DNA of 64,000 bases, from positions 992,001-1,056,000 of the forward strand of contig OY762428.1 in the NCBI GenBank assembly GCA_963665665.1. The letters run 5' to 3'. The translations under genes were made by a program, and so were the position numbers. Source of the stretch: Candidatus Kapaibacterium sp. Its GTDB lineage: Bacteria; Bacteroidota; Ignavibacteria; Kapaibacteriales; UBA2268. Of the stretch, positions 1 through 64,000 are shown piece by piece. The stretch's first letter is position 1; every line of letters begins with the position of its first letter. The notes below the pieces were generated by a model, which saw only the letters and a program-made list of their open reading frames with translations, searched no databases and was not told where the DNA came from.

Positions 1-58
1 CCCTTTTTTTTTGCAGTTCAGAAAAAAAAATATAATTTGCATGAAACTTTTATTTTTG

Positions 59-74
59 TTGAACGTTTGGTTAA
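59..74. promoter_or_regulatory. Putative TetR operator (TTGAACGTTTGGTTAA)
   Basis: Imperfect palindrome just upstream of the TetR ATG at 91; a related site lies at 730-745. Confidence 0.5.
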
Positions 75-90
75 TAAAAAAGGTGCTACG

Positions 91-702
91 ATGCCAAAAA
101 CAGATGGCTATAAAACAAGGGATAAAATTTTGACAGCAGCAGAAAAAATATTTTCAGAAAAAGGCTTTGCAGGTACAAGTATCAGCATGATCAGCAGGGA
201 GGCATCAGTCAATAAAGCCCTGATTTATTACCATTTTGAAAATAAAAATGATATTATCGTTTCTTTGATTCGCAACATAATCGATGAAGTTAATGAAAAG
301 GTAAGTAAATCTTTCAGTATGAGAAATACATTCGAAAATTTACCACCGAAAGAAAAACTACGGCAGGAAATGAAATTCATGTTCGACAGAAAAAAGATAT
401 TGTCCATAATGTTGATGGAATCATTAAAAGCTGATGACCAGGATAATTTTTTATTCCAATGTGCCGATCTGATAATGAATTCTACAGGCAGAATGGAAGC
501 CGATAGTACAAATGAAAAAAAAATGGAAATTGATAAATTCAAAGTCTATGAATTTTTCACTGGCATTTTGCCAATGCTATTATTTTCAATATTGAATAAA
601 AAATGGAGCAATTATCATGAAATTAGCGAAGATCGATTGCTTGAGCTATTCACTGACGTTATGGTAGAAACACATTTAAAGGATCATCCTGTGCCTGAAT
701 AA
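91..702 (+). CDS. TetR/AcrR family transcriptional regulator
   Basis: N-terminal HTH TRDKILTAAEKIFSEKGFAGTSISMISREASVNKALIYYHF; ATG at 91 preferred over the ORF-track start at 37. Confidence 0.92.
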   Translation: MPKTDGYKTRDKILTAAEKIFSEKGFAGTSISMISREASVNKALIYYHFENKNDIIVSLIRNIIDEVNEKVSKSFSMRNTFENLPPKEKLRQEMKFMFDRKKILSIMLMESLKADDQDNFLFQCADLIMNSTGRMEADSTNEKKMEIDKFKVYEFFTGILPMLLFSILNKKWSNYHEISEDRLLELFTDVMVETHLKDHPVPE

Positions 703-729
703 TATTTTGAAATTTTTTTACTTATTTTT

Positions 730-745
730 TTAACCGGTCGTTCAA
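730..745. promoter_or_regulatory. Putative TetR operator (TTAACCGGTCGTTCAA)
   Basis: Reverse complement TTGAACGACCGGTTAA matches the 59-74 site in both arms; lies 20 bp before the next ATG. Confidence 0.5.
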
Positions 746-764
746 CTAATTCTGGAGTTTTATC

Positions 765-1208
765 ATGAAAAAGCTTTTACCCCCACAATTACTTTATATA
801 AGCATGGCATTAGGAATTGCAGGAAACTGGCTTTTCCCGATAATTGATATAATTTATTTCCCCTATAATTTATTTGGAATTGTTCCTCTAATATTTGGTT
901 TACTTATATCTATAGCAGGCTCAAACCTGTTTGAAAAGATTGGAACAAACATCAAAACATTTAACAAACCTGACAAACTGGTAACAGAAGGCCCCTTTAA
1001 ATACAGCAGAAATCCTATGTACCTCGGTTTCGTAATATTCTTATTCGGAATTTCAACTCTCCTCGGTTCTCTTCTCCCGTTTATAATAACAATTATTTAT
1101 TTTATAATCTCCAACTTATGGTATATACCATTCGAGGAAAAAGCAATGGCACTTGAGTTTGGTGATTTATATTTAAGTTATAAAGATAAAACCGGAAGGT
1201 GGATATAA
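765..1208 (+). CDS. Isoprenylcysteine carboxyl methyltransferase / PEMT-like membrane methyltransferase
   Basis: LVTEGPFKYSRNPMYLG and FEEKAM..FG..Y..Y....RWI motifs; hydrophobic helices; GGAG RBS. Confidence 0.85.
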   Translation: MKKLLPPQLLYISMALGIAGNWLFPIIDIIYFPYNLFGIVPLIFGLLISIAGSNLFEKIGTNIKTFNKPDKLVTEGPFKYSRNPMYLGFVIFLFGISTLLGSLLPFIITIIYFIISNLWYIPFEEKAMALEFGDLYLSYKDKTGRWI

Positions 1209-1247
1209 AATAATCAGAAAATTTACTGCCTCAACCATCCCAAAACC

Positions 1248-1276
1248 AAAACCCCGGGCTTTGCCCGGGGTTTTTA
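1248..1276 (+). terminator. Intrinsic terminator, probably bidirectional
   Basis: AAAACCCCGGGC-TTT-GCCCGGGGTTTTTT between convergent genes. Confidence 0.8.
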
Positions 1277-1482
1277 TAATTATTTAGCAGATCAAAGCAA
1301 AATTGTTTACTATAAGATAAAAAGCCTTAAGAAATCATCAGTTATATAATTACAGGCTTTATTAAAGAATAAATTTAATCATTGCATTTTCTAATAACTC
1401 AGATTTTCGAGTTAAAAAAAACAATAGAATTGCCCGTGATACATGGCCTGAGTTCTTAAATAATTGATTAGATTTTATTAAA

Positions 1483-2712
1483 CTAATACAAAGCAAAACT
1501 TGCAAACGAAACAGCCGAATCCGTTGGCCGGTCATCCCACTGACGATATTCAAGAAATTCAATATCTACCGTATCGACAAGATTCATTATTGAATAAATT
1601 GGCGCAACGCCACAAACATTCCAGAAGTTGTTTGTACTTTTAATCTCTTGAAAAAAAGATGCAGAATCATAATACCTGATTCTTTCAATTAAAGATCGAT
1701 CAGACTTTTTCAGGTCTTCAAGTTTATCAACAGCATTGAATCCGTGACCGAATCGCCGGCCTATGTGCCCAAAATCCACACTTGCGATATATAATACATT
1801 TTTTCCGGAATCATTCAGTACTTCCGTCAATCCCAGGATTGTTTTTTTATACTTTTCATTTTCAATTGGTTCATTTTCGCTGAGTGAACTGCCCTCGACA
1901 GATCCGCAAAGAACAGGCAGTATCTTTACTTTATCGCCGAAAAGTTTCTTAACCAAAACAGCCTGTAACTCAACCGAATGCTCCTTGAAGTGTGCCATCT
2001 CACTAATGGTAATTTCTTCTCCGAGTTTTTCCTTCAATTTATTAATGATATCTCTATCAGTTTCAATTGCACCAAAAGGGGTATTATAGTTTTTCTCTGT
2101 AAACATAAAGAAGCCGTCACTTACAAAATGAGCTGTCCCAAGAATTACAACCAAATCAGGCCGTGAATCTCTTATTGCAGCATAGCCCGTGGCGTAAGTC
2201 TGCTCTGAATCCTTACCAACCAGAAAATCGATATGAGGAACAATAATGGCTTTTGCTCCTGTTTTTATTTTTTCTTTATCAACAGAATCAAGAAGCTTTG
2301 ATAAATATTCACCGGCTTCAACAGGTTCGGCAGGATATGAATTTCCGGCACAAACAGGCTGCCTTACATCTGAATTCTGATAAATATCAAGATTTTCCTT
2401 GTATTTTTTATAATCAGCTGTTTCCATATATCCCATTGAATCAATCTGAAGAACGATATCAAGCACCGGTTCAATATCAACAGGATTACCTTTTTCATCC
2501 CTCAATAAATTTCTCAGATCACCTACTTTTATCTGCCCGTTAAACAAATTTAACAATGGTGTCAGTTGCTCAGGAAAGCCCATCGGCTGCGAAGCATAGC
2601 CCGTAGGGTCAGACAAAACAAGTATCTTTTCTCCATTTTGTTCGATAGTATCAACGCTAATATCTTTTCTCAGGGCAGGAATTAATAGTTGGTCGCGGTT
2701 CAATTCTTCCAT
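1483..2712 (-). CDS. amrB: AmmeMemoRadiSam system protein B (MEMO1 family) with N-terminal extension
   Basis: RQPVCAGNSYP, IVPHIDF, ILGTAH, HFKEHSVELQ, ASVDFGHIG and VCGVAPI motifs. Confidence 0.85.
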   Translation of the reverse strand: MEELNRDQLLIPALRKDISVDTIEQNGEKILVLSDPTGYASQPMGFPEQLTPLLNLFNGQIKVGDLRNLLRDEKGNPVDIEPVLDIVLQIDSMGYMETADYKKYKENLDIYQNSDVRQPVCAGNSYPAEPVEAGEYLSKLLDSVDKEKIKTGAKAIIVPHIDFLVGKDSEQTYATGYAAIRDSRPDLVVILGTAHFVSDGFFMFTEKNYNTPFGAIETDRDIINKLKEKLGEEITISEMAHFKEHSVELQAVLVKKLFGDKVKILPVLCGSVEGSSLSENEPIENEKYKKTILGLTEVLNDSGKNVLYIASVDFGHIGRRFGHGFNAVDKLEDLKKSDRSLIERIRYYDSASFFQEIKSTNNFWNVCGVAPIYSIMNLVDTVDIEFLEYRQWDDRPTDSAVSFASFALY

Positions 2713-2807
2713 ATCAGTATATTATTATTAGTCAAAACATTTATTATAAATATAAAAAAATTACTAAATTGTAAAACAGATATTTCAAAAATAATCTTGG
2801 AAAGTCT

Positions 2808-3665
2808 ATGAAAAAGCTACTTATCCTAATGATCTTATCGATTGCATTTTACGCTTGCGAGCCACAAAAGTCCGATACTGAACCCGTTGACGAAACTTTG
2901 TCAATTGAAAATGAATTCAACATGATAAGGGATTCTCTGCTTAGTGAAAACGCCAAAGCAATGGTTCTTATCAATGAAATTGACGATTCAATCTCTGCGG
3001 CCGCGCCTATGCCTGAAACCGACCCGGAACTTGACCGTGGTAGAAAAATCTTCGTTAAGATAGACCAATTGAAAAACATGCTCGAAGATGCGAACAAAAA
3101 AATTAAAGTATATGAATCCAAAATCAGAAAATATAAATCTGAAAATACTGATTTTTCCAAACGTGTAGAAACACTGGAAACAATGATCAGGGAAAAGGAC
3201 GAAATAATTCAAAAGCAGGAACTAAGGATCAGCAAACTGGAAACAGAATTGCAGATGACACGGGAAGAACTCAGCAGTGCAAACGAGCAAATTGTTCAGA
3301 TCACCGACCGTGCAGATCAATTGCAGGTAAAAGCCAACACAGCATATTACGTTTTCGGTACCAAGGACGAACTTGAAGAAAAAGGGATTATTATAATTGA
3401 AGGTGAAACCCTTGGATTATTTGGCGGGAAATGGATTCCAAATCCCGAAGCAGACCAGACACTTTTCACAAAGATAGATATTGTTAAAGATGTCTCCCTG
3501 GATTTTCCTAACGGATGGGTTATTGATGAAATTGTATCTGCCCACGAACGCCGCCTGCTGGAATTGGAACCTCCGGGAGCCGGTTCCGCCAAACTAACGA
3601 TATACGATCCTGAAGTTTTCTGGAAAAACGACAAGAGATTGATAATTATTATTGAAGAAGAATAA
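2808..3665 (+). CDS. Coiled-coil lipoprotein (Cbp1-like hypothetical)
   Basis: Lipobox FYAC, long heptad region, NTAYYVFGTKDELEEKGII motif typical of an FCB coiled-coil family. Confidence 0.6.
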   Translation: MKKLLILMILSIAFYACEPQKSDTEPVDETLSIENEFNMIRDSLLSENAKAMVLINEIDDSISAAAPMPETDPELDRGRKIFVKIDQLKNMLEDANKKIKVYESKIRKYKSENTDFSKRVETLETMIREKDEIIQKQELRISKLETELQMTREELSSANEQIVQITDRADQLQVKANTAYYVFGTKDELEEKGIIIIEGETLGLFGGKWIPNPEADQTLFTKIDIVKDVSLDFPNGWVIDEIVSAHERRLLELEPPGAGSAKLTIYDPEVFWKNDKRLIIIIEEE

Positions 3666-3909
3666 CAGCTCCTTTTCTGAACTTACCGAAATATTTTACG
3701 GTATTTTAGTAAAACTATGATTCTTAAAAAATTTTTATCCTGTCCCGGATTATCCCGGGGCAGGATATTTTCTTTCAGTTTTTTCCCATTTCGGAAACAT
3801 CTGTCAGAGTAGAGAGCTTGAGCAGTTCTCCAGGAAATTTGAGGAAAGTCATGCCAATAACCAGAATGCCCTGCTTCAATTACTCGGATGAGTTGCAAAT
3901 TACGGCCGT

Positions 3910-4172
3910 GGGTGGATTTCCGGAAAATTCCCCTCGTTGAGGGGTGGCGAGCGCAGCGAGTTCCCGACAAGTCGGGACAGGCTGGGGTGGATTCTTTTTC
4001 TTAGTCTTCGGGACGTTGCGTCTTTATCCACGAGCTAAAGCACGTGGCTATTGATTTTGACGATTATAAGGCTGGAAGGTCATTCTGAGCACCAGCGAAG
4101 AATCCATTCTTCACACACTATCTGCGAACAAAGATGGATTCTTCGGACGCTTCGCTCCGTCAGAATGACAAC
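3910..4172. repeat. Stack of REP-like palindromes
   Basis: CCCCTCGTTGAGGGG; nested TCCCGACAAGTCGGGA; CCACGAGCTAAAGCACGTGG; GTCATTCTGA..GCGAAGAATCC...GGATTCTTC..TCAGAATGAC. Confidence 0.75.
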
Positions 4173-4373
4173 ATAACACCTCATTCTTTTGCTCTGTTTA
4201 CCCGTTTTTCCACCCCAATGAACCGACCGCCAGCCTTAATTCCCCAACCTGTGGTTTCAATGAACCGGATAATTTCCTTATTTCAATACTGTTTTGAACC
4301 AGAATTCTGATGTATGGTCTAATTGCTTTGTTAGCAGGGTTTTATACTGCCTTTACCCGAAGTATTGAACTAC

Positions 4374-4710
4374 TGTTTGGCCTTATTGTAGTGAAATTTG
4401 GCCTTATTGAGGACTTGTTTAGCCTTATTGAGGTCTTGTTTGGCCTTATTGAGGACTTGTTTAGCCTTATTGAGGTCTTGTTTGGCCTTACTGAGGTCTT
4501 GTTTGGCCTTATTGAACACTTGGTTGGCTTTACTGAACACTTGGTTGATCTTACTGAACACTTGGTTGACTTTACTGAACACTTGGTTGACCTTACTGAA
4601 CACTTGGTTGACCTTACTGAGGTCTTGTTTGGCCTTATTGAACACTTGGTTGGCTTTACTGAACACTTGGTTGATCTTACTGAACACTTGGTTGACCTTA
4701 CTGAACATGT
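4374..4710 (-). repeat. 21-bp tandem array L1 (about 16 units)
   Basis: Units such as CTTGTTTGGCCTTATTGAGGT and CTTGGTTGACCTTACTGAACA with strict 21-bp period. Confidence 0.92.
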
Positions 4711-4719
4711 TCTTTGCCT

Positions 4720-5100
4720 CCGACCAAGAGTTCAATGCCTTCAAACAAGGCAGCAATGAAGCAAAACATTGCTGCAATAGCTTCAACCAAGAGTTCATTA
4801 TCTTCAAACATCGGTGCATCGATTTGGAACAAGGCATCAATAAAGCAAAACATTGCTGCAATGGCTTAGAACATCGGTGCAATGACTCCGACCAAGGCGT
4901 CAATGACTTCAACCAAGGCAGCAATGAAGCAAAATATTGCTGCATCGAATTGGAACAAGGCAGCAATGAAGCAAAATATTGCTGCATCGAATTGGAACAA
5001 GGCAGCAATAAAGCAAAACATTGCTGCATCGAATTGGAACAAGGCAGCAATAAAGCAAAACATTGCTGCAATAGGTGCAAACAAGACCTCAATGACTCCG
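4720..5100 (+). repeat. 21/42-bp tandem array R1 (about 18 units), inverted relative to L1
   Basis: CAAGGCAGCAATGAAGCAAAA and CAAGACCTCAATGACTCCGAC units; the 42-mer GAACAAGGCAGCAATRAAGCAAAAYATTGCTGCATCGAATTG is repeated. Confidence 0.9.
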
Positions 5101-5146
5101 ACCCCTCCCAAACCCTCCCCGAAGGGGCATAAGCGCTAACTTAGTG

Positions 5147-5178
5147 TTTGATTTTTATATATAATTTTTTTATATTTG
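5147..5178 (+). promoter_or_regulatory. Bacteroidota-type -33/-7 promoter of the transposase
   Basis: TTTG(5147)-N20-TATATTTG(5171), ending 3 nt before ATG 5182 (possibly a leaderless mRNA). Confidence 0.45.
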
Positions 5179-5181
5179 TAA

Positions 5182-6294
5182 ATGGAAAAGTACAACAAGC
5201 ATATAGAAGAATGGGATGTAGTTACAACCTTACTTCCTTTGGGATGGGAATTAAAGGCTAAAGAACTCCAGGCTTTCCAACGTCGCAGGGCATTTGATTC
5301 ACCTTCTGAGCAACTTCGAGCAATACTTATGCATGTAGCAACGGGGCATTCTATGAGGGTGGTTGCTACTAAGCTTAAATATGAAAGAAATATAGATATA
5401 TCAGATGTTGCGTTATTAAAAAAAATGAGGACGTCTGCTGATTGGCTTCGCTGGATTGCATTAGGATTGATTCATAATAGGGGGATATCATTAGATTCCC
5501 CAGAATGGCTGTCGGATTTCAATGTAAGATGTATCGATGCGTCTGTTGTTACTGAGCCGGGGTCAACAGGTACTGACTGGAGACTTCATTACAGCCATAA
5601 TCTGTTCAACCTCAAGTGTGACGAATTTATTATTACCAGCCCAAAAGTCGGTGAGTCTATATCTAATTTCAAAATTAACTCTTCTGATCTTTTTTTAATT
5701 GACAGAGCATATTGCAGTTATAAGGGTATTTCAGAAATTCTCGGAAAGAAAGCAAATTTTGTTGTCAGATATAAGCATAAAGGTTTTACACTATATAATA
5801 GTAAAAATGATAAAGTTGATATTATTAAAGAATTAAAAAGTTTAAAGTTAGATCAAATATTTGACAAAATATTTTATATTTCCTCCTCCTCCTCAAAAAA
5901 TAAAAAGATTCCTGTACGTATATGTGCTATCAAAAAAAGCAAGGAGCAAGCTGAGTTATCCAGAAAGAAAGCAAAAAAGAATTTTGCTAGAAAACAACAG
6001 ACAATCAGTTCTACAGCTTTAGGACTTAATGATTATATTGTTTTGGTGACTTCTTTGATTAATGATATATCTTCTAATAATATCTTAGAATTATATAGAA
6101 TGAGATGGCAGGTTGAAATTTCATTTAAAAAACTAAAAAGTCAATTTGGCTTGGGGCATTTACCAAAAAAAGATAAAAACTCTGCACGAGCGTGGCTTTA
6201 TGCTAAGATGATCACAGCTCTCCTTACTCAGGCTATTATCGATGAAGGTGAGCGTTTTTCCCCCTGGGGCTACAGGTTTAATAAAAGAGAATGA
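5182..6294 (+). CDS. IS4 family DDE transposase
   Basis: SDVALLKKMRTSADW (IS186-like), IDAS, IDRAY and the YRMRWQVEISFKKLKS (YREK) signature. Confidence 0.95.
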   Translation: MEKYNKHIEEWDVVTTLLPLGWELKAKELQAFQRRRAFDSPSEQLRAILMHVATGHSMRVVATKLKYERNIDISDVALLKKMRTSADWLRWIALGLIHNRGISLDSPEWLSDFNVRCIDASVVTEPGSTGTDWRLHYSHNLFNLKCDEFIITSPKVGESISNFKINSSDLFLIDRAYCSYKGISEILGKKANFVVRYKHKGFTLYNSKNDKVDIIKELKSLKLDQIFDKIFYISSSSSKNKKIPVRICAIKKSKEQAELSRKKAKKNFARKQQTISSTALGLNDYIVLVTSLINDISSNNILELYRMRWQVEISFKKLKSQFGLGHLPKKDKNSARAWLYAKMITALLTQAIIDEGERFSPWGYRFNKRE

Positions 6295-6483
6295 TAAAAG
6301 GAGTACATCACAATGGCGTGAAAATGTATTTGTTAAAGATATTTTATTGAAAATCATCAGTCCCGGTATTACTTTGTATCAATGTATTAACAACTGGGAT
6401 GATGTTTCTAATTGCCTAAAAGAAGGACATCGAAAAAGGCAAAGTAGTATGAATTACTTATTTTCACTAAGTTAGCGCATATG

Positions 6484-7062
6484 CCCCGAAGGGGAGGGCT
6501 TTGAAGAAGAATAGTGCGCCAATATCCCAAACAATCGGTTCTTTGCTTTCGATCCTTCCTACCTCCCCCCGACCCCCTCCTTCAGAAGGAGGGGGAGTTA
6601 ATCTTATGATATTTAACTTCTTATCCCCTCCTAATGTAGGAGGGGATTATAGGGGAGGTTTTCTTGCTTTGATTTGGACCAAGGCAGCAATGACTTCGAA
6701 TATCGGTGCTTTGCTTTCAACCCTTCCTACCTACCCCCGGCCAGATCCTTCGGAAGAAGGGAAAAAGCTCCGTAGGAGCGGAATTTTTGTAGATAATATT
6801 GGCATAACGAATATTCAAAGCTCCGTAGGAGCGACATCTGATATATAAATGCCGCCCCGACGGGGCTGTTGTTCATCCCGGGATCGATTTTCTACAAAAA
6901 TGTCGCGGCTACGCCGCTGTCGATTTTGTCAGATATTGGGGAAAGGAATTCCTGTTTGCTGAGAAGATTCCAACCACGACATCCTCAGGCAATCGGGGTG
7001 GATTCTTTTTCTTTGCCTTCCTTATCCACGAGCTATAGCACCTAACTATTGAATTTGACGAG
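6484..7062. repeat. Stack of REP-like palindromes (right arm of element copy 1)
   Basis: CCCCCTCCTTCAGAAGGAGGGGG; CCCCTCCTAATGTAGGAGGGG; GCTCCGTAGGAGC x2; GCCCCGACGGGGC; GCGGCTACGCCGC. Confidence 0.75.
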
Positions 7063-7109
7063 GGCCACCACCTCCAACGGCAGACAATCCTTTTCATCCT
7101 CACTAATAC

Positions 7110-8504
7110 TTATTGCTTTTGGAAAAGACTCCTGAAAAAATGCCGGTCTGGCTTAATTCCTTTTTGTTGATAATTTTTAGGAACAGGATAGAATCTATCC
7201 GGAATTTTAAATGGAGCCAGTTTGCCTTGCAGCAGATTTTTAAATTCCTCTCGTGATGGAATTTCCATATCTGTTTTGATATATGCTATTGGCCGCTTGC
7301 CAAATTCATCGTCGGCAACCGGAATTACAACAGCAAAATCAACAAATTCAAGGCTTGTTAGTGCTTTTTCAATTTCTTCGGGATGAATATTTTCTCCTCC
7401 TGAAATGAACATATTATCAATCCTGCCAGTCACTATCAGGCGTTTATTACTGTCGAAATATCCACAATCGCCGGTATGATACCAGCCCTCATTATCAATA
7501 TTCTTAATAATTTTTCCTTCGGAAATATATCCCCTGAAAAGTGTTTGCCCCTTTACCAGTATTTCCCTGGAGTCATCAATTTCAATTTCCCTGTATTTCA
7601 GAACCCGGCCGGAGGTTTTCAATTCTTCAATATTATAAGTGCTTGTAGTGCATATTTGCGAAGCCATTTCAGTTGAACCATAACTGGTATGAAGTTTCAA
7701 ACCATTTTCAATCGATGCTTTAATCAATGAACCGGAAACAGGCCCGCCACCAACAAGAATATGCTTTAACTGTTTTAATGCAGATATTCCTTTTTCAGTT
7801 TCAAGCAACCTTTTTAATTGGGTTTCGACAAGTGAAATATGAGTTATTCCATTATCGATGATAGTTTCTTCAAGTCTTCCATTTTTTGCAGGAAAAAATA
7901 CCGAAGCACCGGATATCAGGCAGCGAATCAGGATAGCAAAACCACCTACGTGATATAGGGGAAGGCTGAGAAGATATCTGTCTGCAATTTCAAGGGGAAT
8001 ATTTTCATTTGCTCCGGCTGCGCTTTTAATATGCTGGCCCCATTCATGAAAAACCGCTTTTGCCCTGCCACTACTGCCGGATGTAAAGAAAATTGTTCCG
8101 CCCGGCCTTGTACCAATTTCCGGCTGAATATCCTTAGGAAGTTCAGAACACTTGGGAATGCTGATTAAATCCGCAATATTTACAACCTTAATTCCCGGTA
8201 AAGAAAAGTCCTTTCTGTCAGTTATCATTATATCACAGCCAACATTATTTAGCTGCTCTGAAATGCTCGTTTCTCCTTCACGTATGTTCAGCATTGCTGC
8301 TCTACTTCCGGAATGAATTATTGCCAGTATGAGCAATGCACTTTCGGGTGAATTATCACAAAGCACAGCAATATTTTTGTTCTCTTCTTCCAGTTTTAAA
8401 GCAGTACTATAAATTATCGAAAATACTTCCTGATAGCTCAATGAATAGTCATTACTAATAAATATCGGCGGGAGCGTTGTATTATCAAAGGCTTCGGGAA
8501 TCAT
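7110..8504 (-). CDS. menE: o-succinylbenzoate--CoA ligase
   Basis: FTSGSSGRAKAV, SYGSTE, WYHTGD, GRIDNMFISGGENIHPEEIE; ATGA overlap with the menC stop. Confidence 0.9.
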   Translation of the reverse strand: MIPEAFDNTTLPPIFISNDYSLSYQEVFSIIYSTALKLEEENKNIAVLCDNSPESALLILAIIHSGSRAAMLNIREGETSISEQLNNVGCDIMITDRKDFSLPGIKVVNIADLISIPKCSELPKDIQPEIGTRPGGTIFFTSGSSGRAKAVFHEWGQHIKSAAGANENIPLEIADRYLLSLPLYHVGGFAILIRCLISGASVFFPAKNGRLEETIIDNGITHISLVETQLKRLLETEKGISALKQLKHILVGGGPVSGSLIKASIENGLKLHTSYGSTEMASQICTTSTYNIEELKTSGRVLKYREIEIDDSREILVKGQTLFRGYISEGKIIKNIDNEGWYHTGDCGYFDSNKRLIVTGRIDNMFISGGENIHPEEIEKALTSLEFVDFAVVIPVADDEFGKRPIAYIKTDMEIPSREEFKNLLQGKLAPFKIPDRFYPVPKNYQQKGIKPDRHFFRSLFQKQ

Positions 8505-9595
8505 ACAATTCTCCTGCAATTACTGTTAAGTTTTGGGAATACTGTTTTATCAATTTTATCTGTCTCAATCATTGAATGATTAATATCCAACTTTTCTTCA
8601 AATACATCATTTCTGATAAATTTATATGTATCAAATCCGTGAGCTTCCGGATATAAACACAATCCGGACGCAAGGTTCAGAAGGGAAATCATTCCTATTC
8701 CGCTTTCATAAGCTGAACTTAAAATAATTCTTTTTTTGTTTGCATCAGCATATTGTTTTAATTCAAATACTGTTTTCAGGCTTCCGGTTATTGATGGTTT
8801 GATAATAAAAACATCAGCCTGGGATTTTAAATATTCATCATTAGGATTTTCTGCCAGGCTTTCGTCTATTGCAATTTTAAGCCCGGTTTCCTTTTTAATT
8901 TTCTCAATATATTTATGTGGTTCGGTTACCGGCTCTTCAACATAATCAATCATATCGGTTGGAAGCTTTTTCAGAAATTTTACTGACTGATGAAACTCAG
9001 TCCTTCTGTTCAAATCAAGCCGTATCTTCAAATTATTTAATTTGCTATCTATTTGCAGCTGCTGAAGAAAGGATATCTCCTTTTCTTCTCCTGATACTTT
9101 TAGTTTTATCGCTCTGTAGCCTGTTTCATACAATTTATTTATCTTCTGAATGCTCACATCATTAAGTTCCGGTACAAGTGCATTCAATGCTATAGCTTTG
9201 TCCGGTGAATCATTCAGAAATCCGGCAGGTGTTTTCCCGGATGCCGCTGCGAAGAGATTCCACAAAGCACATTCCAAACCAAAAACTGCTGCCGGATACA
9301 GATTATATTTCTCGATAATACTATAATTAGATATCAAACCATTCAAATCAGGATTGTCATCTATTGATATTAGATTAACTATATAAGTTAAATCGGATAT
9401 TAAAATTTTTTCGTCAGGAATTGCTCCGGGAAGGAATGCCATATCACCAAACCCTGCATATCTATCCTGATATAATTTAATGATATAGCCTTTTCGGCTA
9501 TCGGCGAATCTGTTGAAAAACCAGGCCGGCTTTTTAAAATCTATATTATATGAGTAAAGTTCGAATTTCAAGTTAGTTCTCAGTTTATTTATCAT
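8501..9595 (-). CDS. menC: o-succinylbenzoate synthase
   Basis: Enolase-superfamily KLKV, RLDLN, YVEEP, IAIDES, IKPS and SSAYESGIG motifs; adjacent to menE. Confidence 0.85.
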   Translation of the reverse strand: MINKLRTNLKFELYSYNIDFKKPAWFFNRFADSRKGYIIKLYQDRYAGFGDMAFLPGAIPDEKILISDLTYIVNLISIDDNPDLNGLISNYSIIEKYNLYPAAVFGLECALWNLFAAASGKTPAGFLNDSPDKAIALNALVPELNDVSIQKINKLYETGYRAIKLKVSGEEKEISFLQQLQIDSKLNNLKIRLDLNRRTEFHQSVKFLKKLPTDMIDYVEEPVTEPHKYIEKIKKETGLKIAIDESLAENPNDEYLKSQADVFIIKPSITGSLKTVFELKQYADANKKRIILSSAYESGIGMISLLNLASGLCLYPEAHGFDTYKFIRNDVFEEKLDINHSMIETDKIDKTVFPKLNSNCRRIV

Positions 9596-9852
9596 CGTTA
9601 TTCAAGATCAACAGGTATGATTAACTTTTCCAATTGCAATAATTCAAAGTCCGCTATTACAACTCAAAATACTTAATTTACAAACTATCGCCAAGCCCGG
9701 TAATGGAAAATGTCATTTTTTTTCGATTTGTCCTTTTAAATGCTTTTGATTATATTGTTCAGGAAATTTGAATTCAAAGAATTGTAATTCTAAGAATCAA
9801 AATTCTCTTTCGGGCCGGCAACAATAATTATTGAATTATATGGGAAAAACTC

Positions 9853-11400
9853 ATGAAAATGTATTCCCGGCTAAAATCCGCGTCAGTTTACGGTATTGAT
9901 GCTTTTATTGTTGAAATAGAAACCCATCTGGATAACCAGGTTCCGGCTTTTACTATTGTTGGGCTGCCGGATTCTGCCGTTAAAGAATCACGAGACAGAG
10001 TTTCTGCTGCCATAAAAAATTCCGGTTTCATATTTCCGAATAAAAAAATTACTGTCAATCTTGCCCCGGCAGATGTGAAAAAAGAAGGCAGCGCTTTTGA
10101 TCTGCCAATTGCTCTTGGTATTCTTGCCGCTCTTAATAATATACCACCTGATATACTTGATAATACCCTTACTCTTGGCGAACTTGCCCTGGAAGGATTT
10201 CTGAGACCGGTTCACGGCAGCCTGTCGATAGCAGTGGAAGCACTAAAGCAGGGTTTCACCAGGATAATACTGCCAAAGGAAAATGCCGAGGAAGCTGCAC
10301 TTGTTGAAGGGCTTGATGTTATTCCTGCCGATTCCTTATACCAGGTAGTACAATACCTGAATGGCGATATGGAAATTGAAACCCTGAAAGTTGATATTAA
10401 ATCAATTTTCGAGCAGGGGCATCATGACTTTTCGATGGATATGTCTGATGTGAAAGGTCAGGAAAATGTGAAAAGAGCTTTGGAAGTAGCGGCTGCCGGA
10501 GGCCACAATATGCTGATGATAGGGCCTCCCGGATCCGGGAAAACCATGCTGGCCAAGCGTATTCCGGGGATACTTCCTTCACTTGACCTTGGGGAAGCCC
10601 TGGAAACAACAAAAATACATTCGGTGGCAGGTATACTGGCCGGCGGTATTTCATTACTGACGGAAAGGCCTTTCCGTTCGCCACATCATACCATTTCCGA
10701 TGCAGCCCTGGTGGGTGGCGGAATGGGCAAGATAAGGCCCGGAGAGATTTCTCTTGCCCATCATGGAGTATTATTTCTCGATGAATTGCCCGAATTCGCA
10801 AGGAATGTATTGGAAGTTCTCCGCCAGCCGCTTGAAGAAAAAAACATCACAATTTCCAGGACAAAAATGACAGTTGAATATCCTGCGAACTTCATGCTGG
10901 TATGTTCAATGAATCCCTGCCCCTGCGGTAATTTCGGCAGCCCCACCCAGGAGTGTACATGCACACCCATGCAGATACAGCGCTACAGCGGAAAGATAAG
11001 CGGCCCGCTGCTGGACAGAATAGATATTCATACCGAAGTGCCCGTAGTTAAATACCAGGAACTTAGCTCGGCAAGGCTGGGGGAACCATCCGAAAAAGTA
11101 AGGGAAAGAGTAGTAAAAGCCCGTGAAATGCAGTCCGAAAGATTCTCCCAAATACCGGGAATATATAAGAATGCCGATATGAATTCCAAGGCTATTAGGG
11201 AGTTTTGCCCTCCGGATGAAGCGTCGAAAGAATTGCTGAAAATGGCAATGAATAAACTTGGATTGTCTGCCCGGGCTTACGACAGGATTTTAAAAGTATC
11301 ACGTACAATAGCAGACCTGGCAGGCAGTGCAGATATAAAACCTGAACATGTTAGCGAAGCAATACAATACCGAAGCCTGGACAGGGAATACTGGAGGTAG
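9853..11400 (+). CDS. comM: YifB/ComM family Mg-chelatase-like AAA+ ATPase
   Basis: VGLPDSAVKESRDR, GPPGSGKT, PFRSPHH, LFLDELPEF, NPCPCG, SARAYDRILKV. Confidence 0.92.
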   Translation: MKMYSRLKSASVYGIDAFIVEIETHLDNQVPAFTIVGLPDSAVKESRDRVSAAIKNSGFIFPNKKITVNLAPADVKKEGSAFDLPIALGILAALNNIPPDILDNTLTLGELALEGFLRPVHGSLSIAVEALKQGFTRIILPKENAEEAALVEGLDVIPADSLYQVVQYLNGDMEIETLKVDIKSIFEQGHHDFSMDMSDVKGQENVKRALEVAAAGGHNMLMIGPPGSGKTMLAKRIPGILPSLDLGEALETTKIHSVAGILAGGISLLTERPFRSPHHTISDAALVGGGMGKIRPGEISLAHHGVLFLDELPEFARNVLEVLRQPLEEKNITISRTKMTVEYPANFMLVCSMNPCPCGNFGSPTQECTCTPMQIQRYSGKISGPLLDRIDIHTEVPVVKYQELSSARLGEPSEKVRERVVKAREMQSERFSQIPGIYKNADMNSKAIREFCPPDEASKELLKMAMNKLGLSARAYDRILKVSRTIADLAGSADIKPEHVSEAIQYRSLDREYWR

Positions 11401-11415
11401 AATATCGATAGAATT

Positions 11416-12012
11416 TCAGTCAAAATTTCTTTTTAGTTCAATTGCTTCGGCAAGCATACCAAGATAGAGCCCTTTGGGAATTTCAACAGCACCGAGATTT
11501 TCCGTGTGACGGTTCAGGTATTGTGAATCCAACAGTAAATAATTTCTTGCCTTCAATCTTTCAACCAGGAAATAGAATGCTGCTTTTGACGCGTCATTCA
11601 GAGTCGTGAACATTGATTCCCCGAAGAAGGCTCCCCCGATAGCAACTCCATAAAGCCCGCCTACCAACTTACCGTCGCATCTTGTTTCCACAGAATGTGC
11701 ATACCCTAACTTATGAAGTTCACAGTAGAGATCAATCACAACATCGGATATCCATGTATCTTCTCGGTCTGAACATGCCAAAATAACGTCAGAAAAATCT
11801 TTGTTAACTGTGAAAGAATAGTCGTACTTTCTGATGGATTGCTTTACCGAGCGTGGTATCTTTAATGCTTTGAAAGGAAAAACAGCTCTTGGGTCGGGGC
11901 TGTGCCAGTAAATATCTCCGTCCTTCGATTCTGCCATTGGGAAGAATCCTATCTTGTATGCGTATATCAGTTCGTCAATAGTAATAGTATCGTTCAAATT
12001 GCCCGCCATCAT
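11416..12012 (-). CDS. aat: Leucyl/phenylalanyl-tRNA--protein transferase
   Basis: AYKIGFFPMA, WHSPDPRAV, GYAHSVE, GGLYGVAIGGAFFGESMF, ASKAA. Confidence 0.95.
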   Translation of the reverse strand: MMAGNLNDTITIDELIYAYKIGFFPMAESKDGDIYWHSPDPRAVFPFKALKIPRSVKQSIRKYDYSFTVNKDFSDVILACSDREDTWISDVVIDLYCELHKLGYAHSVETRCDGKLVGGLYGVAIGGAFFGESMFTTLNDASKAAFYFLVERLKARNYLLLDSQYLNRHTENLGAVEIPKGLYLGMLAEAIELKRNFD

Positions 12013-12176
12013 TCTTCACTTCTAATGAAAGATAACATTCTTTTCGATTATTAAAAATATTTTTTTCATTTTGTATATACAAGTTGGATTAATTAATTCT
12101 GATAGTCCGTTTTTTTATTTAAACTTTTCTTATGTAATTTGAATGAAATAATTACAAAGTAATTGGAAGATATTAT

Positions 12177-12905
12177 TTGTATCAAGAAATAAAAAAAGCA
12201 TTGAAGAAACTTATTCCGGGTTCAGCTATTTATAAAGCAGAACCATTTCTTAGGTATTGGCATTACCTATATCTAAAAGGCAATAAATACGAATGCAATA
12301 TCTGTGGCTCAGGATTGAAAACATTTATACCCCAGGGAAATCACCTTATTTGCCCGCGCTGCGGCAGCATTGGCAGAACCCGGAGGCTTTGGAATATCCT
12401 GAATAATTATTTGTACGGAAATAAAAAAATCTTGGATTTTTCTCCTTCACGCAGCCTGTACAGGAAAATGAAGGATATGAGCCTCGATTATACCGGTTCA
12501 GACCTGTCAGGTGATTTTCTGTCAGATGTTTCGTATGATATATGCAATATTGATAGCAACAAGGAAACTTATGATCTGATAATATGCTATCATATTCTTG
12601 AGCATATTCCTGATGATAAAATGGCAATGCAGGAGTTATTTCGGGTTCTAAAGTCGGGCGGGTTGTGCATTATTCAGACTCCGTTCAAAGATGGTGATAT
12701 ATACGAGGATGAATCAATCCAAAATCCAGATGACAGGAAAAAGCACTTCGGCCAGGAGGATCATGTCAGGATATATTCCGTGTCAGGACTGAGGGACAGA
12801 CTAAGAAACTCCGGGTTTGAAGTTGATGTAAGGGAATATTCAGAATCAGACGGTAATAAATTTTGTTTCGATCCGGAACATATTGTTCTTATATGCAGGA
12901 AATAG
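12177..12905 (+). CDS. Class I SAM-dependent methyltransferase with Zn-ribbon
   Basis: CNIC...CPRC; YDLIICYHILEHIPDD; FGQEDHVRIY; TTG start uncertain. Confidence 0.8.
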   Translation: MYQEIKKALKKLIPGSAIYKAEPFLRYWHYLYLKGNKYECNICGSGLKTFIPQGNHLICPRCGSIGRTRRLWNILNNYLYGNKKILDFSPSRSLYRKMKDMSLDYTGSDLSGDFLSDVSYDICNIDSNKETYDLIICYHILEHIPDDKMAMQELFRVLKSGGLCIIQTPFKDGDIYEDESIQNPDDRKKHFGQEDHVRIYSVSGLRDRLRNSGFEVDVREYSESDGNKFCFDPEHIVLICRK

Positions 12906-13074
12906 TAAATTGTACATTGATCTTATAGAGAATTGCTTTTTCCTGTCGGAAACATATTATTTATTTGGAAACCAAAGCGTAATACATTTTTTCATAAAGC
13001 AGATTGAACAATAAATTCAATGTAATTTTGTATATTAATAATAATTGAAAAAACACTGAATTGCGGAGATAAAA

Positions 13075-14127
13075 ATGAAAAAACTGATAATTTTACTAAT
13101 ATTAATCCCATTTATGATTCAAAATTCTGCTGCAGATGAACTCAGGGCTTTTAAAATTTATAATAGCGACGGCGATGAAGTTAGTTTTGAAGAAATGGCG
13201 GAAGAATCCGGAGATGCAGATATTATTTTCTTTGGTGAGCTGCATAACAACACCATTTCTCACTGGCTTCAGCTGCAGATTACAAAAGCTATTTATGATG
13301 AGTACAAAGAAAAACTGCTTATCGGGGCAGAAATGTTCGAATCTGATGACCAGGTAAAAGTTGACGAATATTTTTCAGATGTAATCACTCAAAGCAGTTT
13401 CGAGAAGGAAGCAAGGCTATGGCCTAATTATAAAACCGATTATAAACCCATACTGGAATATGCTAAAAGAAACCAGTTGAAATTTGTTGCAACAAACATA
13501 CCCCGCAGGTATGCATCGCTTGTTTCAAAAAGGGGAATAGACAAACTTGATGAACTAAGCCCTGAAGCAAAAAAGTTCATCCCGCCACTGCCAGTGGAAA
13601 TGGATCTTGAGTTGCCCGGTTATAAAAAAATGGAAGAAATGTTCGGTGGAAACCATGGCCTGATGGGCAAATCTTCTAAAATGAAAACTAATGATAATAA
13701 AAAAGAAGAAAAACCCAGGATTCCAAAGAAAAATAAAATGGCTATAACACCTGATCCGGAAAAAGCCATATATTTGGAAACCAATCAGAAAAAAGGCCCT
13801 ATGGAGAAAAAAATGACTCCACAGAAAAAAGTCAGGAACCAGGTGATAGAAAATCTTAAAGCCGCTCAGGCTATCAAAGATGCAACTATGGCTCATTTCA
13901 TACTTGAAAATTATAAGAGCGGAGATAAATTCCTTCATCTGAACGGATCTTTCCACTCAAACAATCACGAGGGTATTTGCTGGTTTGTAAAAAAGGACAG
14001 GCCGGACTTAAAAATCATAACAATTAATACAGAGTCTGTTAAAGATATCGATGAAATAACTGATGAGCAAAAGAAATCTGCTGATTTCATTATCCTTGTT
14101 CCTTATGACATGACAACAACATATTAA
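13075..14127 (+). CDS. ChaN family (heme-uptake/EreA-like) exported protein
   Basis: DIIFFGELHNN, GAEMFE, LWPNYKTDYKP, ATNIPRR, QAIKDATMA, NGSFHS. Confidence 0.85.
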   Translation: MKKLIILLILIPFMIQNSAADELRAFKIYNSDGDEVSFEEMAEESGDADIIFFGELHNNTISHWLQLQITKAIYDEYKEKLLIGAEMFESDDQVKVDEYFSDVITQSSFEKEARLWPNYKTDYKPILEYAKRNQLKFVATNIPRRYASLVSKRGIDKLDELSPEAKKFIPPLPVEMDLELPGYKKMEEMFGGNHGLMGKSSKMKTNDNKKEEKPRIPKKNKMAITPDPEKAIYLETNQKKGPMEKKMTPQKKVRNQVIENLKAAQAIKDATMAHFILENYKSGDKFLHLNGSFHSNNHEGICWFVKKDRPDLKIITINTESVKDIDEITDEQKKSADFIILVPYDMTTTY

Positions 14128-14146
14128 TTATTTTTCTGGGGAAAAA

Positions 14147-14974
14147 ATGTTGAATTATAGAATGATATTTAAAACCGGAATCGTTTCGCTAATTATGATC
14201 TTTGCCATCTCTTGCGAAACGTTGAAGGAGATAAACCTGTATTCTCCGTCAGATGACGCTAAACTTGGCAAACAACTAAATGAGGAAATAAAGAAAAATC
14301 CAAAGGAATATCCCGTTTACAGGAATACCTATGCTACAAATTATGTACAAAATATGCTTAACGAAATTGTTAAATCTCCTCTTATTAAATATCGGAAGCA
14401 ATTTGCATATAAAGTTACTTTGATAGACAACGATAAAGTTGTTAATGCATTTGCTACTCCGGGAGGTTATATTTATGTTTATACCGGATTGCTTAAACTG
14501 CTTGATAACGAGGCAACCCTGGCTGCAATAATTGCCCACGAGATAGCACACGCGGAACGCCGCCACAGTACCAAACGCATGACAAAAGCTTATGGGCTGC
14601 AGATGGCAGCCGATATTGCACTTGGAAAAGAGTCAGGGAAAACAGCCGAAGTAGCTGCAAATCTTTTTTCGGGACTGGCATTGCTGGAAAACAGCCGTGA
14701 TGATGAATATGAGGCTGACGAGTATTCATTTAAATATTTAAAATCAACAGGTAAATGGTATCCGGGTGGAATTGTATATTTCTTTGATAAAGTCAGCAGT
14801 GGTTCGAAAGGCGGAGGATCCGATGCTTTTAAAACTCTGCTTTCCACTCATCCGCTGGGCCCCGACAGGGTGAAGGCCGTTAATGAACTTATGAAAAAAA
14901 ATAATGTTCCTCCGCCGACGGAAAAAAATCTAAAAAGGCGTCCCTACCTGGAATTCAAGAAAAGATTGGATTGA
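14147..14974 (+). CDS. M48 family metalloprotease lipoprotein
   Basis: Lipobox AISC; NAFATPGG, HEIAH, SRDDEYEAD, LSTHP. Confidence 0.9.
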   Translation: MLNYRMIFKTGIVSLIMIFAISCETLKEINLYSPSDDAKLGKQLNEEIKKNPKEYPVYRNTYATNYVQNMLNEIVKSPLIKYRKQFAYKVTLIDNDKVVNAFATPGGYIYVYTGLLKLLDNEATLAAIIAHEIAHAERRHSTKRMTKAYGLQMAADIALGKESGKTAEVAANLFSGLALLENSRDDEYEADEYSFKYLKSTGKWYPGGIVYFFDKVSSGSKGGGSDAFKTLLSTHPLGPDRVKAVNELMKKNNVPPPTEKNLKRRPYLEFKKRLD

Positions 14975-15240
14975 TTGTTTTTGGAAATATTTTAACTACT
15001 TTCAAAAACTAAGTCTGCAATGGGCGGACAAAGTACAACTTACAGGAACATAAACATTGTCCAGCACTTGCAAGGGGCATATAATCGTATAAAATTTTGA
15101 TTCTATTTGGAAGTAATTTTCGAAAGATAGAAGTTGGGCAAGTTCTTTCACTGCATTACGTCGGGATTCGAAAATCGTGGCAATCAGTTTCAGAACAACG
15201 TCCCTCCTATCAATCTATGAAAACCGTGTGACAAAAAAAA

Positions 15241-16773
15241 TTAATCGGCAACAATGAATTTTTCAACAATCTGACTACCCTGAACAGAAATTCTAAAAAT
15301 ATATAATCCATTTGCCAATTGGCTGATATCAATAATTCTGTTCCGGATGGATTCACTTATAAACATGTCCCGGCTGACAACAGTCCGGCCTGTCAGATCA
15401 ATAATATTTATATGAGCATTAGCGGGAATTTCAGATCCAATGCTATAACTTAGAGTTTCAGAAGCAATTTTCTTATGAAGAACGAAATGCAATCCGTTTT
15501 CAAATTTTTCTTCAACGTTGGTAGGCCTTGGAATCAGCGGTATACGGCAGGCATTTAGTACTTCTCTTTGTTTGAATTCTCCTTTCCTGACCAGCGCTAC
15601 AATAATTTCGATCCTCGTGGGATCAATAGGGACGACATCGTAATCCAGGCCCTCGTTTCCATATACAGGCAGTGTGAAAGATGTCAGGTCAGACACCTTA
15701 TCACCGGGATCAATTTCATCAGGGAAAACATCTTCTTTTCCGAAAAATCCGTCCGGCTGATATTTACAAACATAATTGTGGGGATATTCAGGAATGGCAG
15801 ACCAGTACCCAAACAGTTCTTTCCAGTTATACCCGTATTCAGTCGCCTTCAGGCCGGGACATGCCTGTGCATAAGATGTATGGGAAGATGTACCGTCCGG
15901 GCCGATTACGGTATCCTGTGTCAGCACAATATAAAATCCCAGATCACCGGATGCATAGTCAGTAAATTCGGCCTGATAATCAATATCTACTTTTCTGGTC
16001 AGGGTATCGAAATTTACCGAAGCGGATATTGAAGCCGGCACATAATCTGTTTCTAACCTCTTGTTAATAGTAATATTAGCATCCTCGCAGACTTCGCTAA
16101 CCCCACCTCCGGCTTCAGCCTGATTTTCCGTATCCATAAACCTGTCAACGATAACACCGGATTGGTATAAAACATTAAAAATTGAATGAAAATTGCTGTA
16201 GGGATTATCTTTTTGCCATTCGCCAACTCCAACCGGCGCCTTGTTATAAACTACAACTGCAACATCATTCCTGTGCTCGTAAGCCAGGTTATGAATCTCC
16301 TCAATATGGTCAATACATCCACTGCATAGCACTCCACAGGCCATTTCGAGCAAAACCATTTTTTTCGAGGTTCCACCTATAGCCGTTCTTATTTTATATT
16401 CAGAGCGTGTTAATTCGCTGCCTTCGGTGTTTTCAATTTTAAGCAAAAGTATATGATTGCTGCCTGCGCCGCCAAAATTGTGTTCCAGTTCAATCTTACC
16501 GGTTTGTTCCTGGAGGGAATTTATCTCGCTGATAGTTTTTTTTATTTTCTGTTCGCTATCAATACTTATAGTCATCATATAATCTGCATCCCAGTTTGAA
16601 AGCAATTCCTGGGCAAATTCTATTTCTGTACTGTTTTCTCCTTCAATAACCCAGTTGTTTATTATGTAGCTTCCGGCCAGGTAATCATTGTTAACTTTAG
16701 CACTATTATTTCCAGCTATTAAATAAGGTATGGAAATTAAAAATACGATAAAAAAAGTATATAAAAATTTCAT
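15241..16773 (-). CDS. Omp28-related/thioredoxin-like protein with T9SS type A sorting domain
   Basis: Signal peptide; VLLEMACGVLCSGC; Omp28-like Y.HN.V; C-terminal IDISQLANGLYIFRI...KFIV. Confidence 0.65.
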   Translation of the reverse strand: MKFLYTFFIVFLISIPYLIAGNNSAKVNNDYLAGSYIINNWVIEGENSTEIEFAQELLSNWDADYMMTISIDSEQKIKKTISEINSLQEQTGKIELEHNFGGAGSNHILLLKIENTEGSELTRSEYKIRTAIGGTSKKMVLLEMACGVLCSGCIDHIEEIHNLAYEHRNDVAVVVYNKAPVGVGEWQKDNPYSNFHSIFNVLYQSGVIVDRFMDTENQAEAGGGVSEVCEDANITINKRLETDYVPASISASVNFDTLTRKVDIDYQAEFTDYASGDLGFYIVLTQDTVIGPDGTSSHTSYAQACPGLKATEYGYNWKELFGYWSAIPEYPHNYVCKYQPDGFFGKEDVFPDEIDPGDKVSDLTSFTLPVYGNEGLDYDVVPIDPTRIEIIVALVRKGEFKQREVLNACRIPLIPRPTNVEEKFENGLHFVLHKKIASETLSYSIGSEIPANAHINIIDLTGRTVVSRDMFISESIRNRIIDISQLANGLYIFRISVQGSQIVEKFIVAD

Positions 16774-16925
16774 AATCAACTCCACCCTATTTGAAATTTG
16801 TACCTAATTATTAAATATAACAGATGAAAATAAAATTAGGTACAAAAAAATATTTTTACTGCTTGCATTGATGAATCCAATTATTTATATTATTTTTTTT
16901 AATCATAATATTATTTAAGGTTGAT

Positions 16926-19900
16926 ATGAGAAATTCCATACTGCTGGTTCTCCTGGCAATTTTTGTATCCTGCGGCGGAAACGAGTTGAAGATTGTTAAC
17001 ACAAATCTTCCTGAAAACGGTGAAATAAGTATTCGACAGAATATCGAGATTGAGTTTAATAAAGAATTAGCAAATGACTCTCTTTTTTTGAATTCTGACA
17101 GCATTGACTACTTCAGATTTACTCCGGACCTCCCCGGAACATATAGCTGGCTGGACAATAAAACTTTGTCCTTTTCACCATACGAGGGTTTCGCCCCGAA
17201 TACAAAATACAAGATGGAAATCACTGAAAAAATATTAAGCCATTCAAAGGAAAAAATCGACCTCCCCGAAAAAAGGGTATTTGAATTCCATACGCCGCCG
17301 CTGAAATTGATTCACGCATCGGCAAAATGGGTTATGCCCGACAGCACTAATGGTATGCCTGCGCTGCTTGTTAACCTGCAATTCAACCATAAAATCAACC
17401 AGGCTGATTTAGATTCTCTGATGGAAATAACAATTAACGGCCAGGAACATTATTTTTCCACTCAGGATCCCGGCATTGGCAAAACTGCCAATGTTCTGCT
17501 GCGGGAGGACAACTACAGTGCAATTACCGACAAACCTATGGTGATAAAAATTGAAAAAGGGATGGAAATTATTAACGCCAATGATAAAATGGCAGAAGAT
17601 ATTATTTATGAGACTTCGGTTCCGGGGATTCATAAACTGGAAATAACCGGTTTGCAAACAAGTAAAGACATTTCAGAACTAACAGTTCAGCTGTTTACAA
17701 ACCAGAGTATATCAAGAAATCAGAAACTGAAAAATTTCATTAAGATAAAACCATCGGTAAAAATTGAATTTGAACAAAATGAATTCGGATTGCTCTTAAA
17801 AGGAGGATTTAACCCGGAAACGGTTTATGAAATTAAGGTTTCAAAAACTCTGAAAGGAGTATTTGGGAAAGAACTTGGCGAGGATTATCATGGATTTGCA
17901 GCTTTTAATGATGTACAGCCATTGGTAGAATTTACGGAAGCCAAAGCCATGTACCTTTCATCAAAATCAACAAAAAATGTTGGTATAAGGATTTATGGAG
18001 TGAAGGAATTTGAAGTTCAGGTAGTAAAAATATTTGAAAATAATATTCTTGGGTTTTCAAGGCGCGGTAAATCTTGGGGCTACAGTTATGACGAAGAAGA
18101 TAACTGGAATGAATTCAGATACTACCGGACGGGAAATTTCGGAGATGAGATTTATAAAGAAAAATTCCTGGCCAAAGACCTGCCGACAAAGTCCGGAATA
18201 AGCCTGCTGAAACTTGATTTTGAGGATATTATTAAAAAATACAAGGGTATCTATGTTGTAAAAGTTAAATCAACTGACAGCGAATGGCTCCAGGATTCGA
18301 AGATAATTTCCATTTCGGACGTAGGGCTGATAGTAAAGCGTGTTGAAGATCAGATTTTAGTATTTGCCAATTCAATAAAAACTGCCGAGCCTCTTGGCGG
18401 ATGCGATATTAAGATTTTCAGTACAACAAACCAGATGTATGCATCGCAAAAGACCAACTCGGATGGGATTGCAATATTTCAGGATTTTAACAACACGGGA
18501 GTGGAATTTGAACCGGGAATGATTTCCGGCGATTATAACGGAGATGTAAACTATCTGCTGCTGGATTACAAAAGCGAAGTAGATAAAACCCGCTTTGAAG
18601 GTACGGATGGAATCGACGGCAAGGGATACAAGACATTTATATATTCCAGCCGCAACCTATACAGGCCGGACGATACGCTTGTTATTGCCGGAATAATCAG
18701 GGATGAAGACTGGGGGACGGTAAAGGATATGCCCGTTAAAGCAGAACTGCTTTTGCCGAATTCAAAAGTTTATAAGGAAATGAAATTGAACCTGAATGCT
18801 CAGGGCGGTTTTGAAACTCAGGTTTACCTTCCCCGCACACTTGTTACGGGAATATATAATATTCGTGTTTCCCTGATGAACGGAACCGTTTTGAAAAGCT
18901 ATCCTGTGAGCATCGAGGATTTCGTGCCCGACAGGATAAAAGTTGAAATGGAATCAGACAAAAAAGAATATATAGCTCCTGATAAAATTATGATCAGCGC
19001 CAGGGTCAATAATTTATTCGGCCCGCCGGCAGCTAACAGGAAATATGAAATGAACTTTTCTTTCAGGAAGTCTGATTTCAGGCCGAAGGGATTCAGAAAA
19101 TATTCATTTGCTATCCATTCAGGAAGCGACCGCTTGCTGGATAATCAATTCACGACCGGAAAAACAGACGAGAAAGGGCTGGTTGAAGAAAACGCTTATA
19201 TTGACAGTGCACTTTCAGGTATGGGGCTGATAAAATGTAATGCAAATCTTACGGTTTTCGATGAGACCAACCGTACTGTTGACCGAAGCTTAGCTTTAAA
19301 TATATATACACAGGATGCCTTCAATGGTATTGGAGATTTTGATTACTGGGTTGAAACAAGAAAGAAAATCAAAATTCCGGTAGTAGCCGTGGATAAAAAT
19401 GGTAAAGCACTTAATAATCATAAGGCTACTGTAAAAATTTATAAATACGACTGGGAAACAGTTCTCCGCAGAAACCATAACGGCAGCTATTACTTTGAAT
19501 CCCAGAAGATTGAAAAACTGGTTATGGACAGGAAATTAAAAATATCAGGCAAAAACTATTTCTTTGCATATAGTCCGCAATTTTCAGGCAGATACCAGGT
19601 AAGGATTTACAACGAAGGATCTAATAATTATGTAAGCCGGAATTTCTATTCTTATTCCTGGGGAACAACAAGCAATAAATCCTTCGCAGTCGATCCCGAA
19701 GGTAAAATTGATATTACCTGCGATAAGGAAAAATATAATATCGGGGATAAGGCAAAAATACTATTCAAAACTCCCTTCCGCGGTAAATTGCTGGTAACGG
19801 TTGAAAGAGATAAAATACTGGATCACTTTATTATTGAAACCGATAAAAATGCCGCATCTTTAACTCTTGATATCAAAGAAGAACACCTGCCAAATATTTT

Positions 19901-22364
19901 CATTTCGGCAACACTTATAAAGCCGCTTGCATCAGATGCCGTACCACTGACAATTGCTTATGGTTACCTGCCGGTTATAGTTGAAAAGAAATCAAACATA
20001 ATTCCGGTTGAAATAATTGCAAATGAAAAAGTAAGGTCAAAATCTAAACAGAAAATCAAAATTAAAACTCTGCCTAAAAAAGATATTCACCTGACAGTGG
20101 CCGTTGTTGACGAGGGTATTCTCCAGGTTAAGAATTTCCAGACTCCCGACCCATATAAATTTTTCTACCAAAAAATTGCAATGGGCGTAAATTCATATTC
20201 CCTTTATCCATATCTTTTCCCTGAACTGAAGGCTGGGAAATACAGGTATGGAGCCGGAGATGCTTTTGGCAATCTCGAAAAAAGATTGAATCCCCTGACA
20301 AAGAAAAGAGTGAATCTGGTCAGCTTCTGGAGCGGGCTGCTAAAAACGAATTCAAAAGGGGAGGCAAGCTATGAAATTGATATACCGGAATTTTCGGGAT
20401 CGCTCAGGGTAATGGCTTGCGCATACATAGATAAGGCATTCGGATCGGCAGAAATGAATATGACTGTTGCCGATCCTCTGGTGCTGAGTACAGCCCTGCC
20501 CAGATTCTTAAGTCCCTCGGATGAATTTGATATGCCGGTAACAATTACCAATACAACGGCCAAAACAGCAAAAGTTGATGTTGATCTTTCACTGAAAGGG
20601 GCTGTACAAAATATGGGTTCTGATGAGTCAGGCATTTCCATTCCTCCTAACAGTGAAAAACAGATTGTTTATAAAATGAAGGCGAGAAACCAGATAGGCG
20701 ATGCTCAGGTAAAAGTAATAGCAAAAGCATTCGGCGAAAAGTTTACAAGTACAACCGATCTGACAGTCAGGCCTCCGGCATCATTGCAGAAGATTACAAA
20801 GTCAGGCAAGCTTGATGCTGGAAAGAACATTGTTATTGAAACAAATGACAAGTTTTTTGAAGAGAGTATTGATTCAAGGGTAATTGTAGCCCGTACTCCC
20901 CTGATTCAGTTCACGAAGGATGTTGAATACCTGATCGGTTATCCTTACGGATGTATTGAGCAGACTGTTTCGAAAGCCTTCCCGCAGCTTGCTATGAAAG
21001 ACCTGCTGAAAGTGATAAATTCAGGCAACAGCGGCTACCTGGCAGAAGAAGCCGACCGCAACGTACAGCTTGCAATTGACAAGGTACAATCCATGCAGCA
21101 GTATTCAGGCGCAATGAGTTTCTGGCAGGGCGGTTACAATACATCATGGTGGGGCACCGCTTATGCTGTCCACTTCCTGATTGAATGCCGCAAAGCCGGA
21201 TATAGCGTCAATCCCGGTATAATTGACAAAGGATTAAAATATCTTTCGGAACGGGCTTCCAAGGGAGAGAAACGTCTTTATTATTACTGGGAGGATGGCA
21301 AATATGCTTATAAAGAAAAATTTAAAAAGGAAAACGTTTACTCCTTGTTTGTCCTGGCATTGGCAGGCAGACCCAATGTAAGCCTGATGAATTTCTATAG
21401 AAGTAAATCCTCCGAACTGACTGCTGATTCAAAATCTTTGCTTGCTGCGGGCTTCGCACTTTCCGGGGACAAAAGGAATATAAGCGAGCTTACTTCAGGT
21501 GTTAACATGAAGAAATCCAAGAATGAAACAGGCGGAAGCTTCTCATCGCCAACCCGAGACCTTGCCATAACTTTATATACTCTTTCGATAGCAGATCCGA
21601 AAAACAAGAAAATATTTGAAATGGCAAGAAACCTAACTAATACGCTGAAACATACAAGATATTTATCCACTCAGGACAGGTCATTCGGACTTTTGGCGCT
21701 GGCAGCAATTAGCAGAGCTTCGGATGCAAAGAAAGCCAAAGCAAAGATTTTTATTGACAATAAAGAAGCTGCTGAACTTAACACCAGCAAGCCATTTATA
21801 TCAGAAAATTACAAGGACGGAAAACTGAAAATTTCCAATAACGGTGGCTCACCGGTTTATTATTTCAGCGAAACCGAAGGGATTACAAAGGACGGTTCCT
21901 ACACCGAGGAGGACAGCTACCTGAAAGTCAGGCGTACATTCTATACCCGCGATGGCAAAGAGATCAGCAATAATAAATTCAGGCAGGGCGACCTGGTGGT
22001 TGTTAAGATCACACTCAGTACAACTTATGATGAATATATTAAAAATATTGTTGTAACGGATATTCTTCCGGCAGGACTGGAAATTGAAAATCCCCGCCTG
22101 AATAAAGGCCGAGATTTTGAATGGATTAAAAAGCAGAGTTACCCCGAGCATTTCGATTACCGCGACGACAGGATTAATATCTTCTGCACAATCGGGGATT
22201 CCGGCGATTATAGCAGCAACAACAGCAAAGAAAAGAATTTCTACTACATGGTTCGAGCCGTAACCAATGGCAGTTTTACTATGGGGCCGGTCAGCGCTGA
22301 TGCCATGTACGACGGTGTTTACCATTCCTACCACGGTGGCGGAACGGTGGTTGTGGAACCGTAA
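16926..22364 (+). CDS. Bacterial alpha-2-macroglobulin (MG2 domain lipoprotein)
   Basis: Lipobox FVSC; RNLYRPDD; thioester motif YPYGCIEQ; DILPAGLEIENP; RDDR. Confidence 0.95.
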   Translation: MRNSILLVLLAIFVSCGGNELKIVNTNLPENGEISIRQNIEIEFNKELANDSLFLNSDSIDYFRFTPDLPGTYSWLDNKTLSFSPYEGFAPNTKYKMEITEKILSHSKEKIDLPEKRVFEFHTPPLKLIHASAKWVMPDSTNGMPALLVNLQFNHKINQADLDSLMEITINGQEHYFSTQDPGIGKTANVLLREDNYSAITDKPMVIKIEKGMEIINANDKMAEDIIYETSVPGIHKLEITGLQTSKDISELTVQLFTNQSISRNQKLKNFIKIKPSVKIEFEQNEFGLLLKGGFNPETVYEIKVSKTLKGVFGKELGEDYHGFAAFNDVQPLVEFTEAKAMYLSSKSTKNVGIRIYGVKEFEVQVVKIFENNILGFSRRGKSWGYSYDEEDNWNEFRYYRTGNFGDEIYKEKFLAKDLPTKSGISLLKLDFEDIIKKYKGIYVVKVKSTDSEWLQDSKIISISDVGLIVKRVEDQILVFANSIKTAEPLGGCDIKIFSTTNQMYASQKTNSDGIAIFQDFNNTGVEFEPGMISGDYNGDVNYLLLDYKSEVDKTRFEGTDGIDGKGYKTFIYSSRNLYRPDDTLVIAGIIRDEDWGTVKDMPVKAELLLPNSKVYKEMKLNLNAQGGFETQVYLPRTLVTGIYNIRVSLMNGTVLKSYPVSIEDFVPDRIKVEMESDKKEYIAPDKIMISARVNNLFGPPAANRKYEMNFSFRKSDFRPKGFRKYSFAIHSGSDRLLDNQFTTGKTDEKGLVEENAYIDSALSGMGLIKCNANLTVFDETNRTVDRSLALNIYTQDAFNGIGDFDYWVETRKKIKIPVVAVDKNGKALNNHKATVKIYKYDWETVLRRNHNGSYYFESQKIEKLVMDRKLKISGKNYFFAYSPQFSGRYQVRIYNEGSNNYVSRNFYSYSWGTTSNKSFAVDPEGKIDITCDKEKYNIGDKAKILFKTPFRGKLLVTVERDKILDHFIIETDKNAASLTLDIKEEHLPNIFISATLIKPLASDAVPLTIAYGYLPVIVEKKSNIIPVEIIANEKVRSKSKQKIKIKTLPKKDIHLTVAVVDEGILQVKNFQTPDPYKFFYQKIAMGVNSYSLYPYLFPELKAGKYRYGAGDAFGNLEKRLNPLTKKRVNLVSFWSGLLKTNSKGEASYEIDIPEFSGSLRVMACAYIDKAFGSAEMNMTVADPLVLSTALPRFLSPSDEFDMPVTITNTTAKTAKVDVDLSLKGAVQNMGSDESGISIPPNSEKQIVYKMKARNQIGDAQVKVIAKAFGEKFTSTTDLTVRPPASLQKITKSGKLDAGKNIVIETNDKFFEESIDSRVIVARTPLIQFTKDVEYLIGYPYGCIEQTVSKAFPQLAMKDLLKVINSGNSGYLAEEADRNVQLAIDKVQSMQQYSGAMSFWQGGYNTSWWGTAYAVHFLIECRKAGYSVNPGIIDKGLKYLSERASKGEKRLYYYWEDGKYAYKEKFKKENVYSLFVLALAGRPNVSLMNFYRSKSSELTADSKSLLAAGFALSGDKRNISELTSGVNMKKSKNETGGSFSSPTRDLAITLYTLSIADPKNKKIFEMARNLTNTLKHTRYLSTQDRSFGLLALAAISRASDAKKAKAKIFIDNKEAAELNTSKPFISENYKDGKLKISNNGGSPVYYFSETEGITKDGSYTEEDSYLKVRRTFYTRDGKEISNNKFRQGDLVVVKITLSTTYDEYIKNIVVTDILPAGLEIENPRLNKGRDFEWIKKQSYPEHFDYRDDRINIFCTIGDSGDYSSNNSKEKNFYYMVRAVTNGSFTMGPVSADAMYDGVYHSYHGGGTVVVEP

Positions 22365-22384
22365 ATAACAGACAATGGACAACC

Positions 22385-22412
22385 GTAGGGAACAGGCAAG
22401 CCTGTTCCCTGC
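22385..22412. repeat. GTAG-type REP palindrome
   Basis: GTAGGGAACAGGC-AA-GCCTGTTCCCTGC just after the alpha-2-macroglobulin stop. Confidence 0.6.
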
Positions 22413-22561
22413 ATACATCTGAAATAATAAAATTGATTGATTTTACACAATGATTATTCATATGAGTAATAAAAAAATAAAATTTTTAATAATACTATTA
22501 AGATGACAAACAGTTACCTTATCAATATTCGAACATTGATTAATTATTTAAAGAGGAAAAT

Positions 22562-23824
22562 ATGAAATTTGTAGCTTTAGTTTTTGTGCTGATTACTTTT
22601 TCATTTGGAAAAATGATTGCCATTGAATCAGATACTTTATGGACTCGATCAATAAGATATAGTGATGGAATATTCTTCCTTCCCGGAGATAGTCTGATTT
22701 TAACAAATTCCTGGGGAAGATTTATAAAGCTGAATGCCAGAACAGGAGAAAAGTTAAATGAAACAAAATTGATCACAAATGATTTTAAATCTATTTTCTA
22801 TAATGATGGTAATTTTGCATTAGCGATATCTCTTGATGCAGATGAAATTTATATTCTTAATGTCAACAATTTTACTTCATATAGATGCCTATCACTTTCA
22901 AAAAAAGATAGTGCAAAGTATTCGACTATCGAATTTATTGACAACGATACAATAGCTGTTTTAATAAAAAGGTCTGACGGCAGGTCAACTATTAAAATAT
23001 ACAATATTAAAAATTGGAAAATTGAGAATGAAATCGATTTACAAAATAGAGATGTTTGTTATTTTAGGTTTTCACCTGAAAGGAAATATTTAGGAATTGT
23101 AAGCTTAGGAGATTTTTCTCCACCTAAAGAATATAATGATAAATTTCTGTTAGAATTATTTAACGAAAATACTTCGGAATATCTTCTCATTGATAGTACT
23201 AAATATCATGAAGACAAGTTTGAAGTAATTAGCGATGTAAGATTTAGCAGTGACAATAAATATTTAATTCAGACAATGTGGGAATCTAAAAGCAAGATAT
23301 GGGATTTGCAAAATCATACAGTGTTTAAAGAATTGGATATAAATCATGCCCTTCAAATGAAAATAACCGAAGATCAAAAATATATAATTTTAGCTGATTG
23401 TAGATTGAAAATTGCTGAATATGCTTCCGGAATGATAATTCAAGAATACAACGACATCCCCTGTGTTAGATTTGATGTCAGTTTAAATGATAATTCTATT
23501 GTAACTTATGGTAATGAACAAATATCTATGGTAATACCATTTTGGAAAATCAATAATATTGAATTCGAAAACTGTATTTCATTAAATACTGTAAAATATA
23601 TAAACAACAATCTATTCATTAACATATCATCAAATTCGTTTGAAAATTATAAAATATGTGTTTATGACTTTACTGGCAATCTTGTCACAAATTTAATAAC
23701 AGGAATGACGCAGGCTGGATCAAATCATATCAAAAAAAGAATCCAATTACAGACTGGTGTCTATTTCGTACAATTACAAATTGGTAATAATATGTTTTTT
23801 AAAAAATTTGGTGTTGTTAATTGA
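22562..23824 (+). CDS. WD40/beta-propeller protein with T9SS type A sorting domain
   Basis: Signal peptide; FSPE, FSSDNKYL and KIWDL repeats; C-terminal VYDFTGN...LQTGVYFVQL...KKFGV. Confidence 0.7.
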   Translation: MKFVALVFVLITFSFGKMIAIESDTLWTRSIRYSDGIFFLPGDSLILTNSWGRFIKLNARTGEKLNETKLITNDFKSIFYNDGNFALAISLDADEIYILNVNNFTSYRCLSLSKKDSAKYSTIEFIDNDTIAVLIKRSDGRSTIKIYNIKNWKIENEIDLQNRDVCYFRFSPERKYLGIVSLGDFSPPKEYNDKFLLELFNENTSEYLLIDSTKYHEDKFEVISDVRFSSDNKYLIQTMWESKSKIWDLQNHTVFKELDINHALQMKITEDQKYIILADCRLKIAEYASGMIIQEYNDIPCVRFDVSLNDNSIVTYGNEQISMVIPFWKINNIEFENCISLNTVKYINNNLFINISSNSFENYKICVYDFTGNLVTNLITGMTQAGSNHIKKRIQLQTGVYFVQLQIGNNMFFKKFGVVN

Positions 23825-23952
23825 TAATGATTGTATTACGAACCATAGCAATTCAATTATTCGGCATTATCTTTCCAATCCTGTTATTAATCAATAATTT
23901 TTAAAATTGAAAATAAAATAGCAGATAAATATCTTCGCATCAGGGAAGTGTA

Positions 23953-26262
23953 ATGAAAAACACATTGAAAAAATCGGTAAAAAGAATATTGTCAGTTGTT
24001 GCAGCGGCAGCTCTTTTATTCCTTTTGCTTGACCTCGTTTTTCCTGTGGATACAGGTATTGATTTTTCGGGAACTCTAACCGACAGGGACAATAATGTTA
24101 TTGCCGCAACTCTGAACAGCAGTGACAAATGGCGATTCCGGGCTGAATTGGAGGAACTTTCCCCTAAGCTGACAGATGTGACTATTTTCAAAGAGGACAG
24201 GTACTTTTATTATCATCCCGGTATAAATATTTTCTCGCTTGCGAGGGCATTTTTCTCAAATCTGTTCTTCGGCGAAAGAACGCTCGGAGCCTCGACGATC
24301 ACAATGCAGACAGTCCGGATGCTTAAACCAAAGGAGCGCTCATACCTGAATAAATTTATTGAAATGTTCCGCGCCCTGCAATTGGAGCTGCATTACTCCA
24401 AGGATGAAATACTCGAAATGTATTTCAACCTGCTGCCCTACGGCGGGAATATAGAAGGAGCGAAAACCGCGTCAATATTATATCTCGGGATCAATCCGGC
24501 AGGTATGAGCCTTTCGCAGGCTGCTGCGCTTTCGGTTATTCCCCAGAATCCGAATAAATACCGTATTGGCAGGTATAATAGCGCTATTGAAAAAAAGAAG
24601 AACCTGATATTGAACACGCTCGCCGGCAGTTCTGTCTTTCCCCAAAAAGAGATATCAGGAGCGCTGGCCGAACCCTTTCATTCATCGAGAAAAGAAATCC
24701 CGAATTATGCCCCTCACCTGCTGAACAGACTGGCTGGCGAGTATCCCCTTAAAAATGCTATTCATTCCAAGATTGATTCACGCATACAGATCGAGGCATC
24801 TTCAATAATAAAAAACTATATTGATAATCAGAAGCTAAATGGTATTTATAATGCTGCGGCAATCGTCATTGACAATAAAACTCTGGACGTGCTGGCTTAT
24901 GTCGGGTCGAATAATTTTTACGACAGCCGGCATTCCGGGCAGGTGGACGGCATCAGGGCTGTCAGGTCGCCGGGCAGCGCGTTGAAGCCACTCGTCTATG
25001 CAATGGGTTTTGACGATGGAATGATAACCCCGAGGCGGGTAATCCTTGACGTTCCGATAAACAGCAGCGAGTACAGCCCGGATAATTATTCCGGTTCTTT
25101 CCGGGGCGAGGTAACGGTGGAACAATCTCTTATCCATTCGCTGAATGTCCCCGCAGTAAGGGTTGCGATGGATATAGGCTGCGACAATTTCATCGACCGC
25201 TTATGCAAAGCCGGATTCAAAACCGTTGAGAAAAAGAAAAAAGGGCTCGGCCTGTCCGTTGTTCTCGGGGGCTGCGGGGTTACTCTCGAAGAACTGGCAG
25301 GGATGTATTCAGGCTTTGGCAATAAGGGAAAGATCAGAAATTTACGCTATACCGGTGATAAAAAATATGACACAAACACCGTTGCTGTATGCAGCCCGGA
25401 AGCAGCCTATATGATATCGGATATATTGATGAAATCCGCAAGGCCGGATGTTCTTTACGGCTATCTTTCAGGTAAGGATATGCCAATTATTGCATGGAAA
25501 ACTGGAACCTCCTACGGCAGGCGCGATGCCTGGAGTATTGGGTATAATCCCCGATATACTGTTGGGGTTTGGGCCGGGAATTTCAGCGGGGCAGCATCGT
25601 CGGAACTTACCGGGGCAAAAACAGCCACTCCCCTGATGTTCGAAATTTTCAGGATTCTCGGATCAGCCGGCAATGATAAGTTTATAAAACCCGACGGCCT
25701 TTATACCCGGCAGGTAGATCAGGAAACAGGGCTTCTGCCGGGAGAATATACCACGCACACAGTGGACGATCTTTATATTCCTCTGGTTTCTTCGTCTGAA
25801 ATTTCAAACAACTATTCAAAAATATTCGTATCAATGGATGAAACTGTTTCCTACTGTTCTGACTGCCTGCCCGAGGGCAATTACAAGGAAAAAGTATATA
25901 AGAGAATCCCCCCGGACCTGGCATCCTATTACGAAAAATACTCGCTGAATTATGAAAAGATTCCTGCGCACAATCAGGAATGCCCGAGAATTTTTTCAGG
26001 CAAACCGCCCGTTATCTCCTATCCGGTGGCAGGGCAGGAGTACCTGCTGCAAAAATCAGGGGACAGCCGGATAATGCTGCAATGCTTCACAGCCAATGAC
26101 GTACAGGACGTTTACTGGTATATTAATGATAAATTCTACACTAAAGCACGCAACGACGAGAAAATATTCTTCCGCCCCAATAATAAAGGAAAAATTAAAA
26201 TCTCCTGCTCGGACGATATGGGGCGCAACAGCGATATTGAAATAAATGTTAGTTTTTATTAA
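23953..26262 (+). CDS. pbpC: Penicillin-binding protein 1C
   Basis: EDRYFYYHPG, GASTITMQ, SPGSALKP (SxxK), SLN, KTGTS; C-terminal BiPBP_C domain; near alpha-2-macroglobulin. Confidence 0.93.
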   Translation: MKNTLKKSVKRILSVVAAAALLFLLLDLVFPVDTGIDFSGTLTDRDNNVIAATLNSSDKWRFRAELEELSPKLTDVTIFKEDRYFYYHPGINIFSLARAFFSNLFFGERTLGASTITMQTVRMLKPKERSYLNKFIEMFRALQLELHYSKDEILEMYFNLLPYGGNIEGAKTASILYLGINPAGMSLSQAAALSVIPQNPNKYRIGRYNSAIEKKKNLILNTLAGSSVFPQKEISGALAEPFHSSRKEIPNYAPHLLNRLAGEYPLKNAIHSKIDSRIQIEASSIIKNYIDNQKLNGIYNAAAIVIDNKTLDVLAYVGSNNFYDSRHSGQVDGIRAVRSPGSALKPLVYAMGFDDGMITPRRVILDVPINSSEYSPDNYSGSFRGEVTVEQSLIHSLNVPAVRVAMDIGCDNFIDRLCKAGFKTVEKKKKGLGLSVVLGGCGVTLEELAGMYSGFGNKGKIRNLRYTGDKKYDTNTVAVCSPEAAYMISDILMKSARPDVLYGYLSGKDMPIIAWKTGTSYGRRDAWSIGYNPRYTVGVWAGNFSGAASSELTGAKTATPLMFEIFRILGSAGNDKFIKPDGLYTRQVDQETGLLPGEYTTHTVDDLYIPLVSSSEISNNYSKIFVSMDETVSYCSDCLPEGNYKEKVYKRIPPDLASYYEKYSLNYEKIPAHNQECPRIFSGKPPVISYPVAGQEYLLQKSGDSRIMLQCFTANDVQDVYWYINDKFYTKARNDEKIFFRPNNKGKIKISCSDDMGRNSDIEINVSFY

Positions 26263-26281
26263 CCGGGCCTTGAGTCCTATC

Positions 26282-27577
26282 TTACTCCAAATTTATCATA
26301 TGAACAATAGATTTAGCAATTGCTTCATTGTTTACAATTATTTTTATAACGAAACCTTGAATACTTCTCATATCAAGTTGATAATATTTTTTTATAACTT
26401 GTATGTCATAGTATTGTTTCATACCCTTCTTCTTATATAATAAAATCCTGGCAGAGTCAGATTGCATCAAATCAGGAAACTCAATATTGAGCATCCCTTC
26501 TATTTCTCCTCTTGATAAAATCACAGAACTGTTCTTAAATGAAAACTTTGTTGAATCCGCAACACCATCTGCTAAAACTTTAAATTCGCTGACATAGTCT
26601 TCTTGTTCCTCTCTTATCTTACGCTTTCTGTTTTCTTCGATATTATCAATATAGTGTATTGTATTAGGATTAGCAAAGATATCTATGTAAAGATGATTTA
26701 AATAATTTTCAAAATCTGTATTTAAAAAGTTGTTTTTTGGATCAATTATAAAACAATAGTTTATGTTTTCACAGAAATGTTTCAGATCGTCATCGCCAGT
26801 TGTAATCAATGTGAAAAGATTGGGAAGTTCGTTAAACCTTTTTGGATAATAATCAATTTCTTTACTAATAAAAACCAGTGTTTGAAGAGCTTTTAAATTG
26901 AAAATTGTTTCGGGGAATTTATCACATTTGGCATATACTATTGCCATATCAAAGATATTATTCCTTTTTTCGAATTTCTTTAACTCCTGATCCAGATCAA
27001 AACCAGAAAAATCAACAGGGAACTCTAAAGAAAGCCTGATATAAGATTTTAGATTCTCAATCCCATCCGGAAGTTTTTTTATCCTGCAATTATAGAATTT
27101 AACCGCAAAAATCCGTGCAGTCGTATTGAAATCAGTAAAAGAACTAATACTATCACACTTGAAAAAGTTTAAAGTTACTATATTCTTACAAAAATTTAGT
27201 GATTTTGGAATATTTTTTATCGAGCTATTGGTTATTGTAATACTAATAATTCTGTATGAAAGTTTTTTACTGTTAATCTGACAGATTGCGCTGTCGATTT
27301 GATTTTCATTCATATTGTTAAAATTAATATCAATGAAAAAGGGATTTGTTTTTAGAATATCAGAATAATCTTCTGAAAAAGTATTATAAAAGGAAGTATA
27401 CCTTTTAGCAAATTGGTAAATTGTATCCAATTCAGCTACCGAATTTATTTCAAAATTACACGATAGATAATATCTTGCAGGTGGAATGAAACTATAAATG
27501 TTTCCTTTTGTCAATCCATTTACTGTTGATACAAAAAAAAGAATCGATACGAGCCATATAAGTTTTTTGATTTTCAT
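26282..27577 (-). CDS. Secreted leucine-rich-repeat-like protein (paralog A)
   Basis: Signal peptide from MKIKKL; LRR-like IKKLPDGIENLK and FPETIFNLKALQTL. Confidence 0.7.
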   Translation of the reverse strand: MKIKKLIWLVSILFFVSTVNGLTKGNIYSFIPPARYYLSCNFEINSVAELDTIYQFAKRYTSFYNTFSEDYSDILKTNPFFIDINFNNMNENQIDSAICQINSKKLSYRIISITITNSSIKNIPKSLNFCKNIVTLNFFKCDSISSFTDFNTTARIFAVKFYNCRIKKLPDGIENLKSYIRLSLEFPVDFSGFDLDQELKKFEKRNNIFDMAIVYAKCDKFPETIFNLKALQTLVFISKEIDYYPKRFNELPNLFTLITTGDDDLKHFCENINYCFIIDPKNNFLNTDFENYLNHLYIDIFANPNTIHYIDNIEENRKRKIREEQEDYVSEFKVLADGVADSTKFSFKNSSVILSRGEIEGMLNIEFPDLMQSDSARILLYKKKGMKQYYDIQVIKKYYQLDMRSIQGFVIKIIVNNEAIAKSIVHMINLE

Positions 27578-27592
27578 CTTTAACCACCACAA

Positions 27593-28846
27593 TCATATTT
27601 TCTGATGAAATAATTTATTGATTTTTTCGCCGTTAATTTCAATTTCCAGAAAGCATGTTTCAATATCTCTTAAATCGATTAAGTATTCATCTTGAACAAC
27701 CTTAATCTCAAATAATGAAGGTTTAAATTCATCTATAAATATCTTTATTTGCGCAGAATCTTCGTCTTTTAAATCAGGAAATTTAATATTTATAAATCCT
27801 TCTCTTTCATTCCTGGATACTATTGCAACCCGTTTTTGAAATATAAAAGAAACAGAATCAATTTCCGATTGATTAAATAAAATCGTATTGTTTGATAAAT
27901 AATCTTTTTCTGCAATTTTGTTTGAGGGATGAAGAAAAAAATTTGAATTATCGTAAATAAATTTATAAAATCCTACGGGAAATCCGTCCTGTTCCCATAG
28001 GAAACTATTTTCTTCTGTATTTATGATTTTGAAAGCACAAATTTCTTCGTTGATACTTTCAATCTTACTTCTGGCAGATAAATACAGGCCTGTTAAATTT
28101 TGCAAACTATCAAAGCGATCCGGATAATCTTCAATTCCTTTACTAATAAAAATCAGTGTTTGAAGAGCTTTTAAATTGAAAATTGTTTCGGGGAATTTAT
28201 CGCATTTGGCATATACTATTGCCATATCAAAGATATTATTCCTTTTTTCGAATTTCTTTAACTCCTGATCCAGATCAAAACCGGAAAAATCAACCGGAAA
28301 TCCTAACGAAAGCCTTACATAAGATAACAGGTTTTCAATCCCATCCGGAAGTTTTTTTATCCTGCAATTATCAAAAGTTACCGCAAAAATCCGCGCCGTT
28401 GTGTTGAAATCCGTAAAAGAACTAATACTGTCGCATTTGATAAAATTTATACCATACAAATTATCACATAATTTAAAGGATTCCGGAATTTTCTTTATAG
28501 GACTGTTTTTAATATTTATTCCATTAATACTTTGAGAATAAGAATTTCTGTATAAAATCCGAATTGAGCTGTCTATCTGAGATTCGCTCATTGAATCAAA
28601 GGTTATTATTATATCTGGGACACCAAAAGTAATAATCCCAATATCTGTATCTTCAAGGCTGTTTGTGAAACTACGATACCTTTCATTGAATTTATCAATG
28701 GTATCCAACTCGGAAACTGATTTGACAGTATAGCTTTTATAATATAGAGAGTCCAGAGAGCCGTAAAATTCAACTAACGACCCAGCTGCAAACATTCTAT
28801 TAGCCTGAAATAAAATAAATAAGATAATAATGATAGTTTTTTTCAT
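27593..28846 (-). CDS. Secreted leucine-rich-repeat-like protein (paralog B)
   Basis: Signal peptide from MKKTII; shares an approximately 100-aa near-identical core with paralog A. Confidence 0.7.
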   Translation of the reverse strand: MKKTIIIILFILFQANRMFAAGSLVEFYGSLDSLYYKSYTVKSVSELDTIDKFNERYRSFTNSLEDTDIGIITFGVPDIIITFDSMSESQIDSSIRILYRNSYSQSINGINIKNSPIKKIPESFKLCDNLYGINFIKCDSISSFTDFNTTARIFAVTFDNCRIKKLPDGIENLLSYVRLSLGFPVDFSGFDLDQELKKFEKRNNIFDMAIVYAKCDKFPETIFNLKALQTLIFISKGIEDYPDRFDSLQNLTGLYLSARSKIESINEEICAFKIINTEENSFLWEQDGFPVGFYKFIYDNSNFFLHPSNKIAEKDYLSNNTILFNQSEIDSVSFIFQKRVAIVSRNEREGFINIKFPDLKDEDSAQIKIFIDEFKPSLFEIKVVQDEYLIDLRDIETCFLEIEINGEKINKLFHQKI

Positions 28847-28998
28847 TGTCTGACTCAGTAAATGAAAGAACCCCTGTTTATTTGTTGACACGCTATGTAA
28901 TCAAAAGGTGACAGCAGTAAAGAAAATTTTTATGCGCTCAAAATTCATTAGAGATGCCTTTTTTGTTAAGCTTATGTAATTATTATAGATATTAAAAG

Positions 28999-29040
28999 TC
29001 CACCCCGTCTCGCTGCGCTCGCCACCCCTCAAGAGGGGAA
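28999..29040. repeat. Solo fragment of the composite-element REP
   Basis: TCCACCCCGTCTCGCTGCGCTCGCCACCCCTCAA-GAGGGGAA, essentially the same as 35430-35472. Confidence 0.8.
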
Positions 29041-29155
29041 CCTATATATTTACAACAACTTGCGTGTAAGATATATGTCCTGCTGAGCAATCATGGTAAA
29101 AAATGAATATCCCGGATGAAATTTTATAATAGAGATTTGACTCCACCCCCAAATA

Positions 29156-29189
29156 AAAAAAGCGGGGTTAGCCGCAACCAATCCCGCTG
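29156..29189 (-). terminator. Intrinsic terminator of bfr
   Basis: Minus strand AGCGGGATTGG-TTGCGG-CTAACCCCGCT followed by a T-run. Confidence 0.65.
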
Positions 29190-29217
29190 AATGGATACTG
29201 TTTTTCAATCTGAAATA

Positions 29218-29715
29218 TTATGCCTGCGCCGGGCCTGCCGAATTTGTCTTGCTGCGTTCAATCGATTGCAGGGCAAGATAGTTATCGCCGAAGCGGGACA
29301 GGTTGTCAAGTTCAGTGTCGTACTGGTCGAAGTGGCGTTCCTCGTCGTCCACCAGCGCTTCGAATATTTTCTTTGAAGCCGAATCGGCGTTTTTCGAACA
29401 TTCGTTTGCCCATTCGTTATAATCTTTCACGCTGCTTTCTTCCATTTCAGAGGCAAGTTCAAGCATCTGTTTCACATCGTGAATTTTCTTAACTTCAGCC
29501 GAAGCTTTCAGTTCTACTTCGCCCTTCAGGAAAAGTATTCTTTCGGACAGGGTTTCAATATGCAACATTTCTTCGATGGCTGTACGCTTGAAAAGGTTAG
29601 CGATAAGGTCGTAACCCAGGTCGTCGCATCTGAAGTGGAAATACATGTACTGGTGTACAGCAGATAATTCATCTGCAACCGCTTTGTTCAGCAGTTCGAT
29701 ACTTTTTGTTTTCAT
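29218..29715 (-). CDS. bfr: Bacterioferritin
   Basis: ADELSAVHQY, EEMLH (heme Met), ERILFL, DEERH ferroxidase motifs. Confidence 0.9.
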   Translation of the reverse strand: MKTKSIELLNKAVADELSAVHQYMYFHFRCDDLGYDLIANLFKRTAIEEMLHIETLSERILFLKGEVELKASAEVKKIHDVKQMLELASEMEESSVKDYNEWANECSKNADSASKKIFEALVDDEERHFDQYDTELDNLSRFGDNYLALQSIERSKTNSAGPAQA

Positions 29716-29792
29716 CTTCGCCTCAATAGTAATTATCTAACACTATACAAATTCAAATTCAATTCGAGATTTAAATAAAAACCCGGAATTTA

Positions 29793-31208
29793 TCAAACCC
29801 TTGATATTTTTACCATATTCTCGGGTGTGAGTTTCTCGGATGCAAGGCCGGCAACAAAGACAAGATAGTTGCCGTCATTGATGAAGTCCAGATCCTTAAC
29901 GAATGCTCCGAGGCTGACAAAAACATCTTCCGGAGATTCTTTCTCGGGAACTGAAATTGGCATTACACCCCAGCAAAGCGAAAGTTCGCGGAGTACTTCA
30001 ATCATATCGGTTAGCGCAAGGATTGGCTTACCCGGACGATACTTTGAAATATTTTTGGCAGTGTAACCTGAATGAGTAAGTGCTACTATTGCTGCGGCAT
30101 CAATCTGCTCGGCAATTATGCATGAAGCCTTGCCAAGTGCATCGTCAATATTCGGGATTTCATGTCCCTGGGAGGCTCGCTTCTCAAATACAGAGGAATA
30201 TTTACCCTCGATACTGCGGATTATTCTGTCCATGTATCCCACTGTTTCAAAGGGATACCTGCCGATACTTGTCTCGCCGCTTAGCATAACGCAATCGCTG
30301 CCGTCAAGTACTGCATTTGCAACATCGCTGGCTTCGGCCCGGGTAGGTATCGGATTGTTAATCATAGATTCAAGCATCTGCGTTGCAGTGATAACATATT
30401 TCCCTGCTCGGTTGCACTTGCGTATAATTTCTTTCTGCAGAACAGGTACTTCCTCGGCGGGCATTTCCAGCCCCAGGTCGCCCCTGGCAACCATAATACC
30501 GTCTGCTTCATCAACAATATCATCGAGGTCTGTATAGCCTTCGAAGCGTTCAATTTTTGCAATAACGGGAATAGACCTGCCGAAAATTTTCATAGTTGTT
30601 TTCAGTTCGATAATATCGCGCTCGGAGCGAACAAAGGACAGAGCCACAATATCAACTCCGTTTGCAAGCCCGAATTTAAGGTCCTCGATATCTTTCTCGC
30701 TGATTGCGGGAGCAGAAATAGTTATTCCCGGTGCAATAATACCCTTGTTGTTTTTCAGCATTCCGCCTTTAACAACTGTAGTATGAATGTTTTTCCCATC
30801 AATATTTTTAACTTTCAGGATAATATAGCCGTCATCAAGAAGAAGTATTTTGCCGGGCATTACATCCCTGTATAGATCCGGGTAGGTTGTGCCAACCTTA
30901 TCGGAATTCCCAAGTTCATGATCTTCGCATGTTATAATAAAATCAGCTTCGTCTTCCAGCATTGCAGCATTATTTTCCATTCTACCAGTTCTGATCTTCG
31001 GCCCCTGGAGGTCCTGGATGATAGGCAGCGGTTTACCCGTAATTTTTTCTGCCTCGCGAAGCTGCTGAATAACTTTCAGGTGGTCTTGGTGGGTTCCGTG
31101 CGAAAAGTTAAGCCTGGCGGCATCCATTCCGCTTTCAATCAGTTTTACAAGGTTATCCGTTCCTGATGTTGCAGGCCCGATCGTACAGATTATTTTTGTT
31201 CTTCTCAA
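29793..31208 (-). CDS. pyk: Pyruvate kinase
   Basis: RRTKIICTIGPA, RLNFSHG, DLQGPKIR, MVARGDLG, ATQMLESM, MLSGET. Confidence 0.97.
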   Translation of the reverse strand: MRRTKIICTIGPATSGTDNLVKLIESGMDAARLNFSHGTHQDHLKVIQQLREAEKITGKPLPIIQDLQGPKIRTGRMENNAAMLEDEADFIITCEDHELGNSDKVGTTYPDLYRDVMPGKILLLDDGYIILKVKNIDGKNIHTTVVKGGMLKNNKGIIAPGITISAPAISEKDIEDLKFGLANGVDIVALSFVRSERDIIELKTTMKIFGRSIPVIAKIERFEGYTDLDDIVDEADGIMVARGDLGLEMPAEEVPVLQKEIIRKCNRAGKYVITATQMLESMINNPIPTRAEASDVANAVLDGSDCVMLSGETSIGRYPFETVGYMDRIIRSIEGKYSSVFEKRASQGHEIPNIDDALGKASCIIAEQIDAAAIVALTHSGYTAKNISKYRPGKPILALTDMIEVLRELSLCWGVMPISVPEKESPEDVFVSLGAFVKDLDFINDGNYLVFVAGLASEKLTPENMVKISRV

Positions 31209-31550
31209 TTTCTAATCCTGAAAAAGTAAATTGCAAATTCTTACTATTGCAATTTACCAAAAAATTATTGAATTATCTGTTTAGGAATGATCAATTCGGA
31301 ATGAATATTTCGACAGCCGGTTTAATATTGAAGAATAGAAACATTAACAGAATCAGGGCATTAAATAATTACTGAATCATTGGTTATTAATATAAAATCT
31401 ATTTTTTTGGATTTTCAATAATTTTGTATATTGGAATAGTTGTTTACGGAATCAGAAAATGCAGGAGATTTATAATTTTCCGGGTATTATTCAGATTAAT
31501 TACAAATTATACATTTTCTTTATGCTTTGTTTAAATTGGGGGATATTTAT

Positions 31551-32981
31551 ATGAAAACAATTGCTCAAATAATTGTACTATTTTTTATTGCCATTAATGT
31601 TTTCTCACAGGATGCAATTTGGGAAAGTTCGTTTGAAATAGACCGTGTAATAGCTAAAGGTAAATTTATTGAAACAACGGACAGTTGTTATGTATTTACC
31701 GGAATGCCTTCATACCGGGATGCAACAGCGCTTATCACGGTAAAAGTAGATAAATATGGCAAAAAGTTATGGGAAGTTCCTTATTATCCCGATAGGGGAA
31801 TGTGGAACAGAGCATTAGTGGAACTTGAGCCTGATGTTTATACGGCAGTTTCTTTATATTCAAACGGTTATTTTGATATGCAGGAATATTCCAAAGACGG
31901 AGAAACTTTAAGGTCTTTTTATCAGGATGCAATATTTTCAAAATTTGGATCACACATAACATTTATTAATGATAAATTTTATCAGACAACATATTTGAGA
32001 ACTGATGAGGGATGGTTATACGAAGCGGTAAGAATATACGATTTAAAAGGGGAGTATCTCGGTGTTAAAACTTATGATTCTTTGTATTACACTGATTATA
32101 GAACTTTAGTTATTCAGGAATTACACAAACTGGAGCAGGGCGGATATTTTGCTCTTGGCGCTTATCAGAAAGAAACAGATTTTAAACATGAGGATAAAAT
32201 GTTTTTTTTCGATGATTCTGTAAATATTATTAAAAGAATAGATTTTGAAAGACCTGAAAGAGCTGTTGCAGGTACAATAGAAACTTTGAAAGATAACAAT
32301 GTTATACTATTTGGAAGAATAGCTGCCATTCCCTGGGCAATTGGTCAGCCACGCGACACCAACAGGGCTTTTATATGGAAATTTGACCTGACCGGTGAAA
32401 CAATATGGCTGAAGGAATACCCTACAACTTTATATTCAGTATTTTCTGCTGCTGTAGAACTTGATAACGGCGATTTGATAGCCGTCGGGAATTCAGTTTC
32501 AGAGTTAGATTCAAACGTTGTTGAATTCTATCTTTTAAAAACAGATTCGGAAGGGAATGTTATATATAAAAGAACATGGGGCTATCCTGACCAGGGCGCC
32601 CTGTACGATGCGCTTATTAACAGAAACGGGAATCTGGTTGTTCTCGGTAAGTTCAATAGCTATCCTTACCTTGCAGAATTTGATGTTGAAACACTTGATA
32701 TTTTAAACAGAGATGATGAAAACAATTGCGCAATTAATATAAGCCCGAATCCGGCAATTAGCCAAACTGATATAAATATTAGTATAGACGATCCCGGCAA
32801 CTACAGAATTGATATAGTTGACGAAACCGGGAGAATAGTAGAAAAACTGAAGAATACCTGGCTTGAAGAAGGTATATATCAAGAACAATTGGATGTATCG
32901 GGTTACAATTCCGGAAGATATTTTTTGCGGCTGACAAATGATCTGATGACAATTACAAAGCTGTTGTGTATTGTTAAGTAA
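31551..32981 (+). CDS. T9SS type A sorting domain-containing beta-propeller-like protein
   Basis: Signal peptide; KVDKYGKKLW and KTDSEGNVIY repeats; ISPNPA...LDVSGYNSGRYFLRL CTD. Confidence 0.75.
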   Translation: MKTIAQIIVLFFIAINVFSQDAIWESSFEIDRVIAKGKFIETTDSCYVFTGMPSYRDATALITVKVDKYGKKLWEVPYYPDRGMWNRALVELEPDVYTAVSLYSNGYFDMQEYSKDGETLRSFYQDAIFSKFGSHITFINDKFYQTTYLRTDEGWLYEAVRIYDLKGEYLGVKTYDSLYYTDYRTLVIQELHKLEQGGYFALGAYQKETDFKHEDKMFFFDDSVNIIKRIDFERPERAVAGTIETLKDNNVILFGRIAAIPWAIGQPRDTNRAFIWKFDLTGETIWLKEYPTTLYSVFSAAVELDNGDLIAVGNSVSELDSNVVEFYLLKTDSEGNVIYKRTWGYPDQGALYDALINRNGNLVVLGKFNSYPYLAEFDVETLDILNRDDENNCAINISPNPAISQTDINISIDDPGNYRIDIVDETGRIVEKLKNTWLEEGIYQEQLDVSGYNSGRYFLRLTNDLMTITKLLCIVK

Positions 32982-33279
32982 AGAATGCTTCCCGCCGGAA
33001 ATACTCCCTGCCCTATGGCAGGGATTTTCCCGATAATTCCATTTGTATTATCAATAATAATTTCATAAAAGCTTGCAGCAATGATAATTAAAATCGGCAT
33101 TCTTACTGGTATATAAAACATATTTCATCAAATCAATAGTTCGTTGACAATTGATATACCCTTAGTATATTCCGATGCTCTTTTTCGTGGATAAATGCAC
33201 AAAGCCCCGAAGCAAAAATGTCATTCTGACGGAGCGAAGCGACGAAGAATCCATCTTCCTTCGCAGATATTGTATGAAG

Positions 33280-33529
33280 AATCCACCCCGTCTCGTTGCG
33301 CTCGCCACCCCTCAACGAGGGGAATTTTCCGGAACTCCACCCCCGCCCTTCGGGCACCCCTCAAGAAGGGAAGTTTTATAAAATCAGCCATCCAGAAAGC
33401 GGCGTAGCCGCGACATTTTTGTAGAAAATCGATCCCGGGATGAACAAGAGCCCCGTCGGGGCGGCATTTATATATCAGATGTCGCTCCTACGGAGCTTTT
33501 TCCCTCCTTCAGAAGGATGTGGCCGGGGG
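33280..33529 (+). repeat. 250-bp direct repeat, left copy (REP stack)
   Basis: Matches 35428-35677 (offset 2148) with about 7 substitutions counted by eye. Confidence 0.92.
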
Positions 33530-33559
33530 GAGATAGGAAGGGGCAGAAGCAAAGAAACG

Positions 33560-34065
33560 ATTGTTTTGGATATTGACGCCTTGGTCGGAGTTATTGATGC
33601 ATTGGTTGAAGTCAATGCACCAATGTTTTGCTTTATTGATGCCTTGGTCGGAGTCATTGCCGCCTTGTTTGAAGATAATGAACTCTTGGTCGAAGTCATT
33701 GACGCCTTGGTCGAAGTCATTGATGCCTTGTTTAGAGGCAAAGTACAGATGTTCGAAGTCATTGATGCCTTGTTTAGAGGCAAAGTACAGATGTTCGAAG
33801 TCATTGCTACCTTGGTCAGAGGCAAAACACCAATGTTTGACGCCATTGCACCAATGTTTGATTTTATTGTTGCCTTGATCGGAGTCATTGACGCCTTGTT
33901 CGGAGTCATTGATGCTTTGTTTAGGGGCAAAGTAATGATATTTGACATTATTGCTGCCTTGTTTTACTTCAAAGCCCTCTCCTTCGGGGAGGGTTTGGGA
34001 GGGGTCGAAGTTATTGCACAGATGTTTTATTCAATTGCTGCCTTGTTTTGGGGTAATGATTGCTT
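33560..34065 (-). repeat. 21-bp tandem array R2
   Basis: TTGACGCCTTGGTCGAAGTCA-type units; same family as R1 in reverse orientation; contains the empty IS target hairpin at about 33971-34004. Confidence 0.88.
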
Positions 34066-34089
34066 GTGTAGCGTTGGAATCCGGAATAT

Positions 34090-34605
34090 TTAATTGATTG
34101 TATTATTTATAATATTTGAATAATAAAATATATCATAAGAATTAGTAAATATTTAAGTGTTTGTAGTAAATATATTTATCAGATTATTAAATAATCATAT
34201 AAATTTACAATATTAATAATATAACTAATCAAATAAATAATTCAAACAAGTCATTAATCACTCCATTTTATTATTTATTATTCTTTATTTATAAAATATA
34301 TTAAAGATCTAAGAATATATTTAATTACTCTAACAAATTAGAAATACTGATTAATTAGTAGGTTAATACTAATATTTAATAGTTCATAAAATTAATTTAA
34401 TAAATCATATCAATTATTTAATTATATATATAAAATATTTAGTTATACATATAAAAAGTTTTGTTAGATGAACTATATCAAGGCTTGGATATGTTATATA
34501 TATTATTATAAATACTATATATTTGTTATAATTAGTATAATATTTAATATTTTAGATTGAATATTTAATTATTAGTTTTATTTATATACTATTCTCATTT
34601 GTATC
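34090..34605. other. Extremely AT-rich non-coding core
   Basis: About 500 bp with very few G/C, flanked by divergent 21-bp arrays; no ORF of 60 aa or more lies within it. Confidence 0.85.
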
Positions 34606-34614
34606 TTTGGGATT

Positions 34615-35048
34615 TCAATGCCAAACAAGCAAGCAATGAGGCGGAACAAGCAAGCAATGAGGCGGAACAAGCAAGCAATGAGGCAAGACAAGCGTACAAT
34701 AAGGCCAAACAAACATGCAGTAAGGCGGAACAAGCATGCAATGAAGTAGAACACGACAACAGTAAGGCGGAACAAGCATGCAATGAAGTAGAACACGACA
34801 ACAGTAAGGCGGAACAAGCATGCAATGAAGTAGAACACGACAACAGTAAGGCGAAACAAGCATGCAATGAAGCAGAACAAGACATCAGTAAAGCGGAACA
34901 AGCATGCAATGAAGTAGAACACGACAACAGTAAGGCGAAACAAGCATGCAATGAAGCCAAACAAGACATCAGTAATGTGGAACAAGTGAGCAATGAAGCA
35001 GAACAAGACATCAGTAAGGCCAAATTTCACTACATTAAGGCCAAACAG
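34615..35048 (+). repeat. 21/42-bp tandem array L2
   Basis: CAAGCAAGCAATGAGGCGGAA units; the 42-mer AGTAAGGCGGAACAAGCATGCAATGAAGTAGAACACGACAAC is repeated; ends in the same sequence as L1. Confidence 0.92.
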
Positions 35049-35427
35049 TAGTTCAATACCTCCGGACAAGGCAGTTTAAAGCCCTGCCAACAAAGCAATT
35101 AGCCCAAACATCAGGATTCTGGTTCAAAACAGCGTTGAAATAAGGAAATTATTCGATTCATTGAAACCACAGGATGGGGAATTAAGGCCGGCGGTTGGTT
35201 CATTGGGGTGGAAAAACGGGGGGTAAGGGCCGGAGAAGGAGGTATTATGTTGTCTTTCTGAAAGAGCGAAGCGACAGAAGAATCCATCTTTGTTCGCAGA
35301 TAGTGTGTGAAGAATGGATTCTTCGCTGGCGCTCAGAATGACCTTCCAGCCTTATAATCGTCAAAATCAATAGCCACGTGCTTTAGCTCGTGGATAATAA
35401 TGCAAGGTTCGGAAACTAAGAAAAAGA

Positions 35428-35677
35428 AATCCACCCCGTCTCGCTGCGCTCGCCACCCCTCAACGAGGGGAATTTTCCGGAACTTCACCCCCGCCCTTCG
35501 GGTACCCCTCAAGAAGGGAAGTTTTATAAAATCAGCCATCCAGAAAGCGGCGTAGCCGCGACATTTTTGTAGAAAATCGATCCCGGGATGAACAACAGCC
35601 CCGTCGGGGCGGCATTTATATATCAGATGTCGCTCCTACGGAGCTTTTTCCCTTCTTCAGAAGGAGGGGGCCGGGGG
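35428..35677 (+). repeat. 250-bp direct repeat, right copy (REP stack)
   Basis: Matches 33280-33529. Confidence 0.92.
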
Positions 35678-35828
35678 TTACGATGCTAAGTAACATTTTA
35701 ATTCTCCATACCTTATAAAGCAAGATGTAACGTTCTTGTTCCTGATATTAGATATTATACAATACAGTGCAATATATTTTTTTACTTTATAATATTTTTT
35801 TAATTTGCAGAAAGAATTTGGAGATAGG

Positions 35829-36030
35829 ATGAAAAAATTACTTGGAAAAACTTACGTCTCTACACCAGAGATAGCAGAGCAATTAGGATATAACTTTCAG
35901 ACTATCCGTAGGTGGCGTAATGATGAAACCATACCTGCTAAAAATTGGCAAAGAATGTTTAGTTTTGGAAGAAGATTATCAGGCATTTTTAAAGGAAAAA
36001 CTCAGCCAGAATGACAACAAAAAAGGCTGA
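35829..36030 (+). pseudogene. Frameshifted excisionase-like helix-turn-helix (HTH_17/MerR-type) gene
   Basis: YVSTPEIAEQLGYNFQTIRRWRNDETIPAK then, after a shift in the A5 run at 35940-35944, KIGKECLVLEEDYQAFLKEK...*; GGAG RBS. Confidence 0.6.
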
Positions 36031-36163
36031 CAAAATGACATAGAGTCACGAATCGGGCACGAAGCCGCAAAGCAGGAATATTATAATCCCTTTAAATTTT
36101 AGGATTATAGAAATGCACAACACAATTAATTGACAATTGTACAATATAATACGGGTTATATAA

Positions 36164-37252
36164 ATGGCTGGAATAAATGACAGTACGATCAGAGAGGCCC
36201 TGACCAATGTAAACGATCCGGACCTCGGACAAAACATCGTTGACCTGGATTTCATTTCCAATATTGATATAAATAACAATTCGCTTACCGTTGACCTGGA
36301 AATCACAGGCCCGGCGCATATAGCCGCCGAAAAAATCCAGACTGACTGCGTGAATGTTCTGAAAGACTACGCAGCAGATTTGAAAATTACAGTAAACGTA
36401 ACCGAAAAGCCATTCGAGAAAAAAGGTAACGGCCCGCTGGACGGCGTTAAGAATATTATCGCTATAGCTTCCGGCAAGGGCGGGGTTGGTAAATCAGCAG
36501 TGTCTTCCAATCTTGCTGCTGCTTTATCACTAACCGGTGCAAAAGTTGGTATTCTGGACGGAGATATTTACGGCCCGAGCCAACCAACGATGTTTGGCCT
36601 TAATGATGCTTCTCTCCAGGCTATTCAGGACGAAAACGGTAAAAATATTACCTTCCCTGCAGATAAATACGGTATCAAAGTAGCATCAATGGGTTTTATA
36701 ATTAACCGTGATGAAGCTGCTATCGTTCGCGGCCCGATGCTGGCAGGATATTTCTCAATGCTCTTTGAGCAGGTTCACTGGGGAGACCTCGATTATCTGA
36801 TCTTCGACCTGCCTCCCGGCACAGGTGATATTCAGCTGACACTTACACAGAAAATTCCTCTGACCGGTTCGGTAATCGTTACTACACCACAGGAAATTTC
36901 CGTGGCAGATGTCAGGCGCAGCATTGCCATGTTCAAGCGCGTTAACGTTGATATAATGGGCGTAATAGAAAACATGAGTTATTTCGTTCCACCGGATATG
37001 CCCGACAAAAAATACTATATCTTCGGCGAAGGCGGCGGTCGCAAAGAAGCTGATGAGAAAGGCATTAACTTCCTTGGTGAAATACCACTCTTCATGGGCT
37101 TCCGTGAAAGCAATGATAATGGTATGCCATACGTGCTTCGTGAGGATGCAGGGCATCACGGTGAAGTAATTAAAGAAATTGCTGCAAAAATGGTTTCCGA
37201 AACAAGGAAGAAAAACCATGGCGGAGCAGAAGATCTGGATATTGAACTCTAA
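36164..37252 (+). CDS. mrp: Mrp/NBP35 family Fe-S cluster carrier ATPase
   Basis: N-terminal DUF59 domain (VNDPDLGQNIVDL); ASGKGGVGKS, DGDIYGPS, DLPPGTGD, ENMS. Confidence 0.93.
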   Translation: MAGINDSTIREALTNVNDPDLGQNIVDLDFISNIDINNNSLTVDLEITGPAHIAAEKIQTDCVNVLKDYAADLKITVNVTEKPFEKKGNGPLDGVKNIIAIASGKGGVGKSAVSSNLAAALSLTGAKVGILDGDIYGPSQPTMFGLNDASLQAIQDENGKNITFPADKYGIKVASMGFIINRDEAAIVRGPMLAGYFSMLFEQVHWGDLDYLIFDLPPGTGDIQLTLTQKIPLTGSVIVTTPQEISVADVRRSIAMFKRVNVDIMGVIENMSYFVPPDMPDKKYYIFGEGGGRKEADEKGINFLGEIPLFMGFRESNDNGMPYVLREDAGHHGEVIKEIAAKMVSETRKKNHGGAEDLDIEL

Positions 37253-37497
37253 TGTCCGATACAGAAAATATTATCGCCCGCATTCATAAGGCTATTGAAG
37301 AAATACGGCCTTATCTTGCCGAGGATGGCGGAAACATCGAGTTTGTCCGCTGGGAAGAAGAAACGGGCGTGGTAGAAATACGATTCCTGGGGCAGTGCAT
37401 TGACTGCCCCATGGCTATTATGACGCTCAGAGCCGGAATTGAAAGAGTCCTTCTGAACCGTGTTCCGGAAGCCAGGCGGATAGAAGCTGTAAAGTGA
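37252..37497 (+). CDS. NifU-like (NfuA C-terminal) protein
   Basis: IRPYLAEDGGNIE, GQCIDCP, TLRAGIE; overlaps the mrp stop. Confidence 0.9.
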   Translation: MSDTENIIARIHKAIEEIRPYLAEDGGNIEFVRWEEETGVVEIRFLGQCIDCPMAIMTLRAGIERVLLNRVPEARRIEAVK

Positions 37498-37526
37498 AAT
37501 ATTTTTTCCAGACTTGAAAAAAAGTG

Positions 37527-37558
37527 TTTGGCAGATTAAAATAATCTCCGTAAATTTG
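37527..37558 (+). promoter_or_regulatory. Bacteroidota-type -33/-7 promoter for the tRNA locus
   Basis: TTTG(37527)-N20-TAAATTTG(37551), 13 nt before tRNA-Val. Confidence 0.6.
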
Positions 37559-37571
37559 TATCTCACTTGAG

Positions 37572-37646
37572 GGGCGAGTAGCTCAGTTGGTCTAGAGCAC
37601 CTGCCTTACAAGCAGGGGGTCGGGAGTTCGACTCTCTCCTCGCCCA
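37572..37646 (+). tRNA. tRNA-Val(TAC), copy 1
   Basis: Acceptor GGGCGAG/CTCGCCC-A; anticodon arm CCTGC-CTTACAA-GCAGG; T arm GGGAG-TTCGACT-CTCTC; CCA not encoded. Confidence 0.96.
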
Positions 37647-37774
37647 CAAGAAACCTCAGTGATTCATTTGCCGGGGTTTTGTTTTTTGAAAAAGGATTTG
37701 GACTGATGATAGGTTCGTGGGTTTTGTGGCCTTGCGCCCATTGTCTATCGCCTCGGGCAGCCAAAAAGTTCTTT

Positions 37775-37859
37775 GCAGAAGTGGCGGAATTGGTAGACGC
37801 GCTAGACTCAAAATCTGGTGGCCTTTACGGTCGTGTGGGTTCGAGTCCCACCTTCTGTA
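37775..37859 (+). tRNA. tRNA-Leu(CAA), copy 1
   Basis: Acceptor GCAGAAG/CTTCTGT-A; CTAGA-CTCAAAA-TCTGG; long variable arm; GTGGGTTCGAGTCCCAC. Confidence 0.96.
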
Positions 37860-37878
37860 CAAATTGAAAATTTATTCC

Positions 37879-37953
37879 GGGCGAGTAGCTCAGTTGGTCT
37901 AGAGCACCTGCCTTACAAGCAGGGGGTCGGGAGTTCGACTCTCTCCTCGCCCA
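37879..37953 (+). tRNA. tRNA-Val(TAC), copy 2
   Basis: Identical to copy 1. Confidence 0.96.
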
Positions 37954-38922
37954 CAAGTAAAGAGATATTCTTAATTGAATATCTCTTTTTCTTTTATATA
38001 GCAGCTTGATTTTTTTCATCTTATACAATTAGTGATCTCTCGCCCCGTGTCTTACGCACGATCGGGAGTTCGACTCTCGCCTCGCCCACAAGAAAAACCT
38101 CTGAAACGGGGTTTTGTTTTTTGAAACAGGATTTGGACTGATGATAGGTTCGTGGGTTTTGTGGTCTCTTGCCCCGTGTCTTACGCACGATCGGGAGTTC
38201 GACTATCTCCTCGCCCACAAGAAAACCTCAGTATTTTTATGCTGAGGTTTTTTTATTTTCTCTCGCCCCGTGTCTTAACGCACGGTCGGGAGTTCGACTC
38301 TCTTATCGCCAACCATCAAATAAGCTTCGATACATCGATATCGAGGCTTTTTGCGTTTTAGTATTTCCTCTGGTCCTTCGCCCCGTGTCTTAACGCAGCC
38401 TCGGGTGTTCGACTCTCGCCTCGCCAACCATCAAATAAGCTTCGATACATTGATATCGAGGCTTTTTTGCGTTTTAGTAGATATTATGGTCTCTCGCCCC
38501 GTGTCTTAACGCACGCTCGGGAGTTATCCCTCCTCGCCCACAAGAAACCTCAGTGATTCATTTGTCGGGGTTTTGTTTTTTGAAAAAGGATTTGGACTGA
38601 TGATAGGTTCGTGGGTTTTGTGGTCTCGCGCCCCGTGTCTTAACGCACGATCGGGAGTTCGACTCTCTCCTCGCCCACAAGAAACCTCAGTGATTCATTT
38701 GCCGGGGTTTTGTTTTTTGAAAAAGGATTTGGACTGATGATAGGTTCGTGGGTTTTGTGGTCTCGCGCCCCGTGTCTTAACGCACGATCGGGAGTTCGAC
38801 TCTCTCCTCGCCCACAAGAAAAACCTCTGAAACGGGGTTTTGTTTTTTGAAAAATAATGGTTCTCGCGGGTTTATGGTCTTGCGCCCATTGTCTATCGCC
38901 TCGGGCAGCCAAAAAGTTCTTT

Positions 38923-39007
38923 GCAGAAGTGGCGGAATTGGTAGACGCGCTAGACTCAAAATCTGGTGGCCTTTACGGTCGTGTGGGTTCGAGTCCCACC
39001 TTCTGTA
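38923..39007 (+). tRNA. tRNA-Leu(CAA), copy 2
   Basis: Identical to copy 1 (offset 1148). Confidence 0.95.
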
Positions 39008-39026
39008 CAAATTGAAAATTTATTCC

Positions 39027-39104
39027 GGGCGAGTAGCTCAGTTGGTCTAGAGCACCTGCCTTACAAGCAGGGGGTCGGGAGTTCGACTCTCTCCTCGCCC
39101 ACCA
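39027..39104 (+). tRNA. tRNA-Val(TAC), copy 3 (CCA encoded)
   Basis: Identical body followed by CCA at 39102-39104. Confidence 0.95.
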
Positions 39105-39982
39105 TCAAATAAGCTTCGATATATCGATATCGAGGCTTTTTGCGTTTTAGTAGATATTATAGTCTCTCGCCCCGTGTCTTACGCACGATCGGGAGTTCGA
39201 CTCTCTCCTCGCCCACAAGAAAACCTCAGTATTTTTATGCTGAGGTTTTTTTATTTTCTCGCGCCCCGTGTCTTAACGCACGATCGGGAGTTCGACTCTC
39301 GCCTCGCCCACAAGAAAAACCTCTGAAACGGGGTTTTGTTTTTTGAAACAGGATTTGGACTGATGATAGGTTCGTGGGTTTTGTGGTCTCTTGCCCCGTG
39401 TCTTACGCACGATCGGGAGTTCGACTCTCTCCTCGCGCACAAGAAAACCTCAGTATTTTTATATGCTGAGGTTTTTTTATTTTCTCTCGCCCCGTGTCTT
39501 AACGCACGGTCGGGTGTTCGACTCTCTCCTCGCCCACAAGAAACCTCAGTGATTCATTTGCCGGGGTTTTGTTTTTTGAAAAAGGATTTGGACTGATGAT
39601 AGGTTCGTGGGTTTTGTGGTCTCGCGCCCCGTGTCTTAACGCACGATCGGGAGTTCGACTCTCGCCTCGCCCACAAGTAAAGAGATATTCTTAATTGAAT
39701 ATCTCTTTTTCTTTTATATAGCAGCTTGATTTTTTTCATCTTATACAATTAGTGATCTCTCGCCCCGTGTCTTAACGCACGATCGGGAGTTCGACTCTCG
39801 CCTCGCCCAGCAAAAATAAGTGAATAAAATTTATCACTTCTAAATTCAAAATGCGATTAAAATATTTACATAATCCCAAGAAAGGTTATTATCGATTTTT
39901 CAGAAATAAAGTTAGAATCTTTATTATTGAATAAATTTTTTGTATATTATTATTTAATGTTTTATCAAATGGAGGAAAGCCC

Positions 39983-40402
39983 ATGAGAGACTTTATTGGC
40001 ATTAGCCGAAAGGAATTAACAGTTTATTTCATTGTTGTAATTGCTTTAGCGATAATTCCACTATTTATTGTTATGAACTACAGTTTTTTTATTGATGATT
40101 ATGGCAAACCAAACATGGTACTAATTGGCTTTTACGATTTTTTTGCAGTATTGGGTAGCCTGCAGCTTTTTGGAATTCGTATCGCCAGCCTTGTGATATT
40201 AATAATAGCCGAAAGAAGGTTGGAAAATCCAAACTACTGGTGGGCAGCAGCCGGGTTAGTATTTGGTTTTATTGCAGTAATTGCATATATGGCCTGGTTT
40301 GTTATCAACCGCCTGAATATTATCTCCAACCCAGAGGACAACAATCAAAGTTTAATTGAAAATATTAAAAATTTTGTTAGAAAGGTAAGATCATGGACCT
40401 GA
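39983..40402 (+). CDS. Hypothetical membrane protein (paralog of next gene)
   Basis: GGAGG RBS; several hydrophobic helices. Confidence 0.7.
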   Translation: MRDFIGISRKELTVYFIVVIALAIIPLFIVMNYSFFIDDYGKPNMVLIGFYDFFAVLGSLQLFGIRIASLVILIIAERRLENPNYWWAAAGLVFGFIAVIAYMAWFVINRLNIISNPEDNNQSLIENIKNFVRKVRSWT

Positions 40403-40746
40403 CAAAAAAAGAAATAATGATATACGCTATAATTGTTATTATTTGTACCGCTCTTCCACAAATAATAATGTATTATCCGACAATATTTATGCTGACACAC
40501 AGCACTGGCGAACCTATGAACCATAATATCATAAATTTATATTCCCCGGTAAAATGGACTTGTATGCTGCTGCTTCATCTGTCATCTGCTGTTTTAATTG
40601 TCCTTGCAGAAAAAAGAAAAGGCGGCAAAGTTTCTGCAATTGCTGTTCTGCTTGGGCTTTTCCTGAACTTTCCAGGCTTTATAGCTTATATGATCTGGCA
40701 GGTAATTGATAGAAAAAAACTATTTCTGGATGATATGGAAGCATGA
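40393..40746 (+). CDS. Hypothetical membrane protein
   Basis: Overlaps the previous stop; hydrophobic helices; shares KE...Y.I..I, AE.R and IAYM.W.VI.R motifs with it. Confidence 0.7.
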   Translation: MDLTKKEIMIYAIIVIICTALPQIIMYYPTIFMLTHSTGEPMNHNIINLYSPVKWTCMLLLHLSSAVLIVLAEKRKGGKVSAIAVLLGLFLNFPGFIAYMIWQVIDRKKLFLDDMEA

Positions 40747-40963
40747 AAATGCGATACAATATAATTTTTGTTATTAATCAATATTTGTATTGACTTGATT
40801 ACAGATCAAAACAATTGTAAAGTGCATTTTTATGACATATCAATTTGAATTGGAATAAAATTCAATCAATTTATTTATAATATTTCTTTCCATTTTTCAA
40901 AATAATTGATAATTTGGTAAGATGTAATCGGGGGTAAATTACCAAAATATACCGGGAAAAATC

Positions 40964-42781
40964 ATGAGAATTGTTCATTTAGTTTTGATTATCACTATCC
41001 TATCATTCTTTTCATGCCAATATGAGCCAACCGGAGTTAACCATCTTGAAGTGGATTCTGAAGCTACGACTCCTGTGATGACGATTGATTTCGATGGAAA
41101 CAATGACACATTAATTATAGACGGGCCTACTTATCTGCGTTTTAAATATTCTACCGGAGATAAGAACCTGAATTTTGCTTATACTTTTATTGACAGCAAT
41201 GAAATTAATTCAAAGCTTATTGACGATGATTACATCGAATGTTATTTAGCTCCACAAAATATCGGATCCGGGTCTTACGAATTTACTGTATTGCTGTTCT
41301 CAAATTCTCAGACAGGCAGCATTGCTGACCTTTTAAAACTCGAAGGATTTTTATTTGCCAGAACATGGACACTCATCGTTATTAACAAATCCGACATGAC
41401 TCCTGAAATTACCGGCTATGAAATTGAAAACGGATTACTTAAACTCAATTTCAACCAAAGCAATCCGGAACTAATATCCGAATATATACTTAATAAAAGA
41501 TTATGGTATGTTGAAAGCAGAGCAGTCGCAACAGAAACGGACCCGGAAAAAAGATTCATTTTCGATGACTCTTATGTTGGGGAAAAGGCTACTTATGTGC
41601 TCATTTCAAAAACAGTTTTCGGCTATGAACTGGAATCTAAAATATTCTCTATAAATAATAATTTACCGAGTGTTACAACGGAAAACTATTCTTCTTTTGA
41701 TGAAATTCATTATCAATGGGAAAAATGTCCATACTACAACGCATTTGAAGCATATAAAATCACTCTTCCCGGTGGTGAAGAAAAAATTATAAACGATATT
41801 GATCAGACCAGCGGGGTTTTTAACTCTATATTTGGTAAAAATGTAAGGTTTAACATCACTTTGATACCAAAGAACAAGCCGGATAATTTCGAAGAAATAT
41901 CAGACAGATATACCGTTGAAACCTATTTGTCTCCTGGTGAAACTCTCCCTCATTCGGGTATTCCATTCAGAATCGGAAATAAACTTTATATCCCACAAAG
42001 TTATAGCTGGATTAAGTATGATCCTGTAAGGAATATTTCATCATCAACAATTTGTTTCCCATCCGGACAAATAAGTTGTTCCTATACACAGAACGGAAAA
42101 TATGCTTTTATTGGGTACGCTCACGACCATCAGTTAATATTTTTCGAACCGGAAACAGCTGTATCAATGAATCCTATCAAAACTGAAAGCCTTGTAGGTG
42201 AAGAAATATTTATCTTGGAATCTGTTTTGTCTGACAATGGAATTGCAGGTTTCGGTCATTCAGATGGTGATCTGTATTTGTATGATTTTCCTAATAATAA
42301 GTTCATTGGAACAGTTGATATTGAATATGATATCAGGGGACTTGCAATATCTTCCGGAGGGAAATATTTACTTGTTGAAGATTTTGCAAGAACAAGATTA
42401 TTCGATATAGGTGATGATATAGTTGAGTCAGACAGATTGCAGGAAATAAAAAGCGGAACTTTTGACGAAATGCAATTCCTGACAACCGATCCGGATCTAT
42501 TTATATTTAAAGAATATGGAAAATTTAGAATTATTAATGCTAAAACTGCCGAGGAGGTTTCTTCTTTTGAAGTTGATAATAATGAAGATATTGTTTATTA
42601 CGACCTGATTAATAACAGATTAGTAACAAACGACCGTAATTATATACGAATATATAACTTTCTGACCGGCGAACAGATTTCAGATGATATCCCTCATGAT
42701 CTCAGATATGACCAAAACGGCTGTGTGCTGATCGGTGATTATCTATATGTTGAAGGCGGAAAAAGAGTGAAGGTGTTTTAA
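40964..42781 (+). CDS. Hypothetical lipoprotein with beta-sandwich and C-terminal beta-propeller-like region
   Basis: Lipobox FFSC; GSIADLL..EG motif; ISSGGKYLLV-type blades. Confidence 0.65.
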   Translation: MRIVHLVLIITILSFFSCQYEPTGVNHLEVDSEATTPVMTIDFDGNNDTLIIDGPTYLRFKYSTGDKNLNFAYTFIDSNEINSKLIDDDYIECYLAPQNIGSGSYEFTVLLFSNSQTGSIADLLKLEGFLFARTWTLIVINKSDMTPEITGYEIENGLLKLNFNQSNPELISEYILNKRLWYVESRAVATETDPEKRFIFDDSYVGEKATYVLISKTVFGYELESKIFSINNNLPSVTTENYSSFDEIHYQWEKCPYYNAFEAYKITLPGGEEKIINDIDQTSGVFNSIFGKNVRFNITLIPKNKPDNFEEISDRYTVETYLSPGETLPHSGIPFRIGNKLYIPQSYSWIKYDPVRNISSSTICFPSGQISCSYTQNGKYAFIGYAHDHQLIFFEPETAVSMNPIKTESLVGEEIFILESVLSDNGIAGFGHSDGDLYLYDFPNNKFIGTVDIEYDIRGLAISSGGKYLLVEDFARTRLFDIGDDIVESDRLQEIKSGTFDEMQFLTTDPDLFIFKEYGKFRIINAKTAEEVSSFEVDNNEDIVYYDLINNRLVTNDRNYIRIYNFLTGEQISDDIPHDLRYDQNGCVLIGDYLYVEGGKRVKVF

Positions 42782-42782
42782 A

Positions 42783-43520
42783 ATGAAAAAATTAATTACA
42801 ACATTGCTGTTTATCTGTTTAGGTATTGTTGAAATGCATTCCCAGATAAGCATAAGTTTGCAAACAGGATATAATACGGTTGAAAAACCAAATCTGAATG
42901 AATTGAACCAGTCCTTACTGGAAGCACTTCCCTTTCAGGCAGGAATTGTTGATGATTTTCCTGATTATGTTTACTTCCAGGGAGCTTTTCTGATTTACCT
43001 TCAGAATTTTGATTGGGGTATTAATATGGCATATACATCAACCGGATCCAGAATCAGTTATGAGGATTACTCAGGAAATTACACACAGGACAATTTTGTT
43101 TCGGCCTTCAATATTGGTTTTTTAATTCAAAAGAGATTTAGATTATCCGGTAAGCACCAGGGAATAATATTTCTTGAAGGAGGATCGGTCATATCATTTC
43201 TAACAATAGAAGAGAACATCCTGATAGGGGAAGTAAACGAGAATTACAAATATGATTTTGAAAATACATCTTTTTATATCTCTCCGGGTATTAAATACCA
43301 ATACCCGGTTTATGACTTCCTACGTGTTGGATTAAGCCTGTCATATTTCTTAGATTTGAACAAGGAATATCATTTAAAAAACAATGACAATGCCATATTA
43401 ACATTAGAAAATAGCGGAACAAAAGTAAAAAGCAACTGGGATGGAATAAGATTTGGCATTTTGGCTGAGTTTTATATCAAGTCCATTTTCAAAATCGAAG
43501 AACCAGAGTACGGTATATAG
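42783..43520 (+). CDS. Hypothetical outer-membrane beta-barrel protein
   Basis: Signal peptide; alternating beta-strand pattern; STGSRISYEDYSG and NWDGIRFGI motifs. Confidence 0.6.
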   Translation: MKKLITTLLFICLGIVEMHSQISISLQTGYNTVEKPNLNELNQSLLEALPFQAGIVDDFPDYVYFQGAFLIYLQNFDWGINMAYTSTGSRISYEDYSGNYTQDNFVSAFNIGFLIQKRFRLSGKHQGIIFLEGGSVISFLTIEENILIGEVNENYKYDFENTSFYISPGIKYQYPVYDFLRVGLSLSYFLDLNKEYHLKNNDNAILTLENSGTKVKSNWDGIRFGILAEFYIKSIFKIEEPEYGI

Positions 43521-43597
43521 TTTTTAAACACTTACTGATTGGCTACTACTAAGCAGAAATGGAAAATATGTCAGATGTTAAAAAAATACCAAAAAAA

Positions 43598-43668
43598 TGT
43601 CACTTTGACCGCAGCGAAAAAACCTAATCAGCATGAATAGTGGATTATTCACTTCTTTCAAAATGACA
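43598..43668. repeat. Decayed GTCATTCTGA-type REP
   Basis: TGTCACTTTGA..GCAGCGAA...GGATTATTCAC..TCAAAATGACA resembles 4079-4170. Confidence 0.45.
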
Positions 43669-43733
43669 ATTCACAAGAATTCAGAACAAAGAGTCTTCTC
43701 GTAAATTAAGAATAAAAAAAAATTTCAAAAAAT

Positions 43734-45458
43734 TTAATCCAGCAACCCAATCTTAATAGATACACGGCGTTTGAATTCATTGTCGCGGGTTTCGCGGGTA
43801 TCTACTCCCATGCCTTCCACTTCCCATACAATATGGTCTTTTACAATCTGGTAGTCGGCGCGCTTTTCAAGTCGGCTCATCAGGAAACGGGCAGTAAAAT
43901 ATGCACGCAATTCTGATAAAACGATATTATCAACCTTTGCACCCCTCTCCACAACAAGGCCTGTGGCGGGATCGTCGATACCCGGGCCGCTGTACCTGGC
44001 AGCCGGGGATATCGGCCTTGGATCGGCAAATCCCCTAATGGTTATACCGAGTTTATCGCCAGAATCGGCGCATTTACCGCCGAAATAATCAAGCCTTTCC
44101 AGGATAAAATTCACAGCGTCTGCAAGAGCTTCGTCAACAACTTTGGCAAAGCCGTCATATTCCTCGCCCGGCCTTTCGATATACGAAGTGGAATCTGCAC
44201 TGCCAACCAGGTTGTATGCAAATTTCAGCCTCAGGTCCTGCAGGTTATCAGTTGTATTAGGCAGGTAATATCCAGACACAAAGAACGGCACATTATACTG
44301 CTCGAACGAAAACTCATTTTGCAATTCCGGTATCCTGAAATTCACATTCATAACCACAACAGAAGTGTCCGAGCATGGTGCTTTTATAATCTGTACAGCT
44401 CTTGATTCCGGCAGACAGTGATTGGAATAAACTATCCTGTATGAATCTCCCGGCACGGCTGTGAAGTTAAAATTACCGAAAAACGTACTTTCACCCTCAA
44501 GTAGCAGGTTATCAGATTTATCAAAGACTTTATAATCACCGGTAAGCATCATTCCCGATGGAGGTTCTTGCAGCTTGCAGCGCACAATTACCGGTCCGCA
44601 AAGTTCCATGGAGTATATATCGAATCCACCACAGCCCTCGTTCCTGTCGGAACTGAAATATATCATTTTCTCGGTCACAAGGGGGTATTTCTCATCACTG
44701 TCGCTGTTTATCGGGAATGTCAGAACCATCGATTCTTCAGGATCCATAAAATTCCTTGCTTTTAGCAGGTCGAAGTCACCTTTATCGGTGAAACCGTTCG
44801 AGGAATAATATAGAACTCCGTTGCGGTCTATAAAGGGTGTCATCTCGTCGCCGGGCGAGTTTACCGATTCGCCAAGGTTTTTCGGCTCGGACCACTTGCC
44901 GGAAGACCTATTATAATGAGATATATACAGGTCGGTTCCGCCAAAGCCGTCCGGCCTTTCGCTGGTAAATACAATATGGGCGCCGTCGGGAGATATTGCC
45001 GGATGAGACTCATACCCAGGCGAATTGATTCCGCTAAGAGGAATAAGCGAGTTGCCGGAAATTTCGAACAGGTCGCTGTGCATCTGTCTGCCCTGCCGAA
45101 CAATCGAAGCGGCATATTTTTTTACATCGTCTCCGGAATTTAAAACCGAACCTATCACGACGCTGCTTCCTTCCACCGGAACCATCGAATTTTCCGGTAT
45201 GGCATTTGAATTGCCATCAGCAAAGAATTTAACTGAATAATATTCGAAATTTCTTTCTTCCATCCTGTCCGACGCAAAAACAAGTTTATTTCCAATCATA
45301 ATCGGTGCAATTTCATCAGCCGGAGAATTCACGGCCTCGCCAAGATTACCGTTGGTGGTATGTTCAGGGCACACCCCCGGCTGCGTTGTTTTGCATGAGG
45401 ATAAAATAATTGTGAGTATGAATATGGCGGCAAATCCGTTTGCGATAAAATTCTTCAT
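43734..45458 (-). CDS. PD40 (TolB-like) repeat lipoprotein with OmpA-like C-terminal region
   Basis: Lipobox LSSC; INSPGYESHPAISPDG, FTSERPDGFGGTDLY; C-terminal GFAD, N..LSELRA, RRV. Confidence 0.7.
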   Translation of the reverse strand: MKNFIANGFAAIFILTIILSSCKTTQPGVCPEHTTNGNLGEAVNSPADEIAPIMIGNKLVFASDRMEERNFEYYSVKFFADGNSNAIPENSMVPVEGSSVVIGSVLNSGDDVKKYAASIVRQGRQMHSDLFEISGNSLIPLSGINSPGYESHPAISPDGAHIVFTSERPDGFGGTDLYISHYNRSSGKWSEPKNLGESVNSPGDEMTPFIDRNGVLYYSSNGFTDKGDFDLLKARNFMDPEESMVLTFPINSDSDEKYPLVTEKMIYFSSDRNEGCGGFDIYSMELCGPVIVRCKLQEPPSGMMLTGDYKVFDKSDNLLLEGESTFFGNFNFTAVPGDSYRIVYSNHCLPESRAVQIIKAPCSDTSVVVMNVNFRIPELQNEFSFEQYNVPFFVSGYYLPNTTDNLQDLRLKFAYNLVGSADSTSYIERPGEEYDGFAKVVDEALADAVNFILERLDYFGGKCADSGDKLGITIRGFADPRPISPAARYSGPGIDDPATGLVVERGAKVDNIVLSELRAYFTARFLMSRLEKRADYQIVKDHIVWEVEGMGVDTRETRDNEFKRRVSIKIGLLD

Positions 45459-45603
45459 CCTTCAATTCCTGTTCTAGAAAAAAAATTTTAAATTAAAATA
45501 TAAAAAAAATCAATCAGTTCCATACATTTGTAATAATAATAATGTCAGTTTCCGAAAAAACCGGATTTTTTTGATTTATCGGCAGTAAGAGGTAGAAACT
45601 TAA

Positions 45604-46782
45604 ATGAGAGCAACCAGAGCTTTGGTAAACCTGAACAATTTGAAGCACAACCTGGAACAGATTAAAGCAACAGCCCCCGGCAAAAAAATAATTGGTGTGG
45701 TTAAAGCCAATGCTTACGGCCACGGAATTATTGAAATTTCCAGGTTCCTGGAAAAACAGGACGTGGACTTTCTCGGAGTGGGCTACCCCGAAGAAGGGAT
45801 AAAACTTCGCAAAGCCGGGATAACCAAGCCGATTATCGTTCTGGTGGCTGCTCAAAAGGAATCTGCCTACCTTTTCGTTAAATACAATCTGGAAGCGGTA
45901 ATATCCAATTTATCATTCCTGGAATCGATAAATGAGAAAGCCGCCAAATACGGAATAATTATCAGGGCGCACCTGTTTATCAATACAGGTATGAACCGCG
46001 AAGGTATTCAACCGGACCAAGCCCATGAATTCATGAAAAAAGCGGAAAAGCTTAAAAACATTAATCTGGCCGGACTGACTACCCACCTTTCCACATCCGA
46101 CCTCAGGGACGACGATAATATCCGCGACCAGCTTAATATCTTCAATGATACACTGAACCGGCTGAAAAACTCCGGGCACAGTTTTGAATTTGTTCATACT
46201 GCCAACAGCGGAGCGGTTCTGAACTATAAAAACTCCCAGTTCAACACTATCAGGCCGGGGATTGCCATGTATGGTTATGATATATCAATCATCCCAAACC
46301 GGCACATCCCGCTTAAACCGGTAATGGAAATTCAAAGCAAAATTGCCCTGACAAGGGATGTTTCACCCGGAAATTACGTGGGCTATAGCCGCTCTTACGA
46401 AGCAAGAAAGGCGCTGAGAATAGCCGTGATACCGATCGGTTACGGCGACGGCTACCCGTATTCGCTCAGTCATAAGGCTGAATGCATTATCAAAGGCAGG
46501 CGCTGCCCGATAGTCGGCACGGTATGTATGGATCAGTTTATGGTTGATATTGGCGACGCTGATTTCCAGCCCGGAGACAAAGTAACAATTATCGGCCAGA
46601 ATGGTGATGAAGAAATAACAGTTTCGGAACTGGCTGCACGTGCCGGAACATTGAAATACGAGATACTCACATCCATTGCCGAGAGGATTCCCAGGGTCTA
46701 TATCAAACCCAAAATGACGAGGAAATTATCGCAAAACCTAGCCAATTCCGGAAAAGAAGCCCTTGAGCATACTGATTATTGA
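45604..46782 (+). CDS. alr: Alanine racemase
   Basis: VVKANAYGHG, HTANSG, IRPGIAMYG, VGY, IGYGDGY, GTVCMDQ. Confidence 0.95.
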   Translation: MRATRALVNLNNLKHNLEQIKATAPGKKIIGVVKANAYGHGIIEISRFLEKQDVDFLGVGYPEEGIKLRKAGITKPIIVLVAAQKESAYLFVKYNLEAVISNLSFLESINEKAAKYGIIIRAHLFINTGMNREGIQPDQAHEFMKKAEKLKNINLAGLTTHLSTSDLRDDDNIRDQLNIFNDTLNRLKNSGHSFEFVHTANSGAVLNYKNSQFNTIRPGIAMYGYDISIIPNRHIPLKPVMEIQSKIALTRDVSPGNYVGYSRSYEARKALRIAVIPIGYGDGYPYSLSHKAECIIKGRRCPIVGTVCMDQFMVDIGDADFQPGDKVTIIGQNGDEEITVSELAARAGTLKYEILTSIAERIPRVYIKPKMTRKLSQNLANSGKEALEHTDY

Positions 46783-46822
46783 AATAGATAATGGGATTTT
46801 TTGAATTAGCTGATTGGGAATA

Positions 46823-48775
46823 TCACAATTTATAATTTACTGTCAGGAAGAAATTGGGGATTTCATCACTATCAATTCCATTGATATTTCTGAATTCATA
46901 CCATCCGTCAAAATCAATTCTCGTTCCGCTTTCAAAACTATACCTTAGCATAAATTCGGGACTGTATGATTTGTGGTCAAGCTGGCCGGAAATGTAAGTT
47001 CCGGGGATTTTTTTCAATTGATCCTGCTTTAATCCGTAGAACCTTACACCTATTCCTGTATTAAGATTGCCTCGAAGGTTGCTGTATATCAACATCAATT
47101 TTACAAACTGTTCAGTCTGGCTGCTTTGTGGTGTTTCAGCGAATTTATCCCAGTATAGAATTCCCCTCTCGTTATACCTCAGAATAATTCCGGAGCTCAA
47201 ACTATAATGCTTATCCAGCCTGAATGCCATAGAATCACGATAGGCAAACTGGCGGAAGCTGAAGCTGTTTATTCCGGGGCTGATATCCTCGAAATCATAT
47301 ACAGTATAATTTGCAAGAACTTCAAGTGAGGGATTAATCATCAGCCTGCCAATTCTGTATTCTATTTTCGGGTTAAACCTGAGTATCCTGTTAATATTGT
47401 TCAATGCACTTCTCTGTGCTTTAAGGAAAACAAGGTGAGTAAGCTGAAAATCAAATTGCAGGCTCATTCTCAGGAAAGGAGAAAATATCCTTGAATAATT
47501 TATCCCGGCCAGAATATTCAATTCATCCCTGTCGTCATAGTTTTGTTCACTCGGAGTGTCATATTGCAACAGCGACATGGAATAATCAAAATTTATACTA
47601 TCCTTTAGCCCGAGCGGAATGTTCAAAACAGAAAACAGCCTTGTTTTAAAAGCATTATTATCCCTTTGGTTTTCCCTGTTTCGCAGAATATCTTCCTCAT
47701 CTTCGGATATACCGTATTTGTTATTTATTGTATTTTCTTCAGTTCTTGAAAAAAAGTCCATTCCTATCTTTTGAAAACCAAATCCGTAATCAATATCAGT
47801 AGCAACAGAAAGATCCATATTGAATTCTTTTGATATTCTTTCAATACCTGATATACTAAGGACTTCGTAACTTTTATCATAAGCACGTGCAACCTTTTTG
47901 TCCGATACCGAAAGTTTAAATTCCGCAGGCAGGTTCAAGATATTTAGTCTCAGGTTCAGGTTGGTATTAAAATTATTTTCCAGCCGGTTTTCCACCGAAT
48001 ATAAATAATGGTCATCACCACCAAGTGCATTCAGAAAGTCCCTGCTCAATCGCCGGTATTTAAAATCCATTCCAATATAATTATTTCCCTCGTATGCCCT
48101 GCTGAAACCTGCAAAAACATCCATATCAGAATCTGTTCTGTCCGGTGAAATATTCTTATCCGGCTTCAGGGCAGTATATTCCTGCTTCGCTTTTGCAAAA
48201 ATGTTGTAATTATCAAAATTATAATTTTTCAGCAATCCTTCCATCAAATAAGTCCATCCACGCGCATTAACACCAATTTGGATATTTCTTTCCGGCCCTG
48301 CTAAGGCTTTGAAATACGAATTATCTAAAAATTTATACCCAAGGCCAAACTTACTATTCAGCTTATCCAGTTTGTTAATTCCGATATTTCTTGTATCTGA
48401 TGACAGAAGCCAATCCATAGTGGCATTCAGCCAAAGATAATCAGTAATGGGGTAGCGATATCCGATATTCATCAGCTCGTCATCCCTGAAAGAATTTGTT
48501 GATGTTTCTATTGCCGAGCCCCGGTAATTTTGATATAATGAAATTGAACCGTAGTCGGTTGATAACCAGAGATTCCCGAAACCCCTGAAAAAATATGTGT
48601 TAACAGATTTATCAACCCCAAACCGAATATCATTGACATCAACAGTATCTGTTACAACATCCGGGTATAGACTAATATCCTGTTGCGAAAACAAATATAC
48701 AGGAATAATCTGAAAGCAGGAGATAATCACTCCTGCAATAAGAATCATGAAAAACTTCTCAAAGCCTTTTGACAT
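46823..48775 (-). CDS. Hypothetical outer-membrane beta-barrel-like protein
   Basis: Signal peptide; aromatic/alternating strands; YDTPS..N.DDRDE motif. Confidence 0.6.
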   Translation of the reverse strand: MSKGFEKFFMILIAGVIISCFQIIPVYLFSQQDISLYPDVVTDTVDVNDIRFGVDKSVNTYFFRGFGNLWLSTDYGSISLYQNYRGSAIETSTNSFRDDELMNIGYRYPITDYLWLNATMDWLLSSDTRNIGINKLDKLNSKFGLGYKFLDNSYFKALAGPERNIQIGVNARGWTYLMEGLLKNYNFDNYNIFAKAKQEYTALKPDKNISPDRTDSDMDVFAGFSRAYEGNNYIGMDFKYRRLSRDFLNALGGDDHYLYSVENRLENNFNTNLNLRLNILNLPAEFKLSVSDKKVARAYDKSYEVLSISGIERISKEFNMDLSVATDIDYGFGFQKIGMDFFSRTEENTINNKYGISEDEEDILRNRENQRDNNAFKTRLFSVLNIPLGLKDSINFDYSMSLLQYDTPSEQNYDDRDELNILAGINYSRIFSPFLRMSLQFDFQLTHLVFLKAQRSALNNINRILRFNPKIEYRIGRLMINPSLEVLANYTVYDFEDISPGINSFSFRQFAYRDSMAFRLDKHYSLSSGIILRYNERGILYWDKFAETPQSSQTEQFVKLMLIYSNLRGNLNTGIGVRFYGLKQDQLKKIPGTYISGQLDHKSYSPEFMLRYSFESGTRIDFDGWYEFRNINGIDSDEIPNFFLTVNYKL

Positions 48776-48776
48776 T

Positions 48777-48998
48777 TCAGTCCCGGCCTGTTATTTCCGG
48801 CAATTTAGCAAACGCTTCTGTAAAGCATTTCCTTTTGAATGCCACAACCATTTCAGTTATTGCACCGGCACTTTCCCTTACAATTATTTTTTTCCCGCTT
48901 TTCAGGCTGACAGTAGTATCATGCGAGCTTTCAATAGTCTCTATCTCGTCAGCATTGATAGTAATGGGGCGCCCGTCAATTCTTGATAAATTAATCAT
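48777..48998 (-). CDS. flbD: Flagellar FlbD/SwrD family protein
   Basis: MINLSRIDG..I.INADEIETIE..HDT.V.L.SGKKIIVRES. Confidence 0.85.
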   Translation of the reverse strand: MINLSRIDGRPITINADEIETIESSHDTTVSLKSGKKIIVRESAGAITEMVVAFKRKCFTEAFAKLPEITGRD

Positions 48999-49313
48999 CA
49001 CTGATATTCAGATATTGCAACAGAATATTTTCAGCCCAAAATAAATAAATCAATCCTTAAAACCAAGATACTATTAGTTAGCAAATTGAATTTCAGCAGA
49101 AAATTTTTCGGACTTTAACTCCGGCTTTATATCAAATTAACATAAGGGAAGTAAATTGTCTTGCAAGAAATATGGACTTTCTTATTCATTTTATCTCGAT
49201 TCATCGCCCTACCGGTTCCATCGGAGCCGGTATTTTTTTTTGTTTTTTCAAAAATTTTCATCAAATTATACGATTCGAAAAATTCATTGTTATACAAATT
49301 ACCGGACAAACTA

Positions 49314-52300
49314 ATGCACCTAATTTCCATACTACTAATAAGCATTTTTCTAACATTACCATCCCTTGTTTCAGCTGAAGAAAATGAAAAAAAAGACAGC
49401 GGCCCAATGAAAAGTTCAACCTTTAATGGTTTGAAATTCAGGGGTATCGGGCCCGGCATAGCATCGGGTAGAATAATTGATTTTGCGGTTCATCCCTGCA
49501 ATAATGATATAATTTATGCTGCAATTGCCTCCGGTGGCGTTTGGAAAACCACAAATCACGGTACTACATGGATTCCCATCTTTGACTCACAGGGATCTTA
49601 TTCGATCGGATGTGTTACTATTGATCCGAACAACCACCACACAGTTTGGGTGGGAAGTGGCGAGAATAACAGCCAGCGCTCTGTTTCGCACGGCGATGGT
49701 ATTTACCGCTCGGATGACGGTGGAAAAACATGGCGAAATATGGGATTAAAAAAATCTGAACATATTGGTAAGATTATTGTTCGTCCGGGAAATTCTAATG
49801 AAGTTTGGGTAGCTGCACAGGGCCCGCTCTGGAACGCAGGAGGCGACCGCGGACTTTATAAAACAACCGATGGTGGTAAAACATGGGATAAATCTTTATA
49901 TATCAGTGAGAATACAGGCGTATCCGACCTGGTAATGGATCCACGCGATCCTGATGTATTGTATGCATCATCCTATCAGCGCCGCCGCCATGTATGGACA
50001 TTGATTAACGGCGGCCCGGAAGCTGCGATATACAAAACCACTGATAATGGTAAAACATGGAACAAACTTTCAGGCGGACTTCCCGGTGGCGAGCTGGGCA
50101 GGATCGGGCTTGGAATATCACCTGTAAACCCGGATTATATTTATGCCCTTATTGAAGCAGTTGGTAATAAAGGCGGTTTCTTCCGTTCAACTGACCGCGG
50201 GGCATCCTGGAAAGAAATGTACGATATGAAATCAAGCAGCGCACAGTACTACCAGGAAGTATTCTGCGACCCGGTTGATGTCGATAAAGTTTATCTTGTT
50301 GATACATACAGTAAATATACCGAAGACGGAGGCAAAACATGGAAAAATATGGGCCTGAAGGAAAGGCACGTTGACGACCATGCCCTGTGGATCAATCCAA
50401 AGAATACCCTTCACTGGATTATCGGCGGTGACGGCGGCATTTATGAAACTCACGATCATGGTAAAACATGGAAATTTTATGAAAATCTCCCTGTAACTCA
50501 GTTTTACCGTATAGGTATTGATAATACCGAACCTTTCTACTATGTTTACGGAGGAACGCAGGATAATGCAACAATAGGCGGGCCTGTACGCACAGTAAAT
50601 GCACACGGCCTGATGAACCAGGACTTTTATTTCACCAAGGGCGGCGATGGTTTTCAGACCCGTGTTGACCCTGAAAATCCTGACATTGTATATTCACAGG
50701 CACAATATGGCAGCCTTGTAAGGTTCGACCGGAAAAGCGGGCAGAGAACGGATATCCAGCCAATGCCTGACAAAGACGGAGAATTAAGATGGAACTGGGA
50801 CTCTCCGCTGATTATCAGCCCTCATTCCAACACAAGGCTTTATTTCGCTGCAAATGTTTTATTCCGTTCCGATGACCGCGGAGATTCATGGGAACAGATA
50901 AGCCCTGACCTGACAAAACAGATCGACAGAAATCAACTTGAAATAATGGGCAAAGTATGGGGCCCCGAGACAGTTGCCAAAAATGCATCAACTTCTTTGT
51001 ATGGAAATATTGTTGCCCTGACTGAATCACCGCTTAAAGAAAATCTGATTTATGCCGGAACTGACGACGGCCTGATACAGGTTAGCGAGGATGCAAAAAC
51101 CTGGAAGAAAATTGATAAATTCCCCGGTATCCCCGAGCTTAGCTATGTAAGCGACCTGATGGCTTCAAAGCATGATGCCAATACTATATACGCCTGTTTT
51201 GATAACCACAAGATGGGTGATTTCAAACCTTATATATTAAAGAGTACCGACAAAGGCACTTCCTGGAAATCAATTTCTTCCAATTTGCCGGATAATGGCA
51301 TGGCATGGACAATACTTGAAGACCATGTTGATAAGAACCTGCTATTTGTAGGAACTGAATTCGGGATTTTCTTTAGCAATGACGGCGGAAAAAAATGGAT
51401 TCAGCTTAAATCCGGTATTCCGACTATTGCAGTAAGGGATGCGGAAATTCAGCAAAGGGAGAATGACCTGGCGCTTGCTACTTTTGGCAGGGGATTCTAT
51501 ATACTTGATAATTATGCTCCGCTCCGTGAAGTAAATGATGAAATGCTGAATAAAAAAGCACACCTGTTTGCTGTGAAAGATGCCCTCCTATATGTTCCGA
51601 ATACTGCTCCCGGCAGGAGAAATCTTGGCGAAACATTCTTCCGCGCAGAGAATCCGTTTGGAACAGATTTCACTTATTACCTGAAGGAAACACCGAAATC
51701 ATCGAAGAAGATCAGGCAGGAAAAAGCAAAAAAATTGGAGAAGGAAGGGAAAACTCCTCCTTACCCGACTTTTGACGAACTAAGGAAGGAAGACCTTGAA
51801 GAAAGTCCATACCTGATATTTACCGTGAAAAACAGCGATGGCGTGCCGGTCAGAAAACTGTATGCGCCTGCTGCAGCCGGTATTCACAGAATTAACTGGG
51901 ATCTGGACTACCCGGAAATATCACCTGTAGATAAGAATATGAAGGTTAACAAACGTTCAGGATATCCGGTTCTTCCGGGTCAGTACAGCGTAACAATGGA
52001 AATGTTTGACAATGGTAAAATTGAAATGCTTGCCGGACCCGTGAAATTTAACTGCAAACTTCTTAAAAACGAAACTCTTCCTCCAAAGGACAGAAAACAA
52101 CTTGAAAAATTCCAGCAGGACATTGCCAATATGCTAAATACTGCTTACGGAGCTGACAAATATATGAAAGCTCTTAACAACAGGATTGATTTTATTAAAA
52201 AATCTGTCAAACTTTCTGCGAAAGCAGATAATAACATGCTGACAAAGATAAGGGACATAGAACTGAAACTTGCAGACCTGAATATTATTCTGCATGGCAA

Positions 52301-52562
52301 CAGTTCAATCAGCAGCAGGAATGCCAACCAGCCGCCCAACCTAATGGACAGGCTTAACCAGACAGCATGGTATATGTGGAGTAATTCCTCAGCGCCTACA
52401 AAGACCAATATTGATTCCTATAATATTATGGTTGAACAGATGCAAAAGCTGATCAGCGGACTGAAAGAGGTCAGTGAGAAAGACCTTGCCCCAATCGAAA
52501 AACAGCTTGATGCAATAAATGCACCGCTTACACCGGGCAGGCTGCCGGTATTGAAAAAATAG
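49314..52562 (+). CDS. VPS10/BNR-repeat (sortilin-like) glycosyl hydrolase-like protein
   Basis: FRGIGPGIASGRI, multiple S.D.G.TW Asp-boxes, YGGTQDN, RWNWDSP, ATFGRGF; ATG 49314 gives a signal peptide. Confidence 0.88.
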   Translation: MHLISILLISIFLTLPSLVSAEENEKKDSGPMKSSTFNGLKFRGIGPGIASGRIIDFAVHPCNNDIIYAAIASGGVWKTTNHGTTWIPIFDSQGSYSIGCVTIDPNNHHTVWVGSGENNSQRSVSHGDGIYRSDDGGKTWRNMGLKKSEHIGKIIVRPGNSNEVWVAAQGPLWNAGGDRGLYKTTDGGKTWDKSLYISENTGVSDLVMDPRDPDVLYASSYQRRRHVWTLINGGPEAAIYKTTDNGKTWNKLSGGLPGGELGRIGLGISPVNPDYIYALIEAVGNKGGFFRSTDRGASWKEMYDMKSSSAQYYQEVFCDPVDVDKVYLVDTYSKYTEDGGKTWKNMGLKERHVDDHALWINPKNTLHWIIGGDGGIYETHDHGKTWKFYENLPVTQFYRIGIDNTEPFYYVYGGTQDNATIGGPVRTVNAHGLMNQDFYFTKGGDGFQTRVDPENPDIVYSQAQYGSLVRFDRKSGQRTDIQPMPDKDGELRWNWDSPLIISPHSNTRLYFAANVLFRSDDRGDSWEQISPDLTKQIDRNQLEIMGKVWGPETVAKNASTSLYGNIVALTESPLKENLIYAGTDDGLIQVSEDAKTWKKIDKFPGIPELSYVSDLMASKHDANTIYACFDNHKMGDFKPYILKSTDKGTSWKSISSNLPDNGMAWTILEDHVDKNLLFVGTEFGIFFSNDGGKKWIQLKSGIPTIAVRDAEIQQRENDLALATFGRGFYILDNYAPLREVNDEMLNKKAHLFAVKDALLYVPNTAPGRRNLGETFFRAENPFGTDFTYYLKETPKSSKKIRQEKAKKLEKEGKTPPYPTFDELRKEDLEESPYLIFTVKNSDGVPVRKLYAPAAAGIHRINWDLDYPEISPVDKNMKVNKRSGYPVLPGQYSVTMEMFDNGKIEMLAGPVKFNCKLLKNETLPPKDRKQLEKFQQDIANMLNTAYGADKYMKALNNRIDFIKKSVKLSAKADNNMLTKIRDIELKLADLNIILHGNSSISSRNANQPPNLMDRLNQTAWYMWSNSSAPTKTNIDSYNIMVEQMQKLISGLKEVSEKDLAPIEKQLDAINAPLTPGRLPVLKK

Positions 52563-52575
52563 GATAATGTTATTA

Positions 52576-52608
52576 GTTCATCCGATCACTCGAAGTGATC
52601 GGATGAAC
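52576..52608. repeat. Perfect 15-bp-arm palindrome (terminator or REP)
   Basis: GTTCATCCGATCACT-CGA-AGTGATCGGATGAAC. Confidence 0.7.
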
Positions 52609-52796
52609 ATTTCATTTTTATACCCAAAAAATGATAAACAATATCATTAATGAATGAAATTTCCATTAAAAATCAACAACTAATAAATCACACCTACTTA
52701 AGCGGGCTGAATATTTCCCGAAGATTTTGAATAATAGCTATAAATGTATTATATTGAACAAATTAAATACATTTTGATATTACTCCCGGAAATATT

Positions 52797-53195
52797 ATGA
52801 TATTATACAAAAAAAGAAGGAAGTATAAATACAACCTGCATTCAGACGAAACCTGCGAAACCGGTATTGTTCCTGAAAAACCGGCAGACCTGCATTTCCT
52901 GGCTATTGATGCAGCAGGAAAACTGACTATCCGCAAGGGATACTCCTGGGACGGCCCGAGCGGACCGACTATCGATACAAAAACTTTTATGCGCGGCTCG
53001 CTCATCCATGACGCTCTGTACCAGTTAATACGCGAAAAAGTACTTCCATTCTCAGCCAGGAAAAGAGCCGATGAGATTCTGAAGGAAGTATGCCTTGAAG
53101 ACGGGATGTGTCCGTTCAGGGCATGGTATGTTCACCTCGGTGTGAAATGGTTCGGCTGCAGCTCGGCCAAACCGGACATGAAGCAGGCACCTTAA
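52797..53195 (+). CDS. DUF1353-like protein
   Basis: GYSWDGPS, SLIHDALYQ, RKRAD, GVKWFG motifs. Confidence 0.65.
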   Translation: MILYKKRRKYKYNLHSDETCETGIVPEKPADLHFLAIDAAGKLTIRKGYSWDGPSGPTIDTKTFMRGSLIHDALYQLIREKVLPFSARKRADEILKEVCLEDGMCPFRAWYVHLGVKWFGCSSAKPDMKQAP

Positions 53196-53247
53196 ATCAC
53201 TATGGCTGATCCGATGATTTTACTTTTCGGATCAGTCATTCATTATT

Positions 53248-54351
53248 TTACCATTTTTCAACATCCTTATAATAATTAATATCTGCTTCAATCTCTTCAA
53301 TAGTCGGTAATGACCCTTTCAAATCATCAGGTAATATTTCAGTAAGAGTAAAATCACTAACTCCCATAGGTTTATTAATTCCCCTGAGCGCAAATTCTGT
53401 CTCAATTTTATTCTTTCCACGACATAACAGAATACCTATCGTCTGATTTTCATTTTCAGTTTTCAGCAGACTGTCAACAGCTGAAAGATAGAAGTTAAGT
53501 TTTCCGGCATACTCCGGAATAAATCTGGTATTCTTTAATTCAATAACTACATAGCATTTTAGTTTTATATGATAAAAGAGCAAATCGATATAGTAATCAG
53601 AATCACCTATATGGATATGGTACTGACGCCCGATAAAAGCAAACCCTTTTCCCAATTCGAGCATAAAATTGCTAATATGATCTATCAATTTATTTTCAAT
53701 TTCACGTTCGTTAAATGGCTTTGTTATTGAAAGAAAATCAAATGTATATGGGTCTTTAAGGGTTTGTTCGGCAAGGTCTGACTGTGGTAAGTCAAGTGTA
53801 TCTTTAAAATTTGTTATCGCCGCTCCCTGCCTTGCAAACAGGCTTGTTTGTATCTGTAATGCAAGCACATTCCTGCTCCACCCATGTTCAATAGCTTTAT
53901 TTACATAAAAAATCAGTTCAGGCAATTCTTTAACTTTACCTGTCAACAATTTAATATGGCCCCATGGCAGCTTCCTGATTGACTTATATAAATCAGTTTG
54001 TTTAATAATCGTAAATTTGTCCCCAGTTTGGGGACTAATTGAAACCTGACTTTCGTCCCCGGTTTGGGGACTATTTGCCAGATATTTGTAAAACAATCTG
54101 CAATATTTCAGGTTAGTAAGCGAAAAGCCCTGTATATCAGGAAATTCCTTTCTCAGATCTGATGATAATTGATCAAGAAACTTGCTGCCCCATTCTGCAT
54201 CTTTCTCTGCTATCATCCGCCCAATATCGAAATAAAAATCAATAAGCACGCTGTTTGCTGACAAAGCAGCTTTTAACCTTGCCGACCGAATCGCAGATTT
54301 TATTTCTTTAATCCAGATTTTATAATTTTCTGTTTTTATAAATTTCTTCAT
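53248..54351 (-). CDS. YhcG/DUF1016 PDDEXK nuclease domain protein
   Basis: WGSKFLDQLSSDL, GFS..NL, LPWGH, KDPYTFDFL, LELGKGFAFIGRQ, IDLLFYH..L.CYVVIELK. Confidence 0.92.
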   Translation of the reverse strand: MKKFIKTENYKIWIKEIKSAIRSARLKAALSANSVLIDFYFDIGRMIAEKDAEWGSKFLDQLSSDLRKEFPDIQGFSLTNLKYCRLFYKYLANSPQTGDESQVSISPQTGDKFTIIKQTDLYKSIRKLPWGHIKLLTGKVKELPELIFYVNKAIEHGWSRNVLALQIQTSLFARQGAAITNFKDTLDLPQSDLAEQTLKDPYTFDFLSITKPFNEREIENKLIDHISNFMLELGKGFAFIGRQYHIHIGDSDYYIDLLFYHIKLKCYVVIELKNTRFIPEYAGKLNFYLSAVDSLLKTENENQTIGILLCRGKNKIETEFALRGINKPMGVSDFTLTEILPDDLKGSLPTIEEIEADINYYKDVEKW

Positions 54352-54430
54352 AAATTTGATCCTGGTATATTCCGGTTTCCCAATAGCATTATATATTTTC
54401 GATTACAATTTGACAGCATTTAATAAAACC

Positions 54431-54946
54431 CTACTTTTCAACCACAAGCAACTCATTTACTTTCACTCCATAGGTAATCAGTTGAATATTGTATATGCCG
54501 CTTGCAAGGCTGCCTGCATCGAAAGATAGCTGATGTTGCCCCGAAGTGGCCTCCCCTTCTGAAATTGTTTGCACAAGCTGCCCGGCAATTTTATATATTT
54601 TCAGAGAAACATAAGCTGCTTTTGGCATGTAATATTCAATATTAGTATTTTCAGAAACCGGATTGGGAGTGCATTTCAGGGATGTATCATCTACAAAATT
54701 CCGATTTTCATTAACCGAATTCAGGCCGTTTGAAATTGCTATTGTATGGAAAGAACCTGCAGCAACGCTAATCCATTTTTTATCTTTTACAATCTGTGTG
54801 GGAATATAATTATCTTCAAAAGTCACGTCGCCAGGTTCGCCATACCCATTACTTCCCCAAGTCCAAAGGATTCCGCTTTCCTGAGCTGATAAATTAATCT
54901 GAATTGATAGAAAGCTTACAATTAGCAAAGTAGAAATCTTTTTCAT
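54431..54946 (-). CDS. T9SS type A sorting domain protein with a single RCC1-like repeat (probably internally deleted)
   Basis: Signal peptide; LWTWGSNGYGE.G...PTQI...WISVAAGSFHTIAI; CTD PNP...LASGIYNIQL. Confidence 0.65.
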   Translation of the reverse strand: MKKISTLLIVSFLSIQINLSAQESGILWTWGSNGYGEPGDVTFEDNYIPTQIVKDKKWISVAAGSFHTIAISNGLNSVNENRNFVDDTSLKCTPNPVSENTNIEYYMPKAAYVSLKIYKIAGQLVQTISEGEATSGQHQLSFDAGSLASGIYNIQLITYGVKVNELLVVEK

Positions 54947-55131
54947 AACACTCTCTCCAACATTTTATATATACTTTTATTACAAGGAAATACCTCCGGG
55001 AGTATTCATTTATAATATCGTAAATTTATTTGAAAAAGGCAAGTTGAACTATTAACAATTATATTATCTGAAAATATTACCCGGATATTTCCGGGTAATA
55101 TAACTGGAAATATTTATAATATTCTTGAAAA

Positions 55132-56226
55132 TCAGCCAGCTACAGGAAGATATATCGTAGCTTCAGTATATTTTCCAAATTCGCTGTCAATCTTAAAAAC
55201 CCCGCCATAAACTTCAGCAATTCTTTTCAGGCTAACAAGTCCAAGGCCCGGGCCCTGCTGTTCATATACCCTTCTGTCGAACTGTACGAATGCTCCGATT
55301 TTCCTTATTTGATCGGCGCTCATCCCTCTGCCATAGTCTTTTATTGATAATCTATATAAATTTCCTTCAACCGAGGATGTGATCTCTAACGGAGTACCCT
55401 TATCAGAGAATTTAAACGCATTATTTGAAAGCTCTTCGCAAATCTTTAGTAGATGTTCCTGCATAATTCGCACAGGAGTATCATCAAGTTCATAATGCAA
55501 ATCATCAACCCGTTCAAATTCGGAAGCTTCTTTTTCGAATGCCGAAGTAATTATGTCCACAGGATTGGATGTAACATATCCTGTTAATTTTTCTAACTGT
55601 TCCCGGTCTTTGCTGAGTATCTCGATATCAGCATAAAACAGGTAATTCAGAATCAGCCTGTGAAGCCTTTGGGCAGAAGTATAGATATTTTTATGAAGCT
55701 GAACAACCTCCTCGGATTCCAGAGAATCAAAATATTCGATCAAAAATTGAGATGAAGCCATAATTCCGTTAAGCGGAGTTCTGAATTCGTGAGGCAGGGA
55801 CGTAGTAAGGTTTTGCCTGAGTTCATCAAGATTCTTTTCAGAATCCTTGCGTAGATTATCCGTTTTTTTCATCCTTACTTCAATAGCCTTATAGAGCTGA
55901 TCAGGTGTAAACGGCTTGGTTAGATAGTCGTCAGCTCCAAGATTCATACCTTCTCGAAGGTCATCCTTATCGGCCTTGGCAGTTAGGAAAATAAACGGTA
56001 CGGAACTTGTTGATTCATTATCCTGAAGAGCTTTAAGTACACCGAAGCCATCTAATTCAGGCATCATAATATCACAGACTATCAAATCCGGTAAGTGCTT
56101 TCTGGCTAACTCAATTCCTTTAATTCCGTTATTTGCTCCGATAACATCATAATCCAATTCTTCAATTATCTCCATGATATTTTCAAGAACTGCATCTTCA
56201 TCTTCAATTACTAATACTTTTTTCAT
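55132..56226 (-). CDS. Hybrid response regulator / histidine kinase
   Basis: REC (IEDE, CDIMMP, FLTAK, KPF), H-box PHEFRTPL, NAFKF, DYGRG, GPGLGL. Confidence 0.9.
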   Translation of the reverse strand: MKKVLVIEDEDAVLENIMEIIEELDYDVIGANNGIKGIELARKHLPDLIVCDIMMPELDGFGVLKALQDNESTSSVPFIFLTAKADKDDLREGMNLGADDYLTKPFTPDQLYKAIEVRMKKTDNLRKDSEKNLDELRQNLTTSLPHEFRTPLNGIMASSQFLIEYFDSLESEEVVQLHKNIYTSAQRLHRLILNYLFYADIEILSKDREQLEKLTGYVTSNPVDIITSAFEKEASEFERVDDLHYELDDTPVRIMQEHLLKICEELSNNAFKFSDKGTPLEITSSVEGNLYRLSIKDYGRGMSADQIRKIGAFVQFDRRVYEQQGPGLGLVSLKRIAEVYGGVFKIDSEFGKYTEATIYLPVAG

Positions 56227-56476
56227 AAGGCCATATAATATAAAATATAATTTTTTTATAATTTACAAAATTTTTCATGAATATCAAGGGAAATTATATA
56301 TCACTTCCGGGCAACATAGCAAATCTGATCAAATTATTCAAAATTATTATATTTGTCCGACAGCAATTAAATAGTTTCAACCACTAACACAATAAAAAAT
56401 ATTCAGCAGAACAATTGTCTGCTGAATAATAGATCATAGCTTTGCTTATTGTATCAGAGGCTTCTGAATAAAAAAA

Positions 56477-56830
56477 CTACGGGGTAACTGCTTTGGGATC
56501 AGGCCCGTATTGATTATCACCGGTTGTACCTTCCCCAACCATTAAAACAATAAGCCAGATTCCGCCAATGATCGGAATAAGTGATACTAATATCCAGATA
56601 CCACTTTTATCAGTATCGTGCAGCCTTCGGATTGAAACAGCAATACCCGGAATTAACACAGCCAGCCCGTACAAAAGCTGAATAACGAAATATGTTCCGA
56701 TTATCATGTCCAGAATACTGGCGGCTATTGCAAAAATGATGTTGAACAGAACAAACATCCAGTATTCTTTTCTTCTCGCTCTGCCGTCAAATCCGACGTA
56801 ATTCTTAATTACTTTCAAATACCAGTCCAT
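56477..56830 (-). CDS. DUF805 (YhaH-like) membrane protein
   Basis: FDGRARRKEYW, RRLHDTDKSG, NQYGPDP. Confidence 0.92.
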   Translation of the reverse strand: MDWYLKVIKNYVGFDGRARRKEYWMFVLFNIIFAIAASILDMIIGTYFVIQLLYGLAVLIPGIAVSIRRLHDTDKSGIWILVSLIPIIGGIWLIVLMVGEGTTGDNQYGPDPKAVTP

Positions 56831-57183
56831 TGTAAAACCTTTAATAATTTTTAAAAATGTGGAAACAAGAATTAAACATATTTCTAATTTATTTAATATC
56901 GTCAGTTACTGCTTAAATATCCTGTATCTTGCCTGTTTCATTCTGCGAGTCATTCCCAGAAACAAATTACTAATTTCCTTATCATCAACAAAAATATATT
57001 TCTCATTTTCAAATAAGAATAAAATCTCTATTTTATTTATCACTCATTAACTTTAATTGGAAAAATATGGCTAAATTGCATATTTTGTTTCAGCGAAGTT
57101 GAAAAAATGAAAAACATCGCTGTTACGTCAATGAATTTGATAAAACTTGAACTGAATAAATTTTGGAACGGAGGTTCGAATTA

Positions 57184-59190
57184 ATGAGCGATTCACCCGG
57201 AAAAAAGGATGATAACAATAACGATTTTAAGAAAATGAATCCTTTTGGTGATTTTGGAAAAAACGGTAATAACCAGCAGAACAAATTCTTCAGAAATATG
57301 CTGCTTTGGGTTGTTATCGCAGCCGGATTATTCTCGGTGTACGTTTTCACCCAGGGCAACCAGCGCGGAGAATGGCCGGTAAATTACACCCAATATCAGG
57401 ATTTGCTGGAACAGGACCTGATCAGAGAGGCCACGATAACAAAAACCCAATTGAATGATTTTGAATTCCACGGAGAACTTAAAGAGAAAATAACTATTAC
57501 CATTGAAGGGAAACCGAGAGAAGTAAAATATTTCGTTACCAAACTCGGAGTTCTGGATACTGACACCGAAAAAAGATGGGCAGAAAAGGGAATTACATGG
57601 AAATATGAGGAAGGCGAAAGCCCGTTCTGGGGAACGATAATTTCTATCCTGCCTCTTCTATTACTTGTAGTTTTCTTCGTGGTGATAATGCGAAGGATGC
57701 AATCAGGCGGTTCGAAGGGAATATTCACTTTTGGTAAGGCCCGAGTGAAACTTCATTCAGAAAGCCAGGTAAAAATTACTTTCGATGACGTTGCCGGAGC
57801 TGACGAAGCCAAGGTAGAACTTGAAGAGGTAATTGAATTCCTGAAAGAGCCCAAAAAATTCCAGAAACTGGGCGGAAAAATTCCACGCGGTGTACTGCTG
57901 GTGGGCCCTCCCGGTACTGGTAAAACACTACTTGCAAGAGCAGTTGCCGGTGAAGCTGACGTGCCTTTCTTCTCTATATCCGGCGCTGATTTCGTGGAAA
58001 TGTTCGTTGGTGTGGGTGCAAGCCGTGTACGTGATCTTTTTGACCAGGCAAAGAAAAATCATCCCTGCCTTGTATTTATTGACGAGCTTGATGCTGTAGG
58101 ACGACATCGCGGTGCCGGACTTGGCGGAGGACATGACGAAAGAGAGCAGACACTTAACCAGCTGCTTGTTGAAATGGACGGCTTTGAACAGAACAGCGGT
58201 GTTATTATTATTGCAGCAACAAACAGGCCGGATGTTCTTGATCCTGCCCTGCTCAGGCCCGGACGTTTCGACCGCCAGGTAGTTGTGGACAGGCCCGACG
58301 TGAAAGGACGCGAAGCAATATTTAAAGTTCATACCAAAAACATACCAATGAGTGACGATATCAAATTGGACGTTCTTGCTAAAGGTACTCCGGGACTTTC
58401 AGGAGCCGATATTGCTAACATTGTTAACGAGGCCGCTCTTCTTGCAGCACGCAGGGACAGCGACAAAGTTACGATGTATGATTTTGAAAATGCTAAAGAC
58501 AAAGTTTTGATGGGCGTTGAACGCCGGAGCATGGTGATTTCCGATAAGGAAAAGGAAATGACAGCATACCATGAAATGGGTCATGCCCTTGTTGGCAAGC
58601 TGCTTCCTGACGGAGACCCCGTACACAAAATCACAATTATCCCAAGAGGCAGAGCTCTGGGTGTAACTTCGTATTTGCCAAACGAAGAATTCCATTCCTG
58701 GTCTCAACCATATATTGAAGCTCACATTATTACTCTTCTGGCCGGCCGGGCAGCAGAAAAAATAGTATTCAAAAAGCTTTCAACCGGAGCTGCCAATGAT
58801 TTGCAAAGGGCTACAAAACTTGCCCGCAAGATGGTTTGCGACTGGGGCATGAGCGAGGCCGTAGGACCAATTACATTTGCCCACGAGCAGGAAGAAGTTT
58901 TCCTTGGTAAGGAACTTTCTCAACCAAGAGACCATAGCGAGCAAACAGCCCAGCTTATTGATACTGAAGTTCGTAAAATATTGCTGACCGCTGCCGATAG
59001 AGCTGAAACTTTACTAACCGATAATATTGATATCTTGCATCGGGCATCGAAAATCCTTCTTGAAAGAGAAAATATCGACGCTGTGGAACTTGATTTGATT
59101 ATCAAAGGGGATGAACTACCGCCGGTAAGTATGGCACAGATTTCAGCCTTGAAGAATATGAATTTCGATGATAAAGAAAAGAAGAACTGA
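57184..59190 (+). CDS. ftsH: ATP-dependent zinc metalloprotease FtsH
   Basis: Two TM helices; [39 protein letters not shown]. Confidence 0.97.
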
Positions 59191-59212
59191 GAAAAGATAA
59201 ATCTTTAATCAC

Positions 59213-59240
59213 AAAAGCCGTCTTTCCGGACGGCTTTTTT
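59213..59240. terminator. Bidirectional intrinsic terminator
   Basis: AAAAGCCGTC-TTTCCG-GACGGCTTTTTT between convergent ftsH and macrodomain genes. Confidence 0.8.
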
Positions 59241-59761
59241 TATTTTAACAAATCATTATAGAGCCTGTAGTTTTCCTCCTCGAAGCAGCAAAATGTTATC
59301 TCCATACCGCTTTTTGTTTCAGTTAGATAATCAATTACAGATTTGACGGCAACCATGGCGGCCTTCTCCAACGGGTAACCGTAAATTCCCGTGCTGATAT
59401 TCGGGAAAGCAATTGACCGGCAGCCATTTTCTTCAGCGAGCTGTAATGAATTAGTATAGCAGTTTGCCAGCAGCTCCGGCTCATTATTCATTCCTCCTCG
59501 CCATACAGGCCCCACAGTATGAATAACGTATTTAGACGGCATAAGCCCTGCCTCTGTAATCACCGCCTCGCCCGCAGGCAGCCTGCCGATCTTTGCAATA
59601 ATATCCATACACTCCATGTGTATTTCCGGGCCTGCAGCACGGTGTATTGCTCCGTCCACTCCGCCACCGCCGCCAAGCCCGCTGTTTGCTGCGTTTACAA
59701 TGGCATCCACATTCAATTTTGTAATATCTGCTTTTATCAGGATTATATTATTCATTATCAT
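59240..59761 (-). CDS. Macro domain O-acetyl-ADP-ribose deacetylase (YmdB-like)
   Basis: DAIVNAAN, GGGGVDGAIH, VIHTVGP, SIAFPNISTGIYGYP. Confidence 0.92.
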   Translation of the reverse strand: MIMNNIILIKADITKLNVDAIVNAANSGLGGGGGVDGAIHRAAGPEIHMECMDIIAKIGRLPAGEAVITEAGLMPSKYVIHTVGPVWRGGMNNEPELLANCYTNSLQLAEENGCRSIAFPNISTGIYGYPLEKAAMVAVKSVIDYLTETKSGMEITFCCFEEENYRLYNDLLK

Positions 59762-60080
59762 TGTGAAATATTTTTTATAAAATTAAAATATTCTTTGGAA
59801 TATGTTTCTTTTTTTTTACATTGTGTATAAATAAAATTGTACATTTTCTAACTAAGGTTGGGGGCCTTAATGACCAAAATACCCTGCTAAAATTTATATT
59901 AGTGCATATTATAAATACAGATATGCCGGTGCTTGCCAACATATCCGGGTTATTATTATTCAATGCCATCGAGTAACATAACCATGGCATAATATAGTGA
60001 TTTCACAACAAATATCGAAATAATTTCACGCTTTCCCTTACAGGATTGTTGTAGTTTTTATAATAAAATGCGGGTTAAAC

Positions 60081-61430
60081 ATGAAAAAGATGCTATCCTT
60101 ACTTTTCGCGTTTTTACTTTTCTCTTCGACTTTATTTTCGGAACAATGGAAAATTTTAGACAGCCTGAACTCTGTTAAATATCACGACAGATGGATGGAA
60201 TGGGCGGACAGCCTGCACGGGGCCTGGCTTGCAACTACACTTTATTACGAGCACGGTGGAATTATCCGGCTGACAAGCAACGGAGGCAACTCGTGGGAAA
60301 CAGTTCTTGCAGATACTATAAACCCTAACAATCTGATTTTTTTTCCACGTTTCAACAGTTTTTGTTTCAGAGATAAGAACCTGCTGCTTCTTGCCTGCGA
60401 TTCAGGGCAGGTAAGGCGCAGCAGCGATCTCGGGAAAAACTGGGAAACGATTACAATTAGGGATGGGTGGTTCGTGGATGTGATTGACATGTATGACGAA
60501 ACAAGCGGATACCTGAGAATATTCGATGAAAATGACAATATACATTTCTTTACAACAGCGGACGGGGGAATAAACTGGGAGGAAAAAGAAATACCACAGG
60601 AATTCAGGTTTCTATGGTATAATCGTAATTCAATAACTGCTTATAACAATTTTTTCCTGGGTTCTGATGAAAACGGGCCTGCACTTATTAAAATTGCCCG
60701 TGATTTTTCTTTATGGGAAAAATTTGCACTGCCCGTACTAAGCAACGACCTGAAAATGTACCAGTATAGCGACATACATTTCTTTGACGAAAACAGGGGT
60801 TGCCTTATCGGCTATACAGCTAAATTCAATGGCAAGTTTGATAATTATACCTTTACAACAAATGACGGCGGAGAAAGTTGGAAAATTGTTAAAACAGGCG
60901 ATGAAACGCCTATGCATATCAAAAATTTCAGCTTTATAGATAATAATATTGCTTTTGCATCTACCAACGAGCATTCTTTATTATCAACTTCAAACGGAGG
61001 AAACAGTTGGAAAGAAATGAATTTAACCGAACTTTATAATTCTCGCGGATATTTTAGTTTTTCTTTTTTAAAGGCCTTCAAAACTTCAATAAAGCTATTG
61101 AGCGGGAAAAATCATATCATCGAGGTCATTCCCGAACCTACAGGAATAGACGATCACTATGATAATGCAAAGAAATGCATAAATGTATGCCCTGAATTTT
61201 CCGGAAATCCGGATAATATTATTTTGGAATATCAATCAATAAAGCCCGGAAGCCAATTTCTGATAACTGATATTTCAGGCAGGACAATAGCTGAAAAAAT
61301 AATTACAAATGAAAGCGGCAGCATTAGTATTGGCAGTATCATCAGAAACATACTGCCGGCAGGTATATATATTATCAGAATTGAAAATATTAATGAGTCT
61401 GACTATGAAAAATTTATGATAATAAGATAA
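60081..61430 (+). CDS. YCF48/BNR-repeat protein with T9SS type A sorting domain
   Basis: Signal peptide; T.NGG.SW Asp-boxes; ITDISGR...LPAGIYIIRI..KFMI. Confidence 0.75.
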   Translation: MKKMLSLLFAFLLFSSTLFSEQWKILDSLNSVKYHDRWMEWADSLHGAWLATTLYYEHGGIIRLTSNGGNSWETVLADTINPNNLIFFPRFNSFCFRDKNLLLLACDSGQVRRSSDLGKNWETITIRDGWFVDVIDMYDETSGYLRIFDENDNIHFFTTADGGINWEEKEIPQEFRFLWYNRNSITAYNNFFLGSDENGPALIKIARDFSLWEKFALPVLSNDLKMYQYSDIHFFDENRGCLIGYTAKFNGKFDNYTFTTNDGGESWKIVKTGDETPMHIKNFSFIDNNIAFASTNEHSLLSTSNGGNSWKEMNLTELYNSRGYFSFSFLKAFKTSIKLLSGKNHIIEVIPEPTGIDDHYDNAKKCINVCPEFSGNPDNIILEYQSIKPGSQFLITDISGRTIAEKIITNESGSISIGSIIRNILPAGIYIIRIENINESDYEKFMIIR

Positions 61431-61467
61431 TATTGCCCTACTTAATTTTATCAACCAGGAATTAATC

Positions 61468-62784
61468 ATGAGAACAATTTTTATTACTATAATATCAATG
61501 ATAATTTTACCCAACGTACTACTGTCATTACCCAATATAAACTGGGAAATTGTTTATATTAAAAATACAAGCTATTCTTTTTCGGATTTTGCCATTGAAG
61601 ATGGTATTATTTATGCTGTAAACTCTTATAGTACTATCGGTAAACCGCAGGTAACGATCAGTTCGGACAGGGGAAAAAACTGGACTGATATCCTCCCCGA
61701 TTCCATTGCCTTCCTCAACCCGGAAAATCATTCGGGAGAAGTATGGCCCCGGGCAATTTCGGTGTCAGGGCCACGCATTCTGGCCTCGTGTACCAGCAAA
61801 TCAGACGGCTACTACATTTATTCTTCTGACTATGGCAAAACATGGGTCAGGGACAAACTGAAACACGAATCTAACGGAATTGGTTTTGCCCTTACATCCG
61901 AAGACGGATTCTCTATTGTCGGCGGATATTTTGGATTTTCAATATTTACCGATTACATGCAAAACAGAAGGGATATTGATAAAATAGATACTAACCGCCT
62001 GAATATTTTTGGGTTTTCATCGGTCGGGCCTGACTATTTGCTTATGCTCGCATACCTTGAACACGAGGGATTCAAGTTCCTTGTTTCCACCGACAGGGGG
62101 CAAAGCTGGGAAAAACATGACTATCCGTACAATGGCGCAGGCGCTGTTTTTTGCCTTAACAAGGATAATTGGTGGGGAATTCCCGCAAAATTAATCGGCA
62201 ATAAAACTGTCGATATGATAGTACATACAAGCAACGCCGGTGACTCATGGGAAACAAGCCTGCTTGAAGAAAGAATTAATAAATCCCGTCAATTTGATAT
62301 TTTTTTCGCAGATTCACTGAATGGTATATCTGTTGGAAGGTTCGGAAGAATGTACCTGACCCATGACGGAGGAAAAACCTGGAGCAGGGAGTACATGCTT
62401 GATTCAACTGACTGGTCTCTCGATTTGAACTGTGTGATAATTGACGATAACGGGGAAATATACGTTGGCACTAACAGAGGAATGATTTTCAAAGGGTCTT
62501 CAATTCTTGGTATCGAGGAAAAGCAGGAAGAACAATATAGAATTTACCCAAACCCCGCCGGAAAAGGCGAAACAATTACAATCCTTATAGAGGACGATAA
62601 ATTTATTGCTTCATCCTGGTCTCTTTTCGATATTGAAGGGAAACTAACGGCTCAGGGGCAGATTATTAGTTCCGGTAAAAAAATATCAGTTCAACTCCCG
62701 GGAGATATTCCCGCCGGCAACTATTTTATTAAATTATTTAATAAACTGGGTACTGAAAAATATATACAGTTTCAAATAGAATAA
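61468..62784 (+). CDS. YCF48/BNR-repeat protein with T9SS type A sorting domain
   Basis: S.D.G.W Asp-boxes; IYPNPA...IPAGNYFIKL. Confidence 0.78.
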   Translation: MRTIFITIISMIILPNVLLSLPNINWEIVYIKNTSYSFSDFAIEDGIIYAVNSYSTIGKPQVTISSDRGKNWTDILPDSIAFLNPENHSGEVWPRAISVSGPRILASCTSKSDGYYIYSSDYGKTWVRDKLKHESNGIGFALTSEDGFSIVGGYFGFSIFTDYMQNRRDIDKIDTNRLNIFGFSSVGPDYLLMLAYLEHEGFKFLVSTDRGQSWEKHDYPYNGAGAVFCLNKDNWWGIPAKLIGNKTVDMIVHTSNAGDSWETSLLEERINKSRQFDIFFADSLNGISVGRFGRMYLTHDGGKTWSREYMLDSTDWSLDLNCVIIDDNGEIYVGTNRGMIFKGSSILGIEEKQEEQYRIYPNPAGKGETITILIEDDKFIASSWSLFDIEGKLTAQGQIISSGKKISVQLPGDIPAGNYFIKLFNKLGTEKYIQFQIE

Positions 62785-63175
62785 TATTCACCTGATACAC
62801 ATAGAAATATTGAATTTACGAATTTTTTGAAATCGCAGTTTCAATTATTCAAATACTGTTTCCGCTCCCTAAAGCGCGAAGTGTGAAACCTTCTTATGGA
62901 ATCATGCATCAAATTGGAATTCATCTCTCCGAAAGTCCAATCAGGGGTACGCAGAAAAAGCAATTTAGGATATCATTCAAATCGCAACAAATAACCTGCA
63001 ACCCGCATGAATACCGGATTACTCACTCCATTCAGTCTGCCCTACACCTGCACACTCTTACAATTAAATATCTGATAAACTCCGGAAAGCTATTAAGAAA
63101 AGTTTTAGTTCGATTATGGAACATCGTATAAGTTAAAACAAATTTTTAGTAAATTGTGAATAAAACATAATTCTA

Positions 63176-64000
63176 ATGACAGAAAATATAAATATTGAAA
63201 CTGAAAGTAAGGGTCAGGAAGGCATTGCCAGCCTGGAGCAGAAACTGGCAAACCTACCCGTAAAGCCGGGAGTATATCAGTTTAAGAATAAATCCGGAAA
63301 AGTGATCTACGTTGGAAAAGCAAAGATACTTCGCAACCGCGTCAGGCAGTATTTCCAGAACAAACGCCCGGTTGATGCTAAAACTGTAGCTATGGTCAGC
63401 AAAATAGCCGACCTGGAAGTAATTGTGGTTGATTCGGAGGCAGAAGCCCTGATACTTGAAGACACCCTGATAAAAAAGCTGAAACCTCGATATAATGTTC
63501 TGCTCAGGGACGACAAATCATATCCTTATATCAGGATAACCAATGAGGAATACCCGAGGATATTCTATACAAGAAAAGTGATAAGGGACGGATCGAAATA
63601 TTTCGGGCCTTTCACGGATGTGGGGCAGATGAAATCTGTGCTGAAGATCAGCCGCAACCTGTTCAAGATCAGAAGCTGCGACCTGAAACTCACGGAAGCC
63701 GCTATCCGGGACAAAAAATTCAAGATATGCCTGGATTATCATATTGAGAAATGCAAGGGGCCATGCGAAGGTTTTATCACTAAAGCTGAGTATAACGAAG
63801 ACGTCTCCCGTGCAGTCAAGATAATTACCGGAAAAACCAGGGAGCTTGAAAAGTCCATGGAAGAGGAGATGAAGGAGCTATCGGAAAAAATGGAGTTCGA
63901 AGCTGCTGCCGAAGTCAGGAACAAACTGCTTATGCTGAAAGATTTCACATCGAAACAAAAGATTATCACAACAGAAATGATTGACCGCGATATGTTTGCA
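63176..64000 (+). CDS. uvrC: Excinuclease ABC subunit C (5' part, runs off the window)
   Basis: Translated by hand: LPVKPGVYQFKNKSGKVIYVGKAKILRNRVRQYF...EALILE..LIKKLKPRYNVLLRDDKSYPYI...YFGPF; absent from the ORF track because there is no stop in the window. Confidence 0.95.
   Translation, partial: MTENINIETESKGQEGIASLEQKLANLPVKPGVYQFKNKSGKVIYVGKAKILRNRVRQYFQNKRPVDAKTVAMVSKIADLEVIVVDSEAEALILEDTLIKKLKPRYNVLLRDDKSYPYIRITNEEYPRIFYTRKVIRDGSKYFGPFTDVGQMKSVLKISRNLFKIRSCDLKLTEAAIRDKKFKICLDYHIEKCKGPCEGFITKAEYNEDVSRAVKIITGKTRELEKSMEEEMKELSEKMEFEAAAEVRNKLLMLKDFTSKQKIITTEMIDRDMFA

Follow-up and report, generated by a model that had tools for sequence, protein, structure and literature searches.

An array of 13 tRNA-Val pseudogene units with the architecture of Escherichia coli tRNA-linked repeats in Candidatus Kapaibacterium

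The plus strand of the window (the whole 64,000-nucleotide stretch of DNA analyzed here) carried, at positions 37572 to 39809, an array of three tRNA-Val(TAC) genes, two tRNA-Leu(CAA) genes, and 13 units of approximately 53 to 55 nt that are dead tRNA-Val pseudogenes. By architecture only, the array matches the tRNA-linked repeats (TLRs) of E. coli and is a large new example of that little-studied type. We consider it probable, albeit with real reservations, that a cassette made of a pseudogene and a terminator was amplified and shuffled here by recombination or slippage and that the units are not tRNA-like RNAs. Most likely, recombination produced the array as a side effect, and no new device is involved.

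Layout of the array

ARAGORN and the Rfam tRNA model found exactly the three tRNA-Val and two tRNA-Leu genes named in an earlier, sequence-only reading (Table 1), and these were the only tRNA-Val(TAC) and tRNA-Leu(CAA) genes of the genome. All 13 units lay on the plus strand, between and behind the five tRNA genes, at start-to-start distances of 95 to 137 bp and with spacers of 40 to 108 bp between them, and each ended in the 27-nt T-arm and 3' acceptor strand of tRNA-Val, mutated in some copies. The tRNA-Val 27-mer had 15 plus-strand matches at up to three mismatches, against 0 expected from 100 shuffles; these were the three real tRNA-Val genes and 12 units, among which the core had no mismatch in three, one mismatch in seven, and three mismatches in two. 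The 13th unit (core at 38517) had a 3-nt deletion in the T-loop. This search bore out the earlier description of 13 tRNA-Val-derived units that keep the T-arm and 3' acceptor strand at the spacing given.

Table 1. Features of the array (window positions)
Feature	Position	Strand	Remarks
Promoter candidate TTTG-N20-TAAATTTG	37527..37558	+	Sole recognizable one; 14 nt upstream of tRNA-Val gene 1
tRNA-Val(TAC) gene 1	37572..37646	+	ARAGORN; Rfam tRNA model, 72.1 bits; CCA not encoded
A-type spacer, then tRNA-Leu leader	37647..37774	+	Hairpin and T-run
tRNA-Leu(CAA) gene 1	37775..37859	+	ARAGORN; Rfam, 57.9 bits
tRNA-Val(TAC) gene 2	37879..37953	+	ARAGORN; Rfam tRNA model
B-type spacer	37954..38034	+	Terminator hairpin 37959-37988
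Unit u1	38035..38088	+	Core 1 mismatch, T-stem 4/5 pairs; then C-type spacer 38089-38163
Unit u2	38164..38217	+	Core 1 mismatch; then D-type spacer 38218-38257
Unit u3	38258..38312	+	Core 3 mismatches, acceptor strand changed; then E-type spacer 38313-38372
Unit u4	38373..38427	+	Core 3 mismatches, T-stem 3/5 pairs; then E-type spacer 38428-38488
Unit u5	38489..38540	+	3-nt T-loop deletion; then A-type spacer 38541-38622
Unit u6	38623..38677	+	Core as tRNA, 0 mismatches; then A-type spacer 38678-38759
Unit u7	38760..38814	+	Core as tRNA; then C'-type spacer and Leu leader 38815-38922
tRNA-Leu(CAA) gene 2	38923..39007	+	ARAGORN; Rfam tRNA model
tRNA-Val(TAC) gene 3	39027..39101	+	ARAGORN; Rfam; encodes CCA; then E-type spacer 39102-39161
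Unit u8	39162..39215	+	Core as tRNA; then D-type spacer 39216-39255
Unit u9	39256..39310	+	Core 1 mismatch; then C-type spacer 39311-39385
Unit u10	39386..39439	+	Core 1 mismatch, in acceptor strand; then D-type spacer 39440-39481
Unit u11	39482..39536	+	Core 1 mismatch, T-stem 4/5 pairs; then A-type spacer 39537-39618
Unit u12	39619..39673	+	Core 1 mismatch; then B-type spacer 39674-39754
Unit u13 (last)	39755..39809	+	Core 1 mismatch; unique sequence after it

A single TANNTTTG match was found on the plus strand between 37400 and 39990, namely, TTTG-N20-TAnnTTTG at 37527-37558, and sigma-70-like hexamers were also present at that site; we take the consensus TTTG-N20-TAnnTTTG to be that of the Bacteroides literature. 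The consensus scan of the same plus-strand interval revealed no second promoter for the tRNA-Leu genes or for tRNA-Val genes 2 and 3. The "one promoter" of the sequence-only reading therefore stands as the only site of this kind, but a single transcript is putative, with 11 plus-strand terminator-like hairpins inside the array. Because the tRNA-Leu genes and tRNA-Val genes 2 and 3 sit behind terminators and no second promoter was found, read-through must occur, and some transcription of the units is therefore probable. No sequencing run registered as RNA contained this stretch.

Only two open reading frames of at least 80 codons were present in the array, 38640-38912 (minus strand) and 39336-39596 (plus strand), both made of repeat units and neither with a recognizable domain. 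A coding reading at this length was rejected because the region of the second frame has a 99%-identical copy, at 38054-38240, that contains no such frame and because the 1-nt difference in length seen in 4 of the 13 units shifts the frame. The flanking open reading frames encoded Mrp/NifU and unknown membrane-type proteins. A protein with a T9SS sorting domain adjoins the array, and the phylum is distant from E. coli. Rfam matches to sX4 and YrlA, far under the gathering scores and overlapping the real tRNAs, were discarded.

Pseudogene units and terminator-bearing spacers

The units had no 5' acceptor partner and hence did not offer the paired T-arm and acceptor of a functional tRNA or tRNA-like RNA; ARAGORN called none of them as a tRNA, nor did the Rfam tRNA model at an E value of ≤1. 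The core was mutated in 10 of the 13 units and unmutated in 3, the changes were uncompensated, and the T-stem was intact in five units, with one T-stem-breaking change common to six. Folding z-scores of five units were -0.06, -0.75, -2.66, +0.29, and -0.99, compared with -2.98 for a real tRNA. In addition, the tRNA-derived half was conserved no better than the other half. The earlier suggestion that the units yield tRNA-half-like decoy RNAs is thus not supported at the sequence level, and the units were probably not selected for tRNA mimicry.

Before the core of the A- and C-type cassettes lay 45 nt that were a badly decayed tRNA-Val 5' part. For an A-type cassette, an equal alignment with the tRNA-Val 5' part was reached in only 9 of 5,000 shuffles, and tRNA-Val was the best scorer for these 45 nt among all tRNA genes of the genome. 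Because these nucleotides align with the tRNA-Val 5' part, the 5' part of the unit is degenerate rather than simply missing, which corrects the earlier statement that the units lack the 5' acceptor strand and D-stem. Thirteen of the 16 Val-derived copies were dead, with a common non-tRNA 5' half. The identity boundary at TCGGG was sharp and lay at the same position in all units, which would also fit a site-specific crossover, and the tRNA-Leu leader within 37647..37774 resembled the non-tRNA half of the units as far as TCGGG. Within that half, a 12-column block was invariant in 13 of 13 units (a run of this length arose in 474 of 20,000 random placements; the comparison is post hoc), and some feature of it could be under constraint.

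The spacers fell into five recurring classes, A (four copies), B (two), C (three), D (three), and E (three), and every class bore a hairpin that was a terminator or resembled one. A terminator scan of the array gave 14 matches, against 3.7 expected, with none on the minus strand; these represented 11 distinct plus-strand hairpins. Within the genome the classes were confined to the array; an origin elsewhere in the genome was rejected, the outside matches being 14 to 22 nt long and at chance level. The "CRISPR-like" layout of the sequence-only reading proved superficial: the regular repeat-spacer look is shared with CRISPR arrays, but here the repeat is approximately 55 nt and tRNA derived, and the spacers recur instead of being unique and carry terminator or terminator-like hairpins. 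No Rfam CRISPR repeat family matched at an E value of ≤1, no cas family matched among the flanking open reading frames tested, and a CRISPR array was rejected.

Rearrangement, distribution, and comparison with E. coli

Multiunit blocks of 128 to 242 nt were repeated at 96 to 100% identity (families D2, D3, D5, and D7); family D5 comprised two 242-nt Leu-Val modules that were 98% identical. Units were also found, with differing junctions, in contigs of a second organism, whose flanks were 98 to 100% identical, and in those of a relative from a metagenome, with a flank at approximately 93% identity. A sequence-only Infernal model built from the 13 units (R1) matched at full length only those 13 units in the genome itself (G000), at 61.1 to 75.7 bits. 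It gave matches in 97 of 129 other family genomes, the best of them at no more than 35.5 bits and none beginning before model position 12; most began at positions 23 to 27, the T-arm/acceptor part of those genomes' own tRNA-Val genes. Units with the non-tRNA half were found in none of the 129, although many of these are fragmented bins in which repeats may have failed to assemble. Similarly, the unit pattern at up to three mismatches was absent from all 60 relatives, and the exact IUPAC pattern of the unit had no match in genome, metagenome, and viral contig sets. Units were thus present, reordered, in contigs of two close relatives, but were not found in the 129 other family genomes.

Relatives within the family instead had plain tandem tRNA duplications, with three tRNA-Val(TAC) genes 126 to 166 bp apart or the order Val-Leu-Val; in these, every copy is a full-length gene. 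In genus g9, four of the five genomes were examined and all four had three tandem full-length Val genes, and the loci of G030 and G179 read Val-Leu-Val and Val-terminator-Leu, respectively. A locus of the plain tandem Val or Val-Leu-Val type is likely the ancestor of the array.

Comparison with E. coli tyrT, made in the sequence-only reading, was apt, as the same architecture was seen both in the K-12 record and in PMC8144298. In K-12 (NC_000913), the 19-nt tRNA 3' end occurred six times at tyrT-tyrV, as two genes and four units; a 22-mer was confined to the two genes, and the units were spaced 178 bp behind tyrV. PMC8144298 gives 22 TLRs at 10 loci in E. coli, with 1 to 5 per locus; the type case is tyrT-tyrV, together with rttR/tpr, for which it cites Egan and Landy (1978) and Rudd (1999). 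In both organisms the repeats lie on the same strand inside or behind a tRNA operon, with real genes interleaved with units. Here, all 13 units lay on the operon strand, in or directly behind the operon, and the 27-nt tRNA 3'-end block recurred with zero to three mismatches or one 3-nt deletion. The array differs in its 13 units per locus, against the 1 to 5 of E. coli (a range that is descriptive, not defining), in an identity block of 27 nt rather than 18 to 19 nt, and in having five spacer classes, all of which possess a separate hairpin and T-run, rather than the one 178-bp unit of tyrT-tyrV; moreover, it embeds two tRNA species, unlike E. coli TLRs. No sequence homology to E. coli TLRs is expected, because the organism is distant and the tRNA is a different one.

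RrA, RrB, and RrF, which lie behind E. coli 5S rRNA genes, likewise consist of inter-terminator sequence ending in a copy of a stable RNA's 3' end, and as with them, each unit here was flanked by hairpins. According to PMC8144298, these are single, conserved across enterobacterial genera, and shown to be transcribed, whereas the array has a narrow lineage range and decaying units.

Two further tRNA-linked arrays were found elsewhere in the genome, one in which tRNA-Leu(GAG) is followed by five units of approximately 123 bp and another in which tRNA-Ser(GCT) has four 84-bp units upstream. Two ARAGORN "tRNA-Cys" genes at the Ser locus had no Rfam support; arrays of this kind seed false tRNA calls. 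No description of a tRNA-linked fragment array outside enterobacteria was found in the main texts of the open literature, in which the phrase "tRNA-linked repeats" itself was scarce (the E. coli study and an editorial).

Origin and possible roles of the array

In the reading that we prefer, a tRNA-Val pseudogene and the terminator-bearing trailer of a tRNA-Val gene would have formed the cassette, with a founder event at the shared TCGGG; the 5' two-thirds of the pseudogene would have diverged past function, and its last 27 nt would still match the functional gene completely or almost so. Amplification and shuffling of the cassette would have taken place within an operon of ancestral Val-Leu-Val order, through replication slippage or unequal homologous recombination between shared blocks of approximately 55 to 60 nt. 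Simple duplication does not account for five separate spacer classes, which call for other sources or for several Val genes in the ancestor. The array would then have no specific function. The units probably have two effects: they line up redundant terminators after an operon that is strongly transcribed, and they render the locus prone to recombination, so that the tRNA-Val(UAC) and tRNA-Leu(CAA) genes can change in copy number.

Alternatively, the cassettes would be TLR-type small-RNA genes in which the tRNA 3'-end copy serves as a processing signal, so that terminator read-through yields up to five short RNAs at a level that tracks tRNA-operon transcription. E. coli rrA, rrB, and rrF are precedents: according to PMC8144298, they give terminator read-through transcripts, processed near the repeated 3'-end sequence, and the RNAs bind Hfq and CsrA in vitro. 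The need for read-through to reach downstream Leu and Val genes for which no promoter of their own was found and the 12-column invariant block in the non-tRNA half point the same way. Nevertheless, we consider this unlikely, as folding was unremarkable in four of the five units tested, the core decays freely, the array is limited to one narrow lineage, and TLRs of tRNA operons have, according to the same source, no known function, the sole reported phenotype having been retracted.

A recombination platform for tRNA dosage, another suggestion of the sequence-only reading, is plausible as a consequence, given the embedded genes, the multiunit duplications, and the reordered relatives, and conjectural as a selected function. 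That the repeats are kept for quick gain and loss of Leu-Val modules would agree with the location of every Val(TAC) and Leu(CAA) gene of the genome inside the array, with the two nearly identical Leu-Val modules, and with the different order in close relatives. Such a selected device is decidedly improbable, however: the duplicated modules suffice for copy-number change and leave the 13 dead units superfluous, relatives get by with plain tandem Val genes, and selection and side effect are indistinguishable from the evidence here.

It is very improbable that the units are attR-like scars of a tyrosine integrase acting at the tRNA-Val T-arm and 3' end, or decoys that spare the working genes. 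Each unit does consist of an arm, an identity block reaching the tRNA 3' end, and a trailer; identity breaks off abruptly at one and the same point in all units, and the arm is tRNA-like yet diverged, as captured att sites often are. Integrative elements are reported, by Williams in 2002, to leave tRNA gene fragments, and tRNA-targeting integrases do exist in the genome. However, neither the array nor the sequence next to it contained an integrase, an island, or any further gene of a mobile element. The real integrase-made tRNA fragments of the genome were single direct repeats of 49, 50, and 90 bp beginning in the anticodon loop, bounding islands of 16.5 to 26 kb, with integrases confirmed at both of those tested (PF00589; E value of approximately 1e-23). 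All core copies of the genome lay inside the array, which leaves none farther off to bound an island; no element was bounded by a fragment and a gene, exact-pattern scans gave no attP match, and both the unit and the exact 27-mer core were absent from the IMG/VR viral contigs. Five trailer types would also demand five separate clean internal deletions. The attL and attR fragments of integrative elements, as described in PMC9897764, are likewise partial 3' tRNA copies downstream of an intact gene, but there is one per element and it bounds a kilobase-scale island with an integrase, whereas the spacing of 95 to 137 bp between Val units is too small for an element. The decoy att sites of the sequence-only reading are thus not supported.

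Finally, an assembly artefact in which a repeat was wrongly expanded is barely credible, for although such repeats assemble with difficulty, the genome was assembled as a single 5.46-Mb contig, word depth in short-read contigs (runs X1 and X3 of one sample) fits the assembled copy numbers, and the units differ among themselves in ways that no artefact would produce. In X1, depth was 32.3 and 50.3 in the flanks, 39.3 in the unique piece 38261-38559, 69.5 in a B-spacer piece (two copies), and 127.5 in an A-spacer piece (three exact copies); stretches of the array outside short-read contig cover carry no evidential weight. The assembly of the array is supported. Arrays of this kind break short-read assemblies.

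The three loci share their architecture in a lineage distant from E. coli, which suggests that the process that makes TLRs is general to tRNA operons, and the recurrence of TLRs, with 10 E. coli loci and three here, may hint at a selected role. It is distinctly unlikely that TLRs belong to bacterial tRNA operons in general, across phyla, instead of being peculiar to E. coli, and that the three arrays here are read-through small-RNA factories. If that were true, the tRNA 3'-end copy would recruit the tRNA end-processing machinery to excise each inter-terminator RNA, and short RNAs, of five kinds at the Val locus, would report the transcription of the tRNA operon and thereby growth rate. With its five cassette types and strain-to-strain rearrangement, the Val locus is richer than tyrT for asking whether such repeats are junk, terminators, or RNA genes. 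Because the genome has its only tRNA-Val(UAC) and tRNA-Leu(CAA) genes inside an array prone to recombination, the dosage of these two tRNAs may differ from strain to strain.

Content and layout of the tRNA-Val array

The window corresponds to positions 992001 to 1056000 of contig C1 of its genome (G000), which was assembled as a single contig of 5,458,198 bases. Within the array (37572-39809, + strand), ARAGORN found three tRNA-Val(TAC) and two tRNA-Leu(CAA) genes, which scored 72.1 and 57.9 bits, respectively, with the Rfam tRNA model (gathering score, 29); of the genome's 52 tRNA genes, none outside the array is of the Val(TAC) or Leu(CAA) type. The core, the last 27 nt of each unit (T-arm and 3' acceptor strand), gave 15 matches when up to 3 mismatches were allowed; every one is on the + strand within the array, with none in 100 shuffles and no copies elsewhere in the G000 genome. 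These matches were the three genes and 12 fragment units, of which three had no mismatch, seven had one, and two had three; a 13th unit, at 38517, has a 3-nt deletion in its T-loop. The gene and unit counts of the sequence-only reading were confirmed by ARAGORN, Rfam, and core matching against shuffles. The spacing of 95 to 137 bp, measured from unit start to unit start, was also confirmed.

Each unit is about 53 nt long (mean column identity, 94% in alignment A1) and consists of an approximately 26-nt half that does not look like tRNA, followed by the core. One spacer follows each core, and the spacers fall into five recurring classes: A (four copies), B (two), C (three, including the variant C' ahead of the second Leu gene), D (three), and E (three). 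With u denoting a unit, the order is Val-A-Leu-Val-B-u-C-u-D-u-E-u-E-u-A-u-A-u-C'-Leu-Val-E-u-D-u-C-u-D-u-A-u-B-u. Spacers of classes B to E contain terminator-like hairpins followed by T-runs. On the + strand, the terminator scan returned 14 hits at 11 distinct sites versus 3.7 expected, and on the - strand none; the class A fold is a hairpin with an interruption, with a T-run after it, and falls outside the loop limit of the scan. The spacer sequences occur nowhere else in the G000 genome. Because the spacers recur and are terminators or terminator-like trailers of tRNA genes, the resemblance of the layout to CRISPR, noted previously, is not a real one.

The promoter motif at the array is of the Bacteroides type, and a type-IX-secretion sorting domain is encoded next to the array; both point to a host among the Bacteroidota or their relatives. 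Four co-oriented ORFs (139, 117, 605, and 245 aa) lie directly behind the array. No Pfam family was found in these four ORFs, and the only NCBIfam match among them was a weak, below-cutoff one of the last ORF to the TDE1717-type outer-membrane beta-barrel family.

Decay of the units from tRNA-Val

By sequence, the units are dead tRNA-Val genes. Neither ARAGORN nor the Rfam search (E ≤ 1) detected any of the 13; the core is identical to the gene's sequence in only 3 of 13, and all five T-stem pairs are kept in only 5 of 13. One pair-breaking T-stem change is common to six units and was therefore spread by duplication, not removed; three units have acceptor-strand changes. The fold z-scores of five units were -0.06, -0.75, -2.66, +0.29, and -0.99, compared with -2.98 for a real tRNA. 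Variable columns numbered 13 of 27 in the tRNA-derived half and 8 of 27 in the other half; constraint, if there is any, would if anything not be on a tRNA mimic.

The units had been described as lacking the 5' acceptor strand and D-stem. This holds for B, D, and E cassettes (a cassette being a unit with its spacer), whose units are truncated pseudogenes, but not for A- and C-type cassettes, in which the 45 nt ahead of the core still align to nucleotides 1 to 48 of tRNA-Val. An equally good alignment was obtained in only 9 of 5000 shuffles, and tRNA-Val was the top-scoring among all the genome's tRNA genes; the unit of A and C cassettes is therefore a full-length, badly decayed pseudogene. Ahead of each tRNA-Leu gene lies another relative of the units' non-tRNA half, in a more decayed state, and these Leu leaders share with the units the pentamer TCGGG, the point from which the units match the tRNA perfectly. 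We infer that the founder event took place at this short shared TCGGG.

A 12-column run in the non-tRNA half (38042-38053 in the window) is invariant in all 13 units; in a post hoc test, a run as long or longer arose in 474 of 20000 random placements. Part of this block could form a small hairpin.

Rearrangement and distribution of the array

Multi-unit blocks recur in the array with 96 to 100% identity, which is what unequal crossing-over between shared blocks of about 55 to 60 nt would give. X1 and X3 are two public sequencing runs that come from one sample and carry the same organism label; in both, the word depths found for pieces of the array agree with the assembled copy numbers, which is evidence against an assembly artefact; in X1, depths were 32.3 and 50.3 for the flanks, 39.3 for a unique piece, 69.5 for the B piece (two copies), and 127.5 for the A piece (three exact copies).

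Units and spacers are also present in contigs of two other runs, X4 (other organism label; flanks 98 to 100% identical) and X6 (a metagenome; downstream flank about 93% identical). Their junctions, 38531 to 39801 in X4 and 38507 to 39775 and 39478 to 38035 in X6, are absent from the window, and the array is therefore present in a narrow lineage and has been rearranged within it. The X6 contig differs from the window at 2 of 27 positions in the last unit's core and 19 of 291 in the sequence beyond, the compared units being possibly non-equivalent; this divergence of cores at about the rate of the flank hints at neutral decay.

A scan of 200 further genomes from the order found the core at least once in 57, and four or more matches only in genus g9, in all five of its genomes. 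The four g9 genomes examined have three tandem full-length tRNA-Val genes 126 to 166 bp apart, and G185 and G202, the two in which that locus was examined, have a separate Val-Leu pair; the order is Val-Leu-Val in the relative G030 and Val-hairpin-Leu in G179. Such arrangements are likely to have been the starting point of the array. No unit with the non-tRNA half was found by pattern search in 60 relatives or by exact pattern in three public collections (genome, metagenome, and viral contigs), and a model built from the 13 units was not found in 129 family genomes (best partial match, 35.5 bits versus 61 to 76 for the units).

Coordinates of repeats, arrays, islands, and neighboring ORFs (window positions unless a locus is named)
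Feature	Coordinates	Strand	Remark
Repeated block pair	38054-38240 with 39276-39462
Repeated block pair	37927-38054 with 39647-39774
Repeated Leu-Val modules	37720-37961 and 38868-39109
Four ORFs behind array	39983-43520
tRNA-Leu(GAG) array	L035:1380-1905 = G000:C1:4537739-4538263	-	five tandem ~123-bp units behind gene
tRNA-Ser(GCT) array	L053:1-1801 = G000:C1:1891000-1892800	-
Related ~24-26 kb islands	L050:1-7001 = G000:C1:1404400-1411400; L051:1-4901 = G000:C1:4020900-4025800		at tRNA-Asn, tRNA-Arg(ACG)

Other tRNA-linked repeats and the reading of the array

A search of the 2.5 kb around each of the 52 tRNA genes for copies of the gene's ends, together with a tandem-repeat scan and reading of the loci, revealed two further tRNA-linked arrays in the genome, at tRNA-Leu(GAG) and tRNA-Ser(GCT). 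The Leu(GAG) unit comprises the gene's trailer (hairpin plus T-run) and a Leu pseudogene with an internal deletion (shortened 5' acceptor strand, variable arm, deleted T-loop, and 3' acceptor strand); the array heads towards a convergent tRNA-Ser(GGA) gene, and a search of 80 family genomes found no such units. Upstream of tRNA-Ser(GCT) are four perfect tandem 84-bp units, in which the tRNA-Ser 5' half (5' acceptor plus D-arm) is fused to a foreign, well-formed anticodon arm with anticodon GCA (Cys). Downstream is a 369-bp repeat, present twice; both copies contain an 81-aa GIY-YIG ORF (PF01541, E = 8.5e-18; two copies only, genome-wide) that runs into a hybrid pseudo-tRNA, the ORF end replacing the 5' part of a Ser-type body with the GCA arm. 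This repeat may be a tRNA-targeting homing-endonuclease-like insertion. The two hybrids were called tRNA-Cys by ARAGORN (91 to 93 nt) but had no Rfam tRNA hit at E ≤ 1; a Cys-anticodon tRNA on a Ser body, if intact, would misread Cys codons.

We lean towards reading the Val array as of the type of the tRNA-linked repeats (TLRs) described in E. coli, in which recombination within a Val-Leu-Val operon multiplied a pseudogene-plus-terminator cassette and reordered the copies. Any effects would at most be generic: additional termination, and a location in which the copy number of two essential tRNA species is labile. Counting against such a by-product are the five spacer classes and the invariant 12-column block, which this reading does not account for, the similar repeats at many loci in two distant bacteria, and the read-through that must occur because the inner tRNA genes need expression. 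Among the alternatives, the strongest contender is that each cassette is a small-RNA gene expressed by read-through, as seems to hold for three E. coli TLRs: according to PMC8144298, these lie behind 5S rRNA genes and are transcribed through terminator read-through, and their transcripts undergo processing close to the repeated end and bind both Hfq and CsrA in vitro.

The earlier suggestion that the units are decoy integration sites was not supported. G000 has three classical cases in which a tRNA gene is paired with a distant repeat of its 3' portion. There, single direct repeats (90, 49, and 50 bp) begin in the anticodon loop, the two copies being separated by 26, 24, and 16.5 kb, respectively, and tyrosine integrases (PF00589, E ~1e-23) adjoin the tRNA gene at both loci tested, Asn and Arg; the Val units have none of these features. 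The 90-bp and 49-bp repeats bound the Asn and Arg(ACG) islands, and the third pair (50 bp) is at tRNA-Thr(CGT). Both islands open with the same gene order: a 356-aa tyrosine integrase, a 375-aa MORN-repeat and aspartyl-protease protein, and a 389-aa protein without a Pfam family.

The comparison with E. coli tyrT drawn from the sequence was upheld: the Val units have both features that define TLRs, a place in a tRNA operon and a terminal copy of the tRNA 3' end. E. coli has 22 TLR sequences at ten loci, one to five at each, and those in tRNA operons are described as having no known function, the sole reported phenotype having been withdrawn (PMC8144298). In the K-12 record of tyrT-tyrV, there are six copies of the 19-nt 3' end of tRNA-Tyr (two in the genes, one between them, and three behind tyrV at 178-bp spacing), and a 22-mer of this end occurs in the two genes only. 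By eye, the 178-bp units (L039:1100-1940; NC_000913 1286699-1287539, - strand) also contain an internal stretch resembling the variable-loop and T-arm region of tRNA-Tyr; if this resemblance is true, E. coli TLRs would be decayed tRNA pseudogenes too. The Val array differs in having 13 units, a 27-nt block rather than a 19-nt end, five spacer classes that all have a hairpin of their own, embedded genes for two tRNA species, and a distant host. The array is a new and unusually large case of a kind already known, though neglected, rather than a kind of its own.
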